Positions 1 through 64,000 of a DNA stretch of 64,000 nt are shown in pieces. This DNA comes from Chlamydiales bacterium (GTDB lineage Bacteria > Chlamydiota > Chlamydiia > Chlamydiales > CALTSX01), in the NCBI GenBank assembly GCA_051647685.1, contig JBOFEG010000028.1, positions 1,449 through 65,448 on the forward strand, in the 5' to 3' direction. The notes beneath the pieces are model-generated. The model saw only the letters and a list, made by a program, of their open reading frames with translations. It was not told where the DNA came from and did not search any database. Numbering within the stretch: the first letter of the stretch is position 1; every line of letters begins with the position of its first letter. The position numbers and the translations under genes are program-made.

Positions 1-8734: not shown

Positions 8735-8787
8735 TTAATTTAAACTCAAATCTTCTGGAATCATAGAAAGAGAGGCGTATTTCCCTC
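8735..8787 (-). repeat. proximal copy of the duplicated yqgE 3' end (the functional end of the gene)
   Basis: See 7579-7630. The two 20-nt identical cores are 1157 nt apart. Confidence 0.75.
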
Positions 8788-9307
8788 CCATATCTCTCAA
8801 TACTGTCTGCCACAGATTCTCTGGATTCACCTCAAAAATATGTCGGTAAGAGGCTTGGAAGGGAAACCATACGCCATCGACAAATTCTCTTTCTAAAAAT
8901 CCGGGACCCCATCCGCAATAGCCAAAACAAAGTAGAATAGGACTATCCGTTGTTTGACGAATTGCCGATTGCAAAAACTGAAGATCTCCTCCTAAATATA
9001 CATTTTCGCAAATCTCAAGTGTCTGTTCCGGAATTACGGGAGAGGAGTGGAGGAGCATCATTTGATTGGTTTGCATTGGACCTCCCGCTCTCAGTTGCAA
9101 ATTGGCTTGTTTAATACTATCGAGTTCTACGAGCTCTTCCGGAATATCAATAGTTAGCGGTTTATTGAGTATGAGACCAAAGGATCCGGATGGGCTGTGT
9201 TCACATAGCAGGATCACACTGCGAAAAAATAGTCCTATATCGATTTCTGGACTAGCCACTAAAAATATTCCCTTCGAGAGTTTTAAATTAGATGACAATG
9301 AACTCAT
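8735..9307 (-). CDS. yqgE: UPF0301 protein YqgE/AlgH family
   Basis: 190 aa with GIFLVASPEI..FFRSVILLCEHSPSGSFGLILNKPL, typical of the AlgH/YqgE family. Confidence 0.85.
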   Translation of the reverse strand: MSSLSSNLKLSKGIFLVASPEIDIGLFFRSVILLCEHSPSGSFGLILNKPLTIDIPEELVELDSIKQANLQLRAGGPMQTNQMMLLHSSPVIPEQTLEICENVYLGGDLQFLQSAIRQTTDSPILLCFGYCGWGPGFLEREFVDGVWFPFQASYRHIFEVNPENLWQTVLRDMGGKYASLSMIPEDLSLN

Positions 9308-10260
9308 GGTACCTCAAGATTTTCTTTCGAGTTATGATTACATGTGCGAGAAATCTTCCTGTCTGGCATGGACAAAGAAGAACAGCTCGCCCTTTTTATT
9401 TTTTCTTTTTGCCATTGTTTATTGAGATTAAACAGCAATCCATACCGATTGATATCGTTTAGTAATAGATCTACTTTTTTCAAAATACCATCGAGGTGGT
9501 AATAGAATTCTTCTTCTTGGCAAATCTTTCCGAGCGTTCCATTACCATGCATTACACTCTGCGAGAACATAGTAATATCGCTGCAAACCGATTGGATATA
9601 GGTCAGGAGTTCGGTGAGTTTCGGGATGAAATGGCTTGTATTCATCGTTTTTGTAAATGCATTGACCTCGCTTGTCGCTTGGGACAAGTGCTCCAGTGTT
9701 TGGCCAAGTGAGATGCTGTGTTGCTGCATCGATGCCGATAAGGTGAGCAATACAGATTCCACTGTTTTTCCTAGATGAATCAATTGTTGCATCGTGTTTT
9801 CTAGCGGATCGCAAGAATCCCCATACATTGGGAGTTGTTCGGTTACACGGCGAGCTAAACTATCTTTTGGAATCGGTTTAGGAATAATAGCAATAGCTTT
9901 TTCACCGAGTAAGCCCATAGTCTGTGGGATGACGAGATCGCTGTGATACACTTCTATACTAGAATCTATATGAAGAGCGAGCTCATAAAAATAAAGAGCT
10001 TTTTCCGATCCAGAAATTTGTCGATCACTAGATAGAGTTCGAATCGTGCGAACCTCTCCGATAGGATTTCCCGCAAAGAGCACTTGTGTGCCCGGAGTAA
10101 TTCCATTGATAGTGGTAAATCTTACAAAAATTCGTTGTTTCCCATTCCCACTTTTTGGGTTAATAAAAAAGAGAAAGGCAGAGACGGATAGGAGGGAGAA
10201 AAACACAAATATTCCTAAGAAAATATTTTTACCCGTATTTTTTTTATATATCGTTAGCAT
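9304..10260 (-). CDS. mlaD: MlaD/MCE-domain protein of a Mla-type lipid ABC transporter
   Basis: N-terminal TM helix followed by an MCE-like segment, FTTINGITPGTQVLFAGNPIGEVRTI. It overlaps mlaF and lies downstream of mlaE-mlaF. Confidence 0.7.
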   Translation of the reverse strand: MLTIYKKNTGKNIFLGIFVFFSLLSVSAFLFFINPKSGNGKQRIFVRFTTINGITPGTQVLFAGNPIGEVRTIRTLSSDRQISGSEKALYFYELALHIDSSIEVYHSDLVIPQTMGLLGEKAIAIIPKPIPKDSLARRVTEQLPMYGDSCDPLENTMQQLIHLGKTVESVLLTLSASMQQHSISLGQTLEHLSQATSEVNAFTKTMNTSHFIPKLTELLTYIQSVCSDITMFSQSVMHGNGTLGKICQEEEFYYHLDGILKKVDLLLNDINRYGLLFNLNKQWQKEKIKRASCSSLSMPDRKISRTCNHNSKENLEVP

Positions 10261-11011
10261 AGCGCGTATTTCTCATCATTTTTTTGAGCGATGTAATCGT
10301 TGGATGGCTCGATTGTAAAAATTTTTCTGGAGTATCGATACAAGCAATAATCCCATCCTCTGCAAGAGCCAGTCTGTCTGCAATATACGACGCCGAAAAC
10401 ATATCGTGTGTCACTACAATGCTTGTCACGCTCATTTCTTCTTTTGTTCTAACAATAACATCATTAATCTGCATAGCCGTTATGGGATCCAGTCCAGCTG
10501 TGGGTTCATCGTATAATAAATATTTGGGTCCATAGGCGAGTAACCTTGCGATACCGGTTCTTTTTTTCATTCCACCTGATAATTCATAGGGCATTTTCAT
10601 CTGACTACCCGCTAGTCCTACTATTTCTAATGCTTGCTCTACTTTTTCTTCAATTTCTTTTGTACTGTAGGCTCTACCGCTTATAGGGTCTCCATGTTGC
10701 TTTAGATGAAAAGCTACATTCTCTCCTACTGTCATAAAATCGAAGAGAGCCGCTTCTTGAAACAACATTCCCATAGGTCGTATGGCCGCATACAGTTTAT
10801 TCCCATATAACTCAGACACCCGCGTGTTGTCTATCTCAATTGTTCCAGCATCTGGTTTTTCAATTCCGATCAAATGTTTTAAAAAGATACTCTTTCCAAC
10901 GCCTGATCTACCAATAATCACAAGAGTCTCTCCTGTATGAATATATATAGAAAGCCCTTGTAATACGCTGGTCTCTTTAAACTTTTTCCATATGTTATCT
11001 ACTCTGATCAT
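10244..11011 (-). CDS. mlaF: ABC transporter ATP-binding protein MlaF
   Basis: Walker A GRSGVGKS, signature LSGGMKKR and Walker B LLYDEPTAGLD. Confidence 0.85.
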   Translation of the reverse strand: MIRVDNIWKKFKETSVLQGLSIYIHTGETLVIIGRSGVGKSIFLKHLIGIEKPDAGTIEIDNTRVSELYGNKLYAAIRPMGMLFQEAALFDFMTVGENVAFHLKQHGDPISGRAYSTKEIEEKVEQALEIVGLAGSQMKMPYELSGGMKKRTGIARLLAYGPKYLLYDEPTAGLDPITAMQINDVIVRTKEEMSVTSIVVTHDMFSASYIADRLALAEDGIIACIDTPEKFLQSSHPTITSLKKMMRNTRYANDI

Positions 11012-11806
11012 TTAACTACCGAGCCCATGAAATTGCATAATATTGAGTCCCAGAGTCATTAAAAAATTTGTGAGAAGGATAGAAGAATAGCAAAGCACTA
11101 CAGAACTCGTAATCGATTTACCAACACCAACCGCCCCACCTTGAGTAGTGAGTCCCTTATAACAAGAGATCGTAATAATTAAGATGCCAAAGACAATAGA
11201 TTTAATCAGACATACACCTACATCAAAATTGGAAATATACATTTGAATAGGAGAGAGAAAATTCTGCATAGGCATATGAAAAAAATAGACAGAAATTAAA
11301 TATCCCCCGAAAATTCCCATAATTACGCTAAAAATAGTTAGCAGTGGGACCATAACTAGGCAAGCAATAAATCTTGGAATTATGAGATAGTGGATGGGGC
11401 TTGTAGAAAGAGAGGTAAAGGCATTGATTTGCTCAGTAACAGTCATTGCAGATAGCTCTGCACATACAGAAGCGCCCACTCTACCGGTCACCATAAAGGC
11501 AGTAAGTATCGGACCGAGCTCTGATATAATCGGTTTTGCAACCATAATTCCAGCGGCTCCCGCGAATCCCCTCGCTCCCAATTGATAAAAAGATTGCGTT
11601 GCAAGGACGAGTCCAGTAGAAAATCCAGTGATAGCTACAATCGGTAGAGATAAGATTCCCGTTCGATAGAGTTGTTCATACACGAGCGAAGCAGAGGGTG
11701 CTTTTCGGAATAAAGAACAAATCACTTCTATATTAAAGCGCAAGTATTCGCCAATTTGTGCAAAAATACTTAGAGGTTTACTCAGAGAAGAGGGAATCAA
11801 TCGCAT
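11012..11806 (-). CDS. mlaE: ABC transporter permease MlaE
   Basis: 264-aa polytopic protein of the MlaE/YrbE type, abutting mlaF. Confidence 0.8.
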   Translation of the reverse strand: MRLIPSSLSKPLSIFAQIGEYLRFNIEVICSLFRKAPSASLVYEQLYRTGILSLPIVAITGFSTGLVLATQSFYQLGARGFAGAAGIMVAKPIISELGPILTAFMVTGRVGASVCAELSAMTVTEQINAFTSLSTSPIHYLIIPRFIACLVMVPLLTIFSVIMGIFGGYLISVYFFHMPMQNFLSPIQMYISNFDVGVCLIKSIVFGILIITISCYKGLTTQGGAVGVGKSITSSVVLCYSSILLTNFLMTLGLNIMQFHGLGS

Positions 11807-11868
11807 GCGTCCTTTTAAATGTGATAGTATATGAACGCTTTGTTTCCCTCAATCCCAGCATCTATTAA

Positions 11869-12336
11869 TTATTTCCCTAATTGATGCGCATGTGAATCCT
11901 TAGCATTTTGAAGAGTTTGCTGTAATCGATCCCCTTTGTTGGCTTCTGTATTATCAGCTTGTCTAATAGTTTCTAATTTTTTCTCTGCAGTTATTTCATC
12001 ACACTTCACAAGAGAAAGTTTTCTATCGTGCCAAGGATTAACGATTTTCTCACAATTGTCATATATAAAAATACTCTTGGGTATCACGTTAATAAGGTTA
12101 TTGAATATTCCATCTGTTTTTTTTACAACGGTGTAGATAAATGGACACAGTACTTGTAATATTACACGTCCACCAATCATATAAAAAGACTTTTCTAAAT
12201 AAAATCTAGATTCATTGCAAAAAGATTTAAATAATTCTTTTGTAAAATGATTTGTTATATTTTGATAGTATTGATACGCTTTTGACCCCTGGTCAATCAA
12301 CGCATTTTGGGATCTTGTAAGTAGGTGAAATAGCAT
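11869..12336 (-). CDS. hypothetical protein (155 aa)
   Basis: ORF only. It is the last gene of the chaperone-associated minus-strand string. Confidence 0.35.
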   Translation of the reverse strand: MLFHLLTRSQNALIDQGSKAYQYYQNITNHFTKELFKSFCNESRFYLEKSFYMIGGRVILQVLCPFIYTVVKKTDGIFNNLINVIPKSIFIYDNCEKIVNPWHDRKLSLVKCDEITAEKKLETIRQADNTEANKGDRLQQTLQNAKDSHAHQLGK

Positions 12337-12348
12337 ACTAACATCCTT

Positions 12349-12432
12349 TTATGTTATGGCAGCTTTAATCGCTGCCAGTTGATTCTACAATTGAGTATAA
12401 TCGGTTGTTATAAAAAATCTTTCTTTTTTCAA
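12349..12432 (-). pseudogene. remnant of a paralogous 3' end of the 288-aa gene
   Basis: The minus strand reads KKERFFITTDYTQL*NQLAAIKAAIT*. The live gene's C-terminus (12469-12540) reads KGKFFSMTTDYTQLQNKIATAGPV*. DNA identity is visible, for example GTATAATC.GTTGT. Confidence 0.5.
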
Positions 12433-12468
12433 CCATTATTACAATCGGAAAACTCCTTGTCTTTTCGA

Positions 12469-13335
12469 TTATACGGGACCTGCTGTGGCAATTTTATTTT
12501 GTAATTGGGTATAATCAGTTGTCATAGAAAAAAACTTTCCTTTTGCACTAATCATTTTAATAGCGCGAGAAATATCTGTACTAACTTTTTTAAGTTCAGC
12601 ATCGATGTTTTTTATCGCTTTTTTTGCTAAAACCTGATCACTACATATAGAATTATTATGTATAGTATAGAAAGAATTAGTTATAACGGGAACAGTCTGT
12701 AAAAAAGTTGTAATATAGGAAAATATACTAGTAGGATTCATAAAGATTATATAAAGATTAAAAATAGCGATAAAACCACTAGGCATATATTTTGGAATTT
12801 CGGTACCTATCATTTTCAATCCGGCAATTGAAAAACCTATGATACTTGTACAAATAGCGGAGATTTTTGATAGAGGGTCTTCAAAGGAAAAACCCAGATA
12901 GAGCGCAATTATACTAATACAGAGGGGAAGCGCTATATCTGTAATAGTAGGTTTCAAAAAATTTAGTGTTGAGTCGGAACTTTTATTAAGGTCAACCATT
13001 TTTTTCTTTGCTTCAAGCAAAGCTTCAGTTAACTTTTCTTGTTTTTCATACAAATACTTGATTTGGCTTTCTTGCATTTTTTGCGAGCGATCAAAAGCAT
13101 CTATCAACAGCTCTTTCATAGAGAGATTTGGTTTTTCTATCTCTTGGAGGTCAGAGGGATGAACGAGATTTGGTTTAGAACACTTAGCAGGAGCAGAGAG
13201 ATCATAATTCTCGCTATTAGCATGTAAGAAAGCCGGTGAACTTTTTACAATAGAGATTTCTTCATTTGTTGAATAAGTATTTATGGGCTTAGATAAAAAG
13301 GATACAGGAGTTTTTATTTCCATACAGAACTCCAA
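12469..13335 (-). CDS. hydrophobic coiled-coil protein, candidate T3SS translocator or chaperone cargo
   Basis: 288 aa. N-terminal coiled coil (QKMQESQIKYLYEKQEKLTEALLEAKKKM), then paired hydrophobic segments (ITDIALPLCISIIALYLGFSF and ISAICTSIIGFSIAGL) and a third. Its start overlaps the chaperone gene by 22 nt. Confidence 0.5.
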   Translation of the reverse strand: MEFCMEIKTPVSFLSKPINTYSTNEEISIVKSSPAFLHANSENYDLSAPAKCSKPNLVHPSDLQEIEKPNLSMKELLIDAFDRSQKMQESQIKYLYEKQEKLTEALLEAKKKMVDLNKSSDSTLNFLKPTITDIALPLCISIIALYLGFSFEDPLSKISAICTSIIGFSIAGLKMIGTEIPKYMPSGFIAIFNLYIIFMNPTSIFSYITTFLQTVPVITNSFYTIHNNSICSDQVLAKKAIKNIDAELKKVSTDISRAIKMISAKGKFFSMTTDYTQLQNKIATAGPV

Positions 13336-13718
13336 CGAGTTTCTAAAAGAGTTATTTGATTTTGTAGATAGAGGTCATTTGCATTAGAAGGTTCTGAAAA
13401 TAATTGTTTAGCACTTTTTAAGACTCCCAAAGCTTGTTGAATAGCCTCTAAAGAAATGAGACACTCTGCCAAATGTAGATAGGCAAAAAGACAAGTGGGC
13501 GTTATATGTATTAAACTAGACCAGCTATAGATAGCGCGATGATAATCTCCACTTGCTTGTAAAGAGGCTGCCCATGCTTGGAGATAAGGAGGATAAGTCG
13601 GATCTATTGTAATCAGTTCTTGAAATATTTCTATTGCTTTAGGATAGTTTTCAGTTTTATAGAGATAATATCCGCGAGAATAGAGGTTTTCAAGTTCTTC
13701 AATCGAGAATAGATTCAT
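13314..13718 (-). CDS. class II T3SS chaperone, SycD/LcrH/CesD family (TPR)
   Basis: LYSRGYYLYKTENYPKAIEIFQELITIDPTYPPYLQAWAASLQASGDYHRAIYSWSSL...FAYLHLAECLISL aligns by eye with Yersinia SycD: LYSLAFNQYQSGKYEDAHKVFQALCVLDHYDSRFFLGLGACRQAMGQYDLAIHSYSYG...FHAAECLL. Confidence 0.8.
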   Translation of the reverse strand: MNLFSIEELENLYSRGYYLYKTENYPKAIEIFQELITIDPTYPPYLQAWAASLQASGDYHRAIYSWSSLIHITPTCLFAYLHLAECLISLEAIQQALGVLKSAKQLFSEPSNANDLYLQNQITLLETRWSSVWK

Positions 13719-13721
13719 TTT

Positions 13722-14171
13722 CTACTTAACCACACTATTATGTATGATGCTCTTTTTGGAATCAGAGTCTATTTTTAGAGTTTCTAACAATATATTGGAG
13801 ACAGAATGGTAGTTTTTGACCGATAAATCGAGCAAATTAACTTCTTTGGCTTGTTCATTATTACAGAGCAATTGGAAGTAATCCATCTGATTTTGTACTT
13901 TTTCATTCACCTCCTGAGAACTGCTATTTTCCCAAGAAATAGGTGTAGTACTAAAGGAGGGTACTGCTTGGTTTGCATCTTGCAAAAGCTTTTTGTATTC
14001 CGCTTCTATGCAACGACCTCCCAATATTTGTAAAACTATTTCTTGTGAACGAGTTGCTAACTCTGCAAGTTTGGCAGTGCGTTGGTTATGTACTAAAACA
14101 CTATTCTGGACCTGGTTATCGAGCGTTTCTTGTAGTTGTATACTTAAATATGCTTGATTGATTTCACTCAT
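13722..14171 (-). CDS. hypothetical protein (149 aa) upstream of the chaperone
   Basis: ORF 3 nt from the chaperone start. Hydrophilic and Gln/Asn-rich. No motif. Confidence 0.4.
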   Translation of the reverse strand: MSEINQAYLSIQLQETLDNQVQNSVLVHNQRTAKLAELATRSQEIVLQILGGRCIEAEYKKLLQDANQAVPSFSTTPISWENSSSQEVNEKVQNQMDYFQLLCNNEQAKEVNLLDLSVKNYHSVSNILLETLKIDSDSKKSIIHNSVVK

Positions 14172-14257
14172 ATCATTCCTTAAAAAAATATTTCATAATA
14201 TAATCCAGAATACACACTTTTAAGGCAACAGAAATCGAGCAGAAAAAAGATACTTAT

Positions 14258-17221
14258 TCAGTTAGCAAAATAGCGAAAATTGCAGGGATGCTTGTGCAAA
14301 GAACTTTGTCTCCTCAGTTTCGAATAGCCAACATAATTTAAGGAAAAAACAGGAACGATAGGGAGATATTTTTCCAGTATTCCTATCGCTTTTTTAATCA
14401 AAGTCTGCTCAGTAGATCCATAAATCTTTATAAGTTCTAGAGTTTTTCTATATTCTTCTGTTTCCCAATTGGTGAACGGGATTAATTCCTCAGAGAGAGA
14501 GAAAAGCATATAAGAGAGTTCTTCAAAACTCGATTGCCACATGAGTCCACCTATATCAAAATTGCCCTGTAGCATTCGTGCAATCAATTGATTCCAGGGT
14601 AATGGTTCCAACTGAAATTTTATATTAAAGAGCGAGCTCCACTCTGTACATAGCAATTGTATAATGTGTCTGCGCGTAGGACTATCCAAATAAACCACTC
14701 GCAAGGGGGCTTTAGCTGTCAGCTCTAGAGTGTGCATAGCGAGTTTATAATAATGTAGAGCCAGAGAGGAATTGTAGATCGGTGGAGTTATAATAATTTC
14801 TCTCTCTTCGTATAAGGAAATATAAGTATTTGCGGAAATACTCTGCAGGATTTTTTTTCTATCAATCGCATGGCCAAAAGCGAGTCGGAGGTGAACATTT
14901 TTAAAATAAGAACGTTGAGTGTTGTATAAATAACAATACATAGAATTCATGGGGAAGGTAATGTGATGCTCATCATCATTATTTTTCCAGGAACTTGGAA
15001 GAGGACCATAATAATCAATGTCATTTTTCTTAAAGGCGTTGTAGGCTTCTTGTGGTTGATCATAGGAAATAGTCATGCGATTATTACCCATTACAGAAGT
15101 ATTCCAAAATAAAGAGTTCTTTTGGAGTGCGTAGTAGCCATTGTCTTTTCTAGATTCTAAAATAAAAGGGCCATTGCAGACATAATCAGATCCCATTTGG
15201 AAGAGCCAATTCGGGTTGCTTTGATCTGTTGCAGCAGAAATAGGAAAGTAGATTGGATGGGTTAAAAAATGCAAAAACTGGGTAATTGGGTATTCCAAAT
15301 GGATATCAAAAGAAAGGGAACCTGTAATAATAACTCCAAGTGAATCTATTGGTAATTTTCCCTCTTTAATAGCTTTCGCATTTTTTATTGGGTATAATAA
15401 ATGAGAAAATGGAGAGAAAAATTTAGGATGAAGTGTTTTTTTCCACGTGTACAGAAAATCGCTCGCTGTTACAGGAGAACGATTAGACCAGAAAGTTTCC
15501 CTTAAGGTAAAGGAATAGCATCGATACTCTGGATCAATTTTTGTACTGCTAGCCAGGCCATAGGCTAGTATTCCATTTCGGTCATACTGCATTAGTCCTT
15601 CAAACAAAAGTTGCAAGAGGGCTATGGAGCTTTCATCGCCGGCAAGTCTTGGGTCTAGCGATAAAATTGGCAAACTAAAGGATATCCTAGACTGTGCGGG
15701 TGGGGAAATTAGTTGATATTTTCTTTCTATAGAAAGTTCTAACGATTGGCGGATTTCAGTCAGACTTTCGCGATAGAAATAGCCGAGCAGATGAATATCT
15801 TGAAGATACACATGATAGGTAACCATTTTTTTATGCAAAACTTCTGGAACGAATTGCAGTGGTCCTAGATTTCTATCATTATTTGCAATAGAGACACTAG
15901 TGCAATAGTGATCAGAATTTCTGTAAGTTACATAAAAAAAGTTCGGGGTATTATTTTTTTTACAGGTGATCGTCTGCAAAAAACAGGAATATAGAAAAAT
16001 CAACTCATCAAGACTCATCGTCGCTTGTGTTTCAATCGGATTGAGAGAGTAGAAAAAATCCTCTATAATATCTGTGGATAAGCTGCTCAGATGAGCTGCA
16101 TGACTCTTTAATGCAAATAGCAATTCCTGCTGTTTGACAATCATTCCTCCATTGTAGTCTCGAAATTCTCCCAGTGTGTTAAATAGAAACTGCGAAACAA
16201 TTTTTCGAGAAGTATAAAAATCAATAGCGTAGTTTCGCCGTAAAATTTCTGAAGTTATGGGAATACGTATCGATATTACAGAGGCTACAATCGGGTAGTT
16301 ATCTTGGAAAAATCGCACAATTTGTTCGCGAAGAATTCGATATTGCAAAGGGAGATTCATATTTTGCACAGATTCGGAGAAAAAGGGCTGCCGCTTTTTT
16401 TGTATTCGGATGATAATCGCGATAAAATGGACTCCAGACTCAGTCGAGTTTTCTTGCGAAATGATCACCTGAGGGATATCCTCTAGAGTGGTAATTTCTT
16501 TAGAGAGAGTCAGCATATTTTTAAAAATCTCTTCTTCATTTCTGGCGCAAAAAATGTAGGGTAGTCGCGTTTGTATGCTATCCGGTAAATAGGGACCAAA
16601 ATTTTTTTTTAATCGAACAATCTCACTAGTCAAAAAAGAGTCATAACTTGTTTTTTCTATTTGAAAATATAAGAGAGGCGAGCTGTGTTTTTGATTATAT
16701 AAATTATAAGAAGATCCTGGAATAATTCGAACGTTAGGAATCTGATTTTGTACAATTCGCAATACATGCTCATCCTCTAAACAGTCATATTTTTTGAGTG
16801 CTTTGCTCTTCACAACCAGACTAAGTATTTTCTTCTCGCAACCATTTGTGAATATATGAGTGGGTAAAAATCGAAAGACAAAGGAACCATGTGTCGAGTC
16901 GAAGAATTCATACGAATACTGAAAGAGATAAATAGTCCTAATCAATTGTAATAATTCGAGTTCTCGAAATTGCAGCAGATGAATTTCTTCAAAAATCGCA
17001 AATACATAATTAATAGTTCTCAATAAATTTTGGTTGTGACTATGAGGAAACCTCTGGATTAATTTTTCTGCCCGTACCTCAATTTGTTTTTTCCTCAGCT
17101 GTAAATAAGAAACACCGGAAAAAGGATCAATCTTTTGGGTAGAGGCTAAGATATAGGAGAAATTATCCTGTTCTTTTAAAGAGTAGGAGGAGAGTACTTC
17201 AGTATCGATCGAAGGCTTCAC
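14258..17221 (-). CDS. family-5 solute-binding protein (OppA/DppA-like) with a roughly 500-aa N-terminal extension
   Basis: The C-terminal half carries the SBP_bac_5 signature region LDPRLAGDESSIALLQLLFEGLMQYDRNGILAYGLA...FTLRETFWSNRSPVTASDFLYTWKKTLHP. The N-terminal half has no motif I recognise. Confidence 0.65.
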   Translation of the reverse strand: MKPSIDTEVLSSYSLKEQDNFSYILASTQKIDPFSGVSYLQLRKKQIEVRAEKLIQRFPHSHNQNLLRTINYVFAIFEEIHLLQFRELELLQLIRTIYLFQYSYEFFDSTHGSFVFRFLPTHIFTNGCEKKILSLVVKSKALKKYDCLEDEHVLRIVQNQIPNVRIIPGSSYNLYNQKHSSPLLYFQIEKTSYDSFLTSEIVRLKKNFGPYLPDSIQTRLPYIFCARNEEEIFKNMLTLSKEITTLEDIPQVIISQENSTESGVHFIAIIIRIQKKRQPFFSESVQNMNLPLQYRILREQIVRFFQDNYPIVASVISIRIPITSEILRRNYAIDFYTSRKIVSQFLFNTLGEFRDYNGGMIVKQQELLFALKSHAAHLSSLSTDIIEDFFYSLNPIETQATMSLDELIFLYSCFLQTITCKKNNTPNFFYVTYRNSDHYCTSVSIANNDRNLGPLQFVPEVLHKKMVTYHVYLQDIHLLGYFYRESLTEIRQSLELSIERKYQLISPPAQSRISFSLPILSLDPRLAGDESSIALLQLLFEGLMQYDRNGILAYGLASSTKIDPEYRCYSFTLRETFWSNRSPVTASDFLYTWKKTLHPKFFSPFSHLLYPIKNAKAIKEGKLPIDSLGVIITGSLSFDIHLEYPITQFLHFLTHPIYFPISAATDQSNPNWLFQMGSDYVCNGPFILESRKDNGYYALQKNSLFWNTSVMGNNRMTISYDQPQEAYNAFKKNDIDYYGPLPSSWKNNDDEHHITFPMNSMYCYLYNTQRSYFKNVHLRLAFGHAIDRKKILQSISANTYISLYEEREIIITPPIYNSSLALHYYKLAMHTLELTAKAPLRVVYLDSPTRRHIIQLLCTEWSSLFNIKFQLEPLPWNQLIARMLQGNFDIGGLMWQSSFEELSYMLFSLSEELIPFTNWETEEYRKTLELIKIYGSTEQTLIKKAIGILEKYLPIVPVFSLNYVGYSKLRRQSSLHKHPCNFRYFAN

Positions 17222-17351
17222 TGCGCAAAATTCCTAGAGATGAAATATAAATTTGTATAGTAAAAATTTTCCTATTCATTATCGCGTAAAGAAAAGTTAA
17301 ATTTCACCAGAAATTTTGAGAAATATTTGGCAGATAAAAGCAAAGGAAGGA

Positions 17352-18128
17352 TTAATCTTCATCTAGTTCGATATTGACAGGTCTCATTGCTTTTACTTCT
17401 AACTGTGATTCTGCAATGAGAAATTTTTTATTGTTGACTTTCACCAGATACAAAACTGACTTATGACTTAAGGGTTTTCGCTCTAGCACAGTAATTTCTC
17501 TGCCCGTAGAGTGTACTTTTCCCCTGTTAAACTTGCGCAGAAGCCAAACAAAGAGCAACAAAAAGAGAATGAATCCAAAGACGACCAAAGCTGTATGCAT
17601 AATCGTTTTTTCATACCCTCCCATAGAAGGTGTCATTGGATTAAACCTATCCGGACTCGATCCATCTTGATCAAAAAAAGAATCAGGTCGATCGAATGAA
17701 CTCGGATTTTCTATATAATCTTCTGGATAGGTTAAGGGAGTGGGATCAATTGGATCTCGTCCTCTAAAAGCAGGTCTTTTTATCTCGCGAGAGTTATCTA
17801 GTTCTAGAGGAGTGCGGCTGTCATTATCACCAGGAATTAATTCTAAGGGTTCTTGTTTCTTTCTAAAATAATTGGGCCCTTTAATTGAACAGGGAGAATC
17901 GACATCCAGATCATAATGCGTATCGCCTGGATATACCGGCAAATCATCCGGTCTCGGTGGGGAGCGCGATATCGCTTCCGGCGTTTCTACTATTGACTCT
18001 GTTTGAAGCGTAGGTTCACCTACAGGAGCTTCCTCAAAGGAAATAATCATTCCATCGCCATATAAGCTGGTATATAGGATGCCAAATATCGCGAGAAATC
18101 GAACCATTTTTTTTCCTACGTTGTTCAT
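17352..18128 (-). CDS. membrane protein with a FliO-like C-terminal region
   Basis: Signal-like N-terminus, a Pro/Asp-rich middle, one TM helix (ALVVFGFILFLLLFVWLL), then ITVLERKPLSHKSVLYLVKVNNKKFLIAES. This resembles the FliO pattern of a TM helix followed by (R/K)PLG..sL.lVev.g+.alLG. Confidence 0.4.
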   Translation of the reverse strand: MNNVGKKMVRFLAIFGILYTSLYGDGMIISFEEAPVGEPTLQTESIVETPEAISRSPPRPDDLPVYPGDTHYDLDVDSPCSIKGPNYFRKKQEPLELIPGDNDSRTPLELDNSREIKRPAFRGRDPIDPTPLTYPEDYIENPSSFDRPDSFFDQDGSSPDRFNPMTPSMGGYEKTIMHTALVVFGFILFLLLFVWLLRKFNRGKVHSTGREITVLERKPLSHKSVLYLVKVNNKKFLIAESQLEVKAMRPVNIELDED

Positions 18129-18199
18129 TCTTTACAATAATAGACGATAACAATATTTTTAAAGGTTTTTTCTTAACCTCAATTCAGTATACTAACTCC

Positions 18200-19021
18200 A
18201 TGAAAGGAATACTTGCATTAGATATCGACGGAACGCTGACATCAGAATATGTTATTCCACCGGTTGTCGTCCGTGCGCTTAGAAAAAAATGGAAGGATGG
18301 TTGGGTCATTTGTTTAATTACGGGAAGGAGTTATTCCTTCGCCTCTATTGCTACTGAATTCTTTGATTTCCCCCATTATCTTGCCCTCCAAAATGGAGCC
18401 GACATCATACAAATGCCGGAAAAAATAAGACTTTCCCACTCTTATTTACTTCACGAAATTACACAAAACTTAGATGATTTAGCGAAACGACTACAGTCTA
18501 ATTTTCTCATCTATTCTGGATATGAAAAAGGGGATTTTTGTTATTTCTTGCGCGATGGAAAACCATCTCCAACTCTGCAGACCTATTTAAAAAGATTAGA
18601 GGCCTTATCTCGCTCTAAATGGAGAAGTGTTTCGAGTTGGCACGAGATACCACAAGCAACTTTTCCCATGATCAAAATCATTGGAAATCGAGAAGAGGTC
18701 GATGAATGTATCTCTCTTCTCGAAAAACATCATGCAGTTTCTACCTGTTTTATTCAGGACTTAATACAACCTGGTCGCTCTCTCGGGCTCATTACGGATA
18801 AGAGTGCAAATAAGGGAACCGCTCTCGATTTTTTTCGATCTCACTTTGGATGCGCCTATGCCGTTGCGGCTGGAGATGACGAAAACGATATCCCTATGTT
18901 AGAATGTGCAGACAAAAAAATTGTCATGGAAACTGCAACGGAAGCGATTCGCAAAAGAGCCGATATTATTGCCGGGCCTGCCAAAAGACATGGCATTATT
19001 GCAGTACTCGAACAAATCTAA
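18200..19021 (+). CDS. HAD-IIB (Cof-type) phosphatase
   Basis: Motif I ALDIDGTLT and motif IV GDDENDIPML, with a Cof-like cap length. Its TAA overlaps the next ATG as TAATG at 19019-19023. Confidence 0.8.
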   Translation: MKGILALDIDGTLTSEYVIPPVVVRALRKKWKDGWVICLITGRSYSFASIATEFFDFPHYLALQNGADIIQMPEKIRLSHSYLLHEITQNLDDLAKRLQSNFLIYSGYEKGDFCYFLRDGKPSPTLQTYLKRLEALSRSKWRSVSSWHEIPQATFPMIKIIGNREEVDECISLLEKHHAVSTCFIQDLIQPGRSLGLITDKSANKGTALDFFRSHFGCAYAVAAGDDENDIPMLECADKKIVMETATEAIRKRADIIAGPAKRHGIIAVLEQI

Positions 19022-19821
19022 TGAATACTATGAAAAAAAATATTGTGCCCGTTGTCGGAGGTCTCATCCGCGCATCGGATGGAGAGATATTACTCGTCAG
19101 CACTCACAAGTGGAAAGGCTTATCTATTCCCGGTGGAAAAATTGAATATCGAGAAACTATCGCGAATGCTCTGCGACGAGAGATATGGGAAGAGACTCAT
19201 CTTACTATTAGTCATTATTGCGAGGGACCTCGGTTTGAAGAGATTGAAGGGCCGGAATTTTGTCGCAGAGAACATTTCATCATGTTTAATTTTATCTGTT
19301 TTCTGTCTCCGAGTTGCTCTAAGGCATCTGTACAACTCAATGAAGAATTAACGGATTATATTTGGGTAGATCCTAAAGAAGCCCTAACCTTATCACTCAA
19401 TCCAGCGACGAGGGATCTCGTTCTTTGGTATAACAAGCGCTTTGGCTCTTTCGGTACAATAGGTCTTGAAAAACAGGCAATGGCTGCTCGCATCGGCGTA
19501 TTTCCGGAAGAAAAAACCACGCTACAGACCATTGAAGTGACTCTAAATGTCACGTACGATATGAGCCTCGCTGTCCAAACCGATAACATTGCCGATGGCA
19601 TAGATTATATGGCGTTGTTAGAGAGCTGTAAAACACTTGCTATCTCTAAACACTTTGATCTACTCGAGACACTAGCCCAGAGTATGATTGATCTTCTCTT
19701 TACCTCTTATCCAGTCGAAGAAATAGATCTCTCTATATATAAGGTGGGCGCCGTCTTGGGAAAAAATAGCTCGGTCCGATTGCAGAAAGTGCGAAGAGAA
19801 GTGGCATGTCTTGGGTCTTAA
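19021..19821 (+). CDS. folB: Nudix hydrolase fused to dihydroneopterin aldolase (FolB)
   Basis: N-terminal Nudix box GKIEYRETIANALRREIWEETHL. The C-terminal FolB-like part reads ARIGVFPEEKTTLQTIEVTLNVTYD...DGIDYMALLES...FDLLETLAQSMIDLL. The true start is ATG 19021; the track start at 18904 lies inside the HAD gene. Confidence 0.8.
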   Translation: MNTMKKNIVPVVGGLIRASDGEILLVSTHKWKGLSIPGGKIEYRETIANALRREIWEETHLTISHYCEGPRFEEIEGPEFCRREHFIMFNFICFLSPSCSKASVQLNEELTDYIWVDPKEALTLSLNPATRDLVLWYNKRFGSFGTIGLEKQAMAARIGVFPEEKTTLQTIEVTLNVTYDMSLAVQTDNIADGIDYMALLESCKTLAISKHFDLLETLAQSMIDLLFTSYPVEEIDLSIYKVGAVLGKNSSVRLQKVRREVACLGS

Positions 19822-20516
19822 TTACGGGAGCAACTTCTCCTCTCGGTAAAAAAATTGCTCTTTCCTTTGCGCAGAGTGGAAAAAATATTGTCATTCATTA
19901 TCACAATCACTTGTCTATCGCTAAAGAAATAGGTAGCGAAATAGAAGCTATGGGGCAACAAGCGAAAACGTTGTACGGAGAATTTTCTACTGCATCCGGG
20001 GTGGATGCCTTTCTCAAACAATACAGACAACTCGATCTACAAACAGAAATACTCATTTACAATGTAGGCCCTTATAACCAAAAGAGCCTTTTGCAATCCT
20101 CCGTTATAGATTTACAAGAGACATTCCAGACCAATTTCTTTTCATCCGTATCGATCACGAAAGGCCTTTTGCCGGATCTACAAAAAACCCGAGGCTCTGT
20201 TATTTATTTGGGGTTTGCCAACCTGTCACGCGGGAAAGTATTCAACAATGCACCTGGCTACGTTCTCGCTAAAGAGACGTTAGCTGTATGGACTCGATCG
20301 CTTGCCAAAGAACTATCGCACACGCAAGTTAGAGTCAATATGGTATCGCCCGGCTATTTAGAGCATTCCATTGATGCACCAAAGCCATCGACCTTGCCAC
20401 AGGGTAGACTAATTTCTTGCAAAGAGGTGGCAGATTTTATCCAATATCTCGCGTCGCCACTGGCTAAATCCATAACGGGACAAAACATCGATGTAGCGGG
20501 AGGAATAGGATTATGA
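19806..20516 (+). CDS. short-chain dehydrogenase/reductase, possibly FolM/pteridine-reductase-like
   Basis: ITGATSPLGKKIA dinucleotide motif and YVLAK (YxxxK). It overlaps both neighbours (16 nt and ATGA). Confidence 0.75.
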   Translation: MSWVLITGATSPLGKKIALSFAQSGKNIVIHYHNHLSIAKEIGSEIEAMGQQAKTLYGEFSTASGVDAFLKQYRQLDLQTEILIYNVGPYNQKSLLQSSVIDLQETFQTNFFSSVSITKGLLPDLQKTRGSVIYLGFANLSRGKVFNNAPGYVLAKETLAVWTRSLAKELSHTQVRVNMVSPGYLEHSIDAPKPSTLPQGRLISCKEVADFIQYLASPLAKSITGQNIDVAGGIGL

Positions 20517-21871
20517 AAAAGGCTATTGACTATGGCAAATCCAGACAAAGCTCTACCACTCAACTGATTCATTTGTCTCACCAAAATTTGAGTAGTTGGG
20601 AGACCATTCCCATTTTTGAGAATCTCTGTTTTGTAATTGCACTCTTTCGAAGCCATATCGTAGCCAATACATTAGAGGGAAGGGAGTTACTCGAAAAGAT
20701 TCTTGCCTTTCAGATTGCGTCCGGAAAACATGCGGGATTATTCCCGCGTTACATCCATGAATACCCACGCGTCGATCGCAAAGGATATCTTATATCCATT
20801 GTTACTGCACTTTATCTTATCAAGCGCCAGCATGCCCAAATATTGCATTCTGAACTACAACTAACGCTAGAGAGTGCAATGGATAGATTGATGCAAGGGT
20901 TACAAGAACAAACTTGGATGGATAGCATCTCTTTTTTGTTGCGAGCGATCCAAGAAGAAGTGCCCGATCGAGAATCTCTTCTCGCCCTGCGTCCGAGAAG
21001 CGTCAGAGAATGTATCTATCTTTTGCATCTAACCCAAATTCTATTCCTGCAAAAGCGACGAAAGGCTACCGAAATGTTTGATCACTTAACCTCTTACTGG
21101 TCTAAAGAAATGAACGCTTATATCGGCCCCCTTGAAAAGGAATGGGTGGCATGTTCGGAGGAACCTATTTCTCTCTTCCATTACTTCATGCGGAAAACAA
21201 CCAATAGTGAACCAAAAATATCTCCCTCACTTGTCCATCTCCACGCGAGCCTTTTGTATCCCATAGAAGAGATGCCGGTCTTTACACAAAGATTGCCAAA
21301 GCTACATCCAAATTGGAAAATACAGCAGAGCGGCAATTTACTTTGGCAAATATGCACTGCGCTTCCCGAGCAAGTGTGCCGAGGATTTCATCTCTTTAGA
21401 ATACTTTGGAAAGATGGCGTAGTGCACTCCATGGTGTGTCAGCAACTCCTTCGAATGAAATACCAGAGAGTAGATGGCATAGAGAGTGTAATTACCTTGG
21501 AAGAGCTTCCAGAACATGGTGTCGAACTCCATTTCCGAAAAACAAAAGATACTATAATTTATTCCGGTGGAAAAAGAGCTACTTGTTTTAGTGCGGGGGA
21601 ATGGATAACAATCGACACGGGAAGAAAGAAACTTGACTTGCAGTTTGCGTCACCACTTACTATTCCATCGGTAGCTACTCTATCGATGCATCATCGTCCG
21701 GCCGAACTCCAGCCGGACTGCACAAATGTTGATTGGAGACTCTCTATTCGCGTGCTGTCGAACGACAGCAAAGAGCGCTTGCTTCATCTTCGGGTGCGCG
21801 AAGTGACGGGCTGTCCATTGCCAGACCCATTATGTGCAGACCATTGTCTACATACAAAGTCACACCTGTAA
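20513..21871 (+). CDS. hypothetical protein (452 aa), last gene of the HAD/Nudix-FolB/SDR operon
   Basis: Long ORF coupled to the SDR gene by ATGA. No motif recognised. Its 3' end overlaps convergent fabI by 128 nt. Confidence 0.45.
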
Positions 21872-22691
21872 TAGCAGATGCCATTGGCGATGTTAAAAAG
21901 GCAGCCGCATGGCCGATTTCTGGTGCTTCTAATGTTTTCTGGAGAGGGGAGTTAACTTTAGAATAAGCGATCATCGGATCGATCATACCAATGGCTCTGG
22001 CTGCTCGACTGCGCAAAGGCCCCGCTGAAATACAGTTAATTCGAATACCCCATTTTTTCCCAGCCTCATACGCGAGCGTTTTTGTATCGCTCTCCAGCGC
22101 CGCTTTCGCAGAACTCATTCCACCGCCGTAACCTGGAATCGCTTTGCAAGCTGCAATATAGGATAGAGTAATAGCAGATCCGCCGTTGGCAAAGATAGGT
22201 CCCAAATGCGATACGAAACTTACAAAAGAGTAAGCGGAAGAACTCAAAGCTGCTAGGTAGCCACTTCGAGAAGTTTCCAGAAGGGGTCTCGTAACTTCTG
22301 GTCCGTTTGCCAGTGCATGGACAAAGATATCGATCTCTCCGAAATCTTTTCCAATCGCCCCGCACACCTCTGAGATCGTATATCCAGAGATACTGGCGTA
22401 GCGCTTGTTGTTTCGAACTTCTTCGGGCACATCGGCAAGAGTGTCAAAAGTCGCATCTAGAGGGTAGACTTTAGCAATATCAAATAAAGAATTGTCGGAT
22501 AGTTTTCTGGCCTCATCAAACTTTCCGCTTTCCCATGAAACAGTAAAAATTTTTAGAATTGGAGCCCAAGTCCCAATAATAATTTCCGCCCCAGCCTCTG
22601 CAAGTGTCTTTGCAATAGCCCAGCCATACCCTTGATCGTCGCCAATTCCTGCGATAAATGCTCTTTTTCCCCGTAAATCTAACATATGCAC
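21744..22691 (-). CDS. fabI: enoyl-ACP reductase (NADH), plant/chlamydia-type FabI
   Basis: [45 protein letters not shown] and [17 protein letters not shown] closely follow chlamydial FabI. Confidence 0.9.
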
Positions 22692-23056
22692 CCTTTACGT
22701 TACGTGTAAGTTTTCAAAAATAATAGCATAGAATTTGGTTAACCGCAAGGATCGCTTGAGTAAAGAGTAATTATTTTTTTGAAAAATAATGCCGTCTCAA
22801 ATAATTTTTCCATCCCTCAGCGGTTATGACTCTGGGAGGTTTTTCTACAGAGACCCGTTTCCTTTTTTCTTTTTGACCCGGCTCACTTTTTTTAGATTTA
22901 TCAAATTTCATAGGACTCGCTGCAATCTACAATCACTACTTTGATTTGAAAAAAGAGCAAAGTTTGCGTGAAAATAGGGTATTTTTTTAACCTATTTTCA
23001 TACTAATATAAGTACGGTTTATATCAAACCGTAGCCCTTAAGAGAGGAAACCCTTC

Positions 23057-24046
23057 GTGAAGACATCTAAGTTGCAGCAACTCACATCGATTGCTGCAAA
23101 TAGTAACTCATCCATTAGAATTTATATCTGTATCATACCCGAGGAAGAGCAAAGACGCTTTTATATTTCACTGCTATCTCAAATTTTTGGTTGGAACCAA
23201 ATACTCTCCCAACCACTTAGCAAGTCCGATTCTTTTCTACTACAGTTACCACTACTTTTTAATCCGAGAGAAATTCTCCATCTCCAGTCTATTGAAAATG
23301 TTTCAAGTTCTGCAAAACCGCATTTGTATGGCTTCTTGCAATCCTATCCATCGCGGCTCATCCTATCTGGTTCCAGTTTTGGTCACTGCGTGGATCTCTA
23401 CGCAAAATGTAATGAAAATTCCCTCTTACTCAATCTTACACAAGAGAGCAAATGGGAGAAGAAAAATAGACTGAAAGAATATTGTCATTACGAAGTAGCG
23501 AGAGCGGGAAAATCCATCACTTCAGATGCCTTAGACTATATAATACAAGAAAAAGAGGATAGTATTGTTGGCTTGCAAAGTGAACTCCGAAAAGTCATTT
23601 GTCAAGCGGGAGCCAAAGAGACGATACAAAAATCAGATGTGACCTGCATTGTATCTGCGAGCCCTCGAGACGATTGGAAGACTCGAGAGCATATAGCCTT
23701 TGGATTGGATCTAGAGTATAGCACCCCCTATCTTCCCAAAGATTTTTTTCCATTCCTACAACAAATTCGCTATTTGATCGATCTCGCTTTCTTTTATCTT
23801 CACGCACAAGAAAGCTCAGCTGGTAGTGAAGCTCTGCAAAAAAGATTTCCTTATGTAAAGGGGAATCTCGCAACTCATTATGCAAACCTTCTGCAGGGAC
23901 TCTCGATACAGTATTGCATTCAAGCCAAAGAGATCCTTTTTGAATCGGAGTTTACGGCAAAGAGTTCTGCCACTCCCACTCCAGTCTTAATCAATCATCT
24001 TATCGCTAAGCTGCAGTGTTTACGAAAAAGTACAAATTTATCATAA
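23057..24046 (+). CDS. holA: probable DNA polymerase III delta subunit
   Basis: 329 aa from a GTG start. The layout and the segment LNLTQESKWEKKNRLKEYCHYEVARAGKSITSDALDYII resemble HolA. The call is tentative. Confidence 0.4.
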   Translation: MKTSKLQQLTSIAANSNSSIRIYICIIPEEEQRRFYISLLSQIFGWNQILSQPLSKSDSFLLQLPLLFNPREILHLQSIENVSSSAKPHLYGFLQSYPSRLILSGSSFGHCVDLYAKCNENSLLLNLTQESKWEKKNRLKEYCHYEVARAGKSITSDALDYIIQEKEDSIVGLQSELRKVICQAGAKETIQKSDVTCIVSASPRDDWKTREHIAFGLDLEYSTPYLPKDFFPFLQQIRYLIDLAFFYLHAQESSAGSEALQKRFPYVKGNLATHYANLLQGLSIQYCIQAKEILFESEFTAKSSATPTPVLINHLIAKLQCLRKSTNLS

Positions 24047-24089
24047 TACTCATACTTAACAATTCAATATATAATTAAGGAACAAATAA

Positions 24090-24356
24090 ATGATTTCATT
24101 TTTTGGTGTACTATTTATCATTATGCTTATTATAGCAATCATACTGTTGCCTTGTATTATAGCTGCAGCATTTTTTGAATGGGGATTTTCTAGATGGAAG
24201 AGAGTACCTTTCAACAAACATAGGTACCAAACTATCCTGATCCTATGTATCGCGTTTCGCTTGCTTTTGCCTAATGGTTACTATGGGAAATTAGGAACTC
24301 AATTTAGAGAAGTAGTAGATAGCGTTTCCGGATATCACTATAAAATATGCTTGTAA
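24090..24356 (+). CDS. small membrane protein (88 aa)
   Basis: ORF with two hydrophobic stretches. No other support. Confidence 0.3.
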   Translation: MISFFGVLFIIMLIIAIILLPCIIAAAFFEWGFSRWKRVPFNKHRYQTILILCIAFRLLLPNGYYGKLGTQFREVVDSVSGYHYKICL

Positions 24357-24377
24357 GTAGCTCCGTTCAGCATTCAC

Positions 24378-25763
24378 TCAACGTATAGAACGATACATCG
24401 CCACTGTTTTAGCGCTCGTCTTTTCGTGGTCTATAATAGGGATTGGATATTTGCAATTCCTATCCCGATATTTTTTATCGTACCAGTGATGTACGCTCGT
24501 AGCTGACGCTTCTGTAAGTTCGGGAATCCATTTTTTAATATATTGGCACTCCGGATCAAATTTCTTCTGCTGGACCCATGGGTTGAAAATTTGAAAGTAG
24601 GGTTGAATAGCGCTTCCCGTTCCAGCGATCCATTGCCAATTGCCATTGTTCACGCAAGGGTCATAATCGACGAGCCTTTGAGCAAAATACTTTTCTCCCT
24701 TGCGCCAATCGATATGCAAATCTTTTACCAAAAAGGAAGCCGTAATCATTCGAATGCGATTGGGGATAAACCCAGTTTCGTTTAGCTCTCTCATGCCAGC
24801 GTCTACAATTGGAAATCCAGTTTTCCCCATTTTCCATTTTGTAAACCTCGTCTTGTCATAAGACCATTTCAATCTATCCCATTTTTTATGGAAGGCTCCT
24901 TTCAACACATGGGGAAAGAAAAAAGCGATTATCGTAAAGAATTCCCGCCAGTACAACGCTCTGATTAAAGGATGATCCCTCCCAAGATTACTGTAGATTA
25001 CCCAATAGATCTCCCGAGGAGAACAAAGGGTAAATTTTAAGTAAGGGGAGAGATGGGTCGAATAATCTTTTATGGGAAAATTTCGAAGCTCTGAATATTG
25101 ATTAAACTCTTTGATTCTCTTCAGTATTTTTATACATTCGCCTCTGCTTCCCACTAAAGAGTTTTGGGTAGAATATTTTTGCAGGAGACGCGCGAAGATG
25201 TCATCTTGCTTCGCAAAAGAAATTGTGCCAGAAAAATAATTCTTCTTTCGACTGCTCTTGGGTTTAGGAACTTTTGCCCGACTCACTTTTTGAAAGAAAG
25301 GGGTAAAGACGAGATAGGGGCGACCATCTTTTTTCAGAGTATCTTCTGGTTTACACAATAAACAATCATCCAACGAAAAAAAATAGACCCCCTTGCGTTT
25401 GGCTATATTTGCTATTTGTTTGTCTCGTTCCATGCTATAGGGAGTATAATCGCGATTGACAACTATAGAATTTACCTTTACCTCGCTAATACATTTTTGG
25501 ACAATTTGTGCAGGACTGCCTTGAAAAAGGTATAATTGCCCTCTGCGTTTTTGCAACTGATCGCTTAGATCCTGCAGACATTCTATCATGAACTTCAAAC
25601 AGTGATCACTGCGATAGGAATTCTTTCCAATTTGCTCTGGAGTAAAGATAAAACAAGGGATGACCACTGTAGAATTTTCCAAAGCGAAGTTTAATCCAAT
25701 ATTGTCGTCAATCCGTAAATCTCTTCGGAAAATGAACAAAGTAGTGCCGAGTTTTTTACCCAT
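24378..25763 (-). CDS. phr: deoxyribodipyrimidine photolyase / cryptochrome family
   Basis: LFIFRRDLRIDDN N-terminus and the FAD-binding region TGFPIVDAGMRELNETGFIPNRIRMITASFLVKDLHIDWRKGEKYFAQRLVDYDPCVNNGNWQW. Confidence 0.9.
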   Translation of the reverse strand: MGKKLGTTLFIFRRDLRIDDNIGLNFALENSTVVIPCFIFTPEQIGKNSYRSDHCLKFMIECLQDLSDQLQKRRGQLYLFQGSPAQIVQKCISEVKVNSIVVNRDYTPYSMERDKQIANIAKRKGVYFFSLDDCLLCKPEDTLKKDGRPYLVFTPFFQKVSRAKVPKPKSSRKKNYFSGTISFAKQDDIFARLLQKYSTQNSLVGSRGECIKILKRIKEFNQYSELRNFPIKDYSTHLSPYLKFTLCSPREIYWVIYSNLGRDHPLIRALYWREFFTIIAFFFPHVLKGAFHKKWDRLKWSYDKTRFTKWKMGKTGFPIVDAGMRELNETGFIPNRIRMITASFLVKDLHIDWRKGEKYFAQRLVDYDPCVNNGNWQWIAGTGSAIQPYFQIFNPWVQQKKFDPECQYIKKWIPELTEASATSVHHWYDKKYRDRNCKYPIPIIDHEKTSAKTVAMYRSIR

Positions 25764-25791
25764 TGATTTCTCAAGTTTTTGATGACCTACT

Positions 25792-26316
25792 TTACTCAGG
25801 GTTTATCATTTCGACAATTCTGTCCACCACACTTCTTACTTCTTCTAGATCAATGATAGGGGGTTTGGAAACCCTTTCCGCGACAACATCTGCCAACTGA
25901 GGATCAAATTCTACCACATCTTTCGATCGGACGCCTCTCCAAATCGGCAGAATTTTTTTGCACGATTTCCTGCGAAGTAATTGAATCGTACCCTTATATT
26001 CTCGATTAGCCAGTCTTGTATTTCTTAAGAATTCTGGGCTAAGTACCACAGCTACATACTGGCAGCTCTTTAATCCTTCGTTAATAGCGTCTGTTACGCT
26101 ATCACCAATTTGCATACACTCCACATCAAACCAAGTAGAAATATTTCGAAACTTGAGCTCTCTATTGATTTCATTTACAAACTCTTTATCGGTATAATCG
26201 TGGCAGAGAAAAACTTTTTTGCTTTCGGTATCCAATTCATTTTTTGGTGCAGAAATCAATATCACTGGAAGACTTAAAAGAAAAATAAGAGTGTGGTAAA
26301 TTCTTAACTTTTTCAT
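25792..26316 (-). CDS. TIR-domain protein with an N-terminal signal peptide or membrane anchor
   Basis: MKKLRIYHTLIFLLSLPVILISAP, then KVFLCHDYTDKEFVNEINRELKFRNISTWFDVECMQIGDSVTDAINEGLKSCQYVAVVLSPEFL. This follows the TIR_2-like pattern FhSa..D, W.D..l..G and hhhhhS..a..S. Confidence 0.7.
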   Translation of the reverse strand: MKKLRIYHTLIFLLSLPVILISAPKNELDTESKKVFLCHDYTDKEFVNEINRELKFRNISTWFDVECMQIGDSVTDAINEGLKSCQYVAVVLSPEFLRNTRLANREYKGTIQLLRRKSCKKILPIWRGVRSKDVVEFDPQLADVVAERVSKPPIIDLEEVRSVVDRIVEMINPE

Positions 26317-26415
26317 CTAGATTTAACGAATAAACTATATGCGATAAAAAGTCATTTAAATTTTTTTATTTGAACAAATTGATTTTATTGTTGCTTAAAT
26401 GCTACAATATATGCC

Positions 26416-26769
26416 ATGCAAAATAAAATCAATATAGATACATACGAAACTAAAAATGGAAAATGCCCTTACTTAGAATGGGAATCAAAATTATCCAAGA
26501 CTATTAGAGCGATTGTAACTACTCGACTTGCAAGAATTAGAGTTGGAAATTTTGGAGATTGTAAATCTATACAAGGTGCAAAAGGCATGTATGAACGTAG
26601 GATTCATATTAGCCCGGGATATCGCATTTATTTTGGAAAAGATGAGGATAAGATAATCTTACTTCTTTTAGGTGGTATCAAAGGAAACCAGAAAAAAGAT
26701 ATTCAAAAATCCTATGAATATTGGCAAGATTATCTCGTATCAAAATGGAGGGAATATGAAAAGAAGTAG
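26416..26769 (+). CDS. type II toxin, RelE/ParE-superfamily addiction module killer (HigB / HI1419-like)
   Basis: RLARIRVGNFGDCKSIQGAKGMYERRIHISPGYRIYFGKDEDKIILLLLGGIKGNQKKDIQKS matches the killer-protein pattern R..rl..GN.GD.k.v..gv.ElRi..GpGYRvYF......vvlLl.GGdKs.Q..DI..A. Confidence 0.85.
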   Translation: MQNKINIDTYETKNGKCPYLEWESKLSKTIRAIVTTRLARIRVGNFGDCKSIQGAKGMYERRIHISPGYRIYFGKDEDKIILLLLGGIKGNQKKDIQKSYEYWQDYLVSKWREYEKK

Positions 26770-27049
26770 AAGTTACCGAGAGGCGTTACTCGAGAGATTA
26801 AAAGATGCATCTGAAGCAGTTGCTTATCTGAATGCAGCTTTACAAGATGAGGACATTAGAGTCTTTCTTGTGGCTTTAAGAGATATAGTTGATGCAAATG
26901 GTGGTATCTCTATGCTTGCTAAAGAAACAGAGCTCAATAGAGAAACTTTGTATAGAACATTGTCCATGAAGGGGAACCCTACTATTGAGAATTTAATACT
27001 TATGTTAGATACTCTTGGGTTTGCGCTACAAGTTAAGGAGGCCATCTAA
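26756..27049 (+). CDS. type II antitoxin, HTH antidote protein (HigA / HI1420-like)
   Basis: MKRSRSYREALLERLKDASEAVAYLNAAL...GGISMLAKETELNRETLYRTLSMKGNPTIENLILMLDTLGFAL. ATG 26756 overlaps the toxin stop by 14 nt. The track start at 26672 is inside the toxin gene. Confidence 0.85.
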   Translation: MKRSRSYREALLERLKDASEAVAYLNAALQDEDIRVFLVALRDIVDANGGISMLAKETELNRETLYRTLSMKGNPTIENLILMLDTLGFALQVKEAI

Positions 27050-36941: not shown

Positions 36942-38753
36942 TTATTTTGAAACTACATGTAGAGGTTGGATGCGACTCGCGATAATGAATGCTGAATTCT
37001 TATCTAAATGCTGTTGCAATGCTTCTCGCGAAATTTTTGTCACACTCGTGTCGTTACATAAATACCAGGTGTTATTTCGCTTTACAGCTGCATAGTAATG
37101 GCCTAGAGTCTCGTCAAAAGGTTTGTTACCTATTTTATATCCAGAATGGAGTATCAAACCATTTAGCATATAGTCAGTACCGGCAAATAAAGTTTCGAGA
37201 GATATTCTTTGTGATTCAGCTTTGTCTATGAGGACATGTTTATAAGTATAGGTAAAGAGATCAGCAACTGATATGGGTACTCGGCCAATATCAATCGATA
37301 ATTTTTCTAATAAAAGATACAAGAATTGCTTACTGTCTTCTTGTGTGTCCCCCCAAACAGCAAATTCTTTACTTAACTTATTATGAATCTCTGCGCGGAT
37401 ATCTTGCATTTGATTGGTTAAATTTAGTGGGGCAAATCTTTTTTTCTTTCGATATGATTGAACTTCTTTAAGCAATTTGGGATTATTCTTAAGATTTTCT
37501 TTTATTTCTTCCGTGATTTCATGGCTTAATCCATGTTGTGCCGGATTTGCAAATTGCCTAATATCGGATTGTTCCAAAAAACTATTCTGATATAACTGAA
37601 AAGATTCAGCTATCTTAGGGAAATGTTTAGAGAACATTTCAGCATTTATATCATACCGTATGGGTGTATTACTCATAATTTGTAGGGCGGCGTTATACCA
37701 ACAATTTTGATTAGTATTTGCAATACCTATAGGTATCTCTGGTGATCTAACCTCTTGCGTTGTATAAGCTTCTTCAGGAAAAGGTTCAGAAGATAGTTCC
37801 ACATTTTCAAATTCATCTGTTAACTGATCATCTATAATGGTAGAATCACTGCTAGAGGAATCTACTGTAGTTTTAGAATCGCTGACAGATAGAGATTCTC
37901 TATTAGAAGACTCTAAAGGAAAAAACATAGATCGGTTCTGACAATCCAAAGCCTCTAATTGAAGGTCTCTCTGAGTTTTTAACTCGCAAGTTAGTTCTTC
38001 TTCATTTACTTCTTTTTCTTCTGTCTGGCTCTTTAGCTGTTCAATAAGGTGTAACTTTCTCTCTAGTTTTACTTTGATATAATCTCCATCTTGTAGAATC
38101 GATTTAATTTGATTCTTAGCTGCTTCGGTGAGATGTTTGTTTCTCGATAAGATAAGTTCGTGAATAAGAATATTTCTAGAGACATTGCCGTTTAGTTCTT
38201 GCAGTGCCTTTACAAAAGAATCTAGCTCTGGCTGCTGCAAAGTGAGATCCCTGTATAGCTTAGCATATTGATTGATGTTCTTTTCACTTTTATTATCCAA
38301 TTCATCTAGAGCTAAGACAGCTCTATTTGCCAGCTGGATTCCAAATTCATTGATTAAAGAAGGGAGTAATGTGTAACCAACATGGTCAGAAAGAGATTTT
38401 TTATCTCTTTCCTGTAGTATGGAGAGACCAATAATGTGCGTATTTAAAATAGAGCGGACTTGTTTTGTCTTTTCAAAAATGTTTTTCTCACCCTTCAACG
38501 CTTTGATTATATTGTCAGCATAACTTAGACGAGCTTCGTTATACGACTCGCTATTACTAACGCTATGACGAAAAGTATCAAGGAGCTGATACAATTTTTT
38601 TCCAGAGTAGGGCTGAACCAGAGGGAAGGAAAAAGCGTTACTCAGTAATTCGATAGTCTCAAAGGCGAGTCTATAAATTCGAAACCACGCATGAGCTAGC
38701 CATGAGTCATTGAAAGTCAGTGATGTAGAGGAAACTGGTATAGCGTTAGTCAT
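36942..38753 (-). CDS. eukaryote-like ubiquitin-specific protease (USP/UCH, C19) domain protein
   Basis: Cys box IGIANTNQNCWYNAALQIM (compare G.xN.GNTCYmNs.LQ) and His box GHYYAAVKRNNTWYLCNDTSVTKIS (compare GHY.a.vk....WY.fdD..V). The N-terminal 330 aa or so are coiled coil or unknown. Confidence 0.8.
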   Translation of the reverse strand: MTNAIPVSSTSLTFNDSWLAHAWFRIYRLAFETIELLSNAFSFPLVQPYSGKKLYQLLDTFRHSVSNSESYNEARLSYADNIIKALKGEKNIFEKTKQVRSILNTHIIGLSILQERDKKSLSDHVGYTLLPSLINEFGIQLANRAVLALDELDNKSEKNINQYAKLYRDLTLQQPELDSFVKALQELNGNVSRNILIHELILSRNKHLTEAAKNQIKSILQDGDYIKVKLERKLHLIEQLKSQTEEKEVNEEELTCELKTQRDLQLEALDCQNRSMFFPLESSNRESLSVSDSKTTVDSSSSDSTIIDDQLTDEFENVELSSEPFPEEAYTTQEVRSPEIPIGIANTNQNCWYNAALQIMSNTPIRYDINAEMFSKHFPKIAESFQLYQNSFLEQSDIRQFANPAQHGLSHEITEEIKENLKNNPKLLKEVQSYRKKKRFAPLNLTNQMQDIRAEIHNKLSKEFAVWGDTQEDSKQFLYLLLEKLSIDIGRVPISVADLFTYTYKHVLIDKAESQRISLETLFAGTDYMLNGLILHSGYKIGNKPFDETLGHYYAAVKRNNTWYLCNDTSVTKISREALQQHLDKNSAFIIASRIQPLHVVSK

Positions 38754-38887
38754 AACAAACTCATTTTATTGAATATATTATAACATATTTGATATTAGTT
38801 TTTTATAAAAAACTAGTATTAAAATGATTCTTTTATTAACTTTTTATTACAAAGAGGTTTTGAATTAAATGACATTATTTAGGTTTT

Positions 38888-39020
38888 AATGACTTAAATG
38901 CTATCCCATGGAGGATATAAGAGTTTCAAACCTCTTATAGACTAGGTTAACTTAAGTCATTTATTTTCAATCACTTCTATCCTTTCAGGCCACACTCGTA
39001 CGACCTGAAAGGTCTTTTTT
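38888..39020 (+). ncRNA. candidate small structured RNA ending at an intrinsic terminator
   Basis: Nested helices. AATGACTTAA (38888-38897) pairs with TTAAGTCATT (38952-38961). TATAAGAG (38916-38923) pairs with CTCTTATA (38932-38939). The terminator hairpin at 38981-39020 follows. The region has no ORF longer than 15 codons. The 5' end is unknown. Confidence 0.3.
38981..39020 (+). terminator. Rho-independent terminator, plus-strand orientation
   Basis: CCTTTCAGG (38981-38989), a 14-nt loop, CCTGAAAGG (39004-39012), then TCTTTTTTT. There is no T-run on the opposite strand. Confidence 0.6.
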
Positions 39021-39061
39021 TGTTTATATCTCATTGATAATGAGAGAGATAAAAAAAGAAA

Positions 39062-40540
39062 TTAATTTTTTTTGAATCCCTTTTTTTTCCATGAAGGTTT
39101 TTTAAACCGATGAATAGCAATCGGAAATAGCATCATAACAAAGAGAACGATCAGGATGAATATAGAGAAAAATTTAGTGTTTCCAATATTAATATCAGGG
39201 GGTGGAAAAAATCCGAGCAATAAGGCAGAAGAAGAGCTTATGATTCCAAGCCCAGCAATAATCCACATGCCTACTTTTCCTCCTGGGACTCGGTAGGAGC
39301 GTTTGACTTCTGGAGCTGAGTATCGAAGATGAATAGCAGCTGCAAACATCGTTATATACATGACTAAATAAGTTTGAGAAGCAACTACAGTCAAAATCCA
39401 ATAGGTTCCACTAATTGATGGTATATATAAAAATAAGAAAGCGAACATAGTCACAATGATTCCTTGAAAAATTAGCAAATTCACTGGCATGCCGCGGCTA
39501 TTTTGTTTTTGGAGATAAGGAGGCAAATCGCCATATTTAGAAGTTACATAAAGGGCTTTGATTGGACCGATAATCCAACTGTTAACTTCAGCAAGTGCGC
39601 CTATAACTAGCAAAATTCCGAGTATGGGAAGCAGCCATCCAATGTTGAGAGATTGTAGCAAAATACGCAGGGCGTTCATCACTCCACTGACTAAACTAAT
39701 CTCCGCTTTAGGGATGACGAGAGCAATGGTAACGGCTCCAAACATAACCAGGAGAAGAGTAATTACCGCTGCGAGTAAAATAGCTATCGGAAAATTTCTC
39801 TTTGGATTCCTAACTTCGCTGGCATATCCCGCCGATACTTCTAGTCCTCCAAATGCGAGAAAGAGACCGGAGAGGAATATGAAATCAGACATATTATGAA
39901 AGTTCGGAAGGAGAGCTGCCCCGGAAAGAATAAGATCGGTTGGTTTATTGGTAAAAAACCAATAAAACCCACATAGAATGATACAAATCCCAGGTACAAT
40001 GGTTCCTGCTATAACACCAACAGTACTGATAAGGGCAGAGGTTTTAATTCCGAAATAATTTAGAAGAGTCATTCCCCAAAAACCAAATAAAATAATAAAT
40101 AAGACATATATTTTATGGTCTGCGAGAGTTGGCAAAAAAACATAGGCGATAGTGGCTGCAATAAAAGATAGCATAGCTGGATACCAGGTCATATTATGAA
40201 CCCATTGCATCCAAACGGCGAAAAATCCTACGCGATCTCCAAAAGCCTTTTTCACCCAAATATAAATACCACCCGATTGGGGCCATCCAGTTGCCAATTC
40301 CGCAGATACGAGAGCGCAAGGAATCAGAAATAGGATACTGACCAAAATATAGAATGAGACCACACTGTATCCAAATTCAGCCACAAGGGGCAAGTTTCTC
40401 AGGCTTGCCATCATAGAGACATTAATCATAGCGAGCATGAAAACACTAATAATTCTCTTCTTACCCGATGAATTTGGAACCATAGAAAAGCCGTCACAAG
40501 AGTTTTTTCCCCAACATAACAAAAAGGAGTTAGAAGTCAA
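39062..40540 (-). CDS. APC-superfamily amino acid permease/antiporter
   Basis: 492 aa with about 12 TM helices and a GadC/YjeM-like N-terminal region (SVFMLAMINVSMMASLRNLP). Confidence 0.85.
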   Translation of the reverse strand: MTSNSFLLCWGKNSCDGFSMVPNSSGKKRIISVFMLAMINVSMMASLRNLPLVAEFGYSVVSFYILVSILFLIPCALVSAELATGWPQSGGIYIWVKKAFGDRVGFFAVWMQWVHNMTWYPAMLSFIAATIAYVFLPTLADHKIYVLFIILFGFWGMTLLNYFGIKTSALISTVGVIAGTIVPGICIILCGFYWFFTNKPTDLILSGAALLPNFHNMSDFIFLSGLFLAFGGLEVSAGYASEVRNPKRNFPIAILLAAVITLLLVMFGAVTIALVIPKAEISLVSGVMNALRILLQSLNIGWLLPILGILLVIGALAEVNSWIIGPIKALYVTSKYGDLPPYLQKQNSRGMPVNLLIFQGIIVTMFAFLFLYIPSISGTYWILTVVASQTYLVMYITMFAAAIHLRYSAPEVKRSYRVPGGKVGMWIIAGLGIISSSSALLLGFFPPPDINIGNTKFFSIFILIVLFVMMLFPIAIHRFKKPSWKKKGFKKN

Positions 40541-40667
40541 TTATTCTACTCTTTTACTTATCTCAAAAAGCGGCAAGTTTGATATTCTTCAAAAGTAGGA
40601 GAGCTTCCCAAAAGGAAGTCTTCCTTATTTAACGTAAGAGGTTTAACTTAAAAGATGAGGAAAATCT

Positions 40668-40835
40668 ATGCACAAGCCTATGAGAGGAAAAAAAGGGCAT
40701 CAACGCTCTGTACAAAAAAATCCCATGAAAAAGGGAGATCCACAAAAATCAACGGACTGGCAATCACAGTCTAAAAAGAAAAGAGGACCTAACGAACCTT
40801 GGCCGAACGATCCCTTTGATAAAAAGGACTTTTAG
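40668..40835 (+). CDS. small basic protein (55 aa), below the track cutoff
   Basis: ATG 40668 is preceded by GAGGA 7 nt upstream. The product reads MHKPMRGKKGHQRSVQKNPMKKGDPQKSTDWQSQSKKKRGPNEPWPNDPFDKKDF. Confidence 0.3.
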   Translation: MHKPMRGKKGHQRSVQKNPMKKGDPQKSTDWQSQSKKKRGPNEPWPNDPFDKKDF

Positions 40836-40850
40836 ATTGTAATGTTGACT

Positions 40851-41189
40851 TCAATTTCGGGAGAGCCATTCTATGATCGCTTGAGATTCATATAAAGGCT
40901 TTCCATCTATCAGTAGGCAAGGCACTTGCCTTTTCCCTCCTATCCGGATCAAATCTTGGATAGCGCGTTGGTCAGATTGAATATTTTTTAATTGAATTCC
41001 CTTAGCAGTAGTATTGATAGCTTTCAGCACTTTTGTGCAGTAGGGGCAAGAGGGTTTATAGAAAAGGATTAAATTATGAGATGATTTCATGGCTTCCTGC
41101 GTGTGTGTAGAGGGTGCATTGGACGCATAACTAGGTGACATAGAATAAGATAAAGGAAGAAAAGCCATTAGGACAGCTAAATAACGCAT
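40851..41189 (-). CDS. glutaredoxin-like protein with a signal peptide
   Basis: MRYLAVLMAFLPLSYSMSPSYA signal-like N-terminus, the CPYC active site and GGKRQVPCLLIDGKPL (the glutaredoxin pattern is TVP.vFI.G..iGG). Confidence 0.75.
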   Translation of the reverse strand: MRYLAVLMAFLPLSYSMSPSYASNAPSTHTQEAMKSSHNLILFYKPSCPYCTKVLKAINTTAKGIQLKNIQSDQRAIQDLIRIGGKRQVPCLLIDGKPLYESQAIIEWLSRN

Positions 41190-41555
41190 GTAAAATCTCC
41201 TTAATAATTCTTATAACCTGTGAATCATTATACCAAGTTCTCCAAAAGAAACAATAGAAAATTTTTCATAACAAAATATTTTTTGATAAGTTTCAATATT
41301 GATGAACTCATCATATCGCATTATTTTTTCTAATTATCTTGTTATAAAAGTTAATTTATACGTTTTTATAAAATGGATTTTTAATACAATTAAAATTGTT
41401 TTTCTCTATTAAAACATAATTAATTTTTAATAAAACTTAAATTTTTTTTTATTTTTTTGTTGAAATTTATTATATTAAAAATTGAATAGATAATTAAGTA
41501 ATTTAGGCTGATTAGTAAAAATTAATAATACAATCTCAAAACAGGGAGATATAAT

Positions 41556-42047
41556 ATGGGATCATTATGTTGTATGTGCTCTTCGCCTCACAAACGTAGA
41601 CGAAGACGAAAAGCTGCAAAAACAGTTTCTAGACATAGACATCACAGACGAAGAAGAAGAGCTAGAAAAGCTGTTACTGCACCTAGAAGACGAAGAAGAA
41701 CTTCTGCGACTACCACTACAAGAAGACGCAAAAGAAGAACATCAACTTCTAGCTCTACAGGAACAAAAAGACGCAAAAGAAGAACATCAACTTCTAGCTC
41801 TACAGGAACAAAAAGACGTAGAAGAAGAATATCAACTTCTAGCTCTACAGGAACAAGAAAACGCAGAAGAAAAAGTACAGGAACTCGCACCACAGCAAGA
41901 CGCACTAAACGAAGAAGAACATCAACTTCTAGCTCTACAGGAACAAGAAGACGTAGAAGAAGAACATCAAGTTCTACTGTAACAAGAAGAAAAAGACATT
42001 ACAAACCGAAGAAAGAGTCAATCATCTCTATGTTGCCTACACTGTAG
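41556..42047 (+). CDS. extreme Arg/Ser/Thr-rich tandem-repeat protein (163 aa)
   Basis: GGAG lies 8-9 nt upstream of the ATG. A strong terminator follows 20 nt after the stop. The N-terminus is MGSLCCMCS. The body consists of 15-aa units, KRRTSTSSSTGTKRR. Confidence 0.6.
   Translation: MGSLCCMCSSPHKRRRRRKAAKTVSRHRHHRRRRRARKAVTAPRRRRRTSATTTTRRRKRRTSTSSSTGTKRRKRRTSTSSSTGTKRRRRRISTSSSTGTRKRRRKSTGTRTTARRTKRRRTSTSSSTGTRRRRRRTSSSTVTRRKRHYKPKKESIISMLPTL
41721..41990 (+). repeat. 45-nt coding tandem repeat array
   Basis: The unit core ACATCAACTTCTAGCTCTACAGGAACA recurs at 41739, 41784, 41829 (one mismatch) and 41919. The spacing is 45, 45 and 90 nt, with a diverged unit in the 90-nt gap. Confidence 0.9.
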
Positions 42048-42064
42048 GATTCAATAGCGAATCG

Positions 42065-42697
42065 TTAGGAAATCGGATTTATACAATCCGATTTCCTTTT
42101 TTTTTTATCCCTATACTTTCTATATAACTCTTGCAATATATAACAAATCATTCCACTTGCCAGTATATCGCTCGTATAGTGATAGTTTAGTAAAATACGA
42201 CTACTGCTAAGGAATATAGGCAGTATGACCCAAGCTATTTGGAACTTTAGAAAATTGCGAAAGAGTGGAGTGAACAAACAAGTGGCTACAGCTGCATGTC
42301 CAGAAGGAAAAGAGTGGTAGTGATGATTTTTCATTACAAAGTAAAATCCATAGATACTATCCGTTAAGAGTTCTGGCCTCGCTCTTCCAAGCAGTATTTT
42401 CATACAATAGACAAGAGGCAGAGAAATAAGTAAGGAATAAACAATTTCGCGAGAGATGGAGAGAAGTTTATGACTTTTACGACTATATTTTGCAGTCAGA
42501 TAGACAATTGACCAAAATGCGATATGAAATGGTGGAGACAGGATCCGCGATACCCACTTTAAATAATTGCGTAAGGGATAAGACACTCCCATACAGAGTT
42601 TCGATATATAGGGGTCTATATAAAAAAAGCAAAGCAGACCGAGTCCGATCCCTAACGCAAGAAGATAGATCGATGTATTTTGGTATTTCTCTATCAT
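42065..42697 (-). CDS. PAP2-family lipid phosphatase
   Basis: The three PAP2 motifs are present: KILLGRARP, PSGHAA and SRILLNYHYTSD. Confidence 0.8.
   Translation of the reverse strand: MIEKYQNTSIYLLALGIGLGLLCFFYIDPYISKLCMGVSYPLRNYLKWVSRILSPPFHIAFWSIVYLTAKYSRKSHKLLSISREIVYSLLISLPLVYCMKILLGRARPELLTDSIYGFYFVMKNHHYHSFPSGHAAVATCLFTPLFRNFLKFQIAWVILPIFLSSSRILLNYHYTSDILASGMICYILQELYRKYRDKKKRKSDCINPIS
42068..42106 (+). terminator. strong Rho-independent terminator of the Arg-rich gene
   Basis: GGAAATCGGATT (42068-42079), loop TATAC, AATCCGATTTCC (42085-42096), then T10 (42097-42106). It overlaps the last codons of the convergent PAP2 gene. Confidence 0.8.
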
Positions 42698-43617
42698 AAT
42701 TGGTCAGTTGTCTTAAAATGGAGTTTAGCGATAGATCCCAGAGCTTCCCTGTTATGTAGCTGCAGGAATTGTTTGCCCGCAGCAATGACCGCTGCAGAAG
42801 CACCTTTAGGCAGATTTATATGATATTGCTGACTTAACTTTTCAATCCCTACTAGAAAAGCATTGCGCGCTAAAATAGAAGCTGCAGCGACTACAGGATC
42901 GCTCTCGCCCTTATGTCTTTGTACCAGTTGTACCGGTATTTTTTTACTAGCTACGGCATTCTCTACAATCGACACGTGAGCGAATTGATCGATGAAGGCG
43001 AGATCGCATCCGCTCAAGTTATATACATTTTCAATGGCTGTGGCATGCGCCCATCCCAGTAGAGAGTTTAGATTGCCAAATTTTTGATATAGGCGATTAT
43101 AGGTTGAGGGGGGGAGAGATACTATAGAGTGTTTGAACTCTTTTTGGAGCACAGTTGCCATTCGTCGGATAGCGGGATCGCTGAATTGTTTACTATCTCG
43201 AACTCCTTGCTTCAATAATTTACCGATATCTTCTGTACTGCAATAAATGGCAGCAGTACATAGAGGACCAAAAAAATCTCCCTTTCCCGCTTCATCGACC
43301 CCAATATGCGGCTTCATTTCTATATATTGCTCCGGATGAGAATAGGTAAGATTATGTAAGATTTCTGGTTCGATATAGTAGAGAATAAAATCATCAATAG
43401 CCTTTCCTTGAATCAGAAGTTTTCCGGATTCATACAGTGTACAGGAAACACCGGGTTTTTTAGCGGAAAAAATAGAGTGATCTGGACGCGTAAGAGTAAA
43501 ACCTTGTCCAATGAGATCCGCTCGGAGTTTATCTGCCAATTGCAAGTTAATCTGTGCGACAAAAGATTTAGAAGTCATACTAACGAGTGTAATAGAATCT
43601 ACCCTTTTCTTGAACAA
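42694..43617 (-). CDS. rnhC: ribonuclease HIII
   Basis: 307 aa. An N-terminal HIII-specific domain is followed by GVDEAGKGDFFGPL. It sits next to rodZ, as in Chlamydia. Confidence 0.85.
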   Translation of the reverse strand: MFKKRVDSITLVSMTSKSFVAQINLQLADKLRADLIGQGFTLTRPDHSIFSAKKPGVSCTLYESGKLLIQGKAIDDFILYYIEPEILHNLTYSHPEQYIEMKPHIGVDEAGKGDFFGPLCTAAIYCSTEDIGKLLKQGVRDSKQFSDPAIRRMATVLQKEFKHSIVSLPPSTYNRLYQKFGNLNSLLGWAHATAIENVYNLSGCDLAFIDQFAHVSIVENAVASKKIPVQLVQRHKGESDPVVAAASILARNAFLVGIEKLSQQYHINLPKGASAAVIAAGKQFLQLHNREALGSIAKLHFKTTDQL

Positions 43618-43693
43618 TTTCCGTCGATAATATACGCTCGAAGTAGCTGATCCTTGTTTTCAAGGATCAGCTACTTGGGATATAGAGGAATTT

Positions 43694-44104
43694 ATGGAAG
43701 AAGAAGTAAAAAAAGTCGGTCAATTGTTTAAAGGGACAAGGGAGGAAAAAAATTTAAGCTTAAAAGAGGTAGAAAATACCACTTCAATTCGAGTGAATTA
43801 TTTAGAGGCTATCGAAGAGGGAAGAGTAGAGAAGTTTTTATCTTCTGTATATGCGCTAGGTTTCATTCGGCAGTATGCTTTATTCTTGGGGATTGATATC
43901 GATACAGTGATACGCGATTATCCCCTAGCTTTTCAGATGCCAGTAGAGAGACATGATTTTGCCTATGGAATAGGAACACTTGAGGTGCGCGGTAGTTTAG
44001 GAGGAGGAGTTAAATGGTTGCCTAATTTATTATGGGCCATTCTATTTGCTGTAATCGTAGCGTGCGCTTGGTATTTAATGAAGTATTTGGAAATTATTAA
44101 ATAA
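43694..44104 (+). CDS. rodZ: RodZ-like HTH membrane protein
   Basis: An HTH region (VGQLFKGTREEKNLSLKEVENTTSIRVNYLEAIEEG) plus a C-terminal TM helix. Conserved rnhC neighbour. Confidence 0.65.
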   Translation: MEEEVKKVGQLFKGTREEKNLSLKEVENTTSIRVNYLEAIEEGRVEKFLSSVYALGFIRQYALFLGIDIDTVIRDYPLAFQMPVERHDFAYGIGTLEVRGSLGGGVKWLPNLLWAILFAVIVACAWYLMKYLEIIK

Positions 44105-44168
44105 CTTTTTCCTCGTATATTACCGAGGGAATCAAAGATTAACAATCTACTTGGGGATGTAGGGTGCT

Positions 44169-46190
44169 ATGGAAAAAAAATTACTCGGGGATTACAGCCT
44201 TATAAAACAGATCGGGAGCGGTCCGCTTGGAATGGTATATCTCGCAGAACATCGCTTTATTAAGAAACAATTTGCCATCAAAATTCTTCCCGAAGAACTG
44301 AGCTCCGATCGAAATTTTATCAAACGGTTTGAAAAGGAAGTTAAGGGGCTCGCTTCACTCGATCATCCAAACATAGTAAAAGTACATAATATCTCTGGAG
44401 CCGATGGTTGTTATTTTTTCGTAACCGATTGTATTGTAGATGCACTCGGCGAGACGACAAATATATCGCAATACATGAGCTACAAAAGAGGACTTCTTCC
44501 GGAAGAGGAGACGAGACTCATTCTTTCCCAAATCGCGTCAGCACTCGATTACGCGCACCAACGCAGCTACGAAGGCGCACCCTTTGTACATAGGGGAATT
44601 AAATTTAATAACATTTTAATTGGGAAGGGTCAAAAAGGACTTGAAGTCTACTTGTCTGATTTTGGACTTACGAAAGTGGTTGGCGAAAGACTTGTGCTTA
44701 CAAGGACCTATAAGACGCTTTCTCAGTGTTTGTCCATTCAGATAGGATCTCCGATTTTGGATCGCTCAGATGTCTATTCAGATGTGCCAGATAGCGTGTC
44801 TGTATCGAAGTTGCATCAATCCTTTTTACAAAATTATGCTTTTCTCTCTCCAGAACAAAAATTGATGAAATCGAGCGAAACTATGGATCCAATGGCCGAT
44901 GTATATGCTTTTGGAGTGCTCGCTTATTATCTCCTTATGGGAACCTTTCCAGAAGGTTTTTTCCCATTGCCCAATACCGTCCACAAACAATATCGATATA
45001 ATTGGGATCACATCATTTATCGATGTCTGCAATTTGATCCTAAAAAAAGACCGAGGTTACTAGGAGAGATTTTAGAAGAGAGCCTACATCTCCAAGAGCT
45101 TCCCAAGATTATTCAAAAACAAATGGACTATTGGAAAGATGGGAGCTCTGCAACAACTCTTTTTCCAGTTGCTAAAGACAATATTGCGACGCCGTTACCA
45201 TCCTCTACTCCTGTATCAACAGCTATTTTATCTCCCTCTAAAAATTCGAGTTCTACTATAGAAGCGCCGGGTATTGCTTCTTTTAGAGAAGAACTGAAGC
45301 CTATGCTAAAACCTACAGAAACACCTCTTAGAGAAGGATTGAAACCTTTATTGAAACCGACTGAGATCAATCGACCAACCTACGAAGCAGATCCTGGCGC
45401 TATGTTTCATACCGATCCGCTTGTCGCGCGGTACATTCCTAAAGAAACACAGGTAAAAGATATCGAGCCTTTATTAACCGATATGAGTATAATTTCTGGT
45501 GGAGAATTTTTTCGCGGTAGTGATGAGAATAGCAGGGATGAGAGACCGAGACATAAAGTATTTTTGTCCAGCTTTGCACTCGATATACATGCAGTAACTA
45601 ATGAACAATTTGTACTTTTTTTAGAGTCTATGGGCGCAGAAAAAGATGGTGCCAATAATGATATTATTCGACTTCGGGAATCACGCATTAAAAAAACTGC
45701 GGGAAAATATGTTATCGAATCTGGGTATGCGAAACATCCGGTAGTAGGAGTTTCTTGGTATGGTGCCGTTGCGTATGCAAAGTGGATTGGTAAAAGACTT
45801 CCCTTTGAATCGGAGTGGGAGGTCATTGCTCAAGGCAATTTGGCCAATGCTGTCTATCCAACCGGAGCTAATATTGAGCGCAGTCAAGCCAATTATTTTA
45901 GCGCTGATACGACAGCTGTCATGAGTTATCCACCCAATGCTTACGGTATTTATGATATTGCTGGCAATGTCTATGAATGGTGTCAGGATTGGTATGATTA
46001 TAATTATTACGAAACTTCGCTCCAAGAACCGGAAAATCCAAGGGGACCTATACAAGGGGTGTACCGAGTTCTACGAGGAGGATGTTGGAAAAGTCTTAAA
46101 GAAGATTTAAGATGTTCTCATCGACATAGAAATAATCCTGGAACTATGAATCGCACTTATGGCTTTCGGTGCGCGACCGATGTACTCTAA
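44169..46190 (+). CDS. pkn1: Ser/Thr protein kinase with a C-terminal FGE-sulfatase (SUMF1) domain, Pkn1-type
   Basis: Kinase motifs GSGPLGMVYLA, AIK, HRGIKFNNIL and DFG. The C-terminal region reads GGEFFRGSDE...RPRHKVFLSSFALDIHAVTNEQF...GNVYEWCQDWY...RVLRGG. Confidence 0.85.
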   Translation: MEKKLLGDYSLIKQIGSGPLGMVYLAEHRFIKKQFAIKILPEELSSDRNFIKRFEKEVKGLASLDHPNIVKVHNISGADGCYFFVTDCIVDALGETTNISQYMSYKRGLLPEEETRLILSQIASALDYAHQRSYEGAPFVHRGIKFNNILIGKGQKGLEVYLSDFGLTKVVGERLVLTRTYKTLSQCLSIQIGSPILDRSDVYSDVPDSVSVSKLHQSFLQNYAFLSPEQKLMKSSETMDPMADVYAFGVLAYYLLMGTFPEGFFPLPNTVHKQYRYNWDHIIYRCLQFDPKKRPRLLGEILEESLHLQELPKIIQKQMDYWKDGSSATTLFPVAKDNIATPLPSSTPVSTAILSPSKNSSSTIEAPGIASFREELKPMLKPTETPLREGLKPLLKPTEINRPTYEADPGAMFHTDPLVARYIPKETQVKDIEPLLTDMSIISGGEFFRGSDENSRDERPRHKVFLSSFALDIHAVTNEQFVLFLESMGAEKDGANNDIIRLRESRIKKTAGKYVIESGYAKHPVVGVSWYGAVAYAKWIGKRLPFESEWEVIAQGNLANAVYPTGANIERSQANYFSADTTAVMSYPPNAYGIYDIAGNVYEWCQDWYDYNYYETSLQEPENPRGPIQGVYRVLRGGCWKSLKEDLRCSHRHRNNPGTMNRTYGFRCATDVL

Positions 46191-46217
46191 AACTAAAATC
46201 GTTTTCCCTATAAAATT

Positions 46218-47141
46218 ATGAAATTGTATCTCTCATCACCCAGAGGCTTTTGTGCCGGAGTTATTCGAGCTATTCAAACAGTAGAATTGGCTCTTGTCAA
46301 ATGGGGGGCTCCTATTTATGTCAAACATCAGATTGTTCATAACCGATATGTAGTGGATGGGTTGGAGCAAAAAGGGGCTATCTTTGTCGAAGATCTTACA
46401 GCTGTTCCACGGGGAAGCTATCTGATCTATTCCGCTCATGGAGTATCTCCAGAAGTACGCGCAATAGCTAAAGAGAGGGAGCTCAAAGAAATCGATGCAA
46501 CTTGTGGTCTGGTCACACGAGTCCATTCCGCTGCTAAGCGATTTGCTGCAAAAAATTACCATATTATTTTAATTGGACATAGAAACCACGTTGAAGTACA
46601 GGGAACCGCTGGCGAAGTTCTCGGGAATGTAACTATTATTGAATCTGTGGCAGAAGTCGACAAACTTACCTTTTCTCCCGAGCAAAAGTTATTTTATCTT
46701 ACCCAAACCACGTTAAGTCTGATCGATGTCGAAGAAATTGTTTTTGCTCTCCGGCAAAAATACCCATCTGTTGACACTCTTCCTAGCTCATCTATTTGTT
46801 ATGCAACTACCAATAGGCAACTAGCGCTCCAACAAATTGTAGAAAAATCACAGATTATTATTGTAGTAGGGGATAAGTTAAGTTCTAATTCTAACCGCTT
46901 ACGGGAACTTGGAGAAAAAGCGGGCGTTCCTTCTTATCTTATTAATAGTCCAGGAGAAATTAATCCAGAGTGGCTGCTCAATGTAGAATCGATTGGACTG
47001 ACTGCTGGCGCGTCCACACCCGAGTCTATTGTCCAAAATTGCATCGCGCGACTCGAAGAACTCGGTGTCAAAGAGACAGAGGAAATTTCCTTTGCAACTG
47101 AAAATGTCCTCTTTCAATTGCCTAAAGAAGTTACAGTATGA
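46218..47141 (+). CDS. ispH: 4-hydroxy-3-methylbut-2-enyl diphosphate reductase
   Basis: PRGFCAGVIRAI, SAHGVSP, a conserved Cys at ATCGLV and further IspH blocks. Confidence 0.95.
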   Translation: MKLYLSSPRGFCAGVIRAIQTVELALVKWGAPIYVKHQIVHNRYVVDGLEQKGAIFVEDLTAVPRGSYLIYSAHGVSPEVRAIAKERELKEIDATCGLVTRVHSAAKRFAAKNYHIILIGHRNHVEVQGTAGEVLGNVTIIESVAEVDKLTFSPEQKLFYLTQTTLSLIDVEEIVFALRQKYPSVDTLPSSSICYATTNRQLALQQIVEKSQIIIVVGDKLSSNSNRLRELGEKAGVPSYLINSPGEINPEWLLNVESIGLTAGASTPESIVQNCIARLEELGVKETEEISFATENVLFQLPKEVTV

Positions 47142-47575
47142 AGCAAGAGCTATGTAGCGGAGTGATTCCTGTATCGTGCAAGCGCGATGAAATTTGTGTC
47201 CTACTCGTTCAACATCGAAAAGGTTCTTATTGGGGGTTTCCGAAAGGTCACCTATCAAATTCAGAAGATATAAAAATAGCGGCAGTACGAGAACTGCGGG
47301 AAGAAACAAACTTGGAAGTACTTCGTTTTTTAGAAATAGATCCACTGCAAGAGCAATATATATTTTTTCGGTCACAAGAAGAGATATCTAAGACAGTTTG
47401 GTATTATATAGCGGAGACAACTACGATCTTCTCTACTCAACGCGAGGAAATTCTTGATGCAAAATGGGTGAAATTGCAAGAATTACTCTCTTATGCTTCT
47501 CATGCGAGTTCGCGTGCATTAATGAAACAAGCTCGAGATGTAATACTAGAGTTTTATAAAGAGGAATTACTATGA
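47138..47575 (+). CDS. Nudix hydrolase, Ap4A hydrolase-like
   Basis: WGFPKGHLSNSEDIKIAAVRELREETNL contains a complete Nudix box. Confidence 0.8.
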   Translation: MKQELCSGVIPVSCKRDEICVLLVQHRKGSYWGFPKGHLSNSEDIKIAAVRELREETNLEVLRFLEIDPLQEQYIFFRSQEEISKTVWYYIAETTTIFSTQREEILDAKWVKLQELLSYASHASSRALMKQARDVILEFYKEELL

Positions 47576-48141
47576 TTAAAAGTTTATCACTCTTACTCCA
47601 ATCATCGCTGCCAAATGCGAGTAGATCCCAGTCTGTAGGCTATGTTCGCGCTTTGCGATGTTTATTATGCTCATTGTTAATAAGTATTGCATCCCCCCTT
47701 GCCGTTTATCTCCCATTTTGTCCCGTTCCGGTTGTCCTTCAAGTTCAACTATGCTTATTTTTTGCTGCTATGTATGGCGCTAGAGATGGACTCATCATTG
47801 TCTTATTGTTCCTCCTCCAAGGGATAATGGGCGCTCCGGTTTTTGCGGGAGGATCATCTGGCATTATGTGTTTACTCGGTCCGGGCGGGGGTTACCTTAT
47901 CGGCTATGCACTGGGCGCTTTCTGTACCGGAACCATTGTGGAGAGATATAACAATCAATCTATTCTTGCGATGGCTGTCGGAAATGTTATTGTATATATG
48001 ATGGGCTCTTTGCACTTATCGAGTTTTATTCCCATGAAGCAAGCATTCTTACTGGGAGTACTTCCCTATATTCCATTAGACCTGTTAAAAATAGCCTTCT
48101 TCGGTAAGATTACATCTTATAGTCGTCGGGGTGTGAAATAA
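47572..48141 (+). CDS. bioY: biotin transporter BioY
   Basis: 189 aa with 5-6 TM helices and GPGGGYLIGY. Confidence 0.85.
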   Translation: MIKSLSLLLQSSLPNASRSQSVGYVRALRCLLCSLLISIASPLAVYLPFCPVPVVLQVQLCLFFAAMYGARDGLIIVLLFLLQGIMGAPVFAGGSSGIMCLLGPGGGYLIGYALGAFCTGTIVERYNNQSILAMAVGNVIVYMMGSLHLSSFIPMKQAFLLGVLPYIPLDLLKIAFFGKITSYSRRGVK

Positions 48142-48172
48142 TTTAGAAAAGCTGGGAAAATACATCTCTCAA

Positions 48173-48412
48173 TTAGAGAACTAGATGACCTTGAAATATA
48201 CGTTTAGCAATCTCAGAGATTTTTAGAATTAACGAGTTTTGATTATCTAGATTTATTTGTGTCATTTCACGACTTTGGAGACCCAGTTTTTGTTTGCCTT
48301 TATTTCCCCATTTAACATTTAAAAAAATTTTTTTGCTTTTTTCTATAATAGTCTGAGCAACTTTTGGTATTACTCTATGTCCTTGCACACGCCTTGCGCG
48401 ATGAATGCCCAT
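48173..48412 (-). CDS. hypothetical protein (79 aa)
   Basis: ORF only, in an AT-rich spacer. Confidence 0.25.
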   Translation of the reverse strand: MGIHRARRVQGHRVIPKVAQTIIEKSKKIFLNVKWGNKGKQKLGLQSREMTQINLDNQNSLILKISEIAKRIFQGHLVL

Positions 48413-48826
48413 GAATTTTCTCCTTTGTTCTAGATCAAGAAATATCTATATTTCTTTACGTTATTTTTTCGGGGATGTCAATATAGAAATTCTCTCCAGA
48501 TAAGCGAGTAAGACTTATTTGAACTTTTTTCTATCAGAGTAGTTTGCAACAATCTCTTTCTTAAGAACTCTCATAATTTTCTGAATCTTTTTATTTAAGG
48601 CATCTTTATTTGTTTTATTCGATTCAATAGATGGGGTATTGTTTTTTTCAATTTTCATTATATTCTCTATTCATTTTATTATTAGTTTTTATAAATAATA
48701 TTGTTATATTTTTTTTCAATAAATTATTTTTAATAAAATTACTTTATAGTTTGAAATTTATAATTGGCATAGAGAGAAGAATATGATATTATATCTAAAA
48801 TCTACGTACAAAATGGAGTAAGATAG

Positions 48827-51541
48827 GTGAAAAGCTTTTTGATTCTATGCTTAACATGGCTTGCGCGACTCACAATTCGGATACGTTATAGAATCTGTTG
48901 CAAAAATCTTGACTCCCTTATCAAAAATTATAGTGATAAAAAAGGGATCCTGTTTCTTCCTAATCATCCAGCTGAAATCGATTCCGTAATTTTAATGTCC
49001 CGTATCTGGCCTTATTTTAAGCCAAAACCCCTTGTAGTTGAACACTTTTTCTATCAAAAAAATCTTAATCCTTTTATGAAATTGGTCAATGCGATTCCCA
49101 TTCCGAACTTTGAGAATTCTGCCAATAGTTGGAAAATTAAAAAGGGAGAAATGGCTGTAAATCAAGTGATTCAAGAATTAAAGGAGGGAAAAAACTTCTT
49201 AATTTATCCCACAGGTCATTTGAAGAGAAATGGTAGAGATGTCGTTGGTGGATCTTCCATTGTCCATAGATTACTCCAAGAAGTCCCCGAGACAAAAGTA
49301 GTTCTCATACGCATATCGGGACTGTGGGGGAGTTCTTTTTCTAAAGCGCTTACTGGAAAAGTTCCTCATTTTTGGGATGGGGTTTTTAATCAAATCAAAA
49401 CAATCCTAAAAAATGGCATATTCTTTGTTCCTAAAAGACAAATTGATATTGAATTCCTCGCGTCTCCTGAAAACTTTCCCTATAACAAGTCTAAAATTGA
49501 ACTCAATGATTATATGGAACATTGGTTTAATCAATATATAGATGAGCAGGGAAATAAAGTCGATCGAGAACCTTTGCGGCTCGTTTCATTTTCTAGATGG
49601 AAAACAGAACTTCCCGAAGTGGAATACCAAGAACAACTTCAATTAAGACAAAAGGGTGTCCTTCATATCTCAGAGGAAGAACGTTTGAAGGTATACGAAC
49701 AAATCTCAGAACTCTCCAACATCCCGGTAACAGACATTCAAGAAAATATGGATTTGTCAAAAGATCTCGGTCTCGATTCTTTAGATGCAGCTACTCTTTA
49801 TGCATTTTTAGATCAGAGCTATAAAATTAATCTAGTCGATTTGAGTGCGTTAAAAACTGTGTATGATGTTTTAGAACTTATTGGCGCAGATAGACCTGCG
49901 CCAGAACCGATCCAAGAGCAGGTAGAATTGAAGCCTTGGCCAAAAGAAGGGAAAAGACCTAGGGTCCTCATACCCGACGGGCAAACTATCCAAGAAGTTT
50001 TTCTTGTATCTGTTGAGAGATTGAAAGATTTTATGGCCTGTTCTGATCAACGCAGAGATGCGATGAGTTATAAAGAATTTAAAAAACTCGCTCTTATCCT
50101 TGCGACAAGATTTTCCGCTTATCCAGGAAAGTATATTGGGATTCTGTTGCCCGCTTGCATTAGTGTATACATCGTCGTATTTGCTCTATTGCTCGTAGGG
50201 AAAATCCCCGTTATGCTGAATTGGACAGCAGGGGTTCGTACACTCAATTTTGCAACTCTCTTACTCGATCTCGACGTTGTTATTTCATCTCGTCAGTTTT
50301 TAGATCAGGTCCAAACTTTAACTCTGGGATCTATCGATGAAAAACTGGTACTACTTGAAGATGTCAAAGATTCCTTAAAGTGGAGTGAAAAGCTAAAAGG
50401 TTTATATCTATCTACACTAAAACCACAATCTTTGCACAAAAAACTTAAACTAGATACTATAAAAGCAGATGATACTGCACTTATTTTATTTACCAGCGGA
50501 ACAGAAACACTACCTAAAGCAGTTCCACTCAGCCACAAGAATATCCTCAGCAACCAAAGAGCGGGCATGGATTTTCTAGATCTTCGTTCTGATGACATAT
50601 TATTTGGTGTGCTGCCTCCGTTTCACTCCTTTGGATTTTCTCTTGCCGGCATTATGCCTATTCTTGCTGGAATTCGAGTCTATTATTCTCCGGATCCAAA
50701 TGATAGTAGACGAATGGGGTATGAAATGGAAACCAAGGAAACTACTCTTGTGTGTATGGCTCCAAGTTTTTATAAGAATCTATTTAAAGTCGCGACCAAA
50801 GAACAACTGAAATCTGTTAGATGGTTTATCTCTGGTGCCGAAAAAGCAACAGACGATCTCTTTGAATACGTAAAGAGACTTGGGAAAAATAAACGTATAG
50901 TAGAGGGTTATGGAATTACCGAATGTTCTCCAATGGTCACAGTTTGCCATCCAGATAGACCGCCTGTTGGGGTTGGACAACCTCTAAATAATATAGAAAT
51001 TTGCTCTATTCACCCTGAGACACATGAGTTATTACCTAAAGGAGAAATGGGTGAAATCTGTATTCATGGCCCGAATGTATTCGCGGGATACCTCGGTAAA
51101 AAACCTATAGATAGTTTTGTTCAATTAAATAATAAAATTTGGTATCGCAGTGGCGATATGGGTTATCTCAATGAAGATGGCTATTTAATCCTTGGCGGTA
51201 GACTGAAAAGATTTATTAAAATAGGCGGCGAGATGATCAGTCTGGAAGCTGTCGAGCAAGAGCTTAAAAAAGTTGCAAAACAGAAGCATTGGGTATCATC
51301 TGTTGACGATAAAGCAAATCTTGCACTAATTGGATTTGAAAAGTATGAAGGGAAGCCTTATCTTGTTTTATTTACTACCTTCACTGTGAATCGAGATGAA
51401 ATCAATACAGTGATTAGAGATTCTGGTTTTGGAAGAATTGTAAAAATTGCGGAAGTACAAAAATTGGCCGAAATTCCTTTGACTGGAACGGGTAAAGTGC
51501 ATTATCGAGTATTAGAAGAAAAATTATTAGACAAGTCATAA
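48827..51541 (+). CDS. aas: bifunctional acyltransferase / acyl-ACP synthetase (Aas) with an internal carrier-protein domain
   Basis: PlsC-type HX4D motif (NHPAEID), carrier-domain DLGLDSLDAATL and the AMP-binding motif LFTSGTETLPKAV. GTG start. Confidence 0.85.
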   Translation: MKSFLILCLTWLARLTIRIRYRICCKNLDSLIKNYSDKKGILFLPNHPAEIDSVILMSRIWPYFKPKPLVVEHFFYQKNLNPFMKLVNAIPIPNFENSANSWKIKKGEMAVNQVIQELKEGKNFLIYPTGHLKRNGRDVVGGSSIVHRLLQEVPETKVVLIRISGLWGSSFSKALTGKVPHFWDGVFNQIKTILKNGIFFVPKRQIDIEFLASPENFPYNKSKIELNDYMEHWFNQYIDEQGNKVDREPLRLVSFSRWKTELPEVEYQEQLQLRQKGVLHISEEERLKVYEQISELSNIPVTDIQENMDLSKDLGLDSLDAATLYAFLDQSYKINLVDLSALKTVYDVLELIGADRPAPEPIQEQVELKPWPKEGKRPRVLIPDGQTIQEVFLVSVERLKDFMACSDQRRDAMSYKEFKKLALILATRFSAYPGKYIGILLPACISVYIVVFALLLVGKIPVMLNWTAGVRTLNFATLLLDLDVVISSRQFLDQVQTLTLGSIDEKLVLLEDVKDSLKWSEKLKGLYLSTLKPQSLHKKLKLDTIKADDTALILFTSGTETLPKAVPLSHKNILSNQRAGMDFLDLRSDDILFGVLPPFHSFGFSLAGIMPILAGIRVYYSPDPNDSRRMGYEMETKETTLVCMAPSFYKNLFKVATKEQLKSVRWFISGAEKATDDLFEYVKRLGKNKRIVEGYGITECSPMVTVCHPDRPPVGVGQPLNNIEICSIHPETHELLPKGEMGEICIHGPNVFAGYLGKKPIDSFVQLNNKIWYRSGDMGYLNEDGYLILGGRLKRFIKIGGEMISLEAVEQELKKVAKQKHWVSSVDDKANLALIGFEKYEGKPYLVLFTTFTVNRDEINTVIRDSGFGRIVKIAEVQKLAEIPLTGTGKVHYRVLEEKLLDKS

Positions 51542-52995
51542 TGGCTCAGCAAGAAAACATTTCTTTAGTCCTGTATAATACAGAAACAAAGAAGAAAGAA
51601 ACTATTGTGCGTGGCAAACACAAGCAATTTTACCTCTATACTTGCGGTCCCACTGTCTATGATTACGCCCACATTGGAAATTTCCGCACTTACCTAGTAG
51701 AAGATCTCATTCGCAGAACATTGCGATATCTAAACTTTCCCGTCTTTCAAGTGATGAATATCACAGATGTCGACGATAAAACAATTCAAAGGGCGCTTGC
51801 TAAAAATGTGACTTTAGAAGAATACACCTATCCATACACGCAAGCCTTCTTAGAAGATCTAGATATTCTTCAAATTCAAAAAGCAGAAAAATATCCTCGA
51901 GCCACTCACTTTATTCCGCAAATGATCGAAATGATTAAAAAATTGATCGAACAAGGGAGTGCTTATGTAAGGGATGCGAATGTTTTCTTTAACATTCAAA
52001 AATTCCCAACGTACGGCAGGCTTTCTCATCTGCAGGTGAAAGATCTTAAAGTCGGTGCATCCAATCGGATAGATCGAGACGAATATTCAAAAGAATCCGT
52101 TAGCGATTTTGTCTTGTGGAAAGCACATGATCCTATTCGCGATGGGCAAATTTTTTGGGAAAGTCCCTTTGGGCGTGGCAGGCCGGGATGGCATATCGAA
52201 TGTTCTGCTATGGCGTGCGCATTACTTGGAAAATCTATCGACATGCATATGGGTGGAGTAGACAATATTTTCCCGCACCATGAAAATGAAATTGCACAAT
52301 CCGAATCTTGTTTTCACACTCGATTTGTCCGTTATTGGGTACATGTGGAACATCTCTTAGTCGACGGGAAAAAAATGTCGAAGAGTCTTCATAATTTCTA
52401 TACATTGCGGGATCTACTTAAGATGGGATTTTTTGGACGAGAAATTCGTTATTGTCTAATCAATGCACACTATCGAATGCAGTATAACTTTAGTTTAGAC
52501 ACTCTGAAAGGGAGTAGAACGGCTCTGCGAAGAATTGATGATTTTGTATCTCGAATACAAGAGATTGAAAGTACGGAAAATATAATCCATAAGGATACTT
52601 CTACTGCGATCCAAAATATGCAGAAAAAGTTCTTTAGTGCAATTATGGATGATCTAAATGTCCCAATGGCACTGGCTGCTTTATTCGATGGTATTCGAGA
52701 ACTGCATAGTCTATGTGATCAGCTAAAGGTGAGCTATGCCAATGCTCAAGATATCCTTTCTATTTTCGAATCGTTTCATAGTATACTCGGAATCTTTTCA
52801 TTAGAAAGTGACTCTGAAATCCCAGCCGATATAATGCACGCTTTTGAAAAGAGAAATCAGGCAAGGCTTGTCAAAGATTATGCTGCCTCTGATAAGCATC
52901 GAAATTATATTTTGGATCGGGGATATACGATTGAAGATACGAAAGACGGATCTAGAGTACGTAAGATCAGAACGTATACGAATACTCAATTTTAA
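51541..52995 (+). CDS. cysS: cysteine--tRNA ligase
   Basis: CGPTVYDYAHIGNFR (HIGH region) and KMSKS. Confidence 0.95.
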   Translation: MAQQENISLVLYNTETKKKETIVRGKHKQFYLYTCGPTVYDYAHIGNFRTYLVEDLIRRTLRYLNFPVFQVMNITDVDDKTIQRALAKNVTLEEYTYPYTQAFLEDLDILQIQKAEKYPRATHFIPQMIEMIKKLIEQGSAYVRDANVFFNIQKFPTYGRLSHLQVKDLKVGASNRIDRDEYSKESVSDFVLWKAHDPIRDGQIFWESPFGRGRPGWHIECSAMACALLGKSIDMHMGGVDNIFPHHENEIAQSESCFHTRFVRYWVHVEHLLVDGKKMSKSLHNFYTLRDLLKMGFFGREIRYCLINAHYRMQYNFSLDTLKGSRTALRRIDDFVSRIQEIESTENIIHKDTSTAIQNMQKKFFSAIMDDLNVPMALAALFDGIRELHSLCDQLKVSYANAQDILSIFESFHSILGIFSLESDSEIPADIMHAFEKRNQARLVKDYAASDKHRNYILDRGYTIEDTKDGSRVRKIRTYTNTQF

Positions 52996-53113
52996 CCACA
53001 TAGCTTTCACTATCTACTCAAAAGAAGATTGATGAATCTTAATTCAAAAAAATATAATTGGTTTTAATCAATATAAAAGATAGTATCGTCACTCAAAAAA
53101 ATAATGGAAACTT

Positions 53114-54022
53114 ATGACTGTTACTACAATAAATAATTATAATCCTTTGATATTTCAGGTAAGCCTATATGCGTTAGAAAAGGTTATTGAAAATACTGTT
53201 AATCTCGCTACTGCTGTCTTCTCTTTCAGCAAAGCAACGGCGATGTTATGTGCATCGGCAGTTGCTATACCAGATTTAATCATAAATTATTGTTTTAAAG
53301 CAGATTCTACTCTATATAAAATTACCTTGCTTCCCTGTAAAGTTTTGAATATTGGATTCGATAGAATCGAAGATCTTATAATTCGTGTAAATCGAAAAGT
53401 TTTAGATATCCTTAATATACGATTATCACTACCAATTAGTCGGTTGCAGTTGAAAGCAGCATTACAAAAATGGGAAAATGAGAATCCTTTAGAAAGAGAG
53501 GAGAGACAAAAAGCAAGTGATAGAATTATCTACCACTCCGGAACTCTAACATTCTGGGAACCTTTTCGCGAGCTTGTTGTCACTATAACAAATTATCAAA
53601 TGCAATCCACTCTATCTGTAAGTATGATTACTCTAATTTTTTCGATTATTACTGCGAAACTTTCTCTGCTTCCTACAAATCATACTTGTATAAATCTAAG
53701 TGGTCTTAGATTGCGATCTCTTCCCCCCGTATTTCATAATAAAAATTTTTCTAATCTATATTCATTACAGTTGGACGATAACGAACTTACGAGTCTTCCG
53801 CAAAATCTTTTAAGTGGTTTAAGTGATCAAACTGAAATATCGATAAAAAATAATAATTTTTCAGCCCTATATTTGTTATCACTTGAAAGACTCCAAAATG
53901 ATACTAATTATTCTGGACCCCGTATTAGTCCTCTGTCCTTCTATAGCAGGCAAATCCAAAGAAGCAGCCGAAGGTGGCATTCTTTCTTAAGAGACGATAC
54001 TATAGGGGCTTCTTCATTTTAA
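53114..54022 (+). CDS. leucine-rich-repeat protein, candidate secreted effector
   Basis: The C-terminal third holds LRR units: [37 protein letters not shown] and [13 protein letters not shown]. Confidence 0.6.
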
Positions 54023-56733
54023 GTAGGCGTTTTCGGTATCCTATAGATTGCGGATACGATTAATGGTTCTTTTCCATGAACGTTAATAGAAAAACCTGTT
54101 TTTTTACATAAATCAATCAGATCTTGATTTTCTTCAATGATTAATAGAGTAAGCTCTGGATAATTGCGATCGGAGGCAACTTTTTTGAGTAGCGATAATA
54201 ATTTATTTTCAACGCCAAGTTTGCGGTACGCATTACTTACAGCTATTCTGCAACTTCCATCGTTTTCTAATTTTGCAAGCCCAATGATTTTCCCAGTTGA
54301 GATCTCTGCAAGTAAAGCAATCCTATCCTCATAGTCCTCGTTGCAGAGGGAGAGAAGTCGCTCTTGTTGCAGGCTATCTTTCAAAGCATAGGCTTCATAA
54401 CCATTATCGCCAGCGAGTTTCTTATGAAAGTCTTGGAGAGCTGAATAATCCGTGCTGCGAATCGGTCTAATGGTTACAGAAGTGCTATTGTCCAGTTTAT
54501 TATGCGATACCCATTCTTGTGGATAGGGCATAATTACAGGTTTGGGCAAATCTGTAGTTTCTGGATCGCAAAGTACAATGCGTCCATCGAGAGCAATGAT
54601 TTCGTCAGAACTTGCAAGTAGTGGATTGATATCACATTCTATGATTTCAGGATTATCTATAATCAAACGAGAAAATCGAACTAGTATTGTTTCTAAATCG
54701 CGTAAGGAAACCGGAGCCTCGCCACGTACACCTTGCAAAATTTGGTAAATCTTAGTTTGCATCATGAGTTGTTTAGCAAGAGATCGGTTTAATGGAGGCA
54801 GAGCAAGGGCTTTATCTTTATATACCTCTACATATTTCCCTCCAGATCCAAATAAAAGGACAGGACCAAATTGTGGATCGACAATACTCCCCAAAATAAT
54901 TTCGTGACCTTTTGTAGTAATCATTCTTTGTACAGTCACTCCTTCAAAGTGATTTTTTCCTTTGAGCTTCGATACGGACTGCAAAATTTCTCGGTAAGCC
55001 ACGCGTACCGCATCGGGTGTCGTCAAGGATAGTTTTACGCCTCCAACATCGGATTTATGGGTAATTGTAGTGGAGTGTAATTTAACAACGACTGGAAATC
55101 CAAGCTTTTCAGCCATGAAAGCGGCTTCCTCTTCTGTTTTTGCATGAATGGTTTGTACTGTCGGAATACCGTAGGCTTGTAGAATTTTCTTAGACTTCTC
55201 TTCGGTTACTAAAGATCGATTTTCCGTCCGAATAGATGCTATGGTTTTTCGGACAATGGCCCGCGCTTTTGTAAAATCTTCTTCATCTTCTATTATCGCT
55301 TGGAGTGAGAGATCTTGAATATTTTTTTTATACTTCCACATCGTTGCAAACACCTTAGCAGCGCTATCTGGATAGGGAAATGTCGGAATTCCCATTTGAT
55401 CCAGTAGCTTAGCACCTTCTAGGACATATTCACCACCCATCCAGCTCGCAAGTATTGGTTTTCCGGGAATGTGTTTATGTTTCGTTAAAGCTTTTGCCGT
55501 TCCTATCGGATCGGTCATATCTTGTGGAGAAAGAACTACTAAAATACCATCAATACCGGGATCTTTGGCTACGATATTAATTGTCTTTTCATATCGATCC
55601 GCACCAGCATCTCCCAAAATATCGACTGGATTGCTCCGACTCCAAGCAGGTGGCAGAAATTCATTGAGTGCGGAGATGGTTTGAGGGGAGAGAGTGGCGA
55701 GATCAGCTCCATAAATACTTGTCGCATCGGTTGCAAGTACGGCGGGACCTCCCGCATTTGTAATTAAGCACAGATTAGGACCTTTAGGTACGGGTTGTTT
55801 TGACAGGGTGAGAATCATATCAAATAATTCGGAAATCGTATCGACTCGAAGCGCTCCACTCCGATGGAGGCATGCATCAAAAATATCGTCGCTCCCTGCC
55901 ATGGCTCCTGTGTGTGAGGCCGCGGCTTTAGCTGCTGCATCTGTTTTTCCAGCTTTGATTACAATCACTGGTTTTTTTCTCGCAATACTTCTAACGCTCG
56001 ATAAAAATTTTTTGGGATTACCAATAGTTTCCATGTAGATAAAAATCGTATCGGTATTGTCATCGCTACCGAGATAAGAAATTAAATCCCCCCAATCTAT
56101 ATCTGCCATAGAACCGATAGAGACAAAGGCACTAAAGCCAATTTTTGCCTGCAGACTCCAGTCTAGTACTGCAGTACACATTGCGCCTGACTGACTTAAA
56201 AAAGCTATTTTTCCTGGAAGCGCCATCGTCGCAGCAAAAGTTGCATTTAAATGGACATGAGGATTCATCACTCCCAAACAGTTAGGACCGATAATTCTAA
56301 GTCCACTTTTTCTCGCTTCTTCTAAAATTTGTTGTTCGAGAAGTAGGCCGTCTTTTCCAAGCTCCTTAAACCCGGCTGAAATAATAATAGCAGAGGGAAT
56401 ACCGAGTCTCACGCACTCTTCTATGATTGCAAGCACTCCTCGTGCGGGAATTACGATGACCACTAAATCAACTCTCATTGGGATAGCAGATAGATTTGGA
56501 TAACAATCCGCATTCAATATGCTGGTTCGTTTTGGATTCACTGGAAAAATTTCTCCAGAAAACTTTGATAGCAATAGATTCCTGAGCAATGTGTTTCCAA
56601 CACTTTCCTCTTTATCAGTTGCACCTACTATGGCAATAGAATTTGGATAAAAAATGGAATGCAGGCTTGGTGTATGGATATTGAGATAATCTTGTGATGG
56701 GTCGATGATAGACACCGGTTTTTTAATAGTCAT
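54019..56733 (-). CDS. Pat-type protein acetyltransferase (NDP-forming acyl-CoA synthetase domains fused to GNAT)
   Basis: 904 aa with a CoA-binding N-terminus ([15 protein letters not shown]), a succinyl-CoA-synthetase-like flavodoxin domain, an ATP-grasp region and a C-terminal GNAT-like domain. Confidence 0.8.
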
Positions 56734-56735
56734 AG

Positions 56736-59564
56736 TTATAATTCCTGCAATTTTTTTTCGAGCATTGCTAGTGTATTTTTCAGTTCTTCTATTTTTTTGT
56801 CCATATTTTGTGTGATGTGCGCCGGAGCTTTTTGTAAAAATTCACTGTTGGCCATTTGCGAAGTGAGAGTATCTAACTGTTTTTGATGCTGCAGTTTTTG
56901 TTTAGAGAGTCGCTCGAGTTCTCGGTTTTTACACTCCTCTGGCAAAGGAATACAAATAGTAATACCATCTATTAGATCCACCGATGACAAGATTGGCATT
57001 TCCATATGAGTCGTATAATGAATATCCAAAATGGCGACCAGTGCGGTAAAGTAATGGCTATTTTTTTGAAGAAATGCAAGAGCAGATTCATTTTTTGAGA
57101 TAAAGAAGACTCGACAGGGCATACGTAGGGGAATCGATAGGGAGCCCCGAATATTGCGAATGCGATAGGTAATTTCTTTCAATTTCAAAAAATCGGATTC
57201 TACATCGGATTGAATATCTTCCTTTCTATATACGGCAGGGTAAGGCGCTATAACACAACTTCCTGTTTGTATGCTATGAATCGCATCCTTGCAATAAGGA
57301 TCAGTTACATCATGAGAAGGAATAAGATCATCGACAAATCGCTCGCGTAGCAGAGAAAAAATTTCTTCCGAAACAAAAGGAGTGATAGGATGCAGTAGGC
57401 GAATACTGGCCAGGAGAACAAGGAATAAAATCTTTTGTTTATTCACGTATTTTGCATGAGCAATCTCGCGATGGGCAAGGGAGGGTTTACTGAGTTCTAA
57501 ATAATACGAACAGAACTCGTCCCAGAAGAAAGTATACATCAAAGTGGCTGCTTTATCAAAAACGCAATTTGTGAGTGATTCATTCATCGATTCAATAGTC
57601 CGATTGAGAGAAGAGAGTATCCATCGATCCTCAATTGAGAAAATTTCTCTATGCAGTCCGGATTTCAGAGAAGAGAGAGAGAATTCTTTAAGGTGCATGA
57701 GAATAAACCTGGATCCATTCCAAATCTTATTGATAAAATGTTTACTCTCTTCAAATCGACGTCGATCTAAATCGATTTGCTGTGCATGGGTGGTCAATGA
57801 GCAGAGAGTGAAGCGCATAGCATCTGCACCATACGTCTCAATAATTTCAATAGGATCAATTCCATTTCCCTTCGATTTAGACATCTTTTCCCATCTATAA
57901 TGCACATCCTCGGGAACTGGCTTGCCAAGCTCATAACTCTCCCTTTCTTCTGGGGAAACATAGGCTATCTCTCCTCGGTTTTCGCGCCAATAAGACTTGC
58001 CATAAATAAGACCGTGGATAAAACAAGTTTTAAAGGGAAATTGATGCATGACAAAATCCCCCATAAAAATCATTCGAGAGACCCAAAAGAATAAAATGTC
58101 GTGCCCCGTAATCATCATAGAATTTGGGTAAAACTTTTGAAGGTCTTTTGTTTCCTCAGGCCAACCCAAAGTACTAAATGGCCACAATGCAGAGGAAAAC
58201 CAAGTATCTAATACATCGGTGTCTTGTACCCACTCTTCCGGATTTTCTAGCACTTCGCTAGGCAGACCCTCTTTAGCATAGCAAATCATTTGATTTGGAT
58301 TGTCGCGGTTGTACCAAATAGGAATTTGATGGCCCCACCACAGTTGTCTAGAAATACACCAATCTCGCAAATTATTGATCCAATGATAATAGGTTTGTTT
58401 CCAATGATTGGGAATTATTTCCACCTCTCCACTCTCAACGGCGTGGATCAAGTGCTTTTTAAAAGGAGTCATTTTTATAAACCACTGTTTAGAGAGATAG
58501 GGTTCAATAACAGCTCTAGATCGATACGAATATCCCACTCGATGTTTATGAGGAATGATTTTCTCAATTGCGCCCAATTCCCGCAGTCGTTTGACGAGAG
58601 CCTCTCGTGCCTCTCCCATTGTCAAACCATTAAACTCCTCCACCTCGCATCGGATTTTTCCATCTGGAGTCATGATCGTAATCAGCGGGAGATTGTGGCG
58701 GAGTCCAATTTCCCAATCATTTTGATCGTGAGCTGGCGTAATTTTAACTGCGCCACTTCCAAAGCCTGGATTAATTGCAGAATCAGCAATCACCGGAACT
58801 CGCCGTCCAGATATCGGTATCGTTACTTCTCTTCCAATCAGTTTAGAAAAACGCTTATCACTCGGCGATACAGCGACCGCCGTGTCGCCAAGTAACGTTT
58901 CGGGTCTCGTCGTTGCAACCACAATAGATTGTTCTTCGCCAACCAGCGCATAGCGTAAAAACCAAAGGCAGGAGTCAACCTCTTCATATTCTACCTCATC
59001 GTCAGCGAGTGCAGTCTGTGTTTTAGGATCCCAATTCACGAGATAATCTCCCCGATAAATCAAACCCTCGTCGAATAGTTTTTTAAAAACCTCTCGAACA
59101 GCCAGAGTGGAGCCTTTATCCATTGTAAATCGAATTCTAGACCAATCAAGAGAACAGCCCACTTGTTTTAGTTGATTGACAATTCTCGCAGCATAGGTAT
59201 CTTTCCAATAATAAATTTGCTGGATGAATTCCTCTCTCGTATAATCTTTTCGGCGTTTGCCATATTGTGCAAATAAATACCTCTCTACGACCGCTTGCGT
59301 AGAAATACCAGCATGATCGAGGCCGGGGAGCCATAGAGTTTCATAACCCTGCATTCGTTTCCACCGAACTATAATATCTTGCAGAGTAGTCACGAGGGCA
59401 TGGCCCATGTGGAGAGCACCCGTGATATTGGGTGGTGGTAGTACAATAGAGAAAGCGGGTTTTTTAGAATTTGCTTCCGCTGTAAATAGTCGGTTGCTTT
59501 CCCAGTAAGCATACCATTTTTTTTCGGAAGCTTGAGGCGTATAGCTTTTATCTATTTCGTCCAT
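56736..59564 (-). CDS. valS: valine--tRNA ligase
   Basis: [23 protein letters not shown] and a C-terminal coiled coil. Confidence 0.95.
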
Positions 59565-59602
59565 AGTTAATTATACTTAAATTAAGTAGAAAATAGGAGT
59601 TA

Positions 59603-62425
59603 TTATCCTATTTTTTGGTGTTTCCATAAAGTTTTTATTTTTTTCTCAAAATAGAGCGCTTTAATAGTATCATTTTGTATAGAGTACACTAAACTTAATT
59701 GTTTCAATAAACAGAGGTTTTCCCAAAGGAAGGAGCTTTGCTTCCATTTGAGTTTATTTTGCAATTTATCTTTATTATATAATTTATTGCATATGCAATA
59801 CGCGAGAAGCTCATAGGTGTAAGGAAATGCTACGTCGGGTAGGATGTCGAATTGAATAAATGCAATCGCTTGACCCTCTCGAACCCATAGATAAAGTCCA
59901 TATAATAGAAAGAGTATAGATTTCGGTTGTGTTAAATATTCTATAGAATATTTGTCAAAGATTTCGCCAGCCCGAGTTAGATTTTGCAAAAGTAGGTGAG
60001 CCCATATTTGCATAGCATGATAGGTAAGTTTTAAATTCTTTGGTAAATCAACCTCATATATTTGATCGAGCATATTCAAAATGGAAGAAGCATTATTCTT
60101 ATTGAGTCGTTGATATATAGATGATAGAAGAAGTCGGATGACAAAAAAAGATGGGCGGGGTGATAACTGAAAATCAAAGTCTATCGAGTTTGTTGCCAAT
60201 CTGCATGCGATGCTGTATTCTTCTTTTTCTAAGTACTTTTCCTCTTGCTTGAGTAGATTTAATGCGAGCGGATAATAGTGCAGAGCAATTAAACAAACAA
60301 TGATATTGCGACTAAGTATATTTCTCTCATCTAGCTCTGACAGATGTTTATCATAAATCTCTAATAAGAGCAGGGGCGAATTTAACCAAAAACAAAGCTC
60401 TATTGCGAGATGTAGATACTCCGCTTTAGATGATGAAAATGCATCTGGTTTTTCCATGCAGCTCAACGGTTCTCTATTGCGTTTTACCTGAATGAGAAGA
60501 TTTTTCGTTTCATGTAATTGAAAAATATTGGGAAGAAGCCGAAGAGCAAGCAGCAAAAAGTAGTAAGCAGCTTTTCTATTTCGACTGGCTGTTTCATGCA
60601 ATCGGAAAATAACGTGTTCCTCTAGAATATGCTCGAGCGGATGAGTTGGATATTTTCTAAAGGCAAGCTCCAAACATTTCACTTCTTCTTCTAATTCCCC
60701 AAGTTCCTGATAGACCAGTGATTTCCCCAAATATTCTAAAGGAGCGCTGGGAGATCCGCGCAGTTTTTCAAATTCCTCTATAGCTTGGTATAAGAGGTTA
60801 TGTCTGGCAGAGGGTTTTTTTGATAGTTTCGATTTCTCGAGTAGAGTAATACCTGCTCGAAATACGGCTTCTCTCCCTTCCATTCTCCCGTGAAAAGAAA
60901 GTGCTATCCTCCTGTATTCAACCAAAGCTTTATTAAAATCTTTAATAGAGAGAAAAGCGTCCGGAATAGAGAGGCAGTTTACCATCGCATATTGGCTGCC
61001 TTCATAAACACAAAAATTTCTAATCGTGAAAAAGGTATCTTTATATAACAAACCAATGTGCGCGCCCGTAAATGGCAAATAACTTCCGTAGTGCAATACT
61101 AAGTGATGATCGATATACAAACGAATGTGACAATCTATTTTTTCTATGCAAATCTGATAACTTTTATCAGACAGTAGACATAAATTGTCTCGGCTTAAAA
61201 TTTCTACGCTACTGCGAAATAATTTGATAGAGGGATTGCTCTCGGACCCAAGCCAGAAACCAAAGCCATCGCAGATTCCTTTTCTCTCCTTGAAAATAGG
61301 AATGTTTAACAAAATTGCGAGTCCTGCTGAGTTTCGAGATAGGCTTACTTCCAAAACGATTTTGCAGTTTCCCGAAAATTGATTTTTGGTAATCGCAAGG
61401 AGCGACCATTCCGTAGTCTGGAGCTCTCTCGTGATCGATGTGTATTGAGAAAAGAGAACATGTTCTTGCATTGCCCAATCTTCTTTGGCATCGAGAGAAA
61501 GAGATTGGATCAGAGTCCAATTGGGCGTGCCTTCTACATAATGCTCTAAATCGGCAATCAATGATTTGACATTGTTATATCGATCATTTTTATCAAAGGT
61601 GAGACATTTTTTTGCGATTTCAGATAGGGGGTATGGAATATCTCGATAAGGCGCCTTTTCACTCGGTTCTATTAATTCTTCATATTCCATCATTTCGCGA
61701 AAGGAATCTACGTTCTCTCTTTGGAAAGGAAGTTCTAAAGTGAGCAGAGCGTAGAGAATCACTCCCAATGCGTAAATATCGCTGCTCTCATTCGCTCGCA
61801 TGTGATGCGCGCGCTCTGGCGCTAGATAATTGAGCGTTCCAAGTACTTTTCCCGCTTGTGTAGTTAACGGATCATTTTCATTGGTAATAAAATCATGCGT
61901 TGGAGAAGTATCTTTATAAGTTGCAATTCCCCAATCAATGATTAAAACCTCACCAAATTTACCTATTATAATATTTTCTAGTTTGATATCTCGGTGAATG
62001 ATTTTTTTAGAATGGGCATAAAAAACAGCCTGGCATACGTTAATAAAAATCCGGAGCAAATAGGGGATAGAAGTATCTATATGATAAGATAGAGCATTTT
62101 TTGTCTCTTCTATCTTCGCTTTATGGATGATTTGTTTTAAAGTAAGCCCTTCAATGAAGGGCATAGTATAATATAAATTATTTTCTTCTTGGTAAATTGA
62201 ATAGATTGGAATAATGGATGGATGGGTCAGTTTACCAGAGATGATGGCTTCTTGCAGAAATCTTTGGCAGGCTTTTTTGGATGAAAACAGATTAGGCTTG
62301 ATACGTTTCAGAGCGATACGGCGATCCATTTTGGGATCATAGGCCAAAAACACCTCTCCCATCCCGCCTCTTCCAATCAACTTTTCAATCTGAAAATGCC
62401 CTATATTTTCCATTCTATATCGCAT
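59603..62425 (-). CDS. pknD: Ser/Thr protein kinase PknD-type with a long C-terminal domain
   Basis: IGRGGMGEVFLAYD, ALKRI, HRDIKLENIII and DWG. It lies immediately upstream of valS, as in Chlamydia. The start is ATG 62425 or 62413; the track start at 62473 is unlikely. Confidence 0.85.
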   Translation of the reverse strand: MRYRMENIGHFQIEKLIGRGGMGEVFLAYDPKMDRRIALKRIKPNLFSSKKACQRFLQEAIISGKLTHPSIIPIYSIYQEENNLYYTMPFIEGLTLKQIIHKAKIEETKNALSYHIDTSIPYLLRIFINVCQAVFYAHSKKIIHRDIKLENIIIGKFGEVLIIDWGIATYKDTSPTHDFITNENDPLTTQAGKVLGTLNYLAPERAHHMRANESSDIYALGVILYALLTLELPFQRENVDSFREMMEYEELIEPSEKAPYRDIPYPLSEIAKKCLTFDKNDRYNNVKSLIADLEHYVEGTPNWTLIQSLSLDAKEDWAMQEHVLFSQYTSITRELQTTEWSLLAITKNQFSGNCKIVLEVSLSRNSAGLAILLNIPIFKERKGICDGFGFWLGSESNPSIKLFRSSVEILSRDNLCLLSDKSYQICIEKIDCHIRLYIDHHLVLHYGSYLPFTGAHIGLLYKDTFFTIRNFCVYEGSQYAMVNCLSIPDAFLSIKDFNKALVEYRRIALSFHGRMEGREAVFRAGITLLEKSKLSKKPSARHNLLYQAIEEFEKLRGSPSAPLEYLGKSLVYQELGELEEEVKCLELAFRKYPTHPLEHILEEHVIFRLHETASRNRKAAYYFLLLALRLLPNIFQLHETKNLLIQVKRNREPLSCMEKPDAFSSSKAEYLHLAIELCFWLNSPLLLLEIYDKHLSELDERNILSRNIIVCLIALHYYPLALNLLKQEEKYLEKEEYSIACRLATNSIDFDFQLSPRPSFFVIRLLLSSIYQRLNKNNASSILNMLDQIYEVDLPKNLKLTYHAMQIWAHLLLQNLTRAGEIFDKYSIEYLTQPKSILFLLYGLYLWVREGQAIAFIQFDILPDVAFPYTYELLAYCICNKLYNKDKLQNKLKWKQSSFLWENLCLLKQLSLVYSIQNDTIKALYFEKKIKTLWKHQKIG

Positions 62426-62586
62426 ATGTTTCTTTTCAGAATGGGAAAATAAAACAAAAAAGACAAGGAACAATCTCCTATAGAACTAATTCTATAGTTT
62501 TATTAGGATAATTTATAATTTTTTCTAAATATATTGAATAAATTTCATTGTTTTTAGATATTCACTTTTTAACAAAAGGATCTAAA

Positions 62587-63213
62587 ATGAGAAATTTTTA
62601 TTTGATGGTATCGATATTTTTTGGTTTAGTTAACTTCTGCTATTCAGAGGAAAAGATACATGATCATGGGTACTGGTGTGGAAAAGAGATTATAGATCAA
62701 CATAAATTTGATCTAGACCTTGCCGAAGCTTTGAGTAAATTTTTTATAAGTGAAAAAGCAAAGACAATTGTTGATTTTGGTTGTGGTATTGGAGATTACG
62801 TTAAATATCTTCGTTCTGTTGACCTTGACTGTAAAGGATATGATGGAAATCCTGACACTTATGAACTTACTGGAGGAATAGCAAATATAATTGATCTCAG
62901 TCAGCCTTTTGATCTGGATAGATGTTTTGATTGGGTTCTTTGTCTAGAAGTAGGAGAGCACTTACCTCAATGTTACGAATCTATTTTCATAGAAAATCTA
63001 GATAAACATAATACTCAAGGAATTGTTCTTAGTTGGGCTGTAAAAGGACAGGGTGGGTTTGGTCATTTTAATGAACAAAATAATGATTTTATCAAAAATA
63101 TTATGCTTAATCTTGGATACAGTAACGATGAATTGAGTGAAAAAACATTAAGAGAAAATTCTTCACTTCCTTGGTTCAAAAATACAATCATGGTTTTTCG
63201 GAAAAACAAATAA
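62587..63213 (+). CDS. class I SAM-dependent methyltransferase with a signal peptide or anchor
   Basis: MRNFYLMVSIFFGLVNFCYS, then SAM motif I IVDFGCGIGDY and post-I/II elements. ATG 62587 follows AAAGGA. Confidence 0.65.
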   Translation: MRNFYLMVSIFFGLVNFCYSEEKIHDHGYWCGKEIIDQHKFDLDLAEALSKFFISEKAKTIVDFGCGIGDYVKYLRSVDLDCKGYDGNPDTYELTGGIANIIDLSQPFDLDRCFDWVLCLEVGEHLPQCYESIFIENLDKHNTQGIVLSWAVKGQGGFGHFNEQNNDFIKNIMLNLGYSNDELSEKTLRENSSLPWFKNTIMVFRKNK

Positions 63214-63246
63214 TTCATATAATTTATAAATCAATACGATAATAAA

Positions 63247-64000
63247 AATGAATAAACAATTTATAATACTTATTTTAATTACATTAAAGATTTTTGGATC
63301 TAATTTAAATACATATTTACCTTCAATTTCATTTCAAAACTATAATTCTGGAATTGATTTAGTGGATTGTATTTATGTTATTAACTTAAAAGAAAGAGAA
63401 AAACGATGGGAATACATTTATCAGCATTGTACCCAGTTAGGTCTACGCATTAATAGAGTTGATGCAATTAATGGATGGGAACTAAATAGTCAAGATTTGG
63501 AAAAATGTTTAGAACCATCAAGCTCAATGAAACCCGGAGCCATAGGATGTTTACTAAGCCATATTTCTATTTTGAAAAATGCACAAGAAAATGATTTTAA
63601 TATTATTTGGATTCTTGAAGATGATGCGTGTTTTGTAGAATATCCCTATAAATTACCAGAATTATTACATATTTTGAATAAATATGACCCAGATTGGGAT
63701 TTATTTTATACCGACTTCAAGAATGTTGGAAATGTTAATGGTTTTCATACGTTTTTAATTGAGGAACCAAACGATTATGTAAATGAAGAGATTTTACGTA
63801 TAAGAAATAGATATCATACCACTTCAATTTGTGTTTCAAAAAAAGGAATAAAAAAAATACTGGAATATTTCCTTAATAGATTAATTTATGCTCCTATTGA
63901 TGTTTCAATACATCATGTTCCGACAATTAGAGAGTATTGTTCAAAATCAAATATAGTAACAAATTCTGAGAATTCAGAATCTGATACTGAAACTTCAACT
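63247..64000 (+). CDS. glycosyltransferase family 25 protein, 5' part (runs off the window)
   Basis: Not in the track because it is edge-truncated. MNKQFIILILITLKIF anchor, then CIYVINLKEREKRW..., RVDAINGWEL, GAIGCLLSHISIL and IIWILEDDA. These are the GT25 hallmarks. Confidence 0.7.

Follow-up and report, generated by a model that had tools for sequence, protein, structure and literature searches.

The analyzed window is a 64,000-nt stretch of the genome of an uncultured member of the Chlamydiales (38% GC overall). Between the genes for a glutaredoxin-like protein and a PAP2-family phosphatase, it encodes a basic protein of 163 amino acids that is rich in Arg, Ser, and Thr. The features of this locus are as follows.

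40851..41189 (-), gene for a glutaredoxin-like protein (Pfam Glutaredoxin/GST_N) that has a hydrophobic leader at its N terminus.
41190..41555 (+), AT-rich intergenic spacer (~20% GC in the composition profile), which separates the divergent glutaredoxin-like gene from the basic-protein gene.
41443..41485 (+), upstream conserved element in which a T-run precedes TTGAAATTTATTATATTAAAAATTGA (41460-41485), a candidate site for a promoter or regulator.
41532..41549 (+), AATCTCAAAACAGGGAGA, a conserved stretch of 5'UTR that includes the ribosome-binding site (alignment A3).
41556..42047 (+), ORF with an ATG start that encodes the basic, Arg/Ser/Thr-rich protein of 163 amino acids (from the ORF list; orthologs keep the frame).
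41568..41579 (+), N-terminal Cys cluster C5-C6-M7-C8, the CxxC core of which is invariant in the Arg-type orthologs (alignment A5).
41586..41675 (+), conserved basic block of amino acids 11-40, a predicted helix that includes KTVSR, H27/H30, and RRRRARKAV (alignments A4 and A5).
41718..41997 (+), tandem array of 45-nt (15-aa) units with the approximate consensus KRRKRRTSTSSSTGT (Tandem Repeats Finder).
42021..42044 (+), conserved hydrophobic C-terminal motif IISMLPTL (ortholog alignment).
42065..42697 (-), gene for a PAP2-family phosphatase (Pfam PAP2), convergent with the basic-protein gene.
42067..42107 (+), intrinsic terminator with a 13-bp stem, a 5-nt loop, and T10, overlapping the last PAP2 codons.

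The comparison set consisted of 182 loci, which together with the window comprise ~1.9 Mb. The relatives of the basic-protein gene are divided here into the Arg-type group (the window, L163, L171, L172, and others) and the Lys-type group (L082 and L180). The two nearest sister lineages of the window are the one represented by L163 (rnhC 80% identical) and one with proteins of 137 or 136 amino acids, represented by L171 and L172 (rnhC 79% identical).

The original prediction of an ORF with its own ribosome-binding site, preceded by a very AT-rich spacer and followed by a near-perfect terminator, agrees with the data: GGGAG is located at positions 41544-41548, 7 nt upstream of the ATG (41556), the spacer has ~20% GC versus 38% in the window, and the terminator stem, previously counted as 12 bp, has 13 bp and is followed by T10. 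The ATCTCAA..CAGGGAGA portion of the 5'UTR and ribosome-binding site is seen in all four lineages of alignment A3. The terminator stem (13 pairs, 42067-42097) is the same in L081, L163, and L172 and only the loop varies; L082 has a different hairpin and T-run at the equivalent place, and in both the window and L082 the terminator comes directly after the stop codon. Terminator-like sites are common in this region (5 versus 0.9 expected). No sigma-70-type promoter was called on the plus strand, the sequence did not fit the sigma-28 or sigma-54 consensus by eye, and the Rfam and tRNA scans of the window came back empty. The spacer also contains a weak 21-nt AT repeat (41378-41449).

The most constant part of the upstream DNA is the 26-nt core of the conserved element. 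It is found without a single change in the window, L082, L171-173, L177, and L180, every time 59 to 70 nt upstream of the ATG of the basic-protein gene, and nowhere else in the window (with 3 mismatches allowed) or in the 182 loci (exact match), that is, in ~1.9 Mb of sequence. In L082 and L180, the flanking PAP2 protein is just 38 to 40% identical, yet this block is invariant. Its likeness to the published Euo sites (PMC4989314) was at the level expected by chance in AT-rich DNA, and no claim is made for it. Gene order is conserved as well. The PAP2 gene is convergent with the basic-protein gene in every lineage, L082 and L180 included, the glutaredoxin-like gene adjoins the latter in L171-173 and L082, and the complete order (glutaredoxin-like gene, basic-protein gene, convergent PAP2 gene) is found in those same loci.

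The reading frame is kept in four full-length and six partial orthologs from related uncultured Chlamydiales. The pN/pS values in the Arg frame range from 0.37 to 0.56, compared to 0.64 to 1.38 in the other two forward frames; for the L171-L172 pair, these values are 0.37 versus 0.64 and 1.38. Among near-identical strains, all changes in the C-terminal tail are synonymous, the conserved C-terminal motif has persisted in the orthologs despite synonymous changes such as TTG/CTA and CTG/CTT, Ser9 is preserved across a TCT-to-AGT codon switch, and at least six independent contigs carry one and the same 137-aa allele. Two competing ORFs were considered and rejected. The +1 frame (41557-41980) is open and encodes an acidic product, but it has no ATG, GTG, or TTG start, is interrupted in some orthologs, and shows pN/pS values of 0.64 to 1.17. 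An antisense ORF of 87 aa lies on the strand that lacks the conserved ribosome-binding site, ATG start, and terminator of the plus-strand gene. This antisense ORF is often the one chosen by gene callers at this locus. Judging from these sequence comparisons, the plus-strand ORF is a protein-coding gene under selection with its own conserved upstream element, ribosome-binding site, and terminator, in line with its original description as a real, independently transcribed gene.

The encoded protein consists of 31% Arg, 19% Thr, 17% Ser, 9% Lys, and 4% Ala (40% Arg plus Lys and 36% Ser plus Thr), with Arg runs of three to six residues, a single acidic residue (Glu), and a net charge of approximately +65. 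Tandem Repeats Finder resolved 6.2 copies of a 45-nt period with 76% matches, including a 24-nt core that is exact in four copies; together with the composition, this confirms the previously noted 15-aa units, Arg runs, and Ser/Thr clusters. The array period is 87/42 nt in L163, 15 nt in L171, and 45 nt in L082; contigs assembled from short reads end within the array. Thus, even the closest lineages encode Arg/Ser/Thr-rich proteins with repeats unlike those in the window, and the central region turns over very fast. The termini are more stable: the C terminus reads I[IM]S[MI]LP[TK]L in every Arg-type ortholog and AMLPTM in L082, and the tail of the L163 protein, PKKESIISMLPTL, is identical to that of the window protein. 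The AlphaFold2 single-sequence model shows a helix at residues 11-40 with pLDDT of 84 to 93 and values below 50 to 60 in the remainder, so that the protein is predicted to be disordered except for this basic helix.

Of the N-terminal residues, C5, M7, C8, H27, and H30 do not vary among the four Arg-type proteins of alignment A5, whereas Gly2 does. The sequence MGS[LA]CCMCS is common to the window protein and the 137/136-aa lineage, although their rnhC genes are only 79% identical. The L163 protein, which has the same ribosome-binding site and start position, begins with MRRTSRLCWMC (the cysteine motif being CWMC) in place of Gly2 and the CC pair, and the Lys-type proteins start with MKRRTK (L082) and MAKKRK (L180), have no Gly2, and contain no Cys at all. 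The 137-aa protein contains eight Cys residues. A lipoprotein or signal peptide was rejected by inspection, as MGSLCCMCSSPHK has neither a hydrophobic leader nor a lipobox.

In the Lys-type lineages L082 and L180, which are more distant, the same site downstream of the same 26-nt element is occupied by a gene for a Lys/Ala/Thr/Ser-rich protein. These two proteins match the Pfam family HC2 (PF07382) with E values of 5.7e-7 and 6.4e-7 and scores of 30 bits, below the gathering score of 40, and also match the NCBIfam models NF038052 and NF038053. None of 10 composition-matched shuffles matched HC2 at E values of up to 10, so the match depends on residue order. The window protein did not match HC2 even at an E value of 10, nor did it match any other Hc2 model or any Pfam or NCBIfam family, and hhalign gave no significant match between the Arg-type and Lys-type profiles (probability of 0.6%). 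Given these results and the subgathering scores of the Lys-type proteins, it is synteny, the promoter block, and a few short motifs that carry the case for homology. The latter include KTVSR, common to Arg-type and Lys-type proteins, and the C-terminal MLPT[LM], common to the window protein and L082. From lineage to lineage, Arg replaces Lys in steps among the basic residues (from 6% Arg and 36% Lys through 16% and 27% to 31% and 9%).

Hc2 (HctB; PF07382, NF038052) is a late-expressed protein of variable size that binds both DNA and RNA and has conserved flanks around a repetitive core (PMC2848022). Like Hc2, the window protein is a small, extremely basic, disordered chlamydial protein nearly devoid of acidic residues, encoded by a stand-alone gene; it combines a repetitive core with conserved termini, its repeat architecture shifts between lineages, and it shares its PAP2 and glutaredoxin-like neighbors, 26-nt block, and ribosome-binding site with genes whose products match HC2. 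It differs from Hc2 in having 15-aa Arg/Ser/Thr-rich KRRKRRTSTSSSTGT units (31% Arg, 9% Lys, 4% Ala) instead of Lys/Ala-rich pentamers and in carrying an N-terminal CxxC...HxxH block and an MLPTL tail. Positional orthology to the HC2-matching Lys-rich genes makes a Lys-to-Arg, protamine-like derivative of an Hc2/HctB-type nucleoid protein the best reading of this locus. The original suggestion of a protamine-like or Hc2-like protein is therefore favored by the shared neighbors, 26-nt block, 5'UTR, and motifs, and the window gene probably encodes a small, disordered polycation, the Arg-rich representative of an H1-like, Hc2/HctB-type chlamydial protein family that evolves fast and is lineage-restricted. 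The window covers 64 kb of the genome, and a separate canonical hctB may be encoded elsewhere in it.

Such a protein would be made as replicating cells turn into the infectious, dormant form. Its Arg clusters could bind the phosphates of DNA (and RNA), neutralizing their charge and compacting the nucleoid, and would silence transcription and translation, as described for Hc2. The Ser/Thr blocks would be spacers that might double as phosphorylation switches. The N-terminal CxxC and the His pair, along with the extra Cys residues of the 137-aa lineage, might lock the condensed state through disulfide or zinc cross-linking, as happens in mammalian protamines, and the hydrophobic tail might mediate self-association or provide a degradation signal upon germination. 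The strict MGS-x-CCMCS in the two Gly2-bearing lineages could have a function other than cross-linking.

The closest compositional parallel is with the animal protamines and other sperm nuclear basic proteins (P1/P2). Arg clusters interspersed with Ser and Thr, a near absence of acidic residues, the presence of cysteines, and rapid evolution at conserved composition are all seen in the window protein. In protamine P2, Cys and His residues bind zinc. A Lys-rich, H1-like ancestor has been proposed for protamines (Lewis et al. 2004, as cited in PMC9917458), which parallels the Lys-to-Arg gradient across the chlamydial lineages. However, there is no sequence homology, and the window protein is bacterial, has a lower Arg content (31%) than is typical of protamines, and consists of tandem 15-aa repeats. 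A bolder and more tentative proposal, possible though not the favored expectation, is that of a bacterial protamine: within a single clade of environmental chlamydiae, a Lys-rich H1/Hc2-like protein would have turned stepwise into an Arg/Ser/Thr-rich one, gaining a CxxC...HxxH lock (zinc or disulfide) and phosphorylatable spacers, in convergence with the H1-to-protamine transition in animal sperm, so that condensation in the developmental cycle would come under redox and phosphorylation control.

ScvA is an Arg-rich protein of Coxiella burnetii. Together with Hq1, it belongs to the basic proteins of small size that bind DNA and are enriched in the small-cell variant, the dormant form of that bacterium, also an obligate intracellular organism with a biphasic cycle (PMC4766238). 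The sequences of ScvA and Hq1 are unrelated to that of the window protein and come from a different phylum, and ScvA has only ~30 amino acids and no repeats. The H1-like proteins of Burkholderia and Bordetella (NF038053) are Lys/Ala-repeat nucleoid proteins that L082 and L180 match weakly (2e-5 and 6.5e-6); the window protein does not match this model and differs in composition and taxon.

The same polycation might instead act on RNA or ribosomes, as a translational silencer or RNA chaperone in dormancy rather than a DNA condenser. Arg-rich disordered segments bind RNA avidly, and the composition that suits DNA condensation suits this role as well. Compared with Hc1, Hc2 itself has been reported to have the higher affinity for RNA and to be the more efficient repressor of translation (PMC2848022). 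However, the sequence does not separate RNA binding from DNA binding, and this alternative overlaps the favored one, as Hc2 does both; a primarily RNA-directed role appears unlikely. Another reading, also raised originally, is a secreted (type III) effector: in the host cytosol, a protein with the MGSLCC start could be N-myristoylated at Gly2 and palmitoylated at Cys5, Cys6, and Cys8, then sorted to membranes or, if its Arg runs guide it, into the nucleus or nucleolus, with host kinases phosphorylating its RRxS/T sites; such an effector could even be a neofunctionalized Hc2-like descendant. Host-acylated MGxxC effectors include Pseudomonas syringae AvrPto, HopF2, and AvrRpm1, and the GAP-43 palmitoylation motif is MLCCM; the window N terminus, with its adjacent Cys residues, presumably resembles the acylation motifs of these effectors and the LCCM site of GAP-43. 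By inspection, MGSLCCM does fit the PROSITE N-myristoylation pattern, its conservation in the 137/136-aa lineage is consistent with a function, and the absence of a signal peptide is compatible with type III secretion, for which chlamydiae encode a system. The pattern is permissive, though, as ~16% of Gly2 proteins are estimated to fit it at the amino acid frequencies of the window, and the residues kept in the Arg-type proteins are the CxxC and two His, whereas Gly2 is missing in L163, despite the same ribosome-binding site, start position, and C-terminal tail, and in both Lys-type positional orthologs. The kinase consensus fares similarly: RRx[ST] occurs 10 times in the window protein versus 5.6 +/- 2.1 in composition-preserving shuffles (a fraction of 0.03 of which reach 10), a mild enrichment, but 7 times versus 6.4 in the L163 ortholog, which makes it for the most part a side effect of Arg runs lying next to runs of Ser/Thr. 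In addition, a +65 polycation would be expected to bind bacterial nucleic acids once made, no effector domain was found in what is otherwise a polycation of the nucleic acid-binding type, and the locus is taken to descend from Hc2-like genes. Taken together, these observations weaken the idea of a host-acylated and host-phosphorylated effector, which is now quite improbable. Least probable of all, and very unlikely, is some other role of a lineage-specific polycation (such as binding to the envelope or to polyanions, or as a product that resembles a toxic or antimicrobial peptide) or a fast-decaying, unimportant gene. The narrow phyletic distribution, the rapid turnover of the central region, and the lack of database homologs would fit this description; purifying selection on the coding frame and termini, a regulatory block invariant across deep divergence, the lack of a signal peptide, and the identity of the 137-aa allele in separate contigs argue against it.

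No homologs were found by searching with the ORF alone or with a two-sequence profile, and the only match in an exhaustive HMMER scan of 1.84 billion representatives was P0001, a FimV-like protein whose TGTRRRRGRDGADAD repeat is unrelated. In a local test, a 66-bit bias correction would leave the L081-lineage ortholog (rnhC 79% identical) with an E value no better than 0.027 in a database of this size. Exact look-ups showed that the proteins of this family are absent from the large protein collection that was searched. The originally suggested search without low-complexity masking, performed as tblastn over 80 GTDB loci around rnhC, and motif scans over the same loci yielded no homolog; synteny downstream of rnhC is broken in those genomes.

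Compaction of the chromosome lies at the heart of the chlamydial developmental cycle. Yet hctB, unlike hctA, has been reported as not conserved in environmental chlamydiae, and its conservation beyond the Chlamydiaceae is considered poor (bioRxiv 10.1101/2024.11.28.625222), which makes a divergent, badly annotated analogue plausible. The locus described here suggests that an Hc2-type gene has been retained in at least one environmental clade and has escaped standard pipelines, owing to antisense ORF calls, absence from the protein collection, and the HMMER composition correction, which hides even the L081 ortholog. It would also record a shift from Lys to Arg like that in the evolution of animal protamines. 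In the Chlamydiaceae, a connection of hctB with sigma-28 and EUO has been made, and environmental chlamydiae lack sigma-28 (PMC4652624), so the regulation of this gene must differ from that of the Chlamydiaceae hctB. The invariant 26-nt element could provide a handle both for finding additional members of the family and for studying late-gene control in chlamydiae without sigma-28.

The Arg/Ser/Thr-rich protein gene lies between a glutaredoxin-like gene (Grx) and a convergently transcribed phosphatase gene (PAP2), and the locus contains all the sequence features of the original prediction: the ORF, its ribosome-binding site (RBS), the AT-rich spacer, the tandem repeats, and the terminator. The principal features are as follows.

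40851-41189, - strand: Grx
41190-41555: 366-nt spacer ahead of the basic gene, ∼20% GC (38% for the window)
GGGAG, 7 nt 5' of the ATG: RBS
41556-42047, + strand: 163-aa ORF (the window gene)
42067-42097: hairpin of 13 pairs 3' of the gene, followed by T10
42065-42697, - strand: PAP2

The neighboring proteins are MGL4348593.1 and MGL4348597.1 of the NCBI metagenome-assembled “Chlamydiales bacterium.” The window protein consists of 31% Arg, 19% Thr, 17% Ser, and 9% Lys, with a single acidic residue and a net charge of ∼+65. Its tandem array (41718-41997; Tandem Repeats Finder) comprises 6.2 copies with a 45-nt period, including an exact 24-nt core present four times. AlphaFold2, run on the single sequence, predicted a confident helix at residues 11 to 40 and disorder elsewhere. 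The hairpin and its T10 (42067-42107) fall within the last ∼14 codons of PAP2. Because the stem is identical across lineages while the loop varies and alters PAP2 residues (CI versus LF), this overlap suggests selection on the RNA hairpin.

Related loci were recovered using the neighboring rnhC and rodZ-like genes as handles. They provided three further full-length forms of the Arg-type protein, namely, a 137-aa ortholog (L171/L081 and others; identical in at least 6 contigs), its 136-aa variant (L172), and a 167-aa ortholog (L163), as well as C-terminal fragments from six contigs, each ending inside the repeat. The RBS, ATG position, and terminator stem are the same in all Arg-type orthologs. 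In the arginine frame, pN/pS is 0.37 (L171/L172), 0.54 (window/L163), and 0.56 (window/L171), against 0.64 to 1.38 in the other two forward frames. The last 16 codons show only synonymous differences between two near-identical strains, Ser9 is kept despite a TCT/AGT codon switch, and synonymous codons likewise preserve Leu and Ile at the C terminus. The +1 frame (41557-41980) is open for ∼140 codons owing to the purine-rich DNA and would specify an acidic E/L/Q-rich repeat; it was rejected as coding, having no start codon and no purifying selection, and is probably a by-product of the AGA/GAA/AAG periodicity. The frame was thus decided by the ortholog data, judging from which the window gene is protein coding and under purifying selection, strongest at both protein termini. 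In the central region, composition is retained, whereas sequence and repeat period both change, with periods of 45 nt (window), 87/42 nt (L163), and 15 nt (L171). Six independent short-read contigs end within the array (L161, 1-137; L162, 1-85; L164 to L166, 1-181; L169, 1-178), so the copy number in close strains is unreadable from these assemblies.

The block of genes for rnhC, a rodZ-like HTH protein, a Ser/Thr kinase with an FGE-sulfatase domain, and ispH (lytB) (window 42694-47141) is syntenic in most Chlamydiota loci fetched (∼60 related loci). Directly downstream of rnhC the synteny is lost, and the cassette of PAP2, basic gene, and Grx at that place is found only in the window's clade. 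Two loci carry Lys-rich proteins at this site. In L082 (identity to the window: rnhC, 58%; PAP2, 38%; Grx, 44%), the order of Grx, basic gene, and convergent PAP2 is the same, and the 124-aa protein (27% Lys, 16% Arg, 23% Thr, 13% Ala) carries a 45-nt unit (AKRKPVRKAAAKKTT) in 3.5 copies and the C terminus AMLPTM. In L180 (rnhC 54% identical), the basic gene, also convergent to PAP2, encodes 113 aa (36% Lys, 20% Ser, 19% Thr, 12% Ala). These proteins have a common N-proximal motif: AKKTVSR in L180, AKKTVTR in L082, AAKTVSR in the window, and TKKVSR in L163. Upstream of the window, L082, and L180 genes alike, 59 to 70 nt 5' of the ATG, lies a 26-nt core (TTGAAATTTATTATATTAAAAATTGA) that is identical in every lineage and is followed by a conserved leader, ATCTCAA..CAGGGAGA. 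It has no copy elsewhere in the window (≤3 mismatches) or in 182 loci (exact match), ∼1.9 Mb in total, and the block is a strong candidate for a promoter or operator; environmental chlamydiae have no sigma-28 (PMC4652624). Given the common arrangement, upstream element, and motif, the window gene is, by these sequence criteria, a positional ortholog of the Lys-rich genes. The R/K percentages run from 6/36 in L180 and 16/27 in L082 to 31-34/8-10 in the window's clade, and the main Arg codon, AGA, is one transition from AAA. Such a Lys-to-Arg transition would parallel protamine evolution.

Both Lys-type proteins match the Pfam family PF07382 (HC2, “histone H1-like nucleoprotein”), with E values of 5.7e-7 (L082) and 6.4e-7 (L180), at 30 bits, below the Pfam gathering score of 40; they also match NCBIfam entries NF038052 (Hc2) and NF038053 (H1-like, Burkholderia type). 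Composition-matched shuffles (n = 10) gave no Pfam matches at E ≤ 10; the HC2 matches depend on residue order, not on composition alone. The window protein does not match the HC2 profile, and hhalign comparison of the Arg-type and Lys-type alignments was not significant, so it is placed as an Arg-rich variant of the Hc2 kind and not assigned to PF07382. We infer its descent from an Hc2-like ancestor on the basis of synteny, the short motifs, and the invariant regulatory block, leaving aside overall sequence similarity. Hc2 has been described as a late-expressed DNA- and RNA-binding protein of variable size with a repetitive core and conserved flanks, its repeat structure being vaguer in Protochlamydia (PMC2848022); the window gene likewise has conserved termini and a variable core. 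Unlike hctA, hctB has been reported as non-conserved in environmental chlamydiae (bioRxiv 10.1101/2024.11.28.625222).

The original prediction offered two roles, an effector lipidated and phosphorylated by the host and a protamine-like or Hc2-like nucleoid protein, and the HC2 matches of the positional orthologs argue for the latter; the effector role is weakened. The N terminus MGS[LA]CCMCS, which suggested acylation, is identical in the window and the 137/136-aa lineage. L163, which together with one other sister lineage is closest to the window (rnhC 80%) and has a C-terminal tail (PKKESIISMLPTL) identical to the window's, starts with MRRTSRLCWMC at the same ATG position, and the Lys-type proteins start with MKRRTK (L082) and MAKKRK (L180) and have no Cys. 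As the Gly2/CC N terminus is missing from these relatives, host acylation cannot, on this comparison, be the function that the family conserves; it could be a lineage-specific addition. Enrichment of the proposed RRx[ST] kinase sites is only mild in the window protein, and L163 shows none. C5, M7, C8, H27, and H30 do not vary among the four Arg-type proteins and form a CxxC followed 14 to 18 residues on by His-x(1-2)-His; RRxRARK.V is likewise invariant. By analogy, the window protein is most likely a developmentally produced polycation that acts as Hc2 does. In the infectious form, it would bind nucleic acid phosphates through its Arg clusters, compacting or silencing the chromosome. The Ser/Thr blocks might serve as spacers or as switches controlled by phosphorylation, the Cys/His block could form redox- or zinc-dependent cross-links as a putative counterpart of those in mammalian protamines, and the conserved hydrophobic C terminus may be a self-association or turnover signal.

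The window protein had no matches in Pfam or NCBIfam, and no relative was found by either of two word-seeded searches or by an exhaustive HMMER search of the protein collection. The sole database match, a FimV-like repeat protein, was rejected as unrelated. The L081-lineage ortholog (rnhC 79% identical) would attain only E = 0.027 at that database size, with 66 bits deducted as compositional bias, and none of six basic proteins of the family is present in the 15-billion-protein collection. In several assemblies, the automatic gene call at the locus is a hydrophobic antisense ORF (103 to 138 aa) and not the basic protein:

L172, 4031-4342, - strand: antisense ORF
L173, 2855-3169, - strand: antisense ORF
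L174, 78-392, - strand: antisense ORF
L175, 142-456, - strand: antisense ORF
L177, 189-503, - strand: antisense ORF
L180, 6100-6516, - strand: antisense ORF

Given the bias deduction, the absent proteins, and the antisense calls, the negative searches count for little. In effect, the family lacks annotation, and Hc2-type genes of environmental chlamydiae appear to be systematically missed.

The 137-aa allele and its locus are found in L174 and L177 (ENA ERZ939900/ERZ939750), labeled as human skin metagenome (PRJNA46333), and are identical in several other ENA assemblies; evidently, the related chlamydia either is widespread or recurs as a contaminant or associate. At the end of the public metagenome contig L081 (6816-6865), a Nextera adapter and transposase mosaic end (TCGTCGGCAGCGTCAGATGTGTATAAGAGACAG) are fused to the promoter region, which is an assembly artifact. 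Beside Grx, a small hydrophilic 55-aa ORF (window 40668-40835, + strand; MHKPMRGKKGHQRS...DPFDKKDF) is conserved in L171 to L173, with a 58-aa form in L082 (7919-8095). In an unrelated chlamydial metagenome-assembled genome (L067, ∼4887, - strand), a 119-aa ORF starting with MGNVCCKVEQ also has Gly2 and CC and might be an acylated-effector candidate. The 603-aa protein encoded at window 36942-38753 (- strand), whose L171 and L172 orthologs weakly match the Pfam UCH (ubiquitin C-terminal hydrolase) family, may be a candidate eukaryote-like deubiquitinase effector.
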